NCBI GenBank assembly: GCA_043739185.1
Contig: JAYUEN010000386.1
Span: 64,001 to 128,000 of the forward strand
DNA: 64,000 nucleotides
Reading direction: 5' to 3'
Source: Bdellovibrionales bacterium
Lineage (GTDB): Bacteria; Bdellovibrionota; Bdellovibrionia; Bdellovibrionales; JAMPXM01
A model generated the notes under the pieces. That model saw nothing but the letters and a program-made list of their open reading frames with translations, had not been told where the DNA came from and ran no database searches. A program made the position numbers and the translations under genes. Positions 1 to 64,000 of the stretch are shown here, one piece after another (positions within the stretch are counted from its first letter, which is position 1; each line of letters begins with the position of its first letter).

Positions 1-1518
1 CAATACTTCAAAAGTTTTGCCTTTCCAAAGCTGATAGTCAAGGCGCCACATTTTCGCCCAATGTGAAAAATCTAAATCGTGAGAGTTTTCAAAGAGCGGG
101 TCATTGTAAATGCGATGAAAAATTTGGCCGCCGCCATTGTTCAAAATTACAATTTTTTGATTTTTATTTGAAACACTTTTTAATGCCCAGGGTGCGGCTA
201 AATCATAGAGTGCGGTCAAATCGCCAAGTAAACACCAAGAGCGCCCCGCAGAGGTCGCCGTCATTCCCAAATAGCTCGAAAGTTGGCCATCAATCCCATT
301 GGCGCCACGATTGGCAAAAATTTGTTTTGGCCTTTCGTAAGTTGCTGCCAAATCCCACTCTCGAATTGGCAAACTATTTCCGATATAAAATAGTTCATCG
401 GCTTCGACAAGTTCAGAAATTTTTCTTACCAGTGCCGGTTCTGAACGCGGATATTTTTGCAAAAGTGATTCGTTAAACTCAGATTGTTCTTTATCTAGTA
501 AGGCAATTTGTTTTTGCCAAATCATTTGTTTGGGCGTGTTTGTCCAATTCACGCTCTCGCAAAAACTGGCAAGGTCGCTATGTAAAAAAATTGAGTCACT
601 TAGACCGCTAAAAGCTAAAGGGCTCACACTGAGCACCTTGGTTTTTTCGCCCGCCAATTCTAAATCTCGCCACAGCCTGGTTGTCGGAATCGATCCTAGT
701 CGTAGCACCAAATCGAAATTAAATTTTTTAAAAAGCTGACAGGTAAATTGTTCTCCGCCGTGAATAAGAAATTGCTTTAAAGTAGGCGACTCCCTCAATC
801 CTGAACCGCCTTCTGCATATGTCGGCCATTGCAAAGCCAAACAGATTTTGCGGGCGGCTTCTATTTCTTTTTCTCCATCGAGACTTCCTAAAATGATAAG
901 GGGTCTTTCACATTTCGAACCTGCCGCACTCATTTTTTGCTGAACCTCTTGATTATCTGCTTTATTCAACTTAGTTGGCCGAAATTTCGTGGCCTGAGGT
1001 AGGGTCCATTTCCCAAGCTCGGCATCAATTATTGGCTCATCGATACAGAGATTGATGTGGAGTGGGGCCCGCTGTGACCATGCAGCCAAAGTGAAGGCTC
1101 TATTTTCGAGATCAAAACTTTGCTCCACAAAACTCGACATAAACTTGCTTTGATCAATGCATTGAGGGGCCCCAGTGAATCTGAGGCGACTTGGTCGATC
1201 TGCGGTGATGAAAACCAGGGGCGCGCCAGAATAGTAAGCCTCAATACAAGCAGGCAAAAGTTCGGCAGCGGCGGTTCCCGAAGTGGTTACAACGGCCACA
1301 GGTTTTTGCAGGGCCCGGCACCGCCCCAAAGCAAAAAACGCCGCTGACCTCTCCTCAAAAAATGAGTAAATTCGGGTGTTTTCGAGCTCTCCTAGGCAGC
1401 GAATGAAGGGCGCATTACGAGAGCCCGCGCAGTATACAATTTCACTCAAGCCAAAGTGTGCTAGCTCTTTTAAGATCAGCTGACAAGCCTCAATGTTGTT
1501 ATGTTTTTTTAGACTCAA
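1..1518 (-). CDS. menD: SEPHCHC synthase MenD (3' end runs off the window; absent from the ORF track)
   Basis: Manual minus-strand translation from TTG at 1518 (AAGGGG upstream) gives CAGSRNAP, EERSAAFFALG, TTSGTAAAELLPACIEA, ITADRP, LHINLCIDEP, GNSLPIREWD, NRGANGIDGQLS and GDLTALYDL, all MenD motifs; frame continues to base 1. Confidence 0.95.
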   Translation of the reverse strand, partial: MSLKKHNNIEACQLILKELAHFGLSEIVYCAGSRNAPFIRCLGELENTRIYSFFEERSAAFFALGRCRALQKPVAVVTTSGTAAAELLPACIEAYYSGAPLVFITADRPSRLRFTGAPQCIDQSKFMSSFVEQSFDLENRAFTLAAWSQRAPLHINLCIDEPIIDAELGKWTLPQATKFRPTKLNKADNQEVQQKMSAAGSKCERPLIILGSLDGEKEIEAARKICLALQWPTYAEGGSGLRESPTLKQFLIHGGEQFTCQLFKKFNFDLVLRLGSIPTTRLWRDLELAGEKTKVLSVSPLAFSGLSDSIFLHSDLASFCESVNWTNTPKQMIWQKQIALLDKEQSEFNESLLQKYPRSEPALVRKISELVEADELFYIGNSLPIREWDLAATYERPKQIFANRGANGIDGQLSSYLGMTATSAGRSWCLLGDLTALYDLAAPWALKSVSNKNQKIVILNNGGGQIFHRIYNDPLFENSHDLDFSHWAKMWRLDYQLWKGKTFEVL

Positions 1519-1699
1519 TGTGACCCCTTAAAGGCTTAAAACCACCACTTGAAAAAGCTCTGACTTTATAGTTTATTCACCTCTAAAATGCGGGCCCTTT
1601 CGAGAGACCTCATTATGGTATTGATCAGCTTGTCATACAATGATTTAGTGATTTCAACATGAAGGAATTCGGGCTCAATGTGCCCGTAAAAAATTTTTT

Positions 1700-2572
1700 A
1701 TGAGTCCAAATCAGATCGTGAAAATTAAAAATTCAACTCCACTTGAATTTGGCGGACGCAATATTCCGGTGATTGCGGGGCCGTGCGCGCTTGAGTCTCA
1801 AGAACAAATGTTGATGACAGCAAGTGGAGTAAAAAATTGCGGCGCAAGTATTTTGCGCGGAGGCATCTACAAGATGCGCACCAATCCAAATTCTTTTCAA
1901 GGTCTTGGCGACAAAGCTTTTGGATTTATCAATCAAGTTAAGGCCGCAGTTCAAATGCCACTTATATCAGAAGTGGTCGATCCAAGACAGATTTCAGAAA
2001 TGCTTGGTTCAGTCGATATTTTTCAAATTGGCTCTCGCAATATGTATAATTATGCGCTGTTAAAAGAAATTGCGAAGACCGATAAACCAGTTGTGCTGAA
2101 GCGTGGGTTCTCGGCAACTATTGAAGAGTGGCTTAATGCGGCCGACTATATTCTTCAAGGCGGAAACCAAAATGTTATTTTGTGTGAGCGTGGCATCCGC
2201 AGCTTCGACACCACCACGCGCAATACTCTAGATCTCAATGCTGTGGCCTATATCAAGGCGCACACCAAATTTCCGATTCTAGTCGATCCTTCTCACGGAA
2301 CAGGTCGACCAGAGCTCATTGCTCCCATGGCGGCTGCGGCAATTGCTGCCGGTGCCGACGGGCTCATGATTGAAGTTCATATTGAACCAAAAAAATCTTT
2401 TAGTGATGCCTTTCAAGCACTGAGCATCGAACAATTCGCTGAGGTTATGAAGCTCTGCCGTTCAGTAGCCGCGGCTTGTGGTCGTGAGATTTTGCCTGAA
2501 GGATATAGTAAGCGGTCAGTAACTTATGATTCGGTGGTTAATCCAACTGACTCAGCGAATTTGGTAATGTGA
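1700..2572 (+). CDS. aroF: DAHP synthase, type I-beta, catalytic domain only
   Basis: IAGPCALES, RGGIYKMRT, QIGSRNM, LKRG, ILCERGIR, DPSHGTG, DGLMIEVH. Confidence 0.92.
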   Translation: MSPNQIVKIKNSTPLEFGGRNIPVIAGPCALESQEQMLMTASGVKNCGASILRGGIYKMRTNPNSFQGLGDKAFGFINQVKAAVQMPLISEVVDPRQISEMLGSVDIFQIGSRNMYNYALLKEIAKTDKPVVLKRGFSATIEEWLNAADYILQGGNQNVILCERGIRSFDTTTRNTLDLNAVAYIKAHTKFPILVDPSHGTGRPELIAPMAAAAIAAGADGLMIEVHIEPKKSFSDAFQALSIEQFAEVMKLCRSVAAACGREILPEGYSKRSVTYDSVVNPTDSANLVM

Positions 2573-3291
2573 TCGTGCAAAATTTTGTCGGCCCAGAATC
2601 AGTCAAAATCAAAAATATGTTTAGCAGCGTGGCTGCAAATTACGATCGGGCCAATAATATTCTCTCCGTAGGAATTCATCATCTCTGGCGTAAAAGTTTA
2701 GTTCAGTGGAGTGCCGCTCGTAACGGAACTCAAATTCTAGATTGCGCCTCCGGAACTGGCGACCTGGCCATCGAATTCAAAAAAGTGGTGGGCCATGAAG
2801 GCTCAGTTACCGGCACAGATTTTTGTGCAGATATGCTGACCACCGCTCCACAAAAGGCTCGCGCGCAAGGCCTTGAAATTAAATTTGAAACTGCAGATGT
2901 GACAGCTCTTCCCTATGCGGACGCCAGTTTTGATGTGGTCAGTATTTCTTTTGGAATTCGCAATGTTCAAGATCCGTTACGTGCACTGCGAGAAATGGCC
3001 CGTGTTTGCAAACCCGGCGGCCGCGTGATGATTCTCGAATTTGGTCAACCAACAATTCCGGTAGTTCGCGAATTTTATAAATTTTATTCTGAAAGAGCTT
3101 TGCCTTACCTAGGCGGGTTTATCACCGGCAATACATCTGCATATAAATATCTACAGTCCTCCTCAGCACATTTTCCCTGCGGAAAAGAATTTGCCGATTT
3201 AGTCAAAAGCAGCGGTGCATATGATGGCTGCGAATTCCGCAAATTAAGCCTAGGTATCGCCTGGATGTATCGCCTGAATGTACCTGCTTAG
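2569..3291 (+). CDS. ubiE: Demethylmenaquinone/ubiquinone methyltransferase (UbiE/MenG)
   Basis: MFSSVAANYD, LDCASGTGD, ISFGIRNV, KPGGRVMILEF, AYKYL. Confidence 0.93.
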   Translation: MIVQNFVGPESVKIKNMFSSVAANYDRANNILSVGIHHLWRKSLVQWSAARNGTQILDCASGTGDLAIEFKKVVGHEGSVTGTDFCADMLTTAPQKARAQGLEIKFETADVTALPYADASFDVVSISFGIRNVQDPLRALREMARVCKPGGRVMILEFGQPTIPVVREFYKFYSERALPYLGGFITGNTSAYKYLQSSSAHFPCGKEFADLVKSSGAYDGCEFRKLSLGIAWMYRLNVPA

Positions 3292-3347
3292 TTTTGGAGG
3301 CGCGGCGTATTGAACGCCGTGCGCCTCCAAAACTAAGCAGGTACATT
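3277..3347. repeat. REP-like palindrome doublet (family 1) upstream of the RAYT transposase
   Basis: Perfect 27-bp inverted arms AATGTACCTGCTTAGTTTTGGAGGCGC (3277-3303 and 3321-3347) around an inner GGCGT-attga-ACGCC hairpin. Confidence 0.93.
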
Positions 3348-3414
3348 TCGGATCCCAACCCCGTTTAATTTGATCCTGTCTTTGGCATGAAATTGCAATG
3401 TTGCATCGATTGCG

Positions 3415-4053
3415 ATGTTAAAAGAAAAATCAAATGCATTCGAATTTCCTCCGATCCACATAAGTGCTCGTTGTATAAACAAGCAGTGGTTTGACTTACC
3501 CCTCGAGCAAGTTTGGAGAATTTTTGAAAACTATCTTTTCTTTGTCCATCATGCTTTTGAAATTGAGATCATTTCATTTGTACTAATGTCCAACCATTTT
3601 CACCTATTGGTTCGGGTGCCTCAGGGCAATCTTAGTCAGGCGATGAACTATTTTATGCGAGAGACAAGTCGACAGATCGGCAGGGACGCGGGGAGGATCA
3701 ATCAAACTTACGGCGGTCGATACTTCAGATGTTATATTCATTCAAATAATTATTTCTTGAGCGCTTACAAATATGTTTACCGCAATCCGGTCGAATCCGG
3801 CGCCGCGAAAAAAGTTGAAGACTACAAATTTTCAAGTTTATACGCAATTTTGGGCGGACAACACTCGATGATTCCAATTGCTCAGGATCAATTACTTTTT
3901 TCGGATATTGCCGGGACTTTGCATTGGCTCAATGCTGGACGAGAAAGCTCAAACTATTTAGCAATGAAGAGCGCGCTTAAAAAGAAAAAAATGGAGTTTG
4001 GAAACGACCGAAAAACGCGAAAGCCCCATATTTTAACTACTGATCTATATTGA
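3415..4053 (+). mobile_element. REP-associated tyrosine transposase (RAYT; IS200/IS605-like HUH Y1 family)
   Basis: HISAR, FVLMSNHFHLL (HUH), YKYVYRNPV (catalytic Tyr region), YKFSS; flanked on both sides by the same palindromic arm. Confidence 0.9.
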
Positions 4054-4756
4054 ATTGGAGCGGCGCGCCTCCAAAACTAAGCAGGTACATTCTGGCTTTG
4101 GAGAAGACTCGGCTACCGAAAAATCCGCGGTAAGCGGAGAGCGGACTGGGGTGAACGCTCTCTAAAACCAAATGCTTTTTGCGGTCGATTTTTGCGCCTT
4201 TTTTTTGCGCGTAGGCGCCCCACAAAATGAATACAAGATGCTCGCGCTCTTCACTTAAAACTTCGATTACTTTGTCGGTGAATAACTCCCAGCCTCGGTT
4301 TTGGTGTGAACCTGCACGGCCTGATTCAACTGTCATCACACTGTTTAAAAGTAAGATCCCCTGCTGTGCCCATGGGAGGAGATTTCCGTGAGTCGGGCGT
4401 TTGATACCAAGATCGCTTTCAAGTTCTTTGAAAATATTTAAGAGCGAGGGTGGAGGGGGTACACCTCTTGGAACTGAAAAACTGAGACCGTGGGCTTGGC
4501 CGGGCCCATGATATGGATCTTGTCCTAATATTACCACGCGAACTTTCTCAAATGGAGTTTCGCGAAAAGCAGCAAATATATCGCTAGGTTTTGGATAGAT
4601 GATTTTTTTTGCTGCCCGTTCTTTTTGCAAAAAAGCACGCAGAGATAGCATATATTCTTTAGAGAATTCTGGGAGAAGACGGGCCTTCCAACTTTCCTCT
4701 AATTTTATCTCACTATAGTCGAATTTTTCAGCAAAGTTTTGCGATTGCATTTTCAT
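4037..4756 (-). CDS. ung: Uracil-DNA glycosylase family 1
   Basis: GQDPYH, AHGLSFSV, PPSLLNI, LLLN, HPSPLS. Confidence 0.96.
   Translation of the reverse strand: MKMQSQNFAEKFDYSEIKLEESWKARLLPEFSKEYMLSLRAFLQKERAAKKIIYPKPSDIFAAFRETPFEKVRVVILGQDPYHGPGQAHGLSFSVPRGVPPPPSLLNIFKELESDLGIKRPTHGNLLPWAQQGILLLNSVMTVESGRAGSHQNRGWELFTDKVIEVLSEEREHLVFILWGAYAQKKGAKIDRKKHLVLESVHPSPLSAYRGFFGSRVFSKARMYLLSFGGAPLQFNIDQ
4064..4092. repeat. Single REP family 1 arm downstream of the RAYT, inside ung
   Basis: Exact reverse complement of 3276-3304 (29 nt); TTGGAG at 4055-4060 may be a remnant of the partner arm. Confidence 0.9.
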
Positions 4757-4852
4757 CTTTTAGTGTGAAAACTCAAACTTGACAAGTCACTTTGCGAACT
4801 CAGATTAGATATGAGGATGGCTTAGCGAATTTAAAAGCCGTAAGGAGGAAGT

Positions 4853-5173
4853 ATGAACTATGTAAGTCCAGATAAGGAACTCCAGGCTTATATTTACCAA
4901 CAGATTTCAGAGCTTGAGCCGTTTTTATTACCCAATACGCAAGTGAACGTTCTGGTTCAAAATGAAAAGAAAGCGAAGAGCGTTAAGCTCTCGGTATCTG
5001 TTCCGGCGGGAACACTTGAGGCCGAAGCGGCAGATAAAAATATATACAAAGCTATTCGAGATGCCAAACAGGTTTTGTTATTTCAGATTGATGAAATAAA
5101 TAACGAGACGGATTCTGTTGAGCGTGATCTAAAAGTTAGAACTTATATGAACGGAAGCCACCAGCTACATTGA
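4853..5173 (+). CDS. HPF/RaiA-like small protein
   Basis: AAGGAGG RBS; LEAEAADKNIYKAIRDAKQVL resembles the HPF/RaiA strand-helix motif. Confidence 0.55.
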   Translation: MNYVSPDKELQAYIYQQISELEPFLLPNTQVNVLVQNEKKAKSVKLSVSVPAGTLEAEAADKNIYKAIRDAKQVLLFQIDEINNETDSVERDLKVRTYMNGSHQLH

Positions 5174-6268
5174 TTACTTCTCTCTTAAGAAAGCATTTTG
5201 TTGATCTTGCGAACGGTATCTGCGGTTCACCATTTCAAAAATATTGTCGCCTTTTACTCCGATGTTTTCATTACCAAGTTTTTTAGAAAGTCCTGCGACA
5301 CTTGCTTTGCCTGAACCTGCACCGCGGCCGTTGCCATTGAGGCGTGAATTCAAAAGGCTATTCAAATCCATCGAGGCATTTGGATTGGCGGCACCTGCAG
5401 TTGCACGACCGCCGCCTCCGCCAGAGTATCCGAAGCCGATACCAGAAGCATTGGCACCAGCTTTAGCGAGCAATTTAGACTCCAATGCTTTTTCATCACC
5501 TACCATTTTATCAATATTTGCGACGTCAAAGCCGCTGGCTTTCATTGATCCAGGAGTAGAATTAGCTGGAACAGTTTTGCCATTTGGTAAAGTAATTGCG
5601 CCAGTAGCAGAATCAATTGCAACGCCAGCAGCAGCGAGGCTTCCTTGAATCTTCGATAAGTCTGCACCTACGGTAGTCGTAGCGCCACCTCCGGGGCCTT
5701 TGCCGCCATTATTATTATTATTATTTCCGTTTGGATCGGTAGCACTGCCGCCGCCACCGGGGTCACCCGTGCCGTAATTTCCTCCGGTGCCGTAGCCGAA
5801 ATCGGGATTGTAAGCTCCGTTGACATTGTCTGCACCATTTTGAGCAGAAGCGGTTTGTATGAGTTGCATAGCACATTGGGCGGCCATCACGCATGCCATA
5901 GCATTGTGAGGACCACACATACTTGCCATATAAATGCCAACCCCACCAGTGATGACCTCTCCGACAATTGCTAAACCTGAGCCGCCATGTGAGGCGCCCG
6001 CAGCATTTTGCATACCATTAAGGCCCGCAGTCGCCGCGGCAGAATTACCGGCCGCATTGCCCGCATTAATCGTTTGAGTCATGCCATTGCCAGCACTACC
6101 TCTGCCAACTTGAATAGGTTGCGTGGGGGCGATGGGTTGGGCGGTTGATCCAGAGGGGGTTCCTACCGTTGGCGTTTGTGCCATAAGTTGAGGCGACAAA
6201 AGCAAAGACGCAAATAAAATGAGACCACGCGAGCTAAACAAATTTAGTTTATTAATAGTTTGATCCAT
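5174..6268 (-). CDS. Secreted Gly/Ala/Asn-rich hypothetical protein
   Basis: Signal-peptide-like N-terminus, low-complexity linkers, C-terminal GDNIFEMVNRRY motif shared with its neighbour. Confidence 0.75.
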   Translation of the reverse strand: MDQTINKLNLFSSRGLILFASLLLSPQLMAQTPTVGTPSGSTAQPIAPTQPIQVGRGSAGNGMTQTINAGNAAGNSAAATAGLNGMQNAAGASHGGSGLAIVGEVITGGVGIYMASMCGPHNAMACVMAAQCAMQLIQTASAQNGADNVNGAYNPDFGYGTGGNYGTGDPGGGGSATDPNGNNNNNNGGKGPGGGATTTVGADLSKIQGSLAAAGVAIDSATGAITLPNGKTVPANSTPGSMKASGFDVANIDKMVGDEKALESKLLAKAGANASGIGFGYSGGGGGRATAGAANPNASMDLNSLLNSRLNGNGRGAGSGKASVAGLSKKLGNENIGVKGDNIFEMVNRRYRSQDQQNAFLREK

Positions 6269-6344
6269 AATTTCGCATCCTCTGTTTTAATCTAGATTTA
6301 AAAAATTCAATTATTAATCGATTTTCAAAACTTCAACGAACTAA

Positions 6345-8225
6345 CTATGGAGGTAGCAAATCACCCTTTTTGATTTGGTATCTGCGCGAGACCTTTTCCC
6401 AAATACTTGGGCCATTGGGACCAGTCACGCCGTCTTGAGCCGATACACTCATGCCTGCAACTGCACGATTGACATAGTCGTTACGCTTTGGAAGTAAACC
6501 ATTTAAGTTTAGTTTAGTTGCGAGTGCTTTGACCGCACCCGCGATTCCGCCAGGAGCGGCTGCTGCACCGGCAGCATGACCATAAGAAAATCCACCTTGA
6601 CCAGCTGAGAATCCACCAAAGACATTTCCACCATTGCCGGCTCCGGCAGCTGGTGCGTCTTCAGCATTGGCTGCAGTTGCAGCGCCATTTTGTCCACCGC
6701 CGCCACCACCGAAACCACCGCCACCACCACCAGTGGCACCGCCCGCAGCTTTACCAGTATCAGGATTTGCCGTTGGCATTTGAAATCCACCACGGGTTCC
6801 GCTTCCTTGATCACCTGGTAATCCCTTGCTAAGTGCACCGCCCGAAGCGAGCCGAACTGCGATTCCACCAGGAGCCGCCGCCAATGCCGGATTCAAACAC
6901 TTGGTATCGCCCGGATTAGTTGCGCAGTAACATTCAAGTGCGTGCGTGGCCGCATAGTTTGGATTGCCAGCACAAGTCTCAGCTAATACCGGAGGCGGCG
7001 TTGCCGCAGCGGCAGCATTGTAAGCCTTTGCACAATCGGCAGCACCTTTTGCAGTAAGACCCATTGCCAGTGCATTGAGAGCCGCTTGTGCCGCTTGCAT
7101 ACTATAGCCGTTGCAAGTTGATTTGTTGGCATTATAAGAATTCACTTTGAGTTTATCGTTGGCGCGATTTGGATTTTCAGGATTATTAGATGAAGCAATC
7201 AATTCAGGAGGTGGAGTACAAGTATCGCGACAAGCAAATATTTGCTGAGTACAAGCGGCGGCAACGCCACCCGAAAACAATTCTTGCATGCTCGCGATTT
7301 TAGATTGCATCTGACAAGCAGCTCCCGCATTCGCAGTCGAAGCATTTGCCATCGCCGCAACCGTTGCTGCTTGCTGAACTAAACTTTGCGCATTGGCCGC
7401 ACTACAAAAGCTCTTGGTCTGAGCTGCTTGAGAATTACAAGGTTCATTTGCATCTGCATTGCTGTATTTGCCGTTGCCGCTGGTATCATCAGGGTTCTTA
7501 TCATTGATCGATGGATTGACCGGAACGAACTTGGTTCCCGAGTCGTTACCTGCAGCTCCGTTACCGAGATCACACATTAACTTTCCGTTTACGTACTGAG
7601 CACTCATGCTCGTTGCACAAGAGGGGTCCTCAACTAGTTTCGGGCCGCCAGTTGCAGCCGCTGCCGCAGGTGCTGGTGCGGGCGCAGCACTCGGATTACA
7701 CATCGGATCGTTTGAACCTGGATAACAGGTTCCTGCAGGATGAGATGACTGAAGCACATATCCACCACCAGGATTTCCGCCACCCGCCGACGCTGCATCT
7801 GGCGCCGTAGGTGCCGAAGGACAATGTCCATATTGATAACAATCTGCTTGAGCGGCGGCATCTAAATCAGCTTGCGTAGGTCCATTTCCTTGTCCTTGTA
7901 CATTCGGCTCGCATGAATCTACACCATAATCTCCTGGGACGTTATGCTCAGTGGCTCCACATACGGTTCTCTTTGCTTGCGTCCCTTGAGGATTTTGTAC
8001 ACTAGGCGCAGGAGCAGCAACTCTCCTGGCGGGCGCTGCTTTTTTTCCGCTGGGAATGTAGGTCGGTTGCGAACCGCTCGAGGCACCGCTGCAGCCACTG
8101 TCCATTATATTTCCCAAAGCATTTTCGGATTCACATTGTGCTTGGGCAAATTCAGCACTTACAATAACAAAACTTACGAGTAGTGCGAATTTGAGAAATC
8201 CAAGACAAATTAGATTTTTCACCAC
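6345..8225 (-). CDS. Secreted Cys/Gly/Ala-rich hypothetical protein
   Basis: Signal peptide ending AQA, many Cys, C-terminal GPSIWEKVSRRY motif; GAGG RBS. Confidence 0.75.
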   Translation of the reverse strand: MVKNLICLGFLKFALLVSFVIVSAEFAQAQCESENALGNIMDSGCSGASSGSQPTYIPSGKKAAPARRVAAPAPSVQNPQGTQAKRTVCGATEHNVPGDYGVDSCEPNVQGQGNGPTQADLDAAAQADCYQYGHCPSAPTAPDAASAGGGNPGGGYVLQSSHPAGTCYPGSNDPMCNPSAAPAPAPAAAAATGGPKLVEDPSCATSMSAQYVNGKLMCDLGNGAAGNDSGTKFVPVNPSINDKNPDDTSGNGKYSNADANEPCNSQAAQTKSFCSAANAQSLVQQAATVAAMANASTANAGAACQMQSKIASMQELFSGGVAAACTQQIFACRDTCTPPPELIASSNNPENPNRANDKLKVNSYNANKSTCNGYSMQAAQAALNALAMGLTAKGAADCAKAYNAAAAATPPPVLAETCAGNPNYAATHALECYCATNPGDTKCLNPALAAAPGGIAVRLASGGALSKGLPGDQGSGTRGGFQMPTANPDTGKAAGGATGGGGGGFGGGGGGQNGAATAANAEDAPAAGAGNGGNVFGGFSAGQGGFSYGHAAGAAAAPGGIAGAVKALATKLNLNGLLPKRNDYVNRAVAGMSVSAQDGVTGPNGPSIWEKVSRRYQIKKGDLLPP

Positions 8226-8265
8226 ATTTACCTCACCGGCTAAAAGGATAAACTATTGTAATAAT

Positions 8266-8291
8266 TTATCGGTAGGGGACTTTGATCTCTA
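8266..8291 (-). promoter_or_regulatory. Possible sigma-28 (FliA) promoter for 6345-8225
   Basis: ACCGATAA -10 box at 8273-8266; weak -35 (TAGAG). Confidence 0.45.
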
Positions 8292-8445
8292 AAGGAGAAA
8301 CTCAAAAATATACCAATAGGATCGCGTATTTAATCGACAGCTGAAAATTCCTTGGGCGAGTTTTGCTGTCTAACTTTTTTACAAATAAAAATTTCTAAGA
8401 AATTTTCTGTTTATAAGAGGTAATCGAGATTAAACTCATAAAGCT

Positions 8446-8462
8446 TGTATCAAAATGAGACA
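8446..8462. promoter_or_regulatory. TGTCTCA-N3-TGAGACA-like palindromic site
   Basis: TGTATCA-AAA-TGAGACA; similar sites at 33421 and 59254. Confidence 0.45.
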
Positions 8463-8476
8463 ACATTGGGATTTTT

Positions 8477-9421
8477 ATGAAAAATAAATTTTATGTTTTG
8501 ATTGCCGCAATCAATATTCTTTCGTCGTGTACTCCACAAAATACTCCGAATGCTCAAGCGCTCAAATCGGGAGTTCTTCAAAATATTATTGGAGGAAAGA
8601 CTGAAGCCGAAAGCCTAGCGGCAGGAGCTCAAGAGGCAAAAAGCTTCAATGCGATCGCCCAGCATATGGCAATGATTGTTGTTCAAAAAAGAGATGCGCA
8701 AGGAAATATTGATCCTTATGGAGCAGGCGCCTCCGCCGTCATTTTAGCCCCCAATCTAATTGTCACTTCTGCGCACACCTTTGAGGGATTTAATATGTCC
8801 AAAGGACAATTTGGCAAAGTTTATTTTGGCTCCTCAGGAGAATTTCAAAACCGGCCAACTTATACCTTCGCCAAAGCTGACATTGTCGATCGAAATACGG
8901 ATGAAATGGCTGTGCCCGGCTGGAAGCTTCAAGCAGGACACAAGGACTATGTTTTCATCTTTATTAAATCGGGTGTGCCTCGAGGTTTTACCGGTATGAA
9001 AATGATGAATGATATGAACTTTTTTAAAAAAGACGCGCATTACAAAGCGGCTGGATTCGGAATGTCAGGCGTGAATACCGATGACTCGCAATTGAGAGTC
9101 CTAGACACTACCATTTCAAGATGGAATATAAATCAGATAAGCGAAAAATATTCTCCACTACCAGATGGCATAGGAGTAGAAGACAAAAAATATTTTTTGG
9201 AGCTAAATGCGCATTCAAATTCTACAGTTTATAAAGAAGATTCTGGTGGCGCCGTTTATTTTGAAGGTAAAGATGAAAAAGGAGAGCCAGATCTTTTTCT
9301 TGCCGGAATCATATCTGCACATAGAGGGTTTCCAACCGGCATGGCAAATTATTCCCTGCGCGTAGATGCATTTTATCAGGATGCGATAGAGGTCGCTAAG
9401 AAAATTTATGGCGGCAATTAG
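8477..9421 (+). CDS. Trypsin-like (S1) serine protease lipoprotein
   Basis: Lipobox LSSC, IIGG, TSAH (His), DYVFI (Asp), EDSGG (Ser). Confidence 0.75.
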   Translation: MKNKFYVLIAAINILSSCTPQNTPNAQALKSGVLQNIIGGKTEAESLAAGAQEAKSFNAIAQHMAMIVVQKRDAQGNIDPYGAGASAVILAPNLIVTSAHTFEGFNMSKGQFGKVYFGSSGEFQNRPTYTFAKADIVDRNTDEMAVPGWKLQAGHKDYVFIFIKSGVPRGFTGMKMMNDMNFFKKDAHYKAAGFGMSGVNTDDSQLRVLDTTISRWNINQISEKYSPLPDGIGVEDKKYFLELNAHSNSTVYKEDSGGAVYFEGKDEKGEPDLFLAGIISAHRGFPTGMANYSLRVDAFYQDAIEVAKKIYGGN

Positions 9422-9453
9422 TTTACTGTCTTTAGATAGCCTTTTCCAGCCAC

Positions 9454-9492
9454 TCTAAAAAAAAACAACCTCAGAAGTTGTATTTTCTCAGA
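9454..9492. repeat. 18-3-18 palindrome (family 2), terminator-like
   Basis: TCTAAAAAAAAACAACCT-cag-AAGTTGTATTTTCTCAGA between convergent genes; homologous to 25813-25851. Confidence 0.6.
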
Positions 9493-9516
9493 CAGGGTAT
9501 CAAAGCATAGGCGACT

Positions 9517-10605
9517 CTAGCGCTTCAGGCTGCGCTCTTCTTTAAAGCGCTCGAAGGCCAATTCAATCAAATTGTCGATCAGTGGAGAATAGGCGAGGCC
9601 TGAATTGGCCCACATTTTTGGATACATACTGATTTTGGTAAATCCAGGGATCGTATTGATTTCGTTTACAATCAAGTGATTATCTTTGGTCATAAAAAAA
9701 TCGACGCGGCCCATGCCCTCACAGCAAAAACATTTGAATACCTGCATCGCCATCTTACGAACATTTTCAGCTTGAGCTTTGGTGAGATCCGCAGGAATTT
9801 TTAATTTCGCACCATTCTCATCTAAATATTTTGCTTCGTAAGAATAGAATTCATGCTGCGGCAAAATTTCGCCAGGCTCACTTGCGCGTACCAAATGATT
9901 GCCGAGTACAGAACATTCAATTTCGCGACCGGCGATGAATTCTTCAAATAAGATTTTGATATCGTATGCGAATGCGTCGGCAACTGCTGTTGCAAATCCC
10001 GCTTCGTCTGAAACTTTATGAACACCGACACTTGAACCCATATTTGCGGGCTTCAAAAAGAAGGGTAGCCCCAATTGCTTTTTAATTTCCTGAAAGCTCA
10101 ATGACTTTTGATCATGGCGTTCAAGCGTAATGAATTTGCCAATGGGAAGACCTGCGTCTCGTAATAAACGTTTGGCGACGTCTTTGTCCATGCCGACGGC
10201 TGAGCCCAGAACTCCGACTCCGACATAGGGGATGCCAAGCAAGCGTAAGTAACCTTGCATCGAACCATCTTCACCGTAAGGGCCATGTAGGATCGGAAAG
10301 ACACAATCGATTGGAGCAATATATTGTTTGGTATCACAATTAAGGATTTGCACTCCATCAGAAGTGGGCACAATGAAAACCCTGGCGCCGACGCGCTCAA
10401 CATCAATGGGCTTGGTCACATCAGTTTTACGTAAGACCTGGGGGTCTGATATATGTCTCCAGCCGCCATTTTTGTCGATCGCAATGAGGTGAGTGGTATA
10501 TTTATTTTGGTCGAGAGCATCCATGACATTTTTGCCAGACTCAAGAGAGACGGCGTGTTCGGCGGATTGGCCTCCGAAAATGAGGGCTAAATTAATTTTT
10601 TTCAC
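9517..10605 (-). CDS. ddl: D-alanine--D-alanine ligase
   Basis: FGGQSAEH, LHGPYGEDG, MDK, KPANMGSSVG, YEAKY, NEINTIPGFT. Confidence 0.96.
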   Translation of the reverse strand: MKKINLALIFGGQSAEHAVSLESGKNVMDALDQNKYTTHLIAIDKNGGWRHISDPQVLRKTDVTKPIDVERVGARVFIVPTSDGVQILNCDTKQYIAPIDCVFPILHGPYGEDGSMQGYLRLLGIPYVGVGVLGSAVGMDKDVAKRLLRDAGLPIGKFITLERHDQKSLSFQEIKKQLGLPFFLKPANMGSSVGVHKVSDEAGFATAVADAFAYDIKILFEEFIAGREIECSVLGNHLVRASEPGEILPQHEFYSYEAKYLDENGAKLKIPADLTKAQAENVRKMAMQVFKCFCCEGMGRVDFFMTKDNHLIVNEINTIPGFTKISMYPKMWANSGLAYSPLIDNLIELAFERFKEERSLKR

Positions 10606-10619
10606 GCTAAATTTCCTCG

Positions 10620-11441
10620 TTAGGGTGTTGTAAATCTAAAGTTAGTGACGTCTGAGCAAAGAGTCACGAGAGTTTTGAGCACGCCGACGGGCACCAAGAG
10701 ACTGTCGCATTGACTCATAACATTTGAAAAGAAAGGCACATCTGGGCTCAAAGAAAATTCACGATGAATTTTATCTGGAGCTTTCGGATCATTCCACACC
10801 AACATATCAAAAGAGACTTTGGTAATGCTGATGCTACAGTTTGTGACTCCGCCACAATTGGGTTGGGATTGAACAGACTTTGGCGGCTGGGCACTTGACG
10901 CCTGCACCGTCAAATTGTGAAAGGTGACTAGTGGTGTGGGCGTAGGCGTGTCGGCTGATACATGAATATATTTATTAAGAAACAAAATCATCGAATTGAC
11001 GAAGGGATCATTGCGATCTTGCGAGAAAACATCAGGCACCCAGCGACTTGTTAAAATAGATGCCGTGGTGGGAGCTGTCGCCTTTTGAGCAATGCGAGTA
11101 AGCTCACGGGCAATGACTTTATTGTCTGAATAGCTAACGGTTTTTTCTAAAATAGTAAAAACCACCTGAGTTGCCTGATCATCGCGTCCGACAACACTCG
11201 TTCCTACCTCTCCGGTCGACTGATAAGCTTGCCCGGAAATAATTTGGCTTTGAATGACATCAGTAAATTGTCCGAGTTGAATTTTGAGTGGATCGACTTT
11301 GGCAAGCGGCGCATTGAGAGCATTGTCGACCGCAGTTTGCGAAACCGCCGGACCATAGTTAACCGGCGTGCCTTCGTCTCCCTGACAGGCCATCATTGAA
11401 AAGCAAAATGAAAAACTAAGTAAAGTAAAGATGAGTTTCAT
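10620..11441 (-). CDS. Hypothetical lipoprotein
   Basis: Lipobox-like MMAC; start overlaps the GNAT stop codon. Confidence 0.7.
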   Translation of the reverse strand: MKLIFTLLSFSFCFSMMACQGDEGTPVNYGPAVSQTAVDNALNAPLAKVDPLKIQLGQFTDVIQSQIISGQAYQSTGEVGTSVVGRDDQATQVVFTILEKTVSYSDNKVIARELTRIAQKATAPTTASILTSRWVPDVFSQDRNDPFVNSMILFLNKYIHVSADTPTPTPLVTFHNLTVQASSAQPPKSVQSQPNCGGVTNCSISITKVSFDMLVWNDPKAPDKIHREFSLSPDVPFFSNVMSQCDSLLVPVGVLKTLVTLCSDVTNFRFTTP

Positions 11442-12535
11442 ATGCTATCCCAACCCCAAATCCACATATCGAGTGGTAGGATTTTATCTAAGCGTTCGGC
11501 TACATCCGCTTCGAAGTTATGTATTTGACTCGGTTTTTGCGGCCCAAAAAGTAGGCGAGTGATATCAGATAATAGATCGGTACTAAAAATTTGATTTTCA
11601 AAGCCAAAAATAAAACGCTCATCTTTTTTCTCTAAAATTAAATCTGAAATGCCTTGCATGCGAGCATGACGTTTTACTTTGGTAAAAAGGCTGGTCGTAT
11701 TAATTGGTTTTATCATTCCCAAAAAGCCGTCATTGGTTTGCAGGCCCAGTTCCTTAAACTTGCGTAATAGATTTTGCGAATGCCGTGGCGCCATGATTGT
11801 TACCGGAGCATTTTGTGTTTGATAAATATAATTGAAAAGTGGCAGGAGCGCTGTAACCCCGCCGCCCCACTCGTGCACATGGGCTTTTAAGTCAGCGCCC
11901 TTGCCTTCAACGGCGTAAGCTTTCAAATTATTTTTTGCATCCCAAGCGGTATAGACTCTGGTATTCGGAATTTGCAAATACTTGCTGGTATCGCTCAAGG
12001 TGCGAAGTGAATTGACGGTATGGTAGCCGTATAGTTTGTGAATCGCATCCGGAGAAACTTTGGTCGTATCCATAAAACGCAGGCCACTCGTTTCGATATT
12101 CAGATTTTGATTCCACAGAGTACTGGTTTCTGCGCCGGCCATTTCAAAGCCGAGTTTACGGTAAAAATCATGTAGATGGGTCCAAAGGATAGCAAATTCA
12201 CAACCACTGAGTTGAGCGGACTCTAGACAACTTTCTAAAATTTTAGTGCTAAGCCCCTGGTTGCGATGGTCGGTAGATGTTACCACGCTGCCAATGGCTG
12301 CAACCTTAAACAGGCCCGCACCGGTTTTGACATAAATGGGTCGCATAACAGCGTGAGAAAGCACTTGGCTTTCCTCTATGATAATTCGAATATTGCTTAA
12401 ATTTTGCGGGCTAAAGGCAAGCGGATATTCATTGGTGATCGACCACGGCAAATTGGGTCTCAGTTCTGAATCCAAAAAGCTGATGAGTTGGCCGAATTCT
12501 TTTTCATCTGGGCAGCGCGGACCTTCCATAGTCAC
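11438..12535 (-). CDS. GNAT-family acetyltransferase (Eis-like N-terminus)
   Basis: IGSVVTSTDHRNQGLS (acetyl-CoA motif), FYRKLGF. Confidence 0.85.
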   Translation of the reverse strand: MTMEGPRCPDEKEFGQLISFLDSELRPNLPWSITNEYPLAFSPQNLSNIRIIIEESQVLSHAVMRPIYVKTGAGLFKVAAIGSVVTSTDHRNQGLSTKILESCLESAQLSGCEFAILWTHLHDFYRKLGFEMAGAETSTLWNQNLNIETSGLRFMDTTKVSPDAIHKLYGYHTVNSLRTLSDTSKYLQIPNTRVYTAWDAKNNLKAYAVEGKGADLKAHVHEWGGGVTALLPLFNYIYQTQNAPVTIMAPRHSQNLLRKFKELGLQTNDGFLGMIKPINTTSLFTKVKRHARMQGISDLILEKKDERFIFGFENQIFSTDLLSDITRLLFGPQKPSQIHNFEADVAERLDKILPLDMWIWGWDSI

Positions 12536-12666
12536 CCTTCCTGGGACGCATAAACCTAAATTAGTGCGCCCCTATCAAGCTATTATCTTAGCATTTTGCT
12601 AGAGGAGAAGTGATAAATTTAAATAGAAATTGTGTTTCTCTCGCTAAAAGTCTAAAACCCAATCAA

Positions 12667-13347
12667 ATGAAAAAGTTGAAATCAATTAAGCGACCAAAGT
12701 CGCAAGAATCTAAGCGCTTTCTAGCTGAACAGATAATAAAGCTTTTAAAAAAGTATTATCCAGTAACTCAATGTGCTCTTCATCATAAAAGTGTTTTTGA
12801 GCTTTTGGTTGCAACCATTTTATCTGCACAATGCACCGATGAACGAGTGAATTCAGTAACACCGGCCCTGTTTAAAAAATTTCCTGGACCAAAGGCCTTC
12901 GCACTTGCTCCTGTTGAAGAAATTGAAGAGGCCATTCGCTCGACTGGTTTTTACAAAAATAAAGCCAAAAATATAAAGGCCTGCGCCCAAAGTCTAGTTG
13001 AGAAATATCATGGCGAAGTTCCAAAGAGTTTAGAGGAACTCACTGAACTTTCAGGGGTTGGAAGAAAAACGGCAAATGTTGTTTTGGGAGTTGGCTTTAA
13101 AATTCCTTCTGGAATTGTAGTTGATACCCACGTCACTCGACTCAGCAATCGTTTTGGCTTGGTAAAGTCTGAAAATGCCGTTGTGATTGAGCGTGAATTA
13201 GGTCCTCTTATCGATCGTTCCGAATGGATTGAATATTCGCATCGGTTGATCGATCACGGCCGAAAGATTTGCAAAGCCAGAAGTCCACGTTGTGAAATTT
13301 GTTTTTTAGCAGACATTTGTCCAAGTTCAACGATGGGCCTTGCTTGA
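12667..13347 (+). CDS. nth: Endonuclease III (start moved to the ATG at 12667)
   Basis: LLVATILSAQCTD, GVGRKTANVV, VDTHV, C-terminal 4Fe-4S Cys cluster. Confidence 0.95.
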   Translation: MKKLKSIKRPKSQESKRFLAEQIIKLLKKYYPVTQCALHHKSVFELLVATILSAQCTDERVNSVTPALFKKFPGPKAFALAPVEEIEEAIRSTGFYKNKAKNIKACAQSLVEKYHGEVPKSLEELTELSGVGRKTANVVLGVGFKIPSGIVVDTHVTRLSNRFGLVKSENAVVIERELGPLIDRSEWIEYSHRLIDHGRKICKARSPRCEICFLADICPSSTMGLA

Positions 13348-13378
13348 CACTCGAGCCGCCGCGCTTGAAACTGTCAAC

Positions 13379-13864
13379 ATGATCGTAGCATTTTTTGAAA
13401 GCTATAAATACGTTGGTCATTTGTATCCACTTGCGTTCTTGCGCATATTTATGGGCTATTACTATTTTAATCATGCTTTTCAAAGCCTCAAAAATGAATT
13501 CTTGTCTCATGCAATTTTGGCGGAACAAATTCGCGCACACCTCCCTACCAGCGTCGCTCCTGAATGGTATAAATATTTTCTTGAGACAGCAGTCGTGCCG
13601 AATTGGCAATTTTTTGCGAGCTTCATTGTTATTTCTCAGTTTGTCGTAGGCGTTTCACTGATCGTTGGTTATTTCGTTCGTCCGGCAACTTTGCTCGCGA
13701 TGTTTTTAGCATTCAATCTCATGTGGGCGATTGGGCCAAGTGCTGGCGAAATTCAAGATCATCTTATTTTCGTTGTGATTTTTACTTTGGGTTGGTTTGG
13801 CGCTGGTCGTTGTTTAGGTATGGATTATTATTTTTACCGTAAGAGACGTGGCCTCTGGTGGTGA
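13379..13864 (+). CDS. DoxX/TQO-type membrane protein (ORF open from 13340)
   Basis: FLRIFMG, several TM segments, GAGRCLGMD. Confidence 0.8.
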   Translation: MIVAFFESYKYVGHLYPLAFLRIFMGYYYFNHAFQSLKNEFLSHAILAEQIRAHLPTSVAPEWYKYFLETAVVPNWQFFASFIVISQFVVGVSLIVGYFVRPATLLAMFLAFNLMWAIGPSAGEIQDHLIFVVIFTLGWFGAGRCLGMDYYFYRKRRGLWW

Positions 13865-13871
13865 GCCACAA

Positions 13872-14843
13872 GTGCGAATTATAATCCTTTCCGCTCTTCC
13901 GATTCTGATTATTTTTACTGTGCTTTTTTTTGCCCTCAAAAAGCGCCCTGAAGTTTCACGTGCTGCAACCAAAAATCTCAAAGTCTTAACCTATGCTGCT
14001 TTTTTAAATGCCTGGGGCCCTGGCCCAATAATTGCCAAAAAATTTCAAGAACAAAGCGGAATTCAAATTGAATTCATTGATGCTGGTGACGCCGGTCTGC
14101 TTCTTAAAAAATTAGCACTCTTTAAGGCCGATGTTGTATTGGGACTTGATCAATTCGGAATTGCTCAACGTGACCCAAATATAAAATGGCAGTCTCGCTT
14201 TCAAGCAATTGATTGGTCGCCGATGACGTTCATTTATCGAAAGGGTGAAATCGACCCGCCAAAAAATCTAGATGATTTATTAGATGCACGCTTTGAAAAT
14301 AAAATTTCTTTGTCGGATCCTCGAACCAGTACGCCCGGGTTACAATTTTTACTTTGGATTCTCCGCGAAAAAGGCCGCGATCAAGGATTTAAGTTTCTTA
14401 AAAAATTAAAAAAAAATATAGCATTTGTCGGTCCTTCTTGGTCCTCCTCATATGGGCATTTCAAGAAAAAGCAAAGTCAATTGGTCTTTTCTTATTTCAC
14501 TTCTCCTGTTTACCATTGGACTGAAGAGAATAATTTTAGTTATCAAGCAGCCGTGCTCAAAGAGAAAATGCCGATTCAAGTTGAGTTTGCAGTGATTTCG
14601 GCCGGGGCCGAAAACCTCGAAAACGCCAAGGGTTTTATGAGTTTTCTTATGGAGGAGGAGACCCAGAAAGCAATCATGAAGAAAAACTTCATGTTGCCGA
14701 TTAAAAAAGAGTCTGCGAGACAGAGTCCCTTCGAGCGCCTGAGTCTTTCTTATGTAAGTGAATCTGAAATGCAGGGCGAAAAGAATCCAACCGAAGCTGA
14801 GCTCAGTCAACTTTTTGCCGAATGGCAAGCGATAGGAATCTGA
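13872..14843 (+). CDS. thiB: Thiamine ABC transporter substrate-binding protein
   Basis: WGPGP, ADVVLGLD, DPRTSTPGL, WSSSYG, SYFTSPVYH, QVEFA. Confidence 0.85.
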   Translation: MRIIILSALPILIIFTVLFFALKKRPEVSRAATKNLKVLTYAAFLNAWGPGPIIAKKFQEQSGIQIEFIDAGDAGLLLKKLALFKADVVLGLDQFGIAQRDPNIKWQSRFQAIDWSPMTFIYRKGEIDPPKNLDDLLDARFENKISLSDPRTSTPGLQFLLWILREKGRDQGFKFLKKLKKNIAFVGPSWSSSYGHFKKKQSQLVFSYFTSPVYHWTEENNFSYQAAVLKEKMPIQVEFAVISAGAENLENAKGFMSFLMEEETQKAIMKKNFMLPIKKESARQSPFERLSLSYVSESEMQGEKNPTEAELSQLFAEWQAIGI

Positions 14844-14846
14844 GAA

Positions 14847-16199
14847 ATGCCCATTCTAGAACAATATGTGCAAGTCTTTGCTTTTACGGTCGCGCAAGCA
14901 TTTACAAGCGCTTTTACTTCAATGTTTTTTGGTATATTGGGAGCGATGGGCCTCTGGTCCCTCGCAAAAAATAAAAATGCCCTACGAATATTGACTGCCT
15001 TTGCAATCTTACCAAATACTTTGCCGATTATTTTTGTGATATTTTCGTTTATTAAATATCTGCCTATGGCGCGCGGCTTTTGGGGAATTGTTGCGATACA
15101 TTGTTTTCTCAATGCCGGTCTGGTAGCTATTGCAGTTTTTCAAGTATTTCAATCTAAGATGGGAGCACTTGCTGATGTGGCTTGGATCGCATCTTGCTCT
15201 CAAGTCCGTTTTTTAAAAAGTGTAGTTCTGCCTTATTTGAAAAATGATTTAACGCGAATTTTCTTTTTCGTCTTTGCGCTTTCATTTACTAGTTTTGCAG
15301 TACCCTTAATGATTGGCGGAAGCCGAGGCACCACGCTTGAAGTCTTGATATATGAAAAGATTCGAATCTCTGCCGATTGGAGCCAAGCTTGCGTGATGGC
15401 GCTAATGCAATTGATTTTCATTTTAGGGATTTCTTTTTTTGTGAAAAGACAAGTTGCGACTCAAGCCAACTATGTTTCGAAAAGTCCGTTGTTGAGTGTA
15501 GATTTTGGCATTTTCGTACTCGTACTGCCGACTATTTTTATAGGTTTTTGCTTAATGCAAAGCTTTTTTAGTCAATTTGAAAAATGGCAAATGCCCAATC
15601 TGAGTTTAGTTTTCGGCTCGCTCTTTATTGCAATCGGCTCAGGGCTTTTCAATTTATTCCTCTTGTTTGTCAGTGCCAGATATCGACCAAATCCAAAATG
15701 GCGAAGTTTTTTGCTAGGTTTGGTTTCGCCGAGTGCGGTTATTATAGGATTTTCATTAATCTGGCTTTTTCCCGGAGTCGGATGGGCCAGCTATATCAAG
15801 CTTATTTTTGGACTGACACTTATGCACTTTCCGATTTTGTATCGTATGTCCTGGGATGCTCAGGTTTTTGCTCTCTATCAACAAATTGAAACCGCTCAGA
15901 CGCTAAGTGCCTCTCCTCGACAGATTTTTTCACGGGTTATCGTACCTCAAGTTCTAAAGTATGCTTATAATTTGTCTGGGCTTGCCGCACTCTGGTCGTT
16001 TTCGGATTTTACTTTGGCAAGTGTAGTGGCTGAGCGCGATCTGACACTTGCGCAACTTTTTTCGCATTTGACTGAATCTTACCGCTTTGAACAGGCAGAG
16101 GCGCTCATTTTGCCCATGATGGTCGGGGCGATCTTTTGCTATCTCATTTTTTCGGGAGTTGGAAATGTCGCAAGTCGAATCCTTATGCGCACAGTTTGA
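14847..16199 (+). CDS. thiP: Thiamine-type ABC permease
   Basis: Two permease halves; FTSFAVPLMIGG..TTLEVLIY; follows thiB. Confidence 0.75.
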   Translation: MPILEQYVQVFAFTVAQAFTSAFTSMFFGILGAMGLWSLAKNKNALRILTAFAILPNTLPIIFVIFSFIKYLPMARGFWGIVAIHCFLNAGLVAIAVFQVFQSKMGALADVAWIASCSQVRFLKSVVLPYLKNDLTRIFFFVFALSFTSFAVPLMIGGSRGTTLEVLIYEKIRISADWSQACVMALMQLIFILGISFFVKRQVATQANYVSKSPLLSVDFGIFVLVLPTIFIGFCLMQSFFSQFEKWQMPNLSLVFGSLFIAIGSGLFNLFLLFVSARYRPNPKWRSFLLGLVSPSAVIIGFSLIWLFPGVGWASYIKLIFGLTLMHFPILYRMSWDAQVFALYQQIETAQTLSASPRQIFSRVIVPQVLKYAYNLSGLAALWSFSDFTLASVVAERDLTLAQLFSHLTESYRFEQAEALILPMMVGAIFCYLIFSGVGNVASRILMRTV

Positions 16200-16812
16200 C
16201 GATTTTAAAATTGATATTCCCAGCTGGGAAATTCTTGAAGAAGGAGTTACTGCGCTATGGGGGCCCTCAGGCGCGGGCAAGACTTCGGTACTGCGCCTGC
16301 TCATCGGTCTCGATCAGCCGCAGTCATTGAAGTGGTTTTTTGATAAAGAAGATATTGCAATGCTACCGACGCCGAAGCGTCGATTAGGAGTTGTTTTTCA
16401 AAGCTATGAATTATTTCCCCACATGACGGCACTCGATAATATTTTATTTGCAGCGGAATCACGGCAGATTTCAAAAGAGCGCACTCAAACTTCACTCGAT
16501 GAATTTGTTCAAATCCTAAAACTTGATTCTTGCTTGAAGCGAAGGGCAGGCTATCTATCTGGAGGCGAAAAGCAAAGAGTGGCTTTGGCTCGTGCTCTAA
16601 TTGGTGAACCAAGATTGCTTATGCTAGATGAAGCTTTTTCAGCCTTAGATGAAGCCTTGCGTGCGGAGGCCCGGGAGTTAGTAAAGAAGGTCATTCAAAT
16701 CCGCAAAATTCCTACCATTCTCATTACCCACGATCCACAAGACATTAAAGCACTAGCGAATAAGGTAAGTGAAATTGAAGCCGGAAAAATTGTGAGGGAA
16801 TTTCGTACTTAG
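16165..16812 (+). CDS. ABC ATP-binding protein (ThiQ-like)
   Basis: GPSGAGKT, LSGGEKQRVALARA, LDEAFSALD. Confidence 0.85.
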   Translation: MSQVESLCAQFDDFKIDIPSWEILEEGVTALWGPSGAGKTSVLRLLIGLDQPQSLKWFFDKEDIAMLPTPKRRLGVVFQSYELFPHMTALDNILFAAESRQISKERTQTSLDEFVQILKLDSCLKRRAGYLSGGEKQRVALARALIGEPRLLMLDEAFSALDEALRAEARELVKKVIQIRKIPTILITHDPQDIKALANKVSEIEAGKIVREFRT

Positions 16813-16817
16813 GCCCT

Positions 16818-17822
16818 TTAATTAATTTTACGTGGCCAGTGTTTTTGTTTAACAGCCATAGGGATGAAGCTTGCTGAAGCCGCAATATCATTTAAATGAG
16901 TAAATTCTTTTTCGGTAAATTTATGAAGCTCACTGAGAACTTTATACTCATTGACCAGATCAATATCAAAAATTCCCGGGTCATCAGAATTGAGGCTGGT
17001 TAAAACCCCTTGCTCCATCAGGCGACGAAAAGGATGCTCACTCAATCGAGAAATGGCATTGGTCAAATAATTGCTCGTCGGACAAAGTTCTAAGACGATA
17101 TTATTTTTCTTTACGAAATCAATGGCGCGCGGCTCATGAATAATTTGTAAGCCATGTCCAATGCGGGTTGCTCCTAGCTTTTCAACAGCATCAATCACCG
17201 ATTGACCTGCCGTTGGTGCAGGCGCCTCACCAGCATGAATTGTGACATGTAGGCCGGCGTTTTTCGCACGCATAAAAACTGCGGCAAAAGGTCCTGAATC
17301 AAACCCGACCTCATTGTCTGCCAGGTCAACGCCAATAAATGTTTTTTTATGATCAATTACAAAATCACAAACTTTTTCAGCATGCTGAACGCTCAAAATT
17401 CTCTGAATAGTTGCAATGAGTCCCACTGCAATTGGGAGTTTCGCACATTGCTCAAGTCCTTTAACAATTGCGGAATGAATCTGGTCGAAACTCAAATGCT
17501 CATGGCCGCCTTGGATAAAAGTCGGCGCGTAGCGAAGTTCTAAAATTTTGATTCCTTCGGCGACGGCATCTTCAATGGCTTCGCGAGTAATGCGCGTTAA
17601 GATTTCTTCGCTGCTTAATATTTTTTGGGTCGTCAAAAACTTATTTAAAACGGCGCCTAAATCTTTCATTGGTTCAGTAACGAGAAATTTAGCTTTGAAG
17701 TCTTTTTCAGAAGAGGGAACTTCAATTCCGTGCTCGCGTGCAAGTTCACGCACAGTAGAGTGTCTAAAAGAAAGTTCAAGATGGCGATGCAGTTCGACTT
17801 TGGGAATTGATTTGATATCCAT
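16818..17822 (-). CDS. add: Adenosine deaminase
   Basis: PKVELHRHLE, HAGE, RIGHG, CPTSN, NSDDP. Confidence 0.93.
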   Translation of the reverse strand: MDIKSIPKVELHRHLELSFRHSTVRELAREHGIEVPSSEKDFKAKFLVTEPMKDLGAVLNKFLTTQKILSSEEILTRITREAIEDAVAEGIKILELRYAPTFIQGGHEHLSFDQIHSAIVKGLEQCAKLPIAVGLIATIQRILSVQHAEKVCDFVIDHKKTFIGVDLADNEVGFDSGPFAAVFMRAKNAGLHVTIHAGEAPAPTAGQSVIDAVEKLGATRIGHGLQIIHEPRAIDFVKKNNIVLELCPTSNYLTNAISRLSEHPFRRLMEQGVLTSLNSDDPGIFDIDLVNEYKVLSELHKFTEKEFTHLNDIAASASFIPMAVKQKHWPRKIN

Positions 17823-17900
17823 CTTCAGATTATAGTGTGAAGACCTAAGCGCATCAAGTTTAAATTCTTGACGCACGACCCTTTATCCGAGAGGTTTTTT

Positions 17901-19985
17901 GTGCAAAATGTTTTGAATCCCCTAGGAATTAAACCACAACTCGCAAAATTTCCACGCACGCCGCCACAATTTGCAGTGCGGGCACATGTGCAATCTGGCG
18001 AAAGTATTTGGCTTGGCGACCCGAAGGCCACGCGAGCCATGATTGCGCTTATGGATATGGGTGCTCAGATTGCGGGCGCAGCCAGCCATTATGGTGGGCC
18101 AGCAGCTTTTGCAGAACTAATGTCAGCAACTCATGGGCTAATGGCCTATTTTTCTCAAAAACAACATCAAGAATGGTTCGAGGCTTTTCATTTTGTGAAT
18201 GATGCCGGCCATTGTGAAAATGGTCTTTATGCCCTAAAGGCCAATTACAAAATGGCAGATCTCAGTTTGGATTCATTGAAGAAATTTCGATCTATTGCAA
18301 GCCCCTTGACTGGACATGGCGAAGCTCATCTTTTTCCGCAAGGCGTTTTGGTGAGTAATGGCCCTCTAGGTTCAGGCCTCCCGCAAGCCCAAGGCTTGGC
18401 AATGGGAGATGCCCTTATAAATAAAAAACGTGTTACAATATGTGCACTCTCTGACGGCGGCGCGATGGAGGGCGAAGCAAAAGAAGCCCTCGCGGCCATT
18501 CCGGGATTTGCCCGTCGAGGCAAGCTCGCTCCCTTTGTTTGTATTTTGAGTGACAATAGGACCAAGTTGTCTGGTCGTATTGAAAGTGATGCTTTTTCGA
18601 TGGAGCCAAGTTTTGCAGCGCTCAAGTCATTAGGTTGGCAAGTCATGTTTCTCGAGGATGGTCATCAAATTCAAGCGTGTTTGGCAAGCATTGAAGAAGC
18701 CATCAACCAGGTCAAATTAGATCCTAGCCAGCCAATCATGATTCATGCACGAACCATTAAAGGGAAAGGCCATAAAAAATCTGAAAACTCAGCCAGTGGA
18801 GGACATGGATTCTCTCTTAAGAAAGCCGAAGAACTCGGTGCGTTTTTGACCGAGGTATATGAGGGCGCTGAAATTCCAAAAGAATTTCTCAGCTGGGCAG
18901 AAGAATTAAAGGACTTTGAAAAAAACTTTAAAAAGCCAACGGCCTTTCGTTTTCCGAGAGCTGAATATTTTGGAACCGATGAAAAAATTCAAGTTGGAGT
19001 GGCCAAAGCTCTAATTCAGAAAAGAAAAGCCGGACTTCCCGTAGTTTCGGTTTCTGCCGACTTGCAGGGCTCAACTGGCGTTGCAGACTTTCATAAAGAA
19101 TTTCCTGAATCTTCGCTCGATGTCGGCGTAGCTGAAGCCAATATGATTAGTTCTGCAATCGGCCTGTCGCTTACGGGATTTATTCCGGTAGTCGACACCT
19201 TTGCGCAATTTGGTGCGACCAAGGGTGCCTTGCCGATAGCAATGGCAAGTCTTTCGAATGCTCCTGTCATTGGGATTTTTTCGCATATCGGCTTTCAGGA
19301 TGCGGCCGATGGAGCTTCACACCAAGCACTCAGTTTCTTTGCCCAGCTCTCTTCGATTCCAAATATTGAAATTTATGCGTTAACCTCGAGTCGTGAAGCT
19401 GAAAGTTTGGTGGGTCAAGCGATCGAGGATTTTGCAAAAGCAAGAGCGCGCGGCGAAGCACCTCCGACTCGAATATTTTTTCTCGGTCGAGAAAATTTTC
19501 CTAAAAGTTTTGTGCCCGAAAATATTGACTTTCAGCTGCGAAAATCTCAAATCGTTTTTGACAATACAAAATCATTTTCAAAATCAGTTTGCATTGTGGC
19601 AGCGGGCTCACTCATCAGTGAGGCACTAGAGGCGGCACAAGATTTAACTGCAAGTAAAATCGGCTGCGTCGTCGTCAACCCCGCAATTATCAATCACATT
19701 GACCTTGATACAATGAAATTGGCTTTAGCTAAAACTCGCGCTCAGACGTCAAATCCGGCATTGGTCATTACGCTTGAAGAGCATCGCTCTATAGGTGGCA
19801 TGGGACAAATGTTGTGTCATGCACTCAGCCTAGCAAATGAAAATTTTAAAATGCAAAGTTTGGCGATTGGTGATCATTTCGGTCAAAGTGCATACTCAGC
19901 AAGAGACCTCTATAAGAAACATCATTTGGATTCGACCGCAGTATGTGAAGCCGCCAAACAATTGCTTGAGGCGAACAAACTTTGA
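17901..19985 (+). CDS. Transketolase-like ThDP enzyme, single chain (GTG start after GAGAGG)
   Basis: HYGG, DAGH, GPLGSG, SDGGAMEG..SDN, SADLQGST, GVAEANM, DGASHQ, EEH...GG. Confidence 0.8.
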   Translation: MQNVLNPLGIKPQLAKFPRTPPQFAVRAHVQSGESIWLGDPKATRAMIALMDMGAQIAGAASHYGGPAAFAELMSATHGLMAYFSQKQHQEWFEAFHFVNDAGHCENGLYALKANYKMADLSLDSLKKFRSIASPLTGHGEAHLFPQGVLVSNGPLGSGLPQAQGLAMGDALINKKRVTICALSDGGAMEGEAKEALAAIPGFARRGKLAPFVCILSDNRTKLSGRIESDAFSMEPSFAALKSLGWQVMFLEDGHQIQACLASIEEAINQVKLDPSQPIMIHARTIKGKGHKKSENSASGGHGFSLKKAEELGAFLTEVYEGAEIPKEFLSWAEELKDFEKNFKKPTAFRFPRAEYFGTDEKIQVGVAKALIQKRKAGLPVVSVSADLQGSTGVADFHKEFPESSLDVGVAEANMISSAIGLSLTGFIPVVDTFAQFGATKGALPIAMASLSNAPVIGIFSHIGFQDAADGASHQALSFFAQLSSIPNIEIYALTSSREAESLVGQAIEDFAKARARGEAPPTRIFFLGRENFPKSFVPENIDFQLRKSQIVFDNTKSFSKSVCIVAAGSLISEALEAAQDLTASKIGCVVVNPAIINHIDLDTMKLALAKTRAQTSNPALVITLEEHRSIGGMGQMLCHALSLANENFKMQSLAIGDHFGQSAYSARDLYKKHHLDSTAVCEAAKQLLEANKL

Positions 19986-21028
19986 TACAAGCCAAAGCTT
20001 ATGCTGCGCAAAGTGCGAATTCGCCTCTAACTCCAATTGAGTTTCAGCGTCGCGATGTTGGAGTAAATGACGTACTCATTCATATCGATTACTGCGGAGT
20101 TTGCCATTCTGATATTCACTCCGCCCGAAATGAATGGGGTGGAGCTCAGTATCCTTTGATTCCGGGTCATGAAATTGTGGGCCATATTATCCGCGTTGGA
20201 GCTAAAGTCACAAAATTCAAAGTGGGGGATATTGCTGGGGTTGGCTGTATGGTCGATTCTTGCCGAAGTTGTCCGAGCTGTGAAAAACACCTCGAGCAGT
20301 TTTGTGACAAGGGCGCGATCTTTACTTATAACAGTCCAGAAAAAAATATGCGGACACCTACTTACGGTGGATACTCCTCGCAAATTGTTACCGATGAAAA
20401 TTTTGTTTTGAAAATTTCGCCAAAACTAGATCTGGCGCGAGTGGCGCCCTTACTTTGTGCCGGAATTACAACCTATTCGCCTCTTAAACATTGGAAGGTG
20501 AAAAAGGGTGATCGCGTAGGCGTAGTCGGCCTCGGTGGGCTTGGCCATATGGCTGTTAAAATTGCAGTTTCAATGGGAGCCGAAGTGACTATGCTTTCAA
20601 CTTCAAGTTCAAAAGAAGCAGACGCCATGAAGTTGGGCGCACATAAATTTGCAAATACCAACGACGCGAAGAGTTTTCAAACCTATGCAAATTATTTTGA
20701 TTTAATTATTAATACGATTTCAGCGCAACACGATTACGGTAAATTTCTCAGTATGATCAATATTGACGGCACCATGGTTTTACTTGGCATCCCGCCAAAG
20801 CCTACAGAGGTGCACGCGTTTTCATTCATTGGCAGAAGAAGAAGTCTCGCCGGCTCACTTATCGGCGGAATTCAAGAGACTCAAGAAATGTTAGATTATT
20901 GCGCTGAGAAAAATATTTTATCAGATATTGAATTGATAAATATTGATCAAATTAATTCAGCTTATGAGCGAATGATCAAGGGAGATGTGCGCTATCGCTT
21001 TGTCATCAACATGAAGTCGCTGAAATAA
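19982..21028 (+). CDS. NADP-dependent Zn alcohol dehydrogenase (CAD/YahK-like)
   Basis: CGVCHSD, GHEIVG, structural Zn Cys cluster, GLGGLG, RYRFVI. Confidence 0.93.
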   Translation: MIQAKAYAAQSANSPLTPIEFQRRDVGVNDVLIHIDYCGVCHSDIHSARNEWGGAQYPLIPGHEIVGHIIRVGAKVTKFKVGDIAGVGCMVDSCRSCPSCEKHLEQFCDKGAIFTYNSPEKNMRTPTYGGYSSQIVTDENFVLKISPKLDLARVAPLLCAGITTYSPLKHWKVKKGDRVGVVGLGGLGHMAVKIAVSMGAEVTMLSTSSSKEADAMKLGAHKFANTNDAKSFQTYANYFDLIINTISAQHDYGKFLSMINIDGTMVLLGIPPKPTEVHAFSFIGRRRSLAGSLIGGIQETQEMLDYCAEKNILSDIELINIDQINSAYERMIKGDVRYRFVINMKSLK

Positions 21029-21030
21029 GC

Positions 21031-21405
21031 TTATTTTATCAAATAGCAAACATACCGAGAGTTGGTACTATCATCGCCATGAGTTCGGATTGCCATTAAG
21101 CCTTGAGGAGCGCCATTGAGTAAATCAGCTTGCAAGAAAGCTTCACGCAGTCCCTCGTCGCTTTCTTCATAAACAAAACGTCGTTCAATGTGAGAGCGGC
21201 CAATATAATTGCGATCAATATCCGCAAGATCTTTTTGGAGGCGAATTTTATCATCCATATTATTAACATTAACTGTGATTAAAATTTTATAGCCATCACT
21301 TACTGCAATACATTTATAATTATGACTTAGTTTGTATTGCCCACCTGCGTGCGAAAAAGAAGTGAAAACGAGAAAACTTAAAAAAGCTAAAGCCAGATGT
21401 TTCAT
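21031..21405 (-). CDS. Secreted hypothetical protein
   Basis: Signal peptide ending SHA; GAGG RBS. Confidence 0.7.
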   Translation of the reverse strand: MKHLALAFLSFLVFTSFSHAGGQYKLSHNYKCIAVSDGYKILITVNVNNMDDKIRLQKDLADIDRNYIGRSHIERRFVYEESDEGLREAFLQADLLNGAPQGLMAIRTHGDDSTNSRYVCYLIK

Positions 21406-21625
21406 AATGCCTCAATTCCTCTTTTAGATATGAGAAATTATATAAAATTTAGACTAAGCTTACTAATGTTTGCCCGGAATCTTAACATTCACAAAGCGAA
21501 TGACAGATGAATTAAGAATTCAGTTCTCAAACTATAGGTCGAATGCTATAATTAGAAGCTATAGAAACAAACTACAGATTTACAACTGTAGCTGAAAGTA
21601 AAAATATCATTTTTGGGGAGTCATT

Positions 21626-21865
21626 ATGGGTCTATCACCAATGCATTTAATCTTAATCTTGGGCGTGGTCTTATTGCTTTTTGGACCAAGTCGTCTCCCA
21701 GGACTAGGAAAAGGTATCGGCGAAGCGATACGCGGATTTAAGAAGGGCCTCGAGGGCGATGAAATTGATGTCACTCCAAAAAACCCAAATGATCAGATCA
21801 ATGCAGCTCATTCAGAAGACTTGAGACAAGATAAAACCCAGTCTAAAACTAAACAGGACTCTTAA
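21626..21865 (+). CDS. tatA: Twin-arginine translocase TatA
   Basis: LLFGPSRLPGLGKGIGEAIRGFKKG. Confidence 0.93.
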   Translation: MGLSPMHLILILGVVLLLFGPSRLPGLGKGIGEAIRGFKKGLEGDEIDVTPKNPNDQINAAHSEDLRQDKTQSKTKQDS

Positions 21866-21866
21866 A

Positions 21867-23117
21867 TTATTCGGTTTTAAGGCTTTCAGTTGCGGCAACA
21901 GGTCTTTTTCGTCGGCGACGAGGTCGAGCTGGGCGCCGAGGGCCATCAGTCTTTTTCAAATCTGGAGCAATTTCTCGGGCAGCGTTTCTCCAAAATGCGA
22001 TATCCTGAGGAGAAATTTCGTAATTCACTTCAACTAACTTTAGTGAAAACTCAAAACTCTCATTGCGAAAAATCGACATCAGCCTTCTTGGTCCACGTTT
22101 TTTGAGCAGAGAGGTTTTTTGCAGCATTCCACTCAATTGCAAAGTATGCCCAAGGAAACTTTGTTCCAATTTAAACATTCCAAGTTCGTTTCTTAAAAAG
22201 TTCTGCATATTTTCGGCTCGCATCTGGGAACTCGTAGGCCAGTCCCCATCCGTTGTTGCGTACGCACTTGCAAGTACGAGCCAACTTAATAAGTGATGAG
22301 GTTCACTCTGATCAATCACCAATTCTTTAAATTGCATTAAATAAAATTCAAAGTTTTCGCGATGAGTATCATTCAAGAACAAAGAGTGAAGGTAGGGCGA
22401 AAGATGCTCAAGAATACCAAGATCAAAAGCTTCGGCAAAGGCTAAAAAGCTCTCGTGAAGTCTTAGTAATTTCAAAATTTCTTCGCGCCGTCTGGGCAAA
22501 ACACTTTGCGCAATACTTGCAGCATTTCGTTGCATCGAAGCGCGCAGATTTTCGTCTAATACCAATTCGAGTTTATGGGCAAATCTCAATGCACGCAAAA
22601 GTCGAATTGGGTCTTCTACTAAGCGCACGTCTGGATCCCCAATCATGCGGAGAGTGCGCGTCTCGATATCTTTCATTGCGGCTACAAAGTCGATCAAATC
22701 GTTGCGGACAGGATCATAAAATAAGGCATTGATCGTAAAATCCCGGCGCTTGGCATCCTCTTCGGGAGTTCCAAAGGTATTGTCTCCGAGTGGCGCTTCG
22801 CCTTCAGGAAGAGAGTCGTCGATCTTCGTTTCGCTTCTAAAAGTTGCAATTTCAAACTGCTGAGCGTCTCTCTTGGCCAATACCAACAAAAAGCGCCGAC
22901 CAATAATATAGGAATTATAAATCAAATTCTTTATCTGCTTTGGCTGGGCAAGAGTCGCTATATCATAGTCTTTTGGGTGAAGTCCCAAAAGTAGATCACG
23001 TACACAGCCACCAACAAGATAGCTCTCAAAGCCGGCACGCTGTAATGCCTTTACGATTCCGAAGGCGTGGGGATCAATCCAATCTTGATGCAAATGTGGT
23101 TTGTGTGAAACTTCCAT
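21867..23117 (-). CDS. pcnB: Poly(A) polymerase / nucleotidyltransferase
   Basis: LVGGCVRDLL, KDYDIAT, IGRRF, RRDFTINAL, EDPIRLLRA, Arg-rich tail. Confidence 0.88.
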   Translation of the reverse strand: MEVSHKPHLHQDWIDPHAFGIVKALQRAGFESYLVGGCVRDLLLGLHPKDYDIATLAQPKQIKNLIYNSYIIGRRFLLVLAKRDAQQFEIATFRSETKIDDSLPEGEAPLGDNTFGTPEEDAKRRDFTINALFYDPVRNDLIDFVAAMKDIETRTLRMIGDPDVRLVEDPIRLLRALRFAHKLELVLDENLRASMQRNAASIAQSVLPRRREEILKLLRLHESFLAFAEAFDLGILEHLSPYLHSLFLNDTHRENFEFYLMQFKELVIDQSEPHHLLSWLVLASAYATTDGDWPTSSQMRAENMQNFLRNELGMFKLEQSFLGHTLQLSGMLQKTSLLKKRGPRRLMSIFRNESFEFSLKLVEVNYEISPQDIAFWRNAAREIAPDLKKTDGPRRPARPRRRRKRPVAATESLKTE

Positions 23118-23202
23118 GTTGAATTCGTCAAACTCCTAGACCTCGATTATAACGAGATGCTGGGTCATGACAAGAAACATCCTGGTGATTTAGACTACTC
23201 CA

Positions 23203-24027
23203 ATGAATTTTTCGCCGAATTACCTTAAAAACTTTCACTATCAATTGCTTGGAGTAGAGAATTCGCCTCGCAAATTGGTATTTCTTCATGGGCTGATGGG
23301 TTTTGGCGTGAATTGGATGAAAATAACTCCCGCCTTTACCGCTACTCATCAAATTCTCATTTATGACCAAAGAGGACATGGCAGATCTTTTCAGCCGCAA
23401 ACAGGTTATTCCCCAAAGGACTATGCCGAAGATTTGCGCAAGATTCTAGATGAACTTGAGTGGCAAAAAGTTGAATTGGTAGGGCATTCAATGGGTGGTA
23501 GAAATGCTTTGGAGTTTACCCATACTTATCCACAGAGAGTTGAAAAGTTGGTAGTTGAAGATATTGGTCCATCGATGAATCAGTATGGTTCGAGCTTTAT
23601 TAGTAGTCTGCTCGATTTTATACCCACGCCTTTTGAAAATCGGGCTACAGCCAAGCAGTTTTTCGAAATCGATTTCATTCAAAAGTATGCAAATATCTCA
23701 AACCCTAAGGGACTTGCCTTATTTCTTACCGCTAACCTCAAAGAAGGCCCTGATAAGCGACTCAGCTGGAAGTTTTATCTTCCCGGAATTCGCGAGAGCC
23801 TTATTCAGGGTCGTGCTGAAGAGCGCTGGCACGAAATTGAGGCCTTAAAGATGCCGACGCTCTGGATACACGGAGAAAACTCGCAAGATCTAAAGCGTGA
23901 TGTTTATGAGGAAATATTGCGAAGAAACCCGCGAATTGTGGGTGTTGAAATTAAAAATGCAGGGCATTGGGTTCACAGTGACCAGCCTGAAGATTTTATT
24001 GCAACATTACTTGGCTTTTTAGGATAG
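23203..24027 (+). CDS. Alpha/beta hydrolase (YbfF-like)
   Basis: HGLMG, DQRGHG, GHSMGG, AGHWVH. Confidence 0.88.
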   Translation: MNFSPNYLKNFHYQLLGVENSPRKLVFLHGLMGFGVNWMKITPAFTATHQILIYDQRGHGRSFQPQTGYSPKDYAEDLRKILDELEWQKVELVGHSMGGRNALEFTHTYPQRVEKLVVEDIGPSMNQYGSSFISSLLDFIPTPFENRATAKQFFEIDFIQKYANISNPKGLALFLTANLKEGPDKRLSWKFYLPGIRESLIQGRAEERWHEIEALKMPTLWIHGENSQDLKRDVYEEILRRNPRIVGVEIKNAGHWVHSDQPEDFIATLLGFLG

Positions 24028-24076
24028 TTGCTATAGATTTTGTGCCTGGCAACATGACGCGATCGAGGGACTTGTT

Positions 24077-25795
24077 TTGAAATTTTCTGAGCTCCATCTT
24101 CATCCTCTTTTAGAGGCAGCAATCGAAAAGTCGAAATTTACGGAGTGCACACCTGTTCAGGCGGCAACCATTCCTCACGTTTTAGATGCGAAAGATGTCG
24201 CAGGACTTGCACAAACTGGGACGGGTAAAACCGCTGCCTTCTTGCTTCCACTTATGGATCGAATTTTGCGCAGCCAAGAGGCCGGTCGTGAAAATTCAAA
24301 TCCAGAAGAAGCAGCTAAGACACCTGAATATCCGACGCGTATTTTTCGCGAATGGCATAATCGTCATTTTGTTTTGATTTTGGTTCCGACCAGAGAGCTG
24401 GCTGAGCAGGTCTATGAAAATATCAATACCTTAAAAGGCGAAGCCAAACTACGTGCGGTTTCAATTTACGGCGGAGTTTCTTACGACAAACAAAAGTCCG
24501 CCCTCAAAGAAGGTGTCGAATTTATTGTTGCGACCCCGGGCCGATTGCTTGATCTCTACAAAGAACATTTAATTGATCTTAAAGGTGTACGCGCCATCGT
24601 TTTTGATGAAGCCGATCGCATGTTTGATATGGGCTTTAAAGACGATATGAAATACATTTTGAGCCGCGTCCCCAAAGAGCGCCAGTTTTTGGTTTTCTCT
24701 GCAACTTTGAATCTAGATGTGATGAATACGGCCTATCAATATGGAGCCAATCCGGTTGATATCGATGTCAGTCGTGATCAAGCCAAAGCCGAGAACGTGG
24801 TTGATAAAATATTTCATGTCGGAAGTAACGAGAAGCCACAATATTTGCTTTCACTCTTATTAAAACATAAGCCAAAGCAGACAATTATTTTTAGTAATTT
24901 TAAAATGAATGTGCCGAGGGTTTCGCAATTTCTAAATGAAAATGGACATCCTTCAGTCGGAATTTCAAGCCTGATTACACAGGCACAGCGCAATCGCGTG
25001 ATGAGCCAATTCAAGTCAGACAATGATCAGAACATTTTGGTGGCGACAGATGTTGCGGCCCGTGGCCTTGATATCAAAGGCGTCGATATGGTCATTAATT
25101 TTGAGTTGCCTGATGATCCCGAAAATTATGTTCATCGAATTGGTCGAACCGGCCGTGCAGGCGCGAGCGGTCTTGCTTTTAGTTTTGTTTCAGATCGCGA
25201 TGTCGATGCCCTGAAACGCGTTGAAGATTATCTTCGTCACAAAGTAGATGTTGCATGGCTTGAAGATGCTGAGATCATCAAAGACTTCAGACCCCTTCCG
25301 AGCGATCGTCCGCAAAGATCAGGTCCTCCGCCAAGAAGTAGTGGTGGCAGTGGTCGCGAGCGTGAAGGTGGCGGACGAGATCGATTTAGTCGACGTCCCC
25401 CGCGCGGCGATCGGCCACCACAAGGTGATCGCCCTCCCCAAAGAGCTGACCAAAGAACTGATAGTCGAAATGACAATCGCGGCGAACAGCGTAATGATCG
25501 GGGTCCAAACAATTCTCAGCGTCCGCAAGCTCGTGGTCCGAGACAAGGCCAGCGAGATTATCGCGACAATGACCGAAATGCGAGTGGCAGCGGAGGTGGC
25601 AGACCAGGGCCACGCCAAAATCCAAATCAGAATCCAAGTGCACGCAGGCCTTCTGGCCCCCCAAGAAATTCACAAAATGCGGGCGGCTCATCGCGACCTC
25701 CACATAATAAAAATCAAAAACCCATGGCAACAAAGCCGGCACCAAGCATAGGGCAAAAAGTTACCGGATTTTTCAAGCGCCTATTTGGCGAATAG
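24077..25795 (+). CDS. DEAD-box RNA helicase with long disordered tail
   Basis: AQTGTGKT, PTRELA, TPGR, DEAD, SAT, ARGLD, HRIGRTGR. Confidence 0.95.
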   Translation: MKFSELHLHPLLEAAIEKSKFTECTPVQAATIPHVLDAKDVAGLAQTGTGKTAAFLLPLMDRILRSQEAGRENSNPEEAAKTPEYPTRIFREWHNRHFVLILVPTRELAEQVYENINTLKGEAKLRAVSIYGGVSYDKQKSALKEGVEFIVATPGRLLDLYKEHLIDLKGVRAIVFDEADRMFDMGFKDDMKYILSRVPKERQFLVFSATLNLDVMNTAYQYGANPVDIDVSRDQAKAENVVDKIFHVGSNEKPQYLLSLLLKHKPKQTIIFSNFKMNVPRVSQFLNENGHPSVGISSLITQAQRNRVMSQFKSDNDQNILVATDVAARGLDIKGVDMVINFELPDDPENYVHRIGRTGRAGASGLAFSFVSDRDVDALKRVEDYLRHKVDVAWLEDAEIIKDFRPLPSDRPQRSGPPPRSSGGSGREREGGGRDRFSRRPPRGDRPPQGDRPPQRADQRTDSRNDNRGEQRNDRGPNNSQRPQARGPRQGQRDYRDNDRNASGSGGGRPGPRQNPNQNPSARRPSGPPRNSQNAGGSSRPPHNKNQKPMATKPAPSIGQKVTGFFKRLFGE

Positions 25796-25812
25796 TAATC
25801 TCATCTAGGTAG

Positions 25813-25851
25813 TCTGAAATTATACAACCTCCCAGGTTGTATTTTTTCAGA
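25813..25851 (+). terminator. 18-3-18 palindrome (family 2), probable intrinsic terminator
   Basis: TCTGAAATTATACAACCT-ccc-AGGTTGTATTTTTTCAGA just after the helicase stop. Confidence 0.65.
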
Positions 25852-25949
25852 GTGCCACAATTTGTTTGTATCAAGCGCCTAAGCCGCGAAAACACTGATT
25901 GAGCTGGCATAAATCCTGCTTTTGAAAACTCACTTTGGAGAACAACCGA

Positions 25950-26936
25950 ATGAGTTTTCGATGGGTCGTTATTTTAATACTACTCAGCTTTTCAAAGGCT
26001 TGGAGTGCAGACTTTATCTGGGATGAAAATCCTGATCGACAGGCGCTTACAACTTTGCAAAATACACGCGGCCTCAAAGTCTTTTGGTGGAATATTCATG
26101 ACGGCAGACCTGCGAAAGCGCCGACCCCTGACTTGAGCAAAAATTTACTCACGCTCATAAATTCTGAGCTCGCTCCCGATATTCTCAGTTTTGCTGAGTA
26201 TCAGGAACAATCAATTGGCTCTGAAGCGCTTTCGGAATTGCGCGCGAAATACCCGTTTAACATGAGCTGGAGCTATCCTTATCATGAAGGATTTGGGCTG
26301 GCCCTGTTTAGCCGTTATCCGATCACGCTAACAAAAATATCAGCGCTCGATGTTGCCTCTTTGAGCCCAATGAGTAGCGATGAGCAAGAGCAGTATCGCA
26401 ACTTTTGGTGTGGCTCAGATATAGGTTGTACGAGACTATTTACAAGCTTTGATATCGATGTATTGGGAAACAATATTCAAATTGTACCGGTGCATTTGTT
26501 TGATGTTTGGAGACGGTACAGTCAACTCAATGGTCGCATCAAAACGGCGAGAGAAATTGCTTTTGGAAAAGACAATCCATTAGCCAATCAGCTGAGCCGC
26601 TTTTTAAATATGCTCAATGAAAAATTACTCCCACAAGTGCAGGTCCCAGCAACAATTGTAATCGGCGACTTTAATATTCCCCGGGCCCTGGTGGGAGTTC
26701 ATCCAAAAATGTACAAGAGTCTCAAGCAGAATTTAGTCGAAGTTTTTAGTGAAGATACTACGAGTTTTCCGGCGAAGTCGGCAGATGAAAGAGGACATTA
26801 TCCGCAAATGCAAATTGACCACGCCTTCTTAGCTGGCAATCTTCAAAGCTCAGGTGCTCAAATTCTCCCGCTCAAGGGCTCGGACCACTATCCTATATAT
26901 ATGGTTGTTTCGACGCCAGCTTTTCAATCTAAGTAA
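25950..26936 (+). CDS. Secreted endonuclease/exonuclease/phosphatase-family protein
   Basis: Signal peptide; WNI, AE, GDFN, IDH, GSDHYP. Confidence 0.85.
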   Translation: MSFRWVVILILLSFSKAWSADFIWDENPDRQALTTLQNTRGLKVFWWNIHDGRPAKAPTPDLSKNLLTLINSELAPDILSFAEYQEQSIGSEALSELRAKYPFNMSWSYPYHEGFGLALFSRYPITLTKISALDVASLSPMSSDEQEQYRNFWCGSDIGCTRLFTSFDIDVLGNNIQIVPVHLFDVWRRYSQLNGRIKTAREIAFGKDNPLANQLSRFLNMLNEKLLPQVQVPATIVIGDFNIPRALVGVHPKMYKSLKQNLVEVFSEDTTSFPAKSADERGHYPQMQIDHAFLAGNLQSSGAQILPLKGSDHYPIYMVVSTPAFQSK

Positions 26937-27085
26937 TTCGTAAATTGGCAACTTCGTTTAGAAGTTAGCCAGAGCCTAAAATGAGCCAAGCTCTGTCAAT
27001 TCGATCCATTAAAAATAAGTTATGAGATTTAGAGAACATAAGTCGTTCGATCTATAAGAGTTTCTCACATTCAAAGTGAAATTTT

Positions 27086-27100
27086 TGGCACATAGATTGA
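27086..27100 (+). promoter_or_regulatory. Possible sigma-54 promoter
   Basis: TGGCAC-N5-TTGA; correct spacing, but the -12 has GA instead of GC. Confidence 0.4.
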
Positions 27101-27149
27101 ACTATATCAATTCGTTATCAATTAATTTATTTAATGGAAGGATCAATTT

Positions 27150-29180
27150 ATGATTTCTCGTTCATGGCATATTAAGCCAGTAATCACCGCATTTGTTCTC
27201 GCCACAATGGCAATGAGCAATGTTCAAGCGTCCACTTATCAATGTATTGCTCAGTTTACCACTTTAGATGCAGTTAAAAAAGACATCAAAAAAATGAAAG
27301 AAGAGCAAGTAAAGCGAGGAGAGACTCCGCATCCTGATGTTGAGACGGCTCTTCTATTAGAATATATGACGGAACAATATTATAAAACAATTGATTCGGT
27401 TACAGACTACTCGACGACAAAAGAAATGGAGCAGTACGATTCGAACGTAAAGTATCACACCAATGCCAATGAAGCTTTTTCTTCAATCATACATGCAATT
27501 GAAAATGCGAAATATACGATTGATTTGACCTATTATATTTTCGCTCGAGACGATATCGGATTTACAATTCTTCAAAAAGTTCAAGAAGCTCATCGCCGCG
27601 GTGTTAAAATTCGCGTGATGGTTGATTCTCTCGGCTCGCCACATCCATTTCATGGAGAGTTAAAATCTCTTCTGAGCGAAAAAGGTGGTCAGATGAGAGA
27701 TACCAATGGCGAATTGATGTTTGAAAGCAACGGCAAACCAATGCTTGCTACTGTTGAAGTTAAAGTATTTCAACCCATTATCAATGTTCCAGTTCATTTA
27801 GAACTTTTCATGGCTAAATCTTTAAAGGCGTTACATGGTCTTCCAGTTGCCGTAATGGATAAACTCAATGATCTTTTCGGCCGAGAAGTATTCAAAGGCG
27901 AAGGATTCAGAGAGAGATTTGCTACCTACGAAGCCAATCATCAAACAGCTCAGGCTGTTTACAGCAACCGCAATCGCCGTTCACATGACAAAATCATGTT
28001 AATTGATGGTCAACATCCAAACGATGCGCGTTTTTTCACGGGCGGTCGCAATATGGCCGTTCCTTACTACGGAATTCCAAAAGTAGATGATAAAACATTT
28101 CACGATTTAACAGTTGAGATCAGACCACTTAAAGATCAAGTTCATCACGTCGGTCTTGAGGTGATGGATTACTACAATAAACTGTATTATCACTTGGCGA
28201 ACAAAAACCTCTCGACATGGTTTTTAGCTATGAAATTGTCGCTCTATCAGAAAAATATTGGTAAAATGAATACAACTGCGGGCACTATTTTAGATCCAAA
28301 CACAGACGTAGGCAAAAAATACTTGGAGCTTAAGAGTGACGTCGTAGACGGAGTGAACGGCTTTGCGCAAGGATTTAAAACAGCAGCAGTTCGTTTGGTT
28401 GACGAAATCGAAAATATTTCTCGCAAACATGCGGTATTGAATCCAGACGATCCACAAAACAGAAAAAATGCCGACTCGATTACTGAAGATATTTATCGTT
28501 CGATCAAATTGGCTAAGAAAAACATCAAGATTATTTCTCCGTACTACTTTTTGTATCCTGAGCAACTTGCAATCTTGGCGAAATGGGTTTCGGAAGATCC
28601 AGAAAGAACAATTCAAATTTTTGGAAATTCAGTTTACTCAGCTGATAATATGATGGATCAAGCTTTGACCGATCACATTGTTGGACCAGCGCTTATGAAT
28701 GGTTTTCCTTATGCTAAGTTCGGAACTGAAAAGAGTTCAGAAAAACCATTTATTGCGCCCAAGAGCTATCTCAACATCACTCTTCCAGATGGAACAATTT
28801 GGAATAACTCCCGTGGACAAATTCAAATGCTTGCAATGGGTGCGGCACCTGAAGCCGGCCAAAAGCTTGCGCAAATCGGAAAGCTTCATGAGAAGAGCTA
28901 TATCATTGACGATTACAAAGTAATTGTTGGTACTTCAAATCAAGATCCACGTTCGATGAATGAAAACGCCGAAGTGGGAGTTCACATTGAAGACAAATAT
29001 GACAATGGTGTGCATGATGCATTACTTGCGGATGCCAAAACGTTGTTTCAAGGCGCAACAATTTACGGAAGTACACAGTGGCAGCAAGTAAGAGATGATA
29101 AACTCAACAGATTTAAAAAGGCCCAGTGTGATGCTATGTGGCACCTAGCAAAACGCAAAGGTGTTTTGGGTAATTTGTAG
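27150..29180 (+). CDS. Secreted phospholipase D-superfamily protein
   Basis: Two HKD motifs (HDKIMLID...GGRN; HEKSYIIDD...GTSN); signal peptide. Confidence 0.88.
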   Translation: MISRSWHIKPVITAFVLATMAMSNVQASTYQCIAQFTTLDAVKKDIKKMKEEQVKRGETPHPDVETALLLEYMTEQYYKTIDSVTDYSTTKEMEQYDSNVKYHTNANEAFSSIIHAIENAKYTIDLTYYIFARDDIGFTILQKVQEAHRRGVKIRVMVDSLGSPHPFHGELKSLLSEKGGQMRDTNGELMFESNGKPMLATVEVKVFQPIINVPVHLELFMAKSLKALHGLPVAVMDKLNDLFGREVFKGEGFRERFATYEANHQTAQAVYSNRNRRSHDKIMLIDGQHPNDARFFTGGRNMAVPYYGIPKVDDKTFHDLTVEIRPLKDQVHHVGLEVMDYYNKLYYHLANKNLSTWFLAMKLSLYQKNIGKMNTTAGTILDPNTDVGKKYLELKSDVVDGVNGFAQGFKTAAVRLVDEIENISRKHAVLNPDDPQNRKNADSITEDIYRSIKLAKKNIKIISPYYFLYPEQLAILAKWVSEDPERTIQIFGNSVYSADNMMDQALTDHIVGPALMNGFPYAKFGTEKSSEKPFIAPKSYLNITLPDGTIWNNSRGQIQMLAMGAAPEAGQKLAQIGKLHEKSYIIDDYKVIVGTSNQDPRSMNENAEVGVHIEDKYDNGVHDALLADAKTLFQGATIYGSTQWQQVRDDKLNRFKKAQCDAMWHLAKRKGVLGNL

Positions 29181-29210
29181 TCTCAAATAAAATTTCAGTA
29201 ATTTTTATGG

Positions 29211-29239
29211 CCGCCTCTAGAAATAGAGGCGGTTTTTTT
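29211..29239 (+). terminator. Intrinsic terminator
   Basis: CCGCCTCTA-GAAA-TAGAGGCGG-TTTTTTT. Confidence 0.88.
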
Positions 29240-29780
29240 ATTCAGCCCACTTAAAGGTGCGCATGATTTGATTGCAATCTTTTAGCGAGTTTCTGAAGTT
29301 GCTTTCGTCATCTTTACAAGTAATGACCATAGCCTTTTTCTCTTTTAAGAAAACCACTTGGCGAATTTCTTTTCGTGTATCTCGTTGAATAAGATCGATG
29401 GCGTAGCCGAGCATTCCATTTTGCTCAAATGACTTATTGCCAAGAATATCGAAGCCATATTTGGGATACTCTTTTTGCCAACGCTGAGTATAGCTCTGAA
29501 GTGTAGTTTCTTTGGCAAGTTTATCCATGCGCAATGTAAGTGATGCGTTTGACTTTTGGGTTGGCGTGAAAACCCCCACAATAAAAGAATTGGATTTAGG
29601 GATGGTACTCATCTTCCAGCCAGCAGTCGCTGCCGCAATTTCAAAACCCACCGGCGACTTGAATACTCCGAGGGTCGGGGCCACAGTCGTCGCGCCAGGA
29701 ATAGGTGAAGCCATTCCCAAACTAGATTGCGCCATAAGTCCGGCGACCAAAAAGCGAGTGACTAAAAAACCAATTTTCAT
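29238..29780 (-). CDS. Secreted hypothetical protein (possibly PsbP-like fold)
   Basis: Signal peptide; GGGAG RBS before the ATG at 29780. Confidence 0.65.
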   Translation of the reverse strand: MKIGFLVTRFLVAGLMAQSSLGMASPIPGATTVAPTLGVFKSPVGFEIAAATAGWKMSTIPKSNSFIVGVFTPTQKSNASLTLRMDKLAKETTLQSYTQRWQKEYPKYGFDILGNKSFEQNGMLGYAIDLIQRDTRKEIRQVVFLKEKKAMVITCKDDESNFRNSLKDCNQIMRTFKWAE

Positions 29781-29796
29781 AAAGATCTCCCTTTTT

Positions 29797-30942
29797 TTAT
29801 GGTATCTCATCTAAGCATGCATGTGGAGAATTATAATCCATCAAATAGATCTGATTTTTACCGCTCAGATTGCTAGTAAACAAGATTTGTTTACCATCTG
29901 GACTAAAGGCTGGCAAAATTTCATCAAAAGCATTCTCCGTTAAGCGTTTGAGGCAGAGGCCCGCAATATCTAAAGTATAAAGATTAAAATGCACGCCATC
30001 GCCACGATTTGAGCTGAATACAAATTCTTTATAAATGGGATTAAAATACGGAGTCAGGTGAAGGGCAGCTTTGGTCGTAAGTGCATGTGGTTGCCTGGCC
30101 AAAGCATCTCCTAAAACTATTTGGGAACTTTTGGCGTCGAGCGCGTATTTTATCCACAAAATTTGATCGGTCTGCGGAACAAAAATTGGATTCGCATCGT
30201 AATTATTATCATTGGTGAGTCGAGTGGCATGACTTGCGCCCAGCTTTTTTGTCCATTCGCTCAATTGAAATGGCATGAGGTATAGATCTGCATTTCCGTT
30301 TCGTGTGGATACGAAAACGATTTTATTTCCCTTTGAATTGAGACTTGCTTCGGCATCATAACCAGCAGATTTCGTCATGCGATAAATTTGGCTGCCATCA
30401 AGTTTAGACAAATAGATTTCAAAGGGTTTGAAATCGAGCCCATTTAATTGAGCCCGCTTTTTCACTAAATTCGGCGCATAAGTTTTCATTACGCTTGAAA
30501 TAGCTTCACTTTCCTCTTTGATTTCATCGGTCGTACTTGAGTATAAAATAAAATTGCTATCTGCTGTATAAACCGCGTCGGCGTCATCGCCATCGTGAAA
30601 TGTAATTCGGCGTTCACGCATATTTGTAAGATTGAGTTCGTAAATTTGAGTTTGCAAATGTTCGGGCCGCTTTTGGCTGTGGTAGATAATTTTTTTTGTA
30701 TCAATTGCAAAATAGGCCTCAGAATTTTCACCAACTGAAGTGAGAGGCTTCACTAAAATATTTTTTTGATCTAAAAAAGGACCGGCCTTGATGCTCACCG
30801 GTTCAAGTACCGGAACCGGCACTTCAATACTTTTTGGAGTTATCTTTTTTGCCGAACTGGAGCATCCCGAAATACACGCTAAGGAAATTGCATAAAAAAG
30901 GACTGTAATAGAGGCTAAGCTTCTGAGATGCATTGATTTCAT
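29797..30942 (-). CDS. TolB-like beta-propeller lipoprotein
   Basis: Lipobox ISGC; PD40-like repeats (IVFVSTRNG, PAFSPDGKQILFTS). Confidence 0.85.
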   Translation of the reverse strand: MKSMHLRSLASITVLFYAISLACISGCSSSAKKITPKSIEVPVPVLEPVSIKAGPFLDQKNILVKPLTSVGENSEAYFAIDTKKIIYHSQKRPEHLQTQIYELNLTNMRERRITFHDGDDADAVYTADSNFILYSSTTDEIKEESEAISSVMKTYAPNLVKKRAQLNGLDFKPFEIYLSKLDGSQIYRMTKSAGYDAEASLNSKGNKIVFVSTRNGNADLYLMPFQLSEWTKKLGASHATRLTNDNNYDANPIFVPQTDQILWIKYALDAKSSQIVLGDALARQPHALTTKAALHLTPYFNPIYKEFVFSSNRGDGVHFNLYTLDIAGLCLKRLTENAFDEILPAFSPDGKQILFTSNLSGKNQIYLMDYNSPHACLDEIP

Positions 30943-30988
30943 AATTCATTTAGACTGTCCCTAAGCTGAGAAATCGTCAAAGAATAAT

Positions 30989-32011
30989 TCAAATGCTTAG
31001 CGAGATCAGCTTTGAAATTAGCGAAGCGGGTGATATTCCCGAGATATTTTTAGACTCCACCCAAATACCATTTAAAAATTTAGCCTCAGAGGCACTTTGC
31101 TTTCTTTTCGGGCTATTGGGCGTTACGTATATTTCATGATGGGTAATGCAATGTTTGAATAGATATTTACTAGGGGCTGATTTCTGAAGAAACGCATTTC
31201 CGGGCGGAAGCCAATGTTTCTTTAAAAAGGGTGCATAATCATTTTTTACAAAAAAGAATTTGTTGTTTTCAAAGATAAGCTTGGGCCGCCAAAGCCAAAT
31301 TTCTTTCGTTCTGCGAGGTTTCGGAAGTGGCAATTGTTCTGTTAAATTTTCACTAAAAGCCACACAATGTTTTTTTAAGGGACAAAGCAAACAGGCTGGC
31401 TTTTGTGGCGAGCAAATACTGGCGCCAAGCTCCATTACGGCTTGGTTCCAAATTGATGGTTTTTCGACTTGCGCCAACTGATCGGCCAAAAACTGAAGTT
31501 GCTTTCGTTCCTTCGGGAGCCACCATTTCATTTTCAATCCAAAAAAACGCGATAAAACTCGAATCACATTGCCGTCTAGAACGCCAAGTTTCTCTTCAAA
31601 ACAAATACTGCTGACGGCTCGAGAGGTGTACGGACCGAAACCAGGTAATTTTATAAGTTCTTCGGCGGTATCAGGAAAAGCCTTTGCATTCAGAATTTTA
31701 GCTGTGCGATGAATATTTCGAGCTCGGCTATAATAGCCTAGGCCTGACCAATTTTTCAAAACCTCAGACTCTTTGGCATTAGAAAGTTGCTTTATGTTTT
31801 TAAAATTTTTTAAAAAATTTTCATAAAAAGGAATGACGGCATTCACTGTCGTTTGCTGAAGCATGACTTCTGAAATCCAGACTCGATAGGGATCTTGATT
31901 TAAACGCCAAGGCAAATTGCGTCGATTTTTTTGGTACCAATCAAGCAATGCCCTTTGCGCATTTACATTCGGTCGCTGAGCTGCGGCAAGTCGGTCAGAT
32001 ATACGAGTCAT
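30989..32011 (-). CDS. mutY: A/G-specific adenine glycosylase
   Basis: LPWR, WISEVMLQQT, WSGLGYYSRA, LPGFGPYT, DGNVIRV, Fe-S Cys cluster. Confidence 0.94.
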   Translation of the reverse strand: MTRISDRLAAAQRPNVNAQRALLDWYQKNRRNLPWRLNQDPYRVWISEVMLQQTTVNAVIPFYENFLKNFKNIKQLSNAKESEVLKNWSGLGYYSRARNIHRTAKILNAKAFPDTAEELIKLPGFGPYTSRAVSSICFEEKLGVLDGNVIRVLSRFFGLKMKWWLPKERKQLQFLADQLAQVEKPSIWNQAVMELGASICSPQKPACLLCPLKKHCVAFSENLTEQLPLPKPRRTKEIWLWRPKLIFENNKFFFVKNDYAPFLKKHWLPPGNAFLQKSAPSKYLFKHCITHHEIYVTPNSPKRKQSASEAKFLNGIWVESKNISGISPASLISKLISLSI

Positions 32012-32067
32012 GACAGAGGTTGTATTTGATTTTTGGCTCGCCTACAATAATTTCAAAGGGAGATTTT

Positions 32068-32484
32068 ATGAAAAAAATTTCGTTGGTCCTACTCATGTTT
32101 CTTTGCGCGTTTTACGTTCTGCCATCTGGGGCCTCAGAAGCCTTTACTCTTATCGGGGTAGCTGAGTTAGAAGGCTTTATGAAGACAGATCAAAATGCGA
32201 TTCATATTTATGATGCCAATAATGACAGTACACGTAAAGCTGAGGGGATGATTCCTACGGCCCAGGCCTTAGCGAGTAGCTCGCATTACGATGTCGCCAC
32301 TCTGCCGAAAGACAAAGATTCGAAGGTGGTCTTTTATTGTGCCAATACCCAATGCATGGCCTCGCATGATGCGGCCAAAGTCGCGGCTAAAGCGGGATAC
32401 AAAAAGGTATTCGTTATGGCCGACGGAATTCAAGGCTGGAAAAAGGCCGGAAAAACCACACAGAAATTTGATCAAAAAGGATAA
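32068..32484 (+). CDS. Secreted rhodanese-domain protein
   Basis: Signal peptide; VVFYCANTQC; GIQGWKKAG. Confidence 0.85.
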   Translation: MKKISLVLLMFLCAFYVLPSGASEAFTLIGVAELEGFMKTDQNAIHIYDANNDSTRKAEGMIPTAQALASSSHYDVATLPKDKDSKVVFYCANTQCMASHDAAKVAAKAGYKKVFVMADGIQGWKKAGKTTQKFDQKG

Positions 32485-32486
32485 TT

Positions 32487-33419
32487 GTGGATTATATTCC
32501 GCTCTCCGGTAGGGAGCACCCAAGATTCGCGGCAATCAAAACATTTTTTAGGTTGCCCAATGTTGATCTCGATGCCGATTATCAGATCGGCATTTGTGGC
32601 ATTCCTTTTGACGGTGGTGCGAGTTACCGACCTGGCGCCAGGTTCGCTCCGAGTAAAATTCGCGAGATCTCTTCACTCGGAAGAGTTTATCATTGGTCCC
32701 GGGCAATCTCATTTGTTGAAAAATTAAAAGTTGCCGATATTGGTGACTGCCCAGTTGTACCAATTGATATGCAAAAAACCTATGAGCGTATCCAAAAATT
32801 TTATTCTCATCTTTATTCAAAAAATAAAAAAATTATTGCAGTGGGTGGAGATCATTCGATTACTTTACCAATTCTGCGAGAAGTGAAAAAGAAGTATGGC
32901 AAAGCAATACGTCTCATTCACTTTGATGCTCATTTGGATACCTATCCGGCGGCTTGGGATTGCGAATATCATCATGGGTCTTTTCTCCGTCATGCGATTG
33001 AAGAAGGCTTAGTCGATGCGCCCAAGAGTTTGCATATCGGAATTCGCGGCCCCCTGGCCGGAGAGAATGATCTCGACGCAATTAAGAAATATAAAATGAA
33101 TATTTTGACGATCGATGATTTGAGAGGCGACAGCATTAAGAACATCTGCCAAAAGCTTCCCGACTTCGGATCGGATCCAACTTATATTAGTTTCGATATT
33201 GATGGACTTGATCCAGCCTTTGCGCCTGGTACAGGGACGCCTGTTGTTGGCGGAATGACCACCTATGAAGTTCAGTGCATCTTGCGTGCGCTTAAAATCA
33301 AAAACTTAGTAGGCGCCGACATCGTCGAGGTCTCGCCGCCATACGATCATTCGGACATTACAGCGCTTGCCGCACTCGACACTCTGTTTGAAATACTCTG
33401 TATTTTTGCGCAGACTTAG
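32487..33419 (+). CDS. speB: Agmatinase (ureohydrolase)
   Basis: GGDHS, DAHLD, SFDIDGLDP.FAPGTGTP, VEVSP. Confidence 0.9.
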   Translation: MDYIPLSGREHPRFAAIKTFFRLPNVDLDADYQIGICGIPFDGGASYRPGARFAPSKIREISSLGRVYHWSRAISFVEKLKVADIGDCPVVPIDMQKTYERIQKFYSHLYSKNKKIIAVGGDHSITLPILREVKKKYGKAIRLIHFDAHLDTYPAAWDCEYHHGSFLRHAIEEGLVDAPKSLHIGIRGPLAGENDLDAIKKYKMNILTIDDLRGDSIKNICQKLPDFGSDPTYISFDIDGLDPAFAPGTGTPVVGGMTTYEVQCILRALKIKNLVGADIVEVSPPYDHSDITALAALDTLFEILCIFAQT

Positions 33420-33420
33420 G

Positions 33421-33437
33421 TGTTTCATTTTGAGACA
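33421..33437. promoter_or_regulatory. TGTCTCA-N3-TGAGACA-like palindromic site
   Basis: TGTTTCA-TTT-TGAGACA. Confidence 0.45.
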
Positions 33438-33527
33438 TGTTTTGGTACAAGACCAATTCAATTACATTGAATTGTCCAAGCCCTCAGATCTATAGACAAA
33501 ATTTGATTTTCGTCTTAAACTGAGAGG

Positions 33528-34184
33528 ATGAGAAACATAATTTTATTGACCGCGATTTCACTTCAAATTTCAAGTTTTGCTTTTGCAAACGAATATCAAA
33601 AAATGTTTAGCTGTTCGCAGGCCCTTAAGGGTGAAGCCCAGATTTCAAATAAAGCCATTGCTAAGGATTTTACGGTTTTGCCGGTGAAGAGTAAGGGTGT
33701 CGAGGGCGTAGATCTTTTTCTTAGGGATAAAATTTATTTCTGTAAATTGCCGAAAAAGTTCATTTCAAAAAACATTGATGAGCGCCTTTATAAAATGAAT
33801 TTGAGTGTGCCGAAGGTGAAACCCATTTATGTTTCCTATCTGAAATCGACAACTGAACCACCGAGTTTAGAAGTTATGGATCTCGAAGATAATATTGAGA
33901 TAAGCCAAGAGCAGGTACGTCTCAGCAAAACTAAATTCGCGAATTGTACCGAAACCAGAGATCCGCACAGTGAAAAAATATTGGCTGAGTTTTTACGAAA
34001 AGAAATTTCTCATATTCATGATAAGTCTTCAGACATTGAATTTAAGTTGGCTCCAAGAAATACTGTGGCCACGCTCAAGCTTTGTGAAAAGTCTTTTCTT
34101 TTGAAAAGTGTTTCAGACAACGAAATCAAAAAGTTTGAAACTCGAATTCCTGCAGCCTCAAGCAATTCTGCACTAGACGAATAA
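33528..34184 (+). CDS. Secreted hypothetical protein
   Basis: Signal peptide ending AFA; 218-aa ORF. Confidence 0.7.
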   Translation: MRNIILLTAISLQISSFAFANEYQKMFSCSQALKGEAQISNKAIAKDFTVLPVKSKGVEGVDLFLRDKIYFCKLPKKFISKNIDERLYKMNLSVPKVKPIYVSYLKSTTEPPSLEVMDLEDNIEISQEQVRLSKTKFANCTETRDPHSEKILAEFLRKEISHIHDKSSDIEFKLAPRNTVATLKLCEKSFLLKSVSDNEIKKFETRIPAASSNSALDE

Positions 34185-34200
34185 ACAAATTTTGACATAA

Positions 34201-34232
34201 AAAAACCCAAGCTTTTAAAGGCTTGGGTTTTT
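34201..34232. terminator. Bidirectional intrinsic terminator after groEL
   Basis: AAAAACCCAAGC-ttttaaag-GCTTGGGTTTTT. Confidence 0.9.
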
Positions 34233-34257
34233 GTGAACTAGGTTCAGAAGGTCAGCA

Positions 34258-35916
<1,659 letters not shown>

Positions 35917-35987
35917 CTATTGAGTTAATTAAATTTACGTTATTTATTTTATTAGTTTTCTGATTAGGTCTCTGACTAGTTCTCTGG

Positions 35988-36284
35988 TTAGTTTAATACA
36001 CCAAGAACATCGTTTTCGTTGATCATCAAATATTCTTTGCCATCAAGTTTTAGCTCAGTGCCAGAATATTTTCCGAACAAAACGCGATCTCCAACTTTTA
36101 CTTCAAGTGGAAGAGTTTTTCCGTCTTCAGTGATGCGGCCTTTGCCAGTAGCAACCACTTCACCACGTTGAGGTTTTTCCTTTGCTGTATCTGGAATGAT
36201 GATTCCACCAGCGGTTTTTTCTTCTTCCGCCATTCTTCGAACCAAGATTCGGTCATGAAGCGGGCGTACGTTTAATTGAGCCAT
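35988..36284 (-). CDS. groES: Co-chaperonin GroES
   Basis: [24 protein letters not shown]. Confidence 0.99.
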
Positions 36285-36359
36285 TATTACCTCCCAAAAA
36301 TGTAATATTTTATCTGCCTGTTTTAAGGTCAGAAGTATTAGTTAGAACGACAGTGGACA

Positions 36360-36387
36360 ATATGGAGCGTGCCAATTTTCTGTCAAG
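36360..36387 (-). promoter_or_regulatory. Sigma-32/sigma-70-like promoter of groESL
   Basis: CTTGACA-N13-CTCCATAT on the minus strand; no CIRCE seen. Confidence 0.6.
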
Positions 36388-36493
36388 GGAAGACCCAAAA
36401 AAAATATTTTGATGCGCAGCGACTTGGCATGTCTGAAAGCGGCTTCTGCTGCGGGTCTTCGGTCTTTCGACAGCTCGGGTTGAAGCCTTGAAT

Positions 36494-36994
36494 TTATTTT
36501 TTGATTTGCGCTTCGGCTGAGTTCAAATTTGAAAAACTGAGATTCTGTGGACTTTCCTGCGTTGAGCTACGATCCAAGCTATTTTTAAGATTCAAAAGGA
36601 GATCTCCGAGTTCGGTCGGATTCATTTTTTTAGCGGCATCAACGAAGTCAGACTTATCCTTAAACTGGCTTAAATAAAGGGCAAAGTAGTCTTCGACGCT
36701 TAGCTCTTGTGCAATTTGTAAGGCAAGTTTCGATGCTTCAAGCTTCTGTGACTTATTGGCCTTTGCGATTCCAGCTGCCGCCGCCTTTGAATTCTCGCTC
36801 GGCTGAGACTGGATTTGCGCTTCGTTCAGTTTAAGCTTCTTCCATTCTTGAAATGACATGACTTCGGCACGTGCGATTTGCGTAAAGAGAATAATAACTC
36901 CTAGGCTTAAGAAAAGTTGCGCGACGAAAGTGAAAAGTACTTCGATAAAAACTGAGCCAGCTTCTTCGTGCTTTGATGAGTTTTTGTAACCCAC
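36494..36994 (-). CDS. Hypothetical exported protein
   Basis: GTG start after AGGGG; hydrophobic segment ending ARA. Confidence 0.65.
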   Translation of the reverse strand: MGYKNSSKHEEAGSVFIEVLFTFVAQLFLSLGVIILFTQIARAEVMSFQEWKKLKLNEAQIQSQPSENSKAAAAGIAKANKSQKLEASKLALQIAQELSVEDYFALYLSQFKDKSDFVDAAKKMNPTELGDLLLNLKNSLDRSSTQESPQNLSFSNLNSAEAQIKK

Positions 36995-37297
36995 ATGAAC
37001 CCCTTAATCCTAAAAATGCGCCCCTTAACCTATACTCAGCTGGCTAGCTATTCAATAGGCATGCCGAAATGAAATCAAAATAAAGCCAAGAGGAAGGATA
37101 AAACCAATCAATTTGTGACAATTTGCGTGATCACTCAATGCAAAAGCTACTTAAATTCGAGCTTTTTCTTTTTTTGACTATTTAGGATTGAAGTCAGTTT
37201 TGGTGGCAGCGGTTGGCTGAAATCTGCTTTTCAGCTTCTGTCTCAGCTTTCTTCTGCAAATTGACGGTTGCGTACAGGTTTCAGGACTTATTTAAAT

Positions 37298-37483
37298 TCA
37301 AACGGCGCGTCTGGAGAAGCTCTTTAGCTCCCCGTTTTCTGATTGAAAGCTTATTTCAATGGGGCGGCAGCAAACTTCGCAATCCTCAATATAGCTTTGA
37401 AAATCCTCAATGCTCAGATCAAGAAGCATAGATATTCTTGCTAAGCAGTAGGGACATTTGAAAAACTTCTCTATTTCTTCCAT
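37298..37483 (-). CDS. CPXCG-motif cysteine-rich protein
   Basis: CPYC...YIEDCEVCCRPI. Confidence 0.85.
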   Translation of the reverse strand: MEEIEKFFKCPYCLARISMLLDLSIEDFQSYIEDCEVCCRPIEISFQSENGELKSFSRRAV

Positions 37484-37542
37484 GCTTGAAAAATATAAGA
37501 TAATCACAAAAGCATCTAGGTTCTTTTAGGGCGCGGTGCGTT

Positions 37543-37609
37543 TCCGGAATGTACCTGCTTCTTTTTGGAGGCGCATTGCAACTCCAAAAAGAAGCAGGTA
37601 CATTCCGGA
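37543..37609. repeat. REP family 1 doublet, remote copy
   Basis: Perfect 28-bp arms TCCGGAATGTACCTGCTTCTTTTTGGAG with an 11-nt loop; differs from the 3277 arm by AG>CT in both arms. Confidence 0.93.
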
Positions 37610-37610
37610 G

Positions 37611-38165
37611 ATGCGATGCATATGGGCAGAAAAGTCAAAGAATCCACTAATGGTTAAATATCATGACGACGAATGGGGTCGGCCCGTTCATGAGGATCAG
37701 AAGCATTTTGAATTTGTTGTTTTAGAGTCGGCCCAAGCCGGCCTCAGCTGGGAAATTATCTTGAATCGCCGAGAAAACTACCGAAAGGCCTTTGCGGAAT
37801 TCGACCCAGCAAAGGTCGCTCGTTTTTCTGAGAAAAAAATTCAAAAACTACTTCAAAATGCTGGCATCATAAGAAATCAACTTAAGATACGAGCCACGGT
37901 AAGTAATGCTCAGGCTTTTTTAAAGATCCAAAAAGAGTTTGGGAGTTTTGATAAATATATATGGAGCTTTGTAAAATCTAAGACCATTGTTCGTAGGCCA
38001 AGGGGCCGCGGAGACTTTCGCGCCACCGATCGCAACAGCGATGCCCTTTCAAAAGACTTAAAGTTACGCGGCTTTAAATTTATGGGGTCAACAATTTGTT
38101 ATGCCCATATGCAAGCAATTGGCTTGATCGATGAACATCAAGCAAGCTGTTTTCGCGCTAAATAG
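37611..38165 (+). CDS. tag: DNA-3-methyladenine glycosylase I (start moved to the ATG at 37611)
   Basis: RCIW, YHDDEWG, ESAQAGLSW, IIRNQLKI, GFKFMGST, EHQASC. Confidence 0.95.
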   Translation: MRCIWAEKSKNPLMVKYHDDEWGRPVHEDQKHFEFVVLESAQAGLSWEIILNRRENYRKAFAEFDPAKVARFSEKKIQKLLQNAGIIRNQLKIRATVSNAQAFLKIQKEFGSFDKYIWSFVKSKTIVRRPRGRGDFRATDRNSDALSKDLKLRGFKFMGSTICYAHMQAIGLIDEHQASCFRAK

Positions 38166-38179
38166 AAAAGAGCTGAGAC

Positions 38180-38767
38180 TTGTTGAAGTTTAAGAATACC
38201 TACTTTCATCCGGTGATTCGCTTGCCACAAAATTATGAAGTCTATGATTTTTCGAATGGCTACGATGCCAATCGCTTGCGAAGCACGGATTATGGTATTG
38301 GCAAATACAATGAAAAACGCGTGGGTATGTATGATCAAGCGCTCTTTTCAGGCGCGCGAAATATTCACGTTGGAGTTGATATTTCGGCTCCGGTTGGTAC
38401 CGAAATTTATGCGTTTGCAGACGGTGAAATACACAGTTTCGCCTTTCATTCGAAGCCTGGAGATTATGGTTATACACTCATTACCGAGCACGAAATTGAA
38501 AATCAAAAATTTTATTCTCTGTTTGGGCATCTTAGCAAGAAATCCCTCGCTAAAAAAAGGCTCAAACAAGGCTTTCATCGAGGAGAGATTCTGGCTTGGA
38601 TTGGTGACAAAGATGAAAATGGCGGCTGGAATCCACATTTGCATTTTCAATTGAGTTTAGTCGCGCCAGAAAGAGCTGATTTACCAGGAGTGGTCGCCGA
38701 AAGGGACTTGGCTTTAGCTCTTGAAAAATATCCGGATCCACGCATTGTCCTTGGTCCAGTCTACTAG
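38180..38767 (+). CDS. M23-family metallopeptidase, no signal peptide
   Basis: HVGVD (HxxxD), DYG, FGHL, PHLHFQ. Confidence 0.85.
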   Translation: MLKFKNTYFHPVIRLPQNYEVYDFSNGYDANRLRSTDYGIGKYNEKRVGMYDQALFSGARNIHVGVDISAPVGTEIYAFADGEIHSFAFHSKPGDYGYTLITEHEIENQKFYSLFGHLSKKSLAKKRLKQGFHRGEILAWIGDKDENGGWNPHLHFQLSLVAPERADLPGVVAERDLALALEKYPDPRIVLGPVY

Positions 38768-38825
38768 TGCAGCCTTGAAGTCTACATTTGTTGACACTTC
38801 GGATTGCCAACGAGACAATTTTTAG

Positions 38826-39722
38826 ATGGCCAAAAAAACACCGGTAGATTTGCAAAATCGCATAGATGAGTTAGAGAGCGAATTGAATGAGCGTGAAAGC
38901 GATTTAGCACTTTTTCGCGATGAGCTTTCGAAAGCAAATGTTCAGCTTAAAAAATTAATTGCTCAGATTTCAAATGAATTGAAAACCGCGTCTAAAATTC
39001 AAAAGGCACTAGTGCCGACTGAGTTTCCGACGATTCCTGGTTTTGAATTCAGTACAAAATTCGTTGCCAGCCCCATTTCTGGCGGAGATTATTTTGATAT
39101 TTTTGAGCATGAAGATAAATTTCGCTTTGGTGTTGTGTTGGCAAATTCTTCTGGCTATTCGATGTCGGCGCTGTTTCTAAGTGTTCTACTGAAGCTATCA
39201 GGACAGCTCGAGGCCCGAAAGGGAACTCCACCAAATAATATTTTAGAGCATATGGCTCGTGAGTTAGTTCCCAATATTGAAGCTTCAGATGTCGCCAATG
39301 TTTTTTATGGAGTCATTGACCGACGAAGTTTTGAAATGACCTATTCACACGCAGGAAATTATGTTGGGCTGTTGGTTTCTGAGCACAAAGTTCAAAAGCT
39401 TGAGGTGTCAAATGCACCAATTGGCAAAAGCTTTAAGCCGGGCCTTGAAAACAAAAGTATCAATCTGAATCCGCATGATAAACTCGTTCTTTGCAGCGAA
39501 GGGGTTTTGAAAGTTCTCAATTCTAAGTCTGAAAAGTTTGGTGAAGAACGTCTTTACAAGGCGGTGCTTGCAGCCAGCGAAAATGAAGTACATGACTTGA
39601 GAAATGAAATCATGATTCAAATCGATAAATTTTCTGGCGGCCGAGAACTCATACAAGATTTAACGGTTTTGGTGCTTGAAGTAAAAGATCGCGTGATCAA
39701 ATTGGCGAAAGCTAGGAGTTGA
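38826..39722 (+). CDS. SpoIIE/PP2C-like protein with N-terminal coiled coil, degenerate active site
   Basis: ASKIQKALVP, SGGDYFD, HAG, FGEERL, QDLTVLV. Confidence 0.85.
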   Translation: MAKKTPVDLQNRIDELESELNERESDLALFRDELSKANVQLKKLIAQISNELKTASKIQKALVPTEFPTIPGFEFSTKFVASPISGGDYFDIFEHEDKFRFGVVLANSSGYSMSALFLSVLLKLSGQLEARKGTPPNNILEHMARELVPNIEASDVANVFYGVIDRRSFEMTYSHAGNYVGLLVSEHKVQKLEVSNAPIGKSFKPGLENKSINLNPHDKLVLCSEGVLKVLNSKSEKFGEERLYKAVLAASENEVHDLRNEIMIQIDKFSGGRELIQDLTVLVLEVKDRVIKLAKARS

Positions 39723-39836
39723 GTTAAGCGAGTAACTGCCTAGTACAATTACTCAAGTTTCAAGATTCAGTGCATAAGTTATAGTCGGGAAATTAAATGT
39801 GAGAGATAATTCTAGCCACTATTCGAAAGGAATTTT

Positions 39837-40979
39837 ATGGCAGCAGAAGTACAAATTTACGAAGGTGCGGTTGATAAGGGTTTAGAGGGAGTGGTTTCGT
39901 GTACGACTGCCATCTCATTCATCGTCGGCGCTACGCTAAATTATCGTGGGTATACCATTGAAGATTTAGCGGCCAATTCTAATTTCGAAGAAGCCGTATT
40001 TTTACTTTGGAATAATCGCTTGCCGAAGGCTGATGAATTGGCCAAATTTCAAAAGGATTTGGCTTCTGAAATGACTTTGAGCCCGGATCTTTTAAAAGTA
40101 CTAAAAGAAATTCCTACCAAAAACATTCATCCAATGGCGTGGTTAAGAACCGCGACTAGCTTATCGGCCCTTTACGATAAGGATGCGCAAGATACATCCG
40201 ATGCAGCCAAGCATCGTGTGGCCCTTCGATTGACTGCGAAAATGGCGACCTTGGTTACCAGCTTTGAAAGGTTTCGCAACGGAAAAGAAATTATAACTCC
40301 CAATACAAATAAGAGCATTGCCTGGAATTTTTTCTATACTCTGACCGGAAAAGAACCCGATCCTCAAATAGTTAAAATGTTTGATACCTGTCTTATTTTG
40401 CATGCAGATCATGAATTAAATTGTTCGGCTTTCGCAGCAAGAGTTACCGCTTCTTCATTGAGCGATATGTATTCATCTGTGGTCAGTGCTATTAGCGCTT
40501 TAAAGGGACCACTTCATGGCGGTGCTAATGAGGCTGTGATGAATATGTTGAAGGACATAGGCACTATGGATAGAGCCCAAACATGGGTTAAAGAAGCTTT
40601 GGATAATAAGCAGAAAGTAATGGGCTTTGGCCATCGGGTTTATAAGAATGGCGATCCTCGAGCCAAAATCTTGCGCCAAATGAGCCAAGATATCACAAAG
40701 AAAATTGGTCAGCCGCAATGGTTTCAAATGTCGGACTTAATTGACGATACTATGCAGACCAAAAAGTCCTTACTTCCCAATGTCGATTTTTATTCTGCAA
40801 CGGTTTACTACAGCATGGGGATTACAATTGATTTGTTTACGCCGATTTTTGCGGTATCGCGAGTTTCGGGTTGGCTTGCTCATATGTTTGAGCAGTGGTC
40901 GAACAATCGAATTTATCGTCCCAGAGGTAAATGGCAGGGTAAAGAAGGCTTAAGTTGGCAGCCGACCGATAAACGATAG
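39837..40979 (+). CDS. Citrate/2-methylcitrate synthase
   Basis: KGLEGV, HPM, HADHELN, GPLHGGAN, GFGHRVY..DPR, PNVDFY. Confidence 0.93.
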   Translation: MAAEVQIYEGAVDKGLEGVVSCTTAISFIVGATLNYRGYTIEDLAANSNFEEAVFLLWNNRLPKADELAKFQKDLASEMTLSPDLLKVLKEIPTKNIHPMAWLRTATSLSALYDKDAQDTSDAAKHRVALRLTAKMATLVTSFERFRNGKEIITPNTNKSIAWNFFYTLTGKEPDPQIVKMFDTCLILHADHELNCSAFAARVTASSLSDMYSSVVSAISALKGPLHGGANEAVMNMLKDIGTMDRAQTWVKEALDNKQKVMGFGHRVYKNGDPRAKILRQMSQDITKKIGQPQWFQMSDLIDDTMQTKKSLLPNVDFYSATVYYSMGITIDLFTPIFAVSRVSGWLAHMFEQWSNNRIYRPRGKWQGKEGLSWQPTDKR

Positions 40980-41125
40980 GGGCTACAAAAGTCACTGGCT
41001 TCGTGACTAAGCTGCTTGATCAGTTTTAACGGCAGCAGCGGCAGTCAACTGAATTGCGGTTTCTGATTCTGGATCCGTTGCAGTTGACGGATTGCCAGCT
41101 GACGGACCCAGTTTTCCAAATCAAT

Positions 41126-41539
41126 CTATCGTTGGCGCTTGAGATCAGGGCCGACGCCGTGTTCGGCTATCATCAAATCGATATCGGTATGTAGCAAATA
41201 CAAGTCGAGGAGAAGTTTATTATTGGTTCCACCGTATCTGTCGAAATTGATACATTCAACAAGGCTGTCTTCGACAGCTGAGATACCAAGATCAATATTT
41301 CGCACAGCACTTTCAATATTGCTGTTTGGTCCAACTGCAAACTCATTGAGGCCAGCGGCAATTGTGCTCAACTCAAATTTAATTTTCGCAGCAGAAGAAG
41401 CAATTGAATCACAGCTGCCGATAAGCAGATCGGTTTCAGCAGCAACCAAAGCGGTCGCCTTTCTTGCGTCTGGAATAGACATGGCGAATGAAAGCGAACC
41501 AAAGATCGATACAATCAGAGCGAGAGAAAACATTTTCAT
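41126..41539 (-). CDS. Secreted hypothetical protein
   Basis: AGGAG RBS; signal peptide ending SFA. Confidence 0.7.
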   Translation of the reverse strand: MKMFSLALIVSIFGSLSFAMSIPDARKATALVAAETDLLIGSCDSIASSAAKIKFELSTIAAGLNEFAVGPNSNIESAVRNIDLGISAVEDSLVECINFDRYGGTNNKLLLDLYLLHTDIDLMIAEHGVGPDLKRQR

Positions 41540-41804
41540 AGAGACTCCTTTTTAATATGAGTAAGCTTTCATTTTAGCGTGAAACTGTCCACCGGTTTTT
41601 TGAGGTGAATTTGTTTTGGTTGAATACACTGCAGGGCCTGTGCCTACACCAGGGGCATTAGAAATGCCTTAGACCGCAGTTAGGTGGGAAGTTATTACAC
41701 ATACCGGCGACAATTCACGTAGATCCTCCAAAATTTTTCATGACGGGTTTTCTTGAAGTTTTGGCGCTAAAGGCATGGACATTCAGATAAAGCTTATGTG
41801 AGCT

Positions 41805-42569
41805 TTAACTGCTCGCTGAGGAGTAGAATTTAAGCGCAAATCTCCAAAAGCGGACGGTTGAGTAAACAAAGATTGAGGCGACGCACAAGCCAAGTAAAAT
41901 AAACCAATGGCTTGCGCTGCCCATCACAATGCGCGCAGGAACGCTTGCGAAGAACGCCACTGGAATGAAGGAGAGTAAAATATATCGCAGCCAATTTGGA
42001 TAAATCGAATCGGGCCTCGTGCCAAGCTTATAGAGATTGAACCACATATAATTAAGGCTATCTGCCCTCGTCAAAATCAAAGCGCTCGCTGAAAAATAAA
42101 ACCTTGTACTATAAGTCAGCGCCACCGCACAAGGAATCAAAATCAGGAGAGTTAAAATGCGAGAAATGCTAATGCCGCCGGGCAAATGTGAAAGTGAATA
42201 AATCAACCAAGTCAGTGTCAGGCAAAGATTGAGTAAATAGGCGGTATTCATTTTCTGAAAGCTCAGTATGAATTGGGAATTGGCGGGCTTGGTCAAGAGC
42301 ATATCAATATCGCCTTTGCGGACGCGATCTGAAAGTTTGTCAAGATTTTCACTAAATAAAATCATATATATTGAATCTGTTGCAAAAAGCACCGCCATAA
42401 ACATGCGCGTATCTTGAAGAGTCCATCCCGAAACAGATTTTGTATAGGCAAAGAGCGCTTCAAAGACACTGAGTTGCACCGAATACCAAATTAAGTCATT
42501 GAAAAATTTAAGCGCAATATTCATGCGATATTCAAGGTCGGACATAATGCTCGCTTTGAAGAAACTCAT
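41805..42569 (-). CDS. ABC-2 family permease
   Basis: GDIDMLLTKP motif; multiple TM segments. Confidence 0.85.
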   Translation of the reverse strand: MSFFKASIMSDLEYRMNIALKFFNDLIWYSVQLSVFEALFAYTKSVSGWTLQDTRMFMAVLFATDSIYMILFSENLDKLSDRVRKGDIDMLLTKPANSQFILSFQKMNTAYLLNLCLTLTWLIYSLSHLPGGISISRILTLLILIPCAVALTYSTRFYFSASALILTRADSLNYMWFNLYKLGTRPDSIYPNWLRYILLSFIPVAFFASVPARIVMGSASHWFILLGLCVASIFVYSTVRFWRFALKFYSSASS

Positions 42570-42603
42570 AAATAAAAAGGAATATTTCTTGATAGTGTCT
42601 ATT

Positions 42604-43422
42604 TCAGGCCCCTGTTCCGCTGTATTTTTTTCGACCCATATTCCAAATCAAATGAAAGGCCAAGAGTGAAATTGCAATCCCAAGGCTTACCGAAAGAAAT
42701 CCTTGCCAGATCATCTTAAGAGGAATGCGACCAGTTAAATAGCCCACAGGTAGATATACTCCGCTGCTAAACGGAAGAGCAATCACGAAGGCACGGACTT
42801 TGATTGGCAATAAATCAAGTGGAAATAATTCTCCAACTAAAAACCATAAAATAAAATTTTTTGTAACCGTGAGGGCGTGAATTCGATTAAAGAAAAATGC
42901 AAAACTACTTATGATTGAACTCAAGGTATGTGCGAGAATCAAATAGTACATACTCAGCGCAAAAGCCAATGGCAGGCGCAGTAAATGAGTTGAGCTGTTG
43001 ATGAATAGGCAAACTAAGACAGGGACACAAAGGGACAATATGCTCGTGAGGAGCTTATAGCCCATAAATTGACCAAGGTAGTATTCATAAAAAGAAATAG
43101 GTCGCACCAAAATACTATTCACCGAGCCCGAATCAATCTCATCGATCATTCTCATTTCATACATCCAGTTGGCGGCGATTCGAGCAAAAAATGCGGCCCA
43201 GAGTGCATAGGCCAAATAGTATTCTTTAGAAAAGCCGTTCAAACTTTCAATGCTGCCACCACGAAAAATGGCAGTCCAAAGGGCAACCTCAGAAATGCAA
43301 AGTAAAATGGGTTGCAAACAGGCGTCGACAAATAAATTAAACCGGTACTCAAGTTGTGAGACGATTGCCATTCGGCCGGTGCCGTAAACCTGTTTGCAAA
43401 AAATCTCGAATGACTTCTTCAA
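42604..43422 (-). CDS. ABC-2 family permease
   Basis: LEYR, GSVNSILVRP, FPLDLLP; exact start uncertain. Confidence 0.85.
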   Translation of the reverse strand: MKKSFEIFCKQVYGTGRMAIVSQLEYRFNLFVDACLQPILLCISEVALWTAIFRGGSIESLNGFSKEYYLAYALWAAFFARIAANWMYEMRMIDEIDSGSVNSILVRPISFYEYYLGQFMGYKLLTSILSLCVPVLVCLFINSSTHLLRLPLAFALSMYYLILAHTLSSIISSFAFFFNRIHALTVTKNFILWFLVGELFPLDLLPIKVRAFVIALPFSSGVYLPVGYLTGRIPLKMIWQGFLSVSLGIAISLLAFHLIWNMGRKKYSGTGA

Positions 43423-44362
43423 AATCTACCTCTTCAATTTTCAAATCATGTACCTGTGATATACTGAGCAGCTTTTCAAGCACCAAGCCCATTACTTCGG
43501 ATCGTACTTCAGCAGTAAAAATTTTCTGATTTGCTTTCAAAAGGACGCCATCTGCTAAGAGCACATCTGAAGTGGGCGGACGCTTGAGTTCAACGCTTAA
43601 TTTTTGTTTGTTCTCAGCGCGATTGAGAAAGCCAGGCACATTTCCGTCGTAAACAATTGAACCCTGACTAATTAGCAAAAGGCGATCGGCCAACTGCGAA
43701 ATATCATCCATATAATGACTGGTTAGGATCACGGTTGGTTTGTGTTCTTGTACATAAGTAATTAAAAATTCTCGTATGCTGGTTTGAGCAACTATGTCGA
43801 GGCCGATGGTGGGCTCGTCCAGAAAAAGTACATCTGGCTGATGCAAAAGCGCTCCTATAATTTCCATTTTCATGCGCTCTCCGAGAGAAAGGCGCCGTAA
43901 TTGAATGTTTAATTGTTCGCGGCACTTTAAGACTTCGCAAAGCACTTGAATTCTTTTCTTCGCTTGTTCCCGATCTAAATCATAAATGCGAGTGAGTAGA
44001 TCATAGCTATCAGCCGGAGGGATGTCCCACCACAATTGATTTTTCTGTCCCAATAAAATACTGATGCGCCTCAAAAATTCTGGTTTTCGATCCCACGGAC
44101 TCATGCCAAAAATTTTGGCCTCGCCACTCGTAGGATAAATGAGCCCGGATAGAAGTTTTAACAATGTAGTTTTGCCGGCACCATTGGCGCCGACCAAGCC
44201 TATAATTTGGCCGCCCTCAATGCTGAGATTCGTTGGCGCGAGTGCAACTTTTAAAATATGATTTCTCTTCCAAAAGCCGCGGAGTGAGTTTGCTAGACCC
44301 TGTTCCTTTTTATAACTCTCATATACGCGCGAAAGATTTGTGCATTCAATTACATTTGCCAC
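43349..44362 (-). CDS. ABC ATP-binding protein
   Basis: GANGAGKTT, QLWWD, LSLGERMK, LDEPTIGLD. Confidence 0.92.
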   Translation of the reverse strand: MANVIECTNLSRVYESYKKEQGLANSLRGFWKRNHILKVALAPTNLSIEGGQIIGLVGANGAGKTTLLKLLSGLIYPTSGEAKIFGMSPWDRKPEFLRRISILLGQKNQLWWDIPPADSYDLLTRIYDLDREQAKKRIQVLCEVLKCREQLNIQLRRLSLGERMKMEIIGALLHQPDVLFLDEPTIGLDIVAQTSIREFLITYVQEHKPTVILTSHYMDDISQLADRLLLISQGSIVYDGNVPGFLNRAENKQKLSVELKRPPTSDVLLADGVLLKANQKIFTAEVRSEVMGLVLEKLLSISQVHDLKIEEVDFEEVIRDFLQTGLRHRPNGNRLTT

Positions 44363-44373
44363 TTATTTGCCGC

Positions 44374-45132
44374 CTATTTACTTTTGAGCGCATCGGGCTT
44401 TAAGCCCCAAGATTTGAGTATTTCAGATTCGTCGTCTGTTGACATAGCTTTTTTAAACTTGGCACCAGATTGACCCTTCACCCGCCGCTCACAATCACCC
44501 CAATTAGCGTGTCGCATAGCTATGCTTCCGATCAAACTAAGATAAGAAAGTGCTACTTTTTTTTCAGACTTTTGACCCTTCATTTCAGGAAGCGGCTCAA
44601 GTTTTGGAAGCTTAAAAAAATCAAATTGGTAGTGCGTGACGGAACCTTCATACAAATCGGGATTTCTACGCTGGGAAAACTCGACTGCAATCTCATCGCA
44701 GCGTTCATTGCCTTGAATGCCAATATGCCCTCTTACAAAATTCCACGAAATTTTATTTTGGGCGAAAAGTTTTTTTCGTTTTGAAACCACATTTACGAGT
44801 TTTTCCCAATATTCTCGATTCGAGACGGGTTTGCCCTCTGCGGTGACCCATCCCCGCTTTTGCCAGCCGTAGGCCCATTGAGTAATTCCTCGAATCACAT
44901 AGACAGAGTCTGTTAATATCATCACGTCGCCCGCAACTTTTTCAACAGCCCCAAGAGCTTCAATTGCACCTTGAAGTTCCATCTGGTTATTGGTTGTATG
45001 GGGTTGAAATCCACCGAGCTCAAGAATGTGACTTTGAGAGGTTCCAACAATGGCACCCCAGCCGCCAGGGCCTGGATTTCCTGAGCAAGCTCCATCGCAA
45101 TAAATAAGAATTTCAGAGCTTAAGTCAGACAT
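44374..45132 (-). CDS. rnhA: Ribonuclease HI with C-terminal viroplasmin/hybrid-binding-like domain
   Basis: DGACSGNPGPGGWG, TTNNQMEL, TDSVYV, GH..GNERCD; tail WGDCERRVKG..GAKFKK. Confidence 0.9.
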   Translation of the reverse strand: MSDLSSEILIYCDGACSGNPGPGGWGAIVGTSQSHILELGGFQPHTTNNQMELQGAIEALGAVEKVAGDVMILTDSVYVIRGITQWAYGWQKRGWVTAEGKPVSNREYWEKLVNVVSKRKKLFAQNKISWNFVRGHIGIQGNERCDEIAVEFSQRRNPDLYEGSVTHYQFDFFKLPKLEPLPEMKGQKSEKKVALSYLSLIGSIAMRHANWGDCERRVKGQSGAKFKKAMSTDDESEILKSWGLKPDALKSK

Positions 45133-45220
45133 TATAATCTTATGGCTTACCTCTAAGCAAATGTCAAAAGAGCAAGGAGAAAAAAGTATTTCGTTGCTTG
45201 GCAATTTTGAGTTAGGATAA

Positions 45221-46954
45221 ATGATAAGAGGAACTCATATGCAAAATAAGCCAGAACAAAAAAGCGGGCCCCTACTCCTAGTGGTCGGAATTTGCGCTCT
45301 CTTTTTTTCGTGTGCCAGTCCGGTTTTAAACGAAAAAAATATTTCAGACTCAAGCCTGATGATGAAAAATCGAGTGGCCATGTTCGATGCCGTTATTAAA
45401 GAAATTGATCGCATCGATGTCGATCGCAGGGAGATCTCGCGTTTAAAAGGCGAGGACTGGGATCGAAATATGAATGATTTAAGAGGCGAAGTTGAAAAAT
45501 CAAGTAATCTGGTTGAATTCGGACGAGCCTTAAAAAAAATCGACTCCTTTTACCCGCATATTCAATCGCAACAAGTGCTCAATCCAGAGCTCGAGAGTAT
45601 TCCGCTCGGGTCCAAAGTAAATTTGCCTTTTAAAATGATTCCGACAATTAAGGATCTCAGCGAGCAACATTTTAGATATTTTATATCTCAAGTAACTCCC
45701 GATAGTTTTGATCCAGGAGATGTTCCGCGTGTCGGTGATGAAGTGATTGAGATAAATAAGAAGGAAATGGAGGAGTGGGAGCGACTTAATTATTTGTTCT
45801 GTAAATCGATTTCGCACGCCGTATGCGCACTAGAGCTCAATCACAACTTTAGGAATGAGAGTCTTGGGTGGACTCAAAATCAGCCAGTTGAAATGCTTTT
45901 GCTGAGAGGTCCAGATAAAATTAAAGTGCGATTACATGCTAAGATTGAAGCGAGTGCTGGCTTTGAGCCAAGTGAGACCGCCGATATTTACAACGAAGTC
46001 TTTCCTTGTGGCATTGATATCAAACGCCGTTATTTTGAGTTTGGATATTTATTTAAAGGCCGAAGACTTTGTTTGTTGGGATCCCATGCTCATCCAGGGA
46101 TTGCCATTATGAGAATTTCAAATTTCAATTACGCTGGGAATTCAGAAAATATTCGCAGTATCAAACAAGAAATTAATCTGTTTCGAACTTCTTTTTGGAA
46201 TGACCATAGCTCCGAGATCAAACATCTTATTATTGATTTAATTGACAATGAAGGTGGGGATCCTCCGGTCGGGTATGAAGCGATGTTGTTTGATCAACCT
46301 TTTCAAGGTCAGTACGTTAAATATAAAAAATTACCTGAATGGACGTCAGGCTCTTTTGAAGATCTTCTTTTTCCCTATGATGGCGACGGCGGGAAAGCCA
46401 TTTGGATAAAAAGTCTCAAAGAAGAAGGGCGCTTTGCTAAGAAAAACTTTGGAGAGTTCTTTGATCCGGTACCACGCTACTGCGTAAACTCTAAACTTGA
46501 TTGCCGTATCGGCCGTTTTGAACCAGATGCGCACCTCTTTAGCGGCGATATTAAAGTGATGCTCAATCAAAACTGTATTTTGGCTTGTTCAAGTTTTGCC
46601 TCTGACCTTCACGACAATCTTGGGCCGCGGGTGAGCTTTTATGGCTTGCCAGATTCGGGAGATGCTTTGGCCTCGCAGATTTCGATAAATCTTTATCTGA
46701 CCCCGCTAGGTAAAAAGCCTTTTGAAATCAAATCGCATTTGTGGAACTCGGCGGCCCCACCGATCACAAAAGATTTATTGCTAACTCAGACTGTTGCCTT
46801 TACGCAAACGACCGACGTTCTCGGAGCGCTTAAGTCGGGAATCAGTCGCAAAATTAAAAAGATGCCAGAACTTAATTATAAAAACTATCCGGTCAATTAT
46901 CCTGGTGAGATTTTAAAGGTGATCTTAAATGATATTAAAGCTTCGGCTCGTTAA
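45221..46954 (+). CDS. S41 peptidase-like lipoprotein, possibly inactive
   Basis: Lipobox FFSC; PDZ-like VGDEVIEIN; MRISNF; LIIDLIDNEGG. Confidence 0.6.
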   Translation: MIRGTHMQNKPEQKSGPLLLVVGICALFFSCASPVLNEKNISDSSLMMKNRVAMFDAVIKEIDRIDVDRREISRLKGEDWDRNMNDLRGEVEKSSNLVEFGRALKKIDSFYPHIQSQQVLNPELESIPLGSKVNLPFKMIPTIKDLSEQHFRYFISQVTPDSFDPGDVPRVGDEVIEINKKEMEEWERLNYLFCKSISHAVCALELNHNFRNESLGWTQNQPVEMLLLRGPDKIKVRLHAKIEASAGFEPSETADIYNEVFPCGIDIKRRYFEFGYLFKGRRLCLLGSHAHPGIAIMRISNFNYAGNSENIRSIKQEINLFRTSFWNDHSSEIKHLIIDLIDNEGGDPPVGYEAMLFDQPFQGQYVKYKKLPEWTSGSFEDLLFPYDGDGGKAIWIKSLKEEGRFAKKNFGEFFDPVPRYCVNSKLDCRIGRFEPDAHLFSGDIKVMLNQNCILACSSFASDLHDNLGPRVSFYGLPDSGDALASQISINLYLTPLGKKPFEIKSHLWNSAAPPITKDLLLTQTVAFTQTTDVLGALKSGISRKIKKMPELNYKNYPVNYPGEILKVILNDIKASAR

Positions 46955-47320
46955 TCCAATAAACTGAACAAAGTTTTTTACTTTATCAAACGAGCTTAGG
47001 AGCTTCTTTTCAAAGCCTGAAAGCTGTTTTTGCAGTCGCAAATCAGTTTCTTCATGCAAGTGCTCAAAGTCAAAATTGATATGGAGCCAGAAGAAACTCT
47101 GACCTTGAATTTCAATCCAATCTTCATTTATGTGATGATCACTACCCACGCTTTGTTTTCGACTGAGGCCAGCTTTGGCTAGACCACGATTGCTCCAGGG
47201 TTTAATTGCTATACTTGTGCGCAAATCATCCCTTAAAATTTCGCTGGGTTTCGTTTCTGACTTCTTTGGCGAGCTTCTCTTTTTAAGATCATTTAAACCT
47301 AAAGACATTGAACTCCTCAT
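46925..47320 (-). CDS. Hypothetical protein downstream of parA
   Basis: 131-aa ORF; AGGAG RBS precedes the internal MSLGLNDL start. Confidence 0.6.
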   Translation of the reverse strand: MRSSMSLGLNDLKKRSSPKKSETKPSEILRDDLRTSIAIKPWSNRGLAKAGLSRKQSVGSDHHINEDWIEIQGQSFFWLHINFDFEHLHEETDLRLQKQLSGFEKKLLSSFDKVKNFVQFIGLTSRSFNII

Positions 47321-47346
47321 GCATGAGTCACGGAGCTCTGACTGAC

Positions 47347-48396
47347 TTAAGCCCCCCCTAGACTAGCTGAATCCATAAGCTTACTTTTTTCAAGTGCGAA
47401 ATTCTTAAAAATACTTTGAAGAATGATGCGCATCTCAGTCGCGGCCTCAGATCCACCCTGAAACTCAGGCGTTGAAAGATGCAAAGCGCAAGCCTCTTCG
47501 CCTGTAATACTTTCTTTAATTCCAGCTTGGATGCAGTTCGGCAAATTCTCTAGATACCAATTAAATATTTCTGAACTCAGTTTTCTTGAGGGGGAATATT
47601 TAGTGGGAATAAAAATGTGTTTCAAATTTTTTCGCATTTCTTTTTGAAACTCACTGACCAAAGCGCGAAATACTCTTAAGTTTCGAAAATTATTTATCTT
47701 ACATTCAACCGGCGATATAAGCACATCGCTTGCCATGAGCGCGTTGGTAATAAGGCGATTCCAGTTCGGAGAACAATCTAGCAAAATCAAGTCGAAATCT
47801 TTTTTTAGTGGAGCGATGACATTTTCCTCTAACCAGTACTCGCGTCGATTCTTACTGAATAGAGCTTGGTCAAGGGCTACCAACTCCGGAGTTTCCGGAA
47901 TAAATTTTAGACAAGGTAAATCAGTTGGGCGCAATAGACTCTCTAGTTTTTCAGAGCCGTCAAAAAGCTGTGCAAGCCCCTTGGTGCGATTGGCCTTTTC
48001 AAGTGCTAAATCAAAGGACTCATCGTCTGATGCGAGCTCGCCTCCGCCAAGAATTTCAGAAATATCGGATTGCATATCGAGCCCGACCACACAGGTTTTA
48101 ATATTATGAAGCGCGGCCATTCTTGCGATATTGAGTGTCAGCGCCGTTTTCAAAACTCCGCCCTTAGTAACGAATACTGAAACAGCTTGGGGCTTTGCGG
48201 GCTTTTTCAAAAACCCAATCTGCTCGCCGACAAGCACGAGTTCTTGATTCGACCAAGATTTCAATTTTCGGCCTTCTGAGTTTTTTGAAAAGGCGGGCAA
48301 ATGAATGCCGACTTGACGTTCAATATCAGCAGGCGAAAGGGAGCTTCCGAAAATTTGCAAAACTTTTTTTATGTTGAAAAATTCGCTCGTGCGCAT
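47347..48396 (-). CDS. ParA-family ATPase with N-terminal extension
   Basis: TKGGVLKT, LDMQ, LLDCSPNW, NALMASD. Confidence 0.88.
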   Translation of the reverse strand: MRTSEFFNIKKVLQIFGSSLSPADIERQVGIHLPAFSKNSEGRKLKSWSNQELVLVGEQIGFLKKPAKPQAVSVFVTKGGVLKTALTLNIARMAALHNIKTCVVGLDMQSDISEILGGGELASDDESFDLALEKANRTKGLAQLFDGSEKLESLLRPTDLPCLKFIPETPELVALDQALFSKNRREYWLEENVIAPLKKDFDLILLDCSPNWNRLITNALMASDVLISPVECKINNFRNLRVFRALVSEFQKEMRKNLKHIFIPTKYSPSRKLSSEIFNWYLENLPNCIQAGIKESITGEEACALHLSTPEFQGGSEAATEMRIILQSIFKNFALEKSKLMDSASLGGA

Positions 48397-48478
48397 TGTT
48401 GACCTCTCTGGTTAAGAGAACAGCCAACAGTTGAGCAATTAAGTTTGCGATTAGCAAATGAAAATTAGGTTAGGGCTC

Positions 48479-48910
48479 TTACGGGGATTTGTCTGAAGCT
48501 TTAGAAGAGGTGGCCTTAATTTTAGTGCCTTTTTCGCCAGTGCCGACTTCTAAATGAATATCTTCACGACTTGTTGGGCCGCACATTCCTAGCCGCATGC
48601 AATTCTCACAGGTCTCACAGGAAGAAGCAGACTTTACAACTGGAGCACAGTTTGGATCTCCCCCCTTACAAGAATAATCAGTGGCATCAATTTGTTGAAT
48701 GATCTTTTTTGCTTCTTCAGTTAGCGGTGGAGGATTAAATTCAGTTGCAGGGGAAAGGGGCTCTGTTGAGTTTTCTGGGGTCTGCGCATGAGCGGAAAAA
48801 CTAAAAAGTAAAATGAAACCTAGAAAAAACAAAAGCACATTGTTACTTTGAGGCATTGAAAAAGCCTTTCTGGACCAAGATAATTTTATTGTCCCTTGAG
48901 GTTTTATCAT
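48479..48910 (-). CDS. Small secreted Cys-rich protein at the Hit/Bd0108 position (alternative start 48856)
   Basis: Signal peptide ending AHA; disordered composition; CETCENC; directly after the RHS gene. Confidence 0.65.
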   Translation of the reverse strand: MIKPQGTIKLSWSRKAFSMPQSNNVLLFFLGFILLFSFSAHAQTPENSTEPLSPATEFNPPPLTEEAKKIIQQIDATDYSCKGGDPNCAPVVKSASSCETCENCMRLGMCGPTSREDIHLEVGTGEKGTKIKATSSKASDKSP

Positions 48911-50625
48911 AAACTTAACTCGCTTGTTGCGGGCGCAATTAATTCTAATAAATTATTAAAAGTTGAAGCCACTTGCATCGCTACGTTTGGTCCATCTTTA
49001 CTGCCAACTTTCTCAATCTCACCATTAGCCTTGTAGGTGACATTGATTGAGCCCAATTGGGGTCGGGTGATAACCGAGGGCTTACTAAATTTTTCATCGT
49101 ACTTAATCAAGACTTCTTTTTTAGCTTGGTCAATGATAGTGGCAATTCGCCCCTTTGAATCGTAACTAAGGCGAACATTTTGTCCGTCAGAATTTGAGGC
49201 CGCGACTAAGTTTGCTTTGGTATCGTAAGAGAAAATAGTATCGCGCTTACGTTCAATTTTCTTTCCGTCTTGGCTGTAAAATTCGGTGGCAACTTTCGAA
49301 ACTTTATTGAATTGGTTTTTATATTCGAAACTCATATGTACATTGTCTGTGGATTTCTCGCGAATGAGTCCGTTCGGATAGTAGGCGAAGTTGGTGACGG
49401 TACCATTACGCCGAATCGTAGTGGGTCTTCCGAAATCGGGATGGTAAGTGACATCTAGGCTTTCGCTATTGGTGCGAGTCAAGGCTCTCGCCAAAAACTT
49501 TCGGCCGTCCGAACGCTTTTTGTGCCAGAATTCAAAACGCGCTTGATTGGTAATTTCTTTTCCACACTTTTTTATTGCCGTTGACCAAAAATGATCTCGC
49601 GGTTCATTTTTATCTACTTCGTACGAATAACTTTCAAGACAGGCAACGCCACCTTTGGGAACACGATCTGCAAAACTCATTACCCAGGCATTCTTCTTGT
49701 CGTAGGTTAATGCTTTAAAAGTTTTATCTGGAAAATTAATTTTGGTAAGATTGTGAACGTCATCGTATTCGTAAGTATAATCATTTCCCCAACGATTATT
49801 CACTTTCACAAGATCCTCGCCCTTATACTCATAAAGAGCGCGAATTTTTTCACCGTTTAAATTGGGGCCGGCAATTTCTGTAACGCGTTTATTTTTGTAA
49901 GTTAAAGTAAGCTTTCGATTGGTGCTGTCTTGAACTTCTTTTAATTGGTCACCTTGATAAACCAATTTGAGATAATTTGCATTTTTATCAAACATAAAGG
50001 TGAGACGGCCGTTGGTATCAAACTTTTGTTGTGTGCCGTCGGTGAGGGTTCTCACATAGTAAGTGCCATCAAAAATAATTTTATCGGTCTCGCTGGTTTC
50101 AGAAATATAAGTCACACCTTTTTTGATCTCAGGAATGGCGATCCCGACTTGCTTTGAAAGCTGAAGACGTTGCGAGGCATTGGTAAGAAGTTGTGCTCTT
50201 AAGTCCGCAATATATTGGGGCGTAGCAATCGAGGCAGGTTTTTCTTTTTTCACGCGATCTAAGATTTGTTCTACTACTTTTTTTGAGCCCTCATTGTCCT
50301 GTTTTCCTGAGATAAAAACCGTTTCTTGGCCGGCGCCGCAAACTTGAAGTTTGATGCTGCCTTCTGCGGTCTTTTCAATTGATGTTTCGAAATCAGTACA
50401 CCAGCCGTAGCCCAAAATTCCGGTAAAGTTGAAGCGACTACTATAGGTCCTGGTTACCTTTAAGTCATAGGCAGTTGAGCCCGGTAGACTTAAGTCCAAA
50501 AACTGATCGACATAAGCGGCATTTTTCATATCAACCACCGCATTTGCAGTTGGCAATGAAAGTAAGCTAAAAATAAAACTCAATAGCTGAAGCTTTCTTC
50601 TCAAATCAACGTTCAACTTTTGCAT
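48907..50625 (-). CDS. Secreted RHS/YD-repeat protein (Bd0109-like)
   Basis: RTYSSR..GILGYGW N-terminal motif; YD/YE repeats; signal peptide; follows tadB. Confidence 0.85.
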   Translation of the reverse strand: MQKLNVDLRRKLQLLSFIFSLLSLPTANAVVDMKNAAYVDQFLDLSLPGSTAYDLKVTRTYSSRFNFTGILGYGWCTDFETSIEKTAEGSIKLQVCGAGQETVFISGKQDNEGSKKVVEQILDRVKKEKPASIATPQYIADLRAQLLTNASQRLQLSKQVGIAIPEIKKGVTYISETSETDKIIFDGTYYVRTLTDGTQQKFDTNGRLTFMFDKNANYLKLVYQGDQLKEVQDSTNRKLTLTYKNKRVTEIAGPNLNGEKIRALYEYKGEDLVKVNNRWGNDYTYEYDDVHNLTKINFPDKTFKALTYDKKNAWVMSFADRVPKGGVACLESYSYEVDKNEPRDHFWSTAIKKCGKEITNQARFEFWHKKRSDGRKFLARALTRTNSESLDVTYHPDFGRPTTIRRNGTVTNFAYYPNGLIREKSTDNVHMSFEYKNQFNKVSKVATEFYSQDGKKIERKRDTIFSYDTKANLVAASNSDGQNVRLSYDSKGRIATIIDQAKKEVLIKYDEKFSKPSVITRPQLGSINVTYKANGEIEKVGSKDGPNVAMQVASTFNNLLELIAPATSELSL

Positions 50626-50661
50626 GGAATGGCCTCCGGGCGCGCAACAAAGAAACTTTCT

Positions 50662-51540
50662 TTATACATTTATTTTAACAATTTTTTTGATCATTAAGCC
50701 ACCAGTAATTTGGAGACCCAACATTATAATCAAGGCAAAAACTCCAGGTACCGTCGTGAAAAGCGGGCGAATGTAACCGGGATCGGTCAGCGCAAATACC
50801 AACAACATGATAAACGGGACCAAAGTAATAATAATTCCTTGCATGAGGGACTGCGCGGTCAAAGCTTCGATTTTTCGCTCGACCTTTTGACGTTCACGAA
50901 TCGTACTGACAATAGTCGAGAAGGTTTCACCCATATTTCCGCCGGCTTCGTCCAAAATATTAATAGCAGTCGTAAACATGACAACATCGGGACGCGGAAT
51001 TCGAAGCGCAAGTTCATTTAGTGCCTGAGATTGGCTTTGCCCTAAGAGATTAATTGATTTCAGCATATCGCCAAACTCTTGGCTCATAGGAGGAGGTAGA
51101 TTCAATCGTACGCGCTCCATTGACTGCACCGGGCTTAGTCCTGCTTTAATTCCATTGGCCATAAGCGTGAGGCCGTCGACCATTTGATCGACAAAGCGTG
51201 AACAACGCTTTTCGTAAAGAGACATCATCACCATTTTAGGAATCGACCATCCCGCAATCGTCACAGCTCCGCCAAAAATGAGTCCAACTATTAGATTGGG
51301 CCACATTGCTATGAAAAATAAAAAACCAATTCCGAAACTACAGAGTAACATCGTTATGGTAATTTTCTTTTCATCGACTTCGATATACATGAGACGCATC
51401 AGTCGAATTACTTCTTCGCGCTGGCCGAGGCTTCGCCGTTTAAGCCAGTCAATGACTCGCTCGTTATAAATAAATGACAATATGAAAACACTGATACCAA
51501 CAAAAGGGATAACAAACCAGTCCTGCGAAAAAACATTCAT
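50662..51540 (-). CDS. tadB: Tad pilus platform protein TadB
   Basis: MANGIKAG, PPMSQEF, GGNMGETF, LTAQ. Confidence 0.88.
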   Translation of the reverse strand: MNVFSQDWFVIPFVGISVFILSFIYNERVIDWLKRRSLGQREEVIRLMRLMYIEVDEKKITITMLLCSFGIGFLFFIAMWPNLIVGLIFGGAVTIAGWSIPKMVMMSLYEKRCSRFVDQMVDGLTLMANGIKAGLSPVQSMERVRLNLPPPMSQEFGDMLKSINLLGQSQSQALNELALRIPRPDVVMFTTAINILDEAGGNMGETFSTIVSTIRERQKVERKIEALTAQSLMQGIIITLVPFIMLLVFALTDPGYIRPLFTTVPGVFALIIMLGLQITGGLMIKKIVKINV

Positions 51541-53777
51541 GTTCCGCCTCCTGAAGCCTTTTTGAGTGGTGGAGTGCTTACGGTCTGAGTTTGTGAATTG
51601 GGTTTGGCAGTCCCAACTGTTGGTGCTGCGTTTGCGGCCTCATTGGTAAAGAGGCCCTGAGGAATCGAATTGCCATTTTGTTGACTCTCTTGAATGAAGC
51701 GTGGCACGAGACCAGCGGCAGCAAAATTTCCGGTAATTTTGCGGTTGGCATCGACACCTTTACGTTTGAAATCAAAGACATCTTGTAAAGTGACGACATC
51801 GCCCTGAATACCTTCAACACATTTGATACTCATAATTTTGCGGGTGCCGTCTGAAAGCCTTGATATTTGCACAATCACATTAACAGCATTGGCAATTTGT
51901 TCGCGAATTGCCTTGGCAGGTAGATCCATGCCTGCCATTAAACACAAAGTCTCAAGACGCGAAACGGCCTCTTTAGGAGAATTCGCATGAAGTGTCGTCA
52001 TTGAACCATCGTGACCAGTACTCATTGCCGATAGCATATCGAGGGCTGCGCCATCGCGGCACTCACCCACGATGATTCGTTCAGGACGCATTCTCAAAGC
52101 ATTTTTAACAAGATCTCGAATGCTCACTTGGCCTTTGCCCTCCATATTGGTGGGTCTGGATTCAAGTCGTACGACATGTTCTTGTTTGAGTTGCAATTCG
52201 GCAGCGTCTTCAATCGTAATCACGCGCTCATTTGAAGGAATGAAACTTGAAAGGGTATTGAGTAAAGTTGTTTTACCTGAGCCCGTACCGCCCGAGATAA
52301 TAATATTACGATGAAGTTGCACACAGATTTTTAGGAACTCCATCATATTGGCGGTTGCGGCGCCCCAGTCTTTTACATAATTGTCTGGCGTCACAGCTTT
52401 TTTAGAAAATTTACGAATTGTTACCGATGCTCCGTCAATGGCCAGGGGTCGAATGATGGCATTGACTCGACTGCCATCTCTCAGGCGAGCATCGACGTAA
52501 GGGCTACTTTCGTTGATCTGTCGACCCAGAGGATCGACGATGCGCTTGATCACATTCATTAGCGAATCTTCAGAGGTGAAAGTGATCGGGCTGGTTTGAA
52601 CAATACCTTTTTTCTCGACAAAAATCTTTTTAGGACCGTTCACCATAATTTCAGTAACCGAAGGATCGGCGAGCAGAGCTTCGAGAGGGCCAAGACCCAC
52701 GGCCTCATTGACGACTTCATCAATAATGGCAGAGCGCTCTTCGCGTCCAATGCCTGCAGCTTCGCGATCTATAATTTTTGAAATCACCGCAGTGGTTTTA
52801 AGAACCAGGGCGCGTTCTTTTTCTGGATCGTTTCCAAAGCCGGTGGTATCGCCCATTGATTTTCGTAGTTCAGAATCTTTCAATAATTCAGCGTGAAGTG
52901 AAAGCTTGATCGCAGTTCTTGCGTCTACATTTTTATTTGCACTCGTCGGCCGGGCACTTGAACTCTGCACTTCAGGAGCTGAGTCTCTCGCAAATTTCAA
53001 CTGTTGAGGGCGTGCTTGCGCCTTTAGGGTTTGCAAAACGCCGCCAGTAAGCCGCCTTACGATATCGGCGTGCGCTCGTGATATTGGGCTTTGAGGTGCT
53101 GCAATCACAAATGGATTCGAGCGTTGAACAGAACCTGTCGCTGTCAAATCATCTTGCGGAATGGTGCCGACCATTTGTTTGCGAAAAGTTTTTTCAATGG
53201 CATCGGTTGGTAAGCCACTTGGACCGGTTTTATTCAGCACAAACTGAATCATATCCGTCGGCACGGTGGCCACCATTAAATCATTTACCAGTCTCATGGT
53301 CTGATTGATCGCTAAAACTTCTGGGGTCGTAACACACAATAAGACAGTAGCTTTTTCAACAATTGACATTTGCAGAGGGCCCAAATTGGAGCCCAAATCG
53401 ATAACTATAAAACGATAAAAATTTGAAAGACCTTCGAGTTGCTTCACAACGGTTTCAGGATTAACATTTAAAACTTCGTCGCGAGATTTTACAGCGGCGA
53501 TAAAACTGAGACCTTTCGGATGTGGAGTTATAATACTAGCAAACATTTGCGGATTGAGCGCACCAGTATATCCAACTAGGTCTGAAATGGTTTTGACTTC
53601 CTTTAGACCCAAAATCATATTTTGATCACCACAACTCTGCGAATCCATATCGATTAATAAAGTTGGAATTTTGAGTTCAAGAAATGAAAGGGCTAAGTTG
53701 GCGGCAAATACACTTTTGCCGACGCCACCCTTGCCGCCGGTGACTGCGATGATATGCGTATTGGGATGAACTGCCAT
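51537..53777 (-). CDS. tadA: Fused CpaE/MinD-like domain plus TadA/CpaF ATPase
   Basis: N-terminal GGKGGVGKS; C-terminal GGTGSGKTT, TIEDAAEL, LRMRPERIIVGECR, TGHDGS. Confidence 0.92.
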   Translation of the reverse strand: MAVHPNTHIIAVTGGKGGVGKSVFAANLALSFLELKIPTLLIDMDSQSCGDQNMILGLKEVKTISDLVGYTGALNPQMFASIITPHPKGLSFIAAVKSRDEVLNVNPETVVKQLEGLSNFYRFIVIDLGSNLGPLQMSIVEKATVLLCVTTPEVLAINQTMRLVNDLMVATVPTDMIQFVLNKTGPSGLPTDAIEKTFRKQMVGTIPQDDLTATGSVQRSNPFVIAAPQSPISRAHADIVRRLTGGVLQTLKAQARPQQLKFARDSAPEVQSSSARPTSANKNVDARTAIKLSLHAELLKDSELRKSMGDTTGFGNDPEKERALVLKTTAVISKIIDREAAGIGREERSAIIDEVVNEAVGLGPLEALLADPSVTEIMVNGPKKIFVEKKGIVQTSPITFTSEDSLMNVIKRIVDPLGRQINESSPYVDARLRDGSRVNAIIRPLAIDGASVTIRKFSKKAVTPDNYVKDWGAATANMMEFLKICVQLHRNIIISGGTGSGKTTLLNTLSSFIPSNERVITIEDAAELQLKQEHVVRLESRPTNMEGKGQVSIRDLVKNALRMRPERIIVGECRDGAALDMLSAMSTGHDGSMTTLHANSPKEAVSRLETLCLMAGMDLPAKAIREQIANAVNVIVQISRLSDGTRKIMSIKCVEGIQGDVVTLQDVFDFKRKGVDANRKITGNFAAAGLVPRFIQESQQNGNSIPQGLFTNEAANAAPTVGTAKPNSQTQTVSTPPLKKASGGGT

Positions 53778-53783
53778 GAATTC

Positions 53784-53810
53784 TTATCGGTATCAAAATG
53801 AAATTCTTGA
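53784..53810 (-). promoter_or_regulatory. Sigma-28 (FliA)-type internal promoter for tadA
   Basis: TCAAG-N14-ACCGATAA; the -10 box ends 6 nt before the ATG. Confidence 0.7.
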
Positions 53811-53950
53811 AGAAAAGGCTTGCGATTTTAATGATTTATTAGACCAAAGGCAGTAGGAGTTTTCAGGCAGCAGCGACCGACAGCCGTTTGCGGTCACAGT
53901 TTCTGCCACAGTCACAGTTTTTCAGAATTCAGTTTGCCCGACCCCGGTAG

Positions 53951-55570
53951 TTAGTCTCTCAAACGAAACTTTTGTTTGATCTTCTCGGCCCCTTGGCTAG
54001 CTGAAGATTTAATAATCGGAGTTACAAATACCACGAATTGACTTTGGTCGTGTCTGAAGGCCTTTGAAGCACTTAAATTGAAAATTGGATTTGCAGAGCC
54101 GCCCGCGGGAGCCCGATTGTAATCGGTTCCGGTCTTATTTGAAACCAAGCCTGCTACGGCAGCGCTTTGTCCACTTCGAATGCTGATGACAGTGCTCACC
54201 ACATTGGTTGCAACATTTGGTGCGCCTCCAACTCCGATCGAAACCACTTCACTCATTTCAAAATCGAGATTGAGATTGATATTATCGGACCTGGCGTTTG
54301 CCAATTTTGGCGTAATATTCACTTTTAATCCGACGTCTTTATAAGCGGTCGTCGTCGTTTGATTAGGGCCTTGCTGCGAGTAGGGATATCCGGTAGTACG
54401 ATTTAAAATTCCCTTAGATCCATCTTGAATTAAAATTTCAGTACTTTCTAAAACTCGCGAATGGCTATGATTCTTAGACCAATTCAAACGTGGAATTAAA
54501 TTAGATACTGTTCCTGAAATTGTGCTAGCAGTTCCGCCAGCAGAAGAATTGGACATCGTAAAGCCGATTCCTGAAGCGTCTGCAAAGCCAGGTGCCCAAC
54601 TGAATCCGAAGTCTTTAGCATATTCCTTTTTCAATTCGACAAAATGTACAACGAGCTGAATTATTTTCGCTGCCGGCTTTTCAGGGGCCGCTTTTATGGT
54701 GATAAGATTGATTACCGGAACGGTTTTTGCTGCCATCGTAAGACCGTCTTTTTGGGCCTCGAGAGGAACGAGATCAGGAATATAAGTTTGCGCAATGGTC
54801 ATTGCCATTTCTTTTTTGTCTGCACTCTCGACTTCTCCGTCAAGAATGAATTTGCCGTTCACAGTGCGAACGTGAACCGTGGTAATACCGATGGCTTCTT
54901 CCATGATCTGTGCAATTTTTCTTTCAGCTAAAGGTGAAAGTGTAACTAATGTTGAAGCTTGTCCTTCAAATTGTTTAAGAACAGAATGAATACGATTGAT
55001 TTCTTTTGGTAAAAGAACTTGGCCATCGATTACGACACGGTTGTTTACAATTTTAATAGTGATGCCATCAATATCTTTTAATAGAGACTGAATATCCTTT
55101 GCTACTTTGGTGAGATCAGATTTTTTTACATCTAAGCGATATTCCTTGATGACTTTATTACCTTGGCGAACTGTTAAAGTTGCGACTCCAAGCTTATTGG
55201 GCGTGAATCTTAATAAACCAGAACTACGATCAATCCCAACTTTAGTTACCTTTTTATAGTCTCCAGAAAATTCAGCATCATCTGGTAAATTGGGAATTTT
55301 CTCTTGCGACTCAATACCAATGAAAAGTGAAATATATTTGATTTCTTTATTGAATGATTTGTCTAAGGCATCTTTTGACAAATGATCGACTTCATCAGGC
55401 TCTGCTTCAGTCTGAGCCTCAGTCGTCTTTTGTTGGGCAAGTGCTGTTGTAACCCCTGCACAGAGTAGCAATGTGAGTACTAGTTTTGTGAACAAAGGCC
55501 AAATGCTTGCCCATTTGGTCGACCAAAAAGATGAAGCGAGTCGCATTTTTTTAATCCAATTTGTTTTCAC
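53951..55570 (-). CDS. cpaC: Tad secretin CpaC/RcpA with BON-like domains
   Basis: VVIDGQV/FILDGEV segments; VHFVE; DVGLKVNITP; GQSAAVAGL; FVVFVTPII. Confidence 0.85.
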   Translation of the reverse strand: MKTNWIKKMRLASSFWSTKWASIWPLFTKLVLTLLLCAGVTTALAQQKTTEAQTEAEPDEVDHLSKDALDKSFNKEIKYISLFIGIESQEKIPNLPDDAEFSGDYKKVTKVGIDRSSGLLRFTPNKLGVATLTVRQGNKVIKEYRLDVKKSDLTKVAKDIQSLLKDIDGITIKIVNNRVVIDGQVLLPKEINRIHSVLKQFEGQASTLVTLSPLAERKIAQIMEEAIGITTVHVRTVNGKFILDGEVESADKKEMAMTIAQTYIPDLVPLEAQKDGLTMAAKTVPVINLITIKAAPEKPAAKIIQLVVHFVELKKEYAKDFGFSWAPGFADASGIGFTMSNSSAGGTASTISGTVSNLIPRLNWSKNHSHSRVLESTEILIQDGSKGILNRTTGYPYSQQGPNQTTTTAYKDVGLKVNITPKLANARSDNINLNLDFEMSEVVSIGVGGAPNVATNVVSTVISIRSGQSAAVAGLVSNKTGTDYNRAPAGGSANPIFNLSASKAFRHDQSQFVVFVTPIIKSSASQGAEKIKQKFRLRD

Positions 55571-55609
55571 AGTTCAATCACTCGTTTCTCTCTTCTTTAG
55601 AAGAGAAAA

Positions 55610-56539
55610 TTATAAATTTTGAAAAGTTCCTCGTTTATGTTTTGGAGCAGTAACTGGCGCCGTTTTTGGTTGTACGGATGCCGGCATCGGTTGCACTGGT
55701 GCCGTTGGCGCTACCACAGCTACGCCCACTTGCGCAGCTGAGGGAGCGGTTGGCATAAAAAACTTTCCTTTTCCCAAGACATCTTCAACGGCAATCGATT
55801 TTGCCATACTCACAATTTTGTCCGTAGGATTGCGAAGTGCTACAAACAAAGCCCCTGGCGACGTTGATAGAATATAAATTAAGATTTGTGCGTCTTCAGG
55901 TTTTGCTTCGATTGTGACATTAGTAAAATTAGTACTGCTATTGAGATTATATTGTATAATTTTTTTTCCATCGGCATCGAGCTCCTGTCTTCTGGGAAGG
56001 TTATTTACAATATTTAAACCGGTTGCAAGAATCGGGACGTCTTGCATGATCACTCGCACTTCGCGGTGAGTGTCTTGGCCTTTTCCGGAATCTATGGCTG
56101 CAATCAAATCGATTCGATCACCTGGTTTTAATAGATGAGAAACCCCTCGCATATCATCTATCGGAATATTGATTGCACGCTTGCCAGGTGAAACTTCAAG
56201 AGACAGGCCGGTTTCAGGACCAGGCAAAAGAAGCTTGGTTTGCAAGATTTGCTCACCTTTTCGAATCGGAGCGACCGCAACTTGGCCGACGGCAACATTG
56301 ACGTCATTCATGGCTTCAGGCTGAATAAAATCACCTGGTAAATCGGCAAGCTCGAGTTTGGATTCGTTAATGGTCTCCATCTCGGCAATGTCTTCGGTAG
56401 CACGTACGACCCGTTTGGTTGCGCCCAGAGTTTTGTGAACCTGGGTTTTTTGATCTTGCGACCAACTATATAAAAGTAAAACGGATAGTAGGGCGAGACC
56501 TACTGAGATCCACAGTGTGCGCGATTCATTTGTGTTCAT
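55610..56539 (-). CDS. cpaB: Flp pilus assembly protein CpaB
   Basis: SAF domain; GKRAINI..GVSHLLKPGDRID; ALRNP. Confidence 0.92.
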   Translation of the reverse strand: MNTNESRTLWISVGLALLSVLLLYSWSQDQKTQVHKTLGATKRVVRATEDIAEMETINESKLELADLPGDFIQPEAMNDVNVAVGQVAVAPIRKGEQILQTKLLLPGPETGLSLEVSPGKRAINIPIDDMRGVSHLLKPGDRIDLIAAIDSGKGQDTHREVRVIMQDVPILATGLNIVNNLPRRQELDADGKKIIQYNLNSSTNFTNVTIEAKPEDAQILIYILSTSPGALFVALRNPTDKIVSMAKSIAVEDVLGKGKFFMPTAPSAAQVGVAVVAPTAPVQPMPASVQPKTAPVTAPKHKRGTFQNL

Positions 56540-56554
56540 ACTTTGCTCCCTGTA

Positions 56555-57079
56555 CTACCGGCAACTCGCATTCATGCAAATGCCATAGGCGACCTTAATC
56601 CACGCTGGATTAACGCCATCTTGGTTGTCATATCGCTTACCTGATACTAAATTGGCTTCATTACTAATTTGTAGATGAAAGTTTGCGTCTCGATTTGTCG
56701 CATTTAAAACTTTACCCATTGAAATCGCACGCTCAGAGGGTTGGATTTCCCCGGCATCAGCGTATTCACTCACAGTAAAATGCAATCGATAATTGGTTCC
56801 TTTTTTGGTGGTCGTATTGGTATAGCTATCCAAACTATCTAGCGCGCCAATACCAAAAGGGTCTGAATCTCTTAAATAACCTAAGTGAGTACGATGCCTA
56901 AAAGTTTCAAATGCATAATTGCGCGAACCAATCGATTGTAAAATTCCGGTGTGAATGATTCCAAAAACGCCAAGAGTAAAGCCGACCATGAGAGTAAAGC
57001 AAATCATGAGCACTAAAGCCTCAATGCTTGAGAAGCCTTGCTGAGAGCTTAAAATGTGAGGTGCCTTTTTAGCAGCCAT
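56555..57079 (-). CDS. TadE-like minor pilin
   Basis: QG-FSSIE prepilin site followed by a TM segment. Confidence 0.75.
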   Translation of the reverse strand: MAAKKAPHILSSQQGFSSIEALVLMICFTLMVGFTLGVFGIIHTGILQSIGSRNYAFETFRHRTHLGYLRDSDPFGIGALDSLDSYTNTTTKKGTNYRLHFTVSEYADAGEIQPSERAISMGKVLNATNRDANFHLQISNEANLVSGKRYDNQDGVNPAWIKVAYGICMNASCR

Positions 57080-57701
57080 TGTCAGATATCCTCACATAAG
57101 AATTTATAAAATTGGGAATCATATCGTAACCAGTATTCACGGTCTTATTTCTAAGAAGAGTGGCGCGATTGCCATTGAAAGCCAGGCATTCAGTTTGCGT
57201 CGGCTCTCGAATGAGATAGCTTGAAACTTGGGTTTTGAAACCCTCACCGGCATTGGTGGTCTTGGTTCGTCCAAAAAATGGAATGCGAAAATCGAGCAGC
57301 CGGATCGTCAGCGGAATTTCGACACCCATGAAAAACTCTGGGCTCCCTTTGGCATTTACGCTTGAATCACTGACAACAACTTTTATAAGATTTCGACCCA
57401 CGCCGATGGTAAACCAATTTTGATTTAGAAATTTGGCCAATTTATTCTCGACAAGACTAGCTGCTTTTGCCTGCGCATTTGCGGTCTGAGTGCCGGTACT
57501 TATATCTGCGGACATAAAGGTTCGAGAGCTGGCAAAGGCTACATATTGTACGATCTCAACGACAGTCAAAGAGTAAGCCAAGGCAAAAAAGATCATAATA
57601 AAAGCAAAAGACAATAAAAAACCAAAAAGAAAATCAAGCGAAATAAGTCCGCTATTCGATTGAAGTAAATTTGAGTTTTGAAGCCGTAATTTAAACATCA
57701 A
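57069..57701 (-). CDS. TadE-like minor pilin
   Basis: SG-LISLD prepilin-like site, TM segment, FASSR. Confidence 0.7.
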   Translation of the reverse strand: MMFKLRLQNSNLLQSNSGLISLDFLFGFLLSFAFIMIFFALAYSLTVVEIVQYVAFASSRTFMSADISTGTQTANAQAKAASLVENKLAKFLNQNWFTIGVGRNLIKVVVSDSSVNAKGSPEFFMGVEIPLTIRLLDFRIPFFGRTKTTNAGEGFKTQVSSYLIREPTQTECLAFNGNRATLLRNKTVNTGYDMIPNFINSYVRISDNGC

Positions 57702-57713
57702 GTACTTTTCTTT

Positions 57714-58019
57714 CTATTGTTTCAAGGCCGACTCATTTTGATCAAAAACCGGGTTCGGAAAATGCTGACTATCTTGCTTAGAAGAATGTCGGCTACGTGC
57801 ATTCGGATTGAAAGCATGGCTAGAAGTCGACTTCATCCAAACGCCATCCCGAACCATACCATCCACATAGTCCCAAGGCCCTTCAATTATAGATGCGAAG
57901 AAATCATTAGTAGAAAAAGATTTCGAAATGGTTAGACTCACGGCCAAAAAAATGGTGATCAAAAGCACGGCTTCGACCGTTGCTTGACCGCGTTCATTCT
58001 TTTTCAAAGTCCACTTCAT
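57714..58019 (-). CDS. TadE-like minor pilin
   Basis: RG-QATVE prepilin site. Confidence 0.78.
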   Translation of the reverse strand: MKWTLKKNERGQATVEAVLLITIFLAVSLTISKSFSTNDFFASIIEGPWDYVDGMVRDGVWMKSTSSHAFNPNARSRHSSKQDSQHFPNPVFDQNESALKQ

Positions 58020-58032
58020 AAAAAAACTTTCA

Positions 58033-58554
58033 TTAAAAAATCTGCAAATGCAGACTCTCGAGTTTTAAATAGGTCATCCAGCCAAAAAAAATGGGAACCG
58101 TAAATGGCATCGCTTGAAGTTTGAGTCCTCGATCATTTGTGAAAAGCAAAATATTTTTGAGATTCGCTAAATAGGTCTTGAGGCTGCCGTTTATGCAAAC
58201 CAAAGTCAGACCCCAAATCGCGGCCCAAACAAACGAAAAAGCCAAGACTTGAAAAGTGATATGACCTCCGGCGAGCAGACCAAAAACGGTCAAGAGCTTC
58301 ATATCGCCGGCGCCAAGCCATCCGATTAAAACCAAGGGAAGACTGAGGCCAAGAGCTGCGAAAAATCCCAAAAGATGTTTTTGCCAAAATAGCTCAGGTG
58401 ATAAGAGCGCACATGCGATCAATGCCAAACCAAATGCTGTTAAGACCAGCCAATTGTGAACCTTACGTGTGAGAAAATCATCGACCACACCTGCAAGCAA
58501 CACCGCACTTGCAGCCCAATTGAGAAATGAAATATTAAAAACTTCAAAGTTCAT
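58033..58554 (-). CDS. cpaA: Prepilin peptidase CpaA/TadV (A24)
   Basis: DDFLTRKVHN, LGAGDMKL, MPFTVPI; start moved to MNFEV. Confidence 0.88.
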   Translation of the reverse strand: MNFEVFNISFLNWAASAVLLAGVVDDFLTRKVHNWLVLTAFGLALIACALLSPELFWQKHLLGFFAALGLSLPLVLIGWLGAGDMKLLTVFGLLAGGHITFQVLAFSFVWAAIWGLTLVCINGSLKTYLANLKNILLFTNDRGLKLQAMPFTVPIFFGWMTYLKLESLHLQIF

Positions 58555-58561
58555 AAGCTTC

Positions 58562-58786
58562 CTATTTGAAACTTCCGGTATTGGCATTGTTAGGTGGCTT
58601 TTTCCATTGAATGCCGTTTCCGCTAGCGTCAATAAATCCGTCACCAGTCATTAAATTTCGCTCAATGCGCGCGGCCAATCTCGGAGCACTTGTGGGGAAG
58701 AAGCCTTTGCTTCCAAAGTCACTCCACATCGTGCTGAGAAAAAGAAAAACGCTAAGTGCAAAAAGTAAAATAACTTCAATGGTCAT
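58562..58786 (-). CDS. Small pilin-like protein coupled to flp
   Basis: MTIE plus hydrophobic helix; ATGA overlap with flp. Confidence 0.6.
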   Translation of the reverse strand: MTIEVILLFALSVFLFLSTMWSDFGSKGFFPTSAPRLAARIERNLMTGDGFIDASGNGIQWKKPPNNANTGSFK

Positions 58787-58974
58787 GGGGCTGAGTTCAC
58801 GCCAGCCATACCTTGCTGTATGGCAGTCAGTTTATCTCCAACCGTTTTCATTATTTGGCCTTTAAATAGGGTTGCGATAGCTATCACAACAACTAATAAA
58901 AGCGCATATTCGGCCATGCCTTGCGCTGATTCGTCTTTCAATACTGCGATCAGTTTGGTGTTCAATTTTTTCAT
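58783..58974 (-). CDS. flp: Flp family type IVb major pilin
   Basis: DESA-QGMAEYALL; GGAGG RBS before the ATG at 58974. Confidence 0.9.
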   Translation of the reverse strand: MKKLNTKLIAVLKDESAQGMAEYALLLVVVIAIATLFKGQIMKTVGDKLTAIQQGMAGVNSAP

Positions 58975-59012
58975 TTTTATGTCCTCCATTTTTTAATGAT
59001 CTGCCAATAGTT

Positions 59013-59040
59013 TTATCGGTCAAATCGCGGCCGGAGTTGA
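59013..59040 (-). promoter_or_regulatory. Sigma-28 (FliA)-type promoter for the flp operon
   Basis: TCAA-N16-ACCGATAA. Confidence 0.55.
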
Positions 59041-59228
59041 GGGCTAAACTATCAATTAGTCCGAGCTTTAAGCTTTGGGTGTGGCAACACTTTGGTCAGG
59101 CGACTATGCTTCAGTCGAGATTTGAGGTGAAGGTGAACCTGTAATCGAAAGCGAACACAAATTTGGTCTGAACTTAACTTAAGGCTGGGTCCAGAATTAA
59201 TTTTCAAAAAGTCGCATTATTTGGTAAA

Positions 59229-59270
59229 TGACTTAAATCGAGACAGTTTTTAGTGTTTCAATTTGAGATA
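59229..59270. promoter_or_regulatory. Two TGTCTCA-N3-TGAGACA-like sites
   Basis: TGACTTA-AAT-CGAGACA (59229-59245) and TGTTTCA-ATT-TGAGATA (59254-59270). Confidence 0.4.
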
Positions 59271-59309
59271 AAAGTACTTTATTGAGCCCTTTTTCCTTCG
59301 GAGTCGAAA

Positions 59310-59918
59310 ATGATTTCAAAGTCTTTGCTCGCCATAGAAGTTATTTCGACCGCGTTTAGCTATAAAATTATCAATGAAATTTTAGAAAATTCTTGGCTCG
59401 AGTTGATTGAAATTTCTTCAGCAAGCAACGCCAAAAATATTTTTGTTTTTCAGTCGCAAGACAGTAGCAAAATGCAATTGCTTAAAGATCGGCTCGATGA
59501 AAAGTTCGGACAACCGAGCCGAAGAGTACTCGAGGTCTTTGCGCCCCAACTCTATGATATATGTTTTATCCCAGATGCCCGAGCGGAAATTTTAATGGCA
59601 ATGACTGGTCAGCTGCAGAACCCAGTTGGCGAAGCCTTGGTGATTTTTGAGTCTCAAAGCATTTGCGCAGTCTTGACATCAATGCAACTCGCTTTACAGG
59701 CTCATAGCCTCAAGATATGTGATCTCAGATTGCTTCGAAGCAGTGGGGGAATGAACACTCTCTTTTTAAGTGGGACTTCTGCAAATTGTGAGCAAGCCGC
59801 GGCAGCTTTGCAGCAGCATTTGTTCTCAATGTATTTGGTTGGTCATGTTGAATGGATCCCAAATCCAAATGCGAGATTAAAAGAGCTCTTTAGCTTTGAA
59901 GTTGTGAACAAAAACTGA
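59310..59918 (+). CDS. Divergent tandem BMC-domain (microcompartment shell-like) protein
   Basis: Second half [19 protein letters not shown]....LSG....E.A..IPNPN matches the BMC pattern; first half LAIEVIS is a weaker repeat. Confidence 0.6.
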
Positions 59919-60031
59919 GGCACAATATTGCACGAGGCCTTAGGGCTTGCAAAGTGCATCAAAAATCACGAAAGGGCGTTGGACAAGGGCTTCTCGCCTG
60001 GTGTAAGCTTTCGCAAATTAGAGAGGGTATC

Positions 60032-60892
60032 ATGTCAAAAAAAATGACTTTAAAAGCAAAACCAAAAGGCGCAAAAAAATTGTGGAGCTCATTGAAAGCT
60101 TTCACGGATATCAAGTGCGAGCGCACCCAAGATGGCATAGCTAAAATTACCATCAATCGTCCCGAAGTTCGAAATGCATTTCGACCCAAGACGGTTCAAG
60201 AGTTAATTGAAGCCTTTAATATTTGTCGAGACCATGCCGAAATTGGCGCGATCATCTTAACAGGTGAAGGAGATTTGGCTTTTTGTTCCGGCGGTGATCA
60301 GCGCGTAAGAGGAACTGGTGGTTATCTCGGAAGTGATGGCGTCCCAAGGCTCAACGTTTTAGATTTGCAAAAGGTCATTCGGTCCTTACCAAAGCCTGTT
60401 GTGGCAATGGTGGCGGGCTATGCTGTAGGTGGTGGACATGTTCTACATATTGTTTGTGATTTAACGATCGCTGCAGACAATGCTCGATTTGGGCAAACAG
60501 GCCCCAAAGTTGGCTCTTTCGACGGTGGTTTGGGCAGCAGTTATCTTGCGCGTATTGTGGGTCAGAAGAAGGCGCGAGAAATTTGGTATCTTTGCCGTCA
60601 GTATGATGCCAAACAAGCACTCGATATGGGTTTGGTAAATACCGTGGTTCCATTGGCTGAACTTGAATCTGAAACCTTGAAGTGGTGCCGTGAAATGCTT
60701 GCGCATTCACCACTCGCACTGAGATGTCTTAAGTCTGCTCTCAATGCCGACTGTGATGGACAGGTCGGCTTGCTCGATTTTGCAGGCAATGCCACGCTTC
60801 TATATTATCTTTCGGAAGAAGCCAAAGAAGGTAAAAACGCTTATCTTGAAAAGCGTAAGCCGAACTTCTCAAAGTTCCCGCGGCTTCCTTAA
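60032..60892 (+). CDS. menB: 1,4-dihydroxy-2-naphthoyl-CoA synthase
   Basis: [42 protein letters not shown]. Confidence 0.97.
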
Positions 60893-61795
60893 ATGGCAGA
60901 ATCCGCTCTAAAAAACCCTGCGCTCAGCTCTTGGTTTATGGCACTCCGGCCGAAAACCCTGACCGCGGCCTTTGTTCCGGTTATGGTCGCTTCTGCGCTT
61001 GTGGTTGCACAAAGATTTGATTTTAAATTATATCTAACTATTTGTGCTCTCCTCAGTGCAATGTTCATTCAAATTGGGACCAATTTAATTAACGACGCAA
61101 TTGATTTTAAAAAAGGTGCCGATGATCAAAATCGCATCGGCCCAAAGCGTGTTACTCAAAGTGGCCTGTTGACTCCGAAACAAGTAATTTATGGTGGCTA
61201 TACGGCTTTTTTAGTCGCTGCAATATTGGGAGTTCCTCTCGTCGTAGCTGGAGGCTGGGTCATAGTTGCAATTGGTGTGCTTTCTTTACTTTGTGGATAC
61301 ATATATACCGGTGGCCCATATCCCCTTGCCTATTTAGGGCTCGGCGATTTTTTCGTTATCTTATTTTTTGGTATCATTGCGGTCGGCGGGACCTTTTTTT
61401 TGCATGCTCAGAATTATTCGTTCGGAGCACTCATTGCGGGTCTGCAAATTGGCATGCTCTCAACGGTTTTGATTGCTATTAACAATTTGCGTGATGCCCC
61501 ACTTGATAAGTTGGTCGGTAAGAAAACTCTCGCAGTTCGCTTCGGAATTCGATTTGCCAGAAGTGAAATATTGTTTTTGATTTTTGCCCCTTTTGTGCTC
61601 GGTATGTACTGGGTTTTCGAGGGCCACATTTTAGCGAGTGTATTGCCGATTTTGTGTTTTCCGTTGGCACGTGATTTAAGCGTTAAAATTTTGAAAACCG
61701 AGCCTTCACCGATTTACAATCAATTTTTAGCGCGGTCGGCAGCGATACATGCTCTTTTCGGCTTACTTTTGAGTATTGGACTTTTAATTAAATGA
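60893..61795 (+). CDS. menA: DHNA polyprenyltransferase
   Basis: RPKTL, QIGTNLIND..D.KKG.D, YTGGPYP, NNLRD...D..GKKTL. Confidence 0.95.
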   Translation: MAESALKNPALSSWFMALRPKTLTAAFVPVMVASALVVAQRFDFKLYLTICALLSAMFIQIGTNLINDAIDFKKGADDQNRIGPKRVTQSGLLTPKQVIYGGYTAFLVAAILGVPLVVAGGWVIVAIGVLSLLCGYIYTGGPYPLAYLGLGDFFVILFFGIIAVGGTFFLHAQNYSFGALIAGLQIGMLSTVLIAINNLRDAPLDKLVGKKTLAVRFGIRFARSEILFLIFAPFVLGMYWVFEGHILASVLPILCFPLARDLSVKILKTEPSPIYNQFLARSAAIHALFGLLLSIGLLIK

Positions 61796-62757
61796 TAAAA
61801 ATAGATTATTCAGCTTATATTTTAAAAAAGGTCGGAGTGAATTCCTCTCGAGTAGGAGCACTTTTGCGAATGGAATGGCCGGAAGGCCTAGGATACGCAG
61901 ACTTACATCCTTGGCCTGAATATGGCGATGCCTATTTGAAAGAACAACTGAAGGGCCTTGCTGATTATCAAAAATCAAATTCTGAAGCGGGACTATCGCA
62001 GCTTCAAAAGCAGGCGCTTTATTTTTCAAAGATCGATGCACGTGCGCGGGCTCAAAAAAAATCACTGTTTGAAAATTTCAATATACCTGAAAGCCACTTC
62101 TTAATCACTCGTGAAGAAGAAATTGAAGAACAAAATCTGGCTAATATTTCAAAGGGCGGATTTAAAAAAATAAAAGTTAAACTAGGCGGAGACCCACTGA
62201 TGGCAGCGGTGAGTGTGTCAGAGCTTGCAGGAATGGCTCCGCAAATATTACGTTTGGATGTGAATGCAAACTGGAGTGCTTCGGAGTTTAAATTTTTTGC
62301 GGATAAAATTCCAAAAGAATTTAAAACTCGAGTGGAGTTTATTGAGGACCCATTTCACTCGGCTCATGATCACTGGCGCCTGCTCAGCCAAACCTATGGT
62401 TTTTCATTTGCTCGTGACTTTGAAGTTGGCGACGCTTATGCCGTTCGCATTTTGAAACCGGCAGTTGAAAACATTGTCGAAATTGTAAAAACAGAAAGTC
62501 CTGAAGTTCAATTTGTGGTCACTTCTTATTTGGGACACCCACTGGGTCAATTGAGTGCGGCTTTTGAGGCAACAAAGCTTAAAGAGAGCGTGGGAGTGCG
62601 GCTTTTAGAGTGTGGTCTACTTTCCCAAAATGTTTATGAAGTTAATGATTTTTCTCGAAGCCTTTTGATTCAAAATGCGAGATTGCAACCGCCCGAAGGG
62701 ACGGGATTTGGATTCGACGAGCTGCTCGAAAAACAACGATGGCAGGCCGTACGTTAA
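61792..62757 (+). CDS. menC: o-succinylbenzoate synthase
   Basis: Enolase fold: KIKVK, RLDVN, FIEDP; men operon context. Confidence 0.8.
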   Translation: MIKIDYSAYILKKVGVNSSRVGALLRMEWPEGLGYADLHPWPEYGDAYLKEQLKGLADYQKSNSEAGLSQLQKQALYFSKIDARARAQKKSLFENFNIPESHFLITREEEIEEQNLANISKGGFKKIKVKLGGDPLMAAVSVSELAGMAPQILRLDVNANWSASEFKFFADKIPKEFKTRVEFIEDPFHSAHDHWRLLSQTYGFSFARDFEVGDAYAVRILKPAVENIVEIVKTESPEVQFVVTSYLGHPLGQLSAAFEATKLKESVGVRLLECGLLSQNVYEVNDFSRSLLIQNARLQPPEGTGFGFDELLEKQRWQAVR

Positions 62758-63930
62758 ATGAAAATGCAAGAGCTGGCACCTTCACGCTTTGATTTTCATT
62801 CGCCAAATAACGAACTCATACTAAATCCGAAATTAATTGAATCAGAGCAAATTTTTTTTTCAAAGGCTTGGGACTTTGCAAGCAAAGAGGTGAGTGGCCA
62901 TTTCGCCTTGGCCACCAGTGGGACCACCTCGGCGCACGGTCGAGGAAAGCTTGTTCTGTTGGGCAAGTCCTCGATTTTGGCTTCAGCAAGGGCCGTTAAC
63001 CGACATTTATCTGTAAGCGCCAATGATATTTGGCTCAAAGCCCTGCCTGATTTTCATGTTGGAGGATTGGGGATTTTAGCGCGAGCTGAATTGAGCGGAT
63101 CAAGGGTTTTTGAGTATCAAGATCAGAAGTGGAGTCCGCAAAATTTTTATAGTGCGCTCAACACTTCTCATGCAAGTATTATATCCTTGGTGCCCACTCA
63201 ACTCTATGATTTGCTCAAATACAAATTACGCGCGCCGCCCTCGCTTCGAGCGGCTCTCATTGGCGGAGCCGCGCTTTCCGCACAACTTTTTTCACGAGCA
63301 AAAGAACTTAACTGGAATGTTTTACCGAGCTACGGAATGACCGAAACTTGTTCGATGATTGCTTGTGCAAATCCCGAATTGAGTGAGTTTAGTTTTCCGA
63401 AGACGCTTTCACATGCTCAGGTGAAGTTGAATCCATTAGGCCAAATTGAAGTCTCTTGTGATTCACTTTTAACAGCCTACGTTTTACAAAAAGAAAACGG
63501 CTTTGAGATTTTAGATCCTAAGATTTGCGACGACCAAAAAAAGCTTTGGTTTTGCCCGGGAGATTTTGCTGAGATCAGCTCTAAAGGTATTGAAATTCTA
63601 GGCCGTGAAAGCGAGTTTGTAAAAATCGGAGGAGAAGGGGTTTCTCTTCTAAAATTAGAAAGTTTGTTAAAAGAGATCATTCTGGAAAGGAGTGATTTTT
63701 GTAATGATTATGCCCTGCTTGCCGCGCCGGACGAGAGGCTTGGTTTTCGAATCAATTTATTGTCTACAGCCCAGGGCTCAAACGAAACCGCAATGCTCGT
63801 AGAGCTATTCAATAAAAGGCTGATGGGCATTGAGAAAGTTCGTCAAGTTCATTTTGTTGAGCTTATTCCGCGAACTGCACTTGGCAAACTTAAGCGCCTA
63901 GAGGCCTTAGAGCTCATTGCCAAGGGCTAA
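62758..63930 (+). CDS. menE: o-succinylbenzoate-CoA ligase
   Basis: TSGTT, HVGGLGI, SLVPTQL, YGMTET, PRTALGK. Confidence 0.88.
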   Translation: MKMQELAPSRFDFHSPNNELILNPKLIESEQIFFSKAWDFASKEVSGHFALATSGTTSAHGRGKLVLLGKSSILASARAVNRHLSVSANDIWLKALPDFHVGGLGILARAELSGSRVFEYQDQKWSPQNFYSALNTSHASIISLVPTQLYDLLKYKLRAPPSLRAALIGGAALSAQLFSRAKELNWNVLPSYGMTETCSMIACANPELSEFSFPKTLSHAQVKLNPLGQIEVSCDSLLTAYVLQKENGFEILDPKICDDQKKLWFCPGDFAEISSKGIEILGRESEFVKIGGEGVSLLKLESLLKEIILERSDFCNDYALLAAPDERLGFRINLLSTAQGSNETAMLVELFNKRLMGIEKVRQVHFVELIPRTALGKLKRLEALELIAKG

Positions 63931-64000
63931 GGGCTTGACTTCATCGGCCTTCACGTTGATATATTTTCAAGTGAATTCATCAAACTAGGTTGGTCTATGC

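Follow-up and report, generated by a model that had tools for sequence, protein, structure and literature searches.

Several described systems come close to the arrangement analysed here. In the elements described as TIRtrons with their TIRYT transposases (PMC3733652) and as TnpA-Y1 subclass 2.1 (Quentin et al. 2018, PMC6006769), a Y1 HUH transposase is accompanied by inverted arms that are not self-complementary and by a moderately abundant dispersed family, partly present as dimers. The element at the ung locus of a Bdellovibrionales bacterium is alike in these respects, and its NHFH and Y-x-x-x-N-P motifs fit those given for subclass 2.1 and class 2 in PMC6006769. Repeats that overlap the ends of ORFs and give them stop codons, as well as flanks that overlap the transposase genes, are also on record in PMC3733652. 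Relative to the TIRtrons as characterised there, the core at the present locus is RGGT(A/G)CC, not GGGGWSAS, and a terminal arm together with the 3' end of the transposase gene encodes the conserved last helix of a host enzyme. The REPIN-RAYT systems (bioRxiv 10.1101/2021.07.10.451892; PMC5581495) resemble the present one in having a single-locus transposase across species, dispersed hairpin doublets and species-specific repeats that match the transposase flanks; long-lived transposase-repeat pairs with lineage-specific sequence are likewise part of that account (bioRxiv 10.1101/2021.07.10.451892). On the other hand, the element at ung has no GTAG/GGAG foot, no hairpin within a single arm and a score below the cut-off of NF047646, and one of its flanking copies is coding, not extragenic. 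Moreover, since a close paralogue with similar arms is found elsewhere in one congener, the element family still seems to be mobile, unlike REPIN-RAYT. In the Rickettsia RPEs and MITE fusions (Delihas 2011, PMC3184786; PMC3733652), repeats also code for in-frame residues, some of them C-terminal and some in DNA repair genes; these are described as insertions or extensions, whereas at ung the repeat takes the place, in register, of a conserved part of the structure and has persisted in several species while synonymous sites became saturated. Thus repeats that overwrite gene ends are known already, and what is unusual is the long-lived double use and an ung copy that tracks the repeat family across species. 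A literature search, outside which most subscription journals lay, returned no published account of this ung case, and the four text supplements of PMC3733652 do not contain the words 'uracil', 'glycosylase' or 'Bdellovibrio'.

The window, that is, the whole stretch analysed, comprises 64,000 nt of a Bdellovibrionales bacterium (GCA_043739185.1, contig JAYUEN010000386.1, positions 64,001-128,000, forward strand); its genome is labelled G000, its congeners G001-G003, and the prefixes L and P denote loci and proteins. The ung gene (4037..4756, minus strand) encodes a family-1 uracil-DNA glycosylase of 239 aa with intact GQDPY and HPSPLS motifs, and in 4/4 genomes of the genus its convergent neighbour is the ubiE/menG methyltransferase gene (2569..3291, plus strand). 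Between them lies the gene of a Y1 HUH tyrosine transposase of the RAYT/TIRYT-like kind (3415..4053, plus strand; 212 aa; NHFH and Y-x-x-x-N-P; Pfam Y1_Tnp). The original prediction, made from the letters of the window, had placed a 17-bp overlap between ung and the transposase stop and had read the peptide RMYLLSFGGA in the end of Ung on the minus strand; both observations hold. The overlap is 4037-4053, and the right terminal arm (4065..4093, minus strand, 29 nt) supplies codons R222 to G230 and two bases of A231, giving the peptide RMYLLSFGG(A) in the last helix of Ung. P232 (4063-4061) lies just beyond the 29-mer, in the variable inner end of the arm, and the stretch from P232 to the stop (PLQFNIDQ; 4037..4064, minus strand) consists of the inner arm end, a spacer and, read antisense, the final five codons of the transposase gene with their stop. 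Ung is therefore host-derived to about K220/A221 and element-derived from about R222 to the stop (~18 codons). The left outer arm (3275..3303, plus strand) contributes the final codons of ubiE together with their stop (NVPA-stop), in a frame that differs from that used in ung; with the second arm of the left doublet (3321..3349, minus strand) it forms a REPIN-like hairpin (3272-3352). The match between the left and right arms spans 3272-3307 and 4061-4096 and is 94% complementary. A dispersed doublet of the same repeat family lies at 37538..37614, with arms at 37546-37574 and 37578-37606. In G002 and G003 the same order of ung, arm, transposase and ubiE is found with species-specific arms, and in all three genomes no stop interrupts the frame before Ung has reached its proper length.

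The enzyme scores above the NCBIfam cut-offs for Ung (NF003589, 333 bits against 223; TIGR00628, 271.8 bits against 185.75). An alignment of its tail with solved Ungs such as 3zoq needs no gaps and puts Y-L, G and P at the positions where the prediction had expected them. Compared with the family-1 enzymes of E. coli (1eug) and B. subtilis (3zoq), the full-length fold, the catalytic motifs and the predicted C-terminal helix are alike, whereas the N, I, D and W of the canonical tail have become element-coded R, L, Q and F. Only Y-L, G and P of the C-terminal signature N-x-Y-L...P-I-D-W are kept; the replaced residues are conserved in canonical Ungs at 110/112 (N), 108/112 (I), 83/112 (D) and 112/112 (W). 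This mismatch lowers the canonical status of the tail, not the membership of the enzyme in family 1. On the profile of Ung tails, the 112 canonical tails average 24.4 bits when scored in-sample, and none falls below 10.7; the window tail, with 0.9 bits, is thus a weak, partial Ung mimic. The resemblance between arm and Ung tail exceeds chance; the score of the arm on this profile is matched by 62 of 100,000 random 10-codon genomic windows.

Residue F235 of the tail sits over the antisense of the transposase stop codon. From the genetic code, a Trp codon would be impossible opposite the transposase stop, and Phe stands in its place. Among the 120 nearest Ungs, this position is Trp in 112 and Phe in 8, and all eight Phe tails fall in one clade of 12 (99/97), the other four members of which are canonical (tree of the top 30 sequences, tail removed). 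The eight Phe tails vary widely, and the G is absent in G003; all of them retain Y-L, align without a gap and have Phe where canonical tails have Trp. In the AlphaFold model of Ung, the last helix is normally placed (pLDDT ~90 for residues 211-237), and the model (residues 19-237) superposes on E. coli Ung 1eug with Z 32.4 and an rmsd of 1.5, matched to the end; this counts as weak support for the tail, because about nine in ten rows of the underlying alignment are canonical. In the Ung body (199 codons), pS is 0.75-0.77 and pN is 0.10-0.13, which shows that Ung remains under purifying selection, and activity is predicted. Since synonymous sites are saturated while Ung is selected, the arrangement is old. 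In the tail, pS is low, 0.25-0.32 over ~12 sites, and this fits the prediction for double coding. In G001-G003, the search for UDG-family genes yielded a single one per genome. The same search yielded, besides ung, two further UDG-superfamily genes in G000 (C19:1134-1643 and C425:17346-17843), and these were not found in G001-G003.

The transposase scores 34.2 bits on Pfam Y1_Tnp (cut-off 23) and 61.9 bits on the RAYT family model NF047646, which is below the cut-off of 80. Residues H61, H63, Y120, N124 and P125 are invariant in the transposase alignment (A2), in which the NHFH and Y-x-x-x-N-P motifs vary little or not at all. As in TIRtrons and TIRYTs, a Y1 HUH enzyme with HuH and Y-x-x-x-N-P is flanked by terminal inverted repeats that are unrelated to GTAG REPs; judged by the NH[YF]H motif alone, it appears to fit TnpA-Y1 subclass 2.1. 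A length of 212 aa (54/120) and a final Tyr (46/120) are features of the family. Relatives were found in 28 of the 41 genomes searched, and none came up when metagenomes were scanned with the transposase. A scan of genome contigs gave 2 loci. One observation in G000 is a truncated second transposase (G000:C188:14320-14655, L236), a C-terminal half with 36% identity and GTGCC-type motifs on both sides. Another, in G002, is a second, intact transposase at a non-ung locus (L033, G002:C394), with an arm variant of its own that has 5 matches in that genome. L033 groups with the ung-locus transposases and with P0123 (SH-aLRT 87), and because of this grouping the LY-stop ending that it has in common with them is no independent evidence.

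G000 contains 67 arms at ≤7 mismatches, many of them as inverted doublets, and 69 arm cores entered the gene-end census. Single arms fold no better than shuffled sequences (z +1.3, +1.4 and +0.4), and the doublet folds strongly (-39.5 kcal/mol, z -12.4). Hence the term REP, which the original prediction had used, does not suit the arm in ung (z +1.3), and since a single arm is not self-folding, the element is TIR/TIRYT-like and not a true REP. The doublets are REPIN-like in that inverted hairpins are dispersed and match the transposase flanks. The GT[AG]G foot of GTAG-type REPs is absent, the core being GTACC in G000, G002 and G003 and the family consensus GGTnCC. The TIR motif GGGGWSAS is not in the arm consensus either, and other TIRs too lack it, according to the TIR descriptions of PMC3733652. 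The specific arm pattern occurs in 3 of 35 family genomes, all three in the genus of the window, and it is counted 16 times in G002 and 55 times in G000. Two further features lie close to the core. At -7/-6, CC is found in 49 and 51 of 61 copies in G000, and likewise in G002, not in G003; this is either a target preference or part of the element end. By eye, tandem duplications of ~9-11 bases in up to 3 copies are seen directly outside the arm core at L002 (~2930-2975, the ubiE end of G003), L037, L043, L044, L049, L055, L061 and L071, and they are possibly scars of repeated insertion or excision at one site.

The original prediction had offered two readings of the match: the repeat was captured from the ung 3' end and then amplified, or an insertion replaced the tail with a functional mimic. 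The comparison of arms at other loci bears directly on this choice. At 24 of 31 related transposase loci, clear inverted arms share a layout that runs from an A-rich lead through GGT(A/G)CC and a T-run to a GC-rich end; the 7/31 loci without a clear arm were dropped, as was the mis-anchored L055, and L031, L032, L059 and L033 were also left out of the arm profile, which was built from 38 arms of 19 non-ung elements. For the controls, 5/110 ung tails out of canonical register (including the four tails of the genus) were removed, leaving 105; a metagenome scan with the alignment of the Ung clade supplied, among the matches listed, relatives of 53-65%, which served as canonical controls. The three ung-embedded arms score 15.3 (window), 18.2 and 22.1 on the arm profile, within the range of held-out family arms (mean 22.4, minimum 6.4), whereas the 105 canonical ung tails have a mean of -22.6 and a maximum of 0.7. 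Canonical ung 3' ends are thus not arm-like, contrary to what capture would have predicted. With the core omitted, the embedded arms still score 6.5, 3.0 and 5.3, and no canonical tail exceeds -2.9. A T-run at +12..+14 is present in 34/38 arms and 0/105 canonical ung tails, and the Phe at Y+4 that it encodes in the ung frame appears in 33/38 family arms and 0/112 canonical Ungs. As Ung mimics, the ung-embedded arms rank 1, 2 and 4 of 46. The best non-ung arm (L041 right, -3.1) lies ~4 bits below the 0.9 of the window; with a non-ung arm so nearly equal, the consensus of the family came close to a serviceable peptide from the outset, the remainder being the work of survival or later selection. 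One remnant of the capture idea is left: 8/105 canonical ung genes have a GTACC of their own at the Y-L codons, and this core could have set the register there. By eye, the displaced native ung tail was not seen beyond the element. On these sequence comparisons, it is very likely that the arm originates from the element and that the element end overwrote the ung tail in frame. The replacement half of the prediction therefore stands, with the restriction that the mimicry is partial, N, I, D and W having been lost.

Ung is the extreme of a common event for this repeat family. Among the 69 arm cores in G000, 22 lie within 12 bases after the stop of a same-strand ORF, 8 give the stop, 2 lie in a frame that reads through them and 37 are without such an ORF, which puts 32/69 copies at a same-strand ORF end. 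For 30 of these, the stop falls at -12..+12 from the core, the background rate being 31/3000 under a looser ORF definition. Similarly, a host stop is nearby for 29 of the 40 arms at non-ung loci, with none for 7 and no room for one at 4. The end of ubiE is YRLEK-stop in G001, which has no element there, and YRLNVPA-stop in G000. A phosphodiesterase gene in G000 (G000:C101:21570-22823, PF01663; L235, L242), the second of the two read-through cases, has as its tail the same arm peptide as Ung, whereas G001 and G003 keep a native tail of 10 residues; this is an independent replicate of the tail overwrite. By eye, the native phosphodiesterase tail was not seen beyond its doublet. In a second frame, the arm gives a stop at window positions 3275-3291 and in seven other G000 ORFs, so that eight unrelated proteins end in VPA-stop (one in ITA-stop). 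In G009, of another genus, a 451-codon frame ends at the left arm of L041 in the arm-coded GYLLHF-stop, in the same frame as in ung.

Among the congeners, the ung copy follows the dispersed consensus of its species, reading LLSFGG in G000 and G002 and LLQIAE in G003, where the conserved Gly is lost. It is close to the genome consensus in G000 and is not modal in G002 or G003. In the latter two, the Y+7 codon of the ung copy differs from the repeat consensus and encodes Thr, which is the most frequent residue of Ungs at that position. A third arm variant is found in P0005 (RYLLPLSDAP), near the left arm of L033 (RYLVPLSDAA), and P0123 and P0005 presumably lie on one contig; from the likeness of the P0005 and L033 arms, the element either left the ung site or was replaced there by kin. 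The ung-locus transposase of G002 carries a frameshift (L003, ~2323-2326), so the overlap preserves the arm-derived tail and not the transposase, which limits the idea of anchoring taken up below.

In G001, ung is next to ubiE with no transposase between them, and a genome search (90% completeness) found no transposase and no arms above chance. Its Ung tail looks decayed, but the length and the Phe are kept and L.F..ID is shared without a transposase. As DNA, this tail scores -31.1 on the arm profile, like canonical ung DNA; as protein, it is marginally arm-like (-6.7, against -9.1 for the best canonical tail). P0006 and P0007, the closest Ung relatives of G001 (98/91), have arm-like scores of 16.1 and 1.0 against the same canonical best of -9.1. 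The comparison with the transposase end used 108 ung tails with enough downstream DNA; the DNA after the G001 ung stop ranks 1/105 for identity to the transposase 3' end with five window sizes, although the identity itself is modest (14-17/31 bases). In the gyrA tree, G001 is basal (93/94); alaS, secA, dnaE and a five-gene concatenation give it no firm placement, and leuS joins G000 with G003. It is probable that the transposase was secondarily lost in G001 and the tail kept as a relic, and our confidence in this is moderate in view of these differing trees.

Based on these results, the following mechanism may be proposed. A TIRtron/REPtron-like element, with a Y1 HUH transposase between inverted arms of ~30 nt and of a family common in Bdellovibrionota, may have inserted, in the ancestor of the genus, between ubiE and the convergent ung gene. 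As the comparison of loci shows, arms of this family sit at the 3' ends of genes and can overwrite the last codons. The right end would have replaced Ung from the conserved Asn on, a step that the evidence supports well, and the new tail would be made up of the arm followed by a short spacer and then the transposase end in antisense; the nearest canonical tails (P0008, P0010-P0012) were compared as proteins. The product may have survived because, in the reading that starts from the GG-TAC core, the arm encodes Y-L...G..P at the correct length, with Phe in place of Trp. Subsequently, the ung copy appears to have been homogenised with the repeats of each species, a pattern seen across the congeners, through gene conversion or transposase-driven replacement. 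The Ung tail would then change with the repeat, and selection on Ung would filter the changes. Where the transposase was lost, a step with moderate support, the tail may stay as a relic and drift. Taken as a whole, this is the explanation that we consider best, and it is likely to be correct.

Alternatives have to be weighed against this account. One variant of it has the element integrating at a pre-existing GTACC(T) in the Tyr-Leu codons of ung, by micro-homology or as a target site, so that ung contributed the first 5-7 bases and the register, which would make the Y-L arm variant of the genus host-derived in part. GTACC at the Y-L site of 8/105 canonical genes makes such a target available, few family arms (2/38) encode, next after the core residue, the Leu that is fixed in the arms of this genus, and in both ung and ubiE the CC at -7/-6 is supplied by host-type codons. 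However, the bases just upstream of the core (AAT, AAAG and AG) are those of the element consensus of each species and replace the conserved Asn, which places the junction upstream of Tyr, and Y-L arms are also found outside the genus (L041 left, L045 left). We regard this hybrid junction as possible but doubtful. A little less probable still is that the tail is near-neutral, either because the sequence of the helix hardly matters or because Ung is backed up, so that its resemblance to Ung is a by-product of the arm consensus. The similar peptides that non-ung arms give in the ung frame (L041 right), the wide differences among the eight tails with the loss of G in G003, and the two further UDG-superfamily genes in G000 would agree with such tolerated damage; it sits poorly with the retention of Y-L, of an ungapped length and of Phe for Trp in eight of eight tails, with purifying selection on the Ung body, with the single UDG-family gene found in each of G001-G003, and with the shift to Thr at Y+7 in G002 and G003.

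Capture of the arm from the native ung 3' end, with amplification by the neighbouring transposase, would account for the gapless register with Y-L, G and P, for an ung copy near the genome consensus in G000, for ung-locus arms being the best Ung mimics among 46, and for L.F..ID in G001 without a transposase. Nevertheless, the arm design is found order-wide at unrelated loci, canonical ung DNA never scores as an arm and lacks the T-run that would encode Phe, the ung copy is not modal in G002 or G003, and the same peptide overwrote the unrelated phosphodiesterase gene; capture is therefore rejected as highly improbable. An assembly artefact, which the original prediction had named as a possible refutation, might be suspected because the junction lies inside a repeat with ~67-69 copies. 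Contigs assembled from four DNA runs of one study tile the region and break inside the arms, and none spans the ung arm with 31 bases on each side, so they give no independent support for the junction. Since two congeners have the same junction, with the same gene order, species-specific arms and a frame open to the right length, an artefact can be discarded with near certainty.

If the element end did overwrite the tail of ung, as we favour, a two-way coupling may be considered, in which any loss or free mutation of the ung arm would harm the enzyme, so that the arm serves as a protected template and Ung filters arm variants by keeping Y-L and an open frame, while each sweep rewrites at least 4 Ung residues. 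This extension is speculative, and we would not expect it to hold; were it true, a host helix and genome-wide repeats would co-evolve via one 30-base stretch, anchoring the element end in the long term. The locus is a clean instance, in a bacterium, of conserved protein structure being taken over from a transposon terminus. It offers a comparative series, from canonical tails through at least 3 arm variants in Ung and a frameshifted transposase to a probable relic after loss, in which a RAYT-like flanking copy is kept in step with the dispersed family despite amino-acid changes in the host enzyme. Repeat homogenisation and its direction are thus testable at one locus with an easily assayed enzyme. 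The expectation that the locus would inform how REPs originate was not borne out: there is no evidence here that they originate from host genes, and the locus says more about where repeats land and how a host gene absorbs them.

The surroundings of ung in the window deserve brief mention. Divergent from ung, an HPF/RaiA-like ribosome-associated protein (PF02482) is encoded at 4853-5173 on the plus strand and is present at the ung locus in 12/29 of the loci of relatives. Next to it, on the minus strand (5174-8225), are genes for two Gly/Ala/Asn-rich, secreted-looking proteins of 364 and 626 aa, whose C-terminal parts contain a stretch of similar sequence (repeat family D7).
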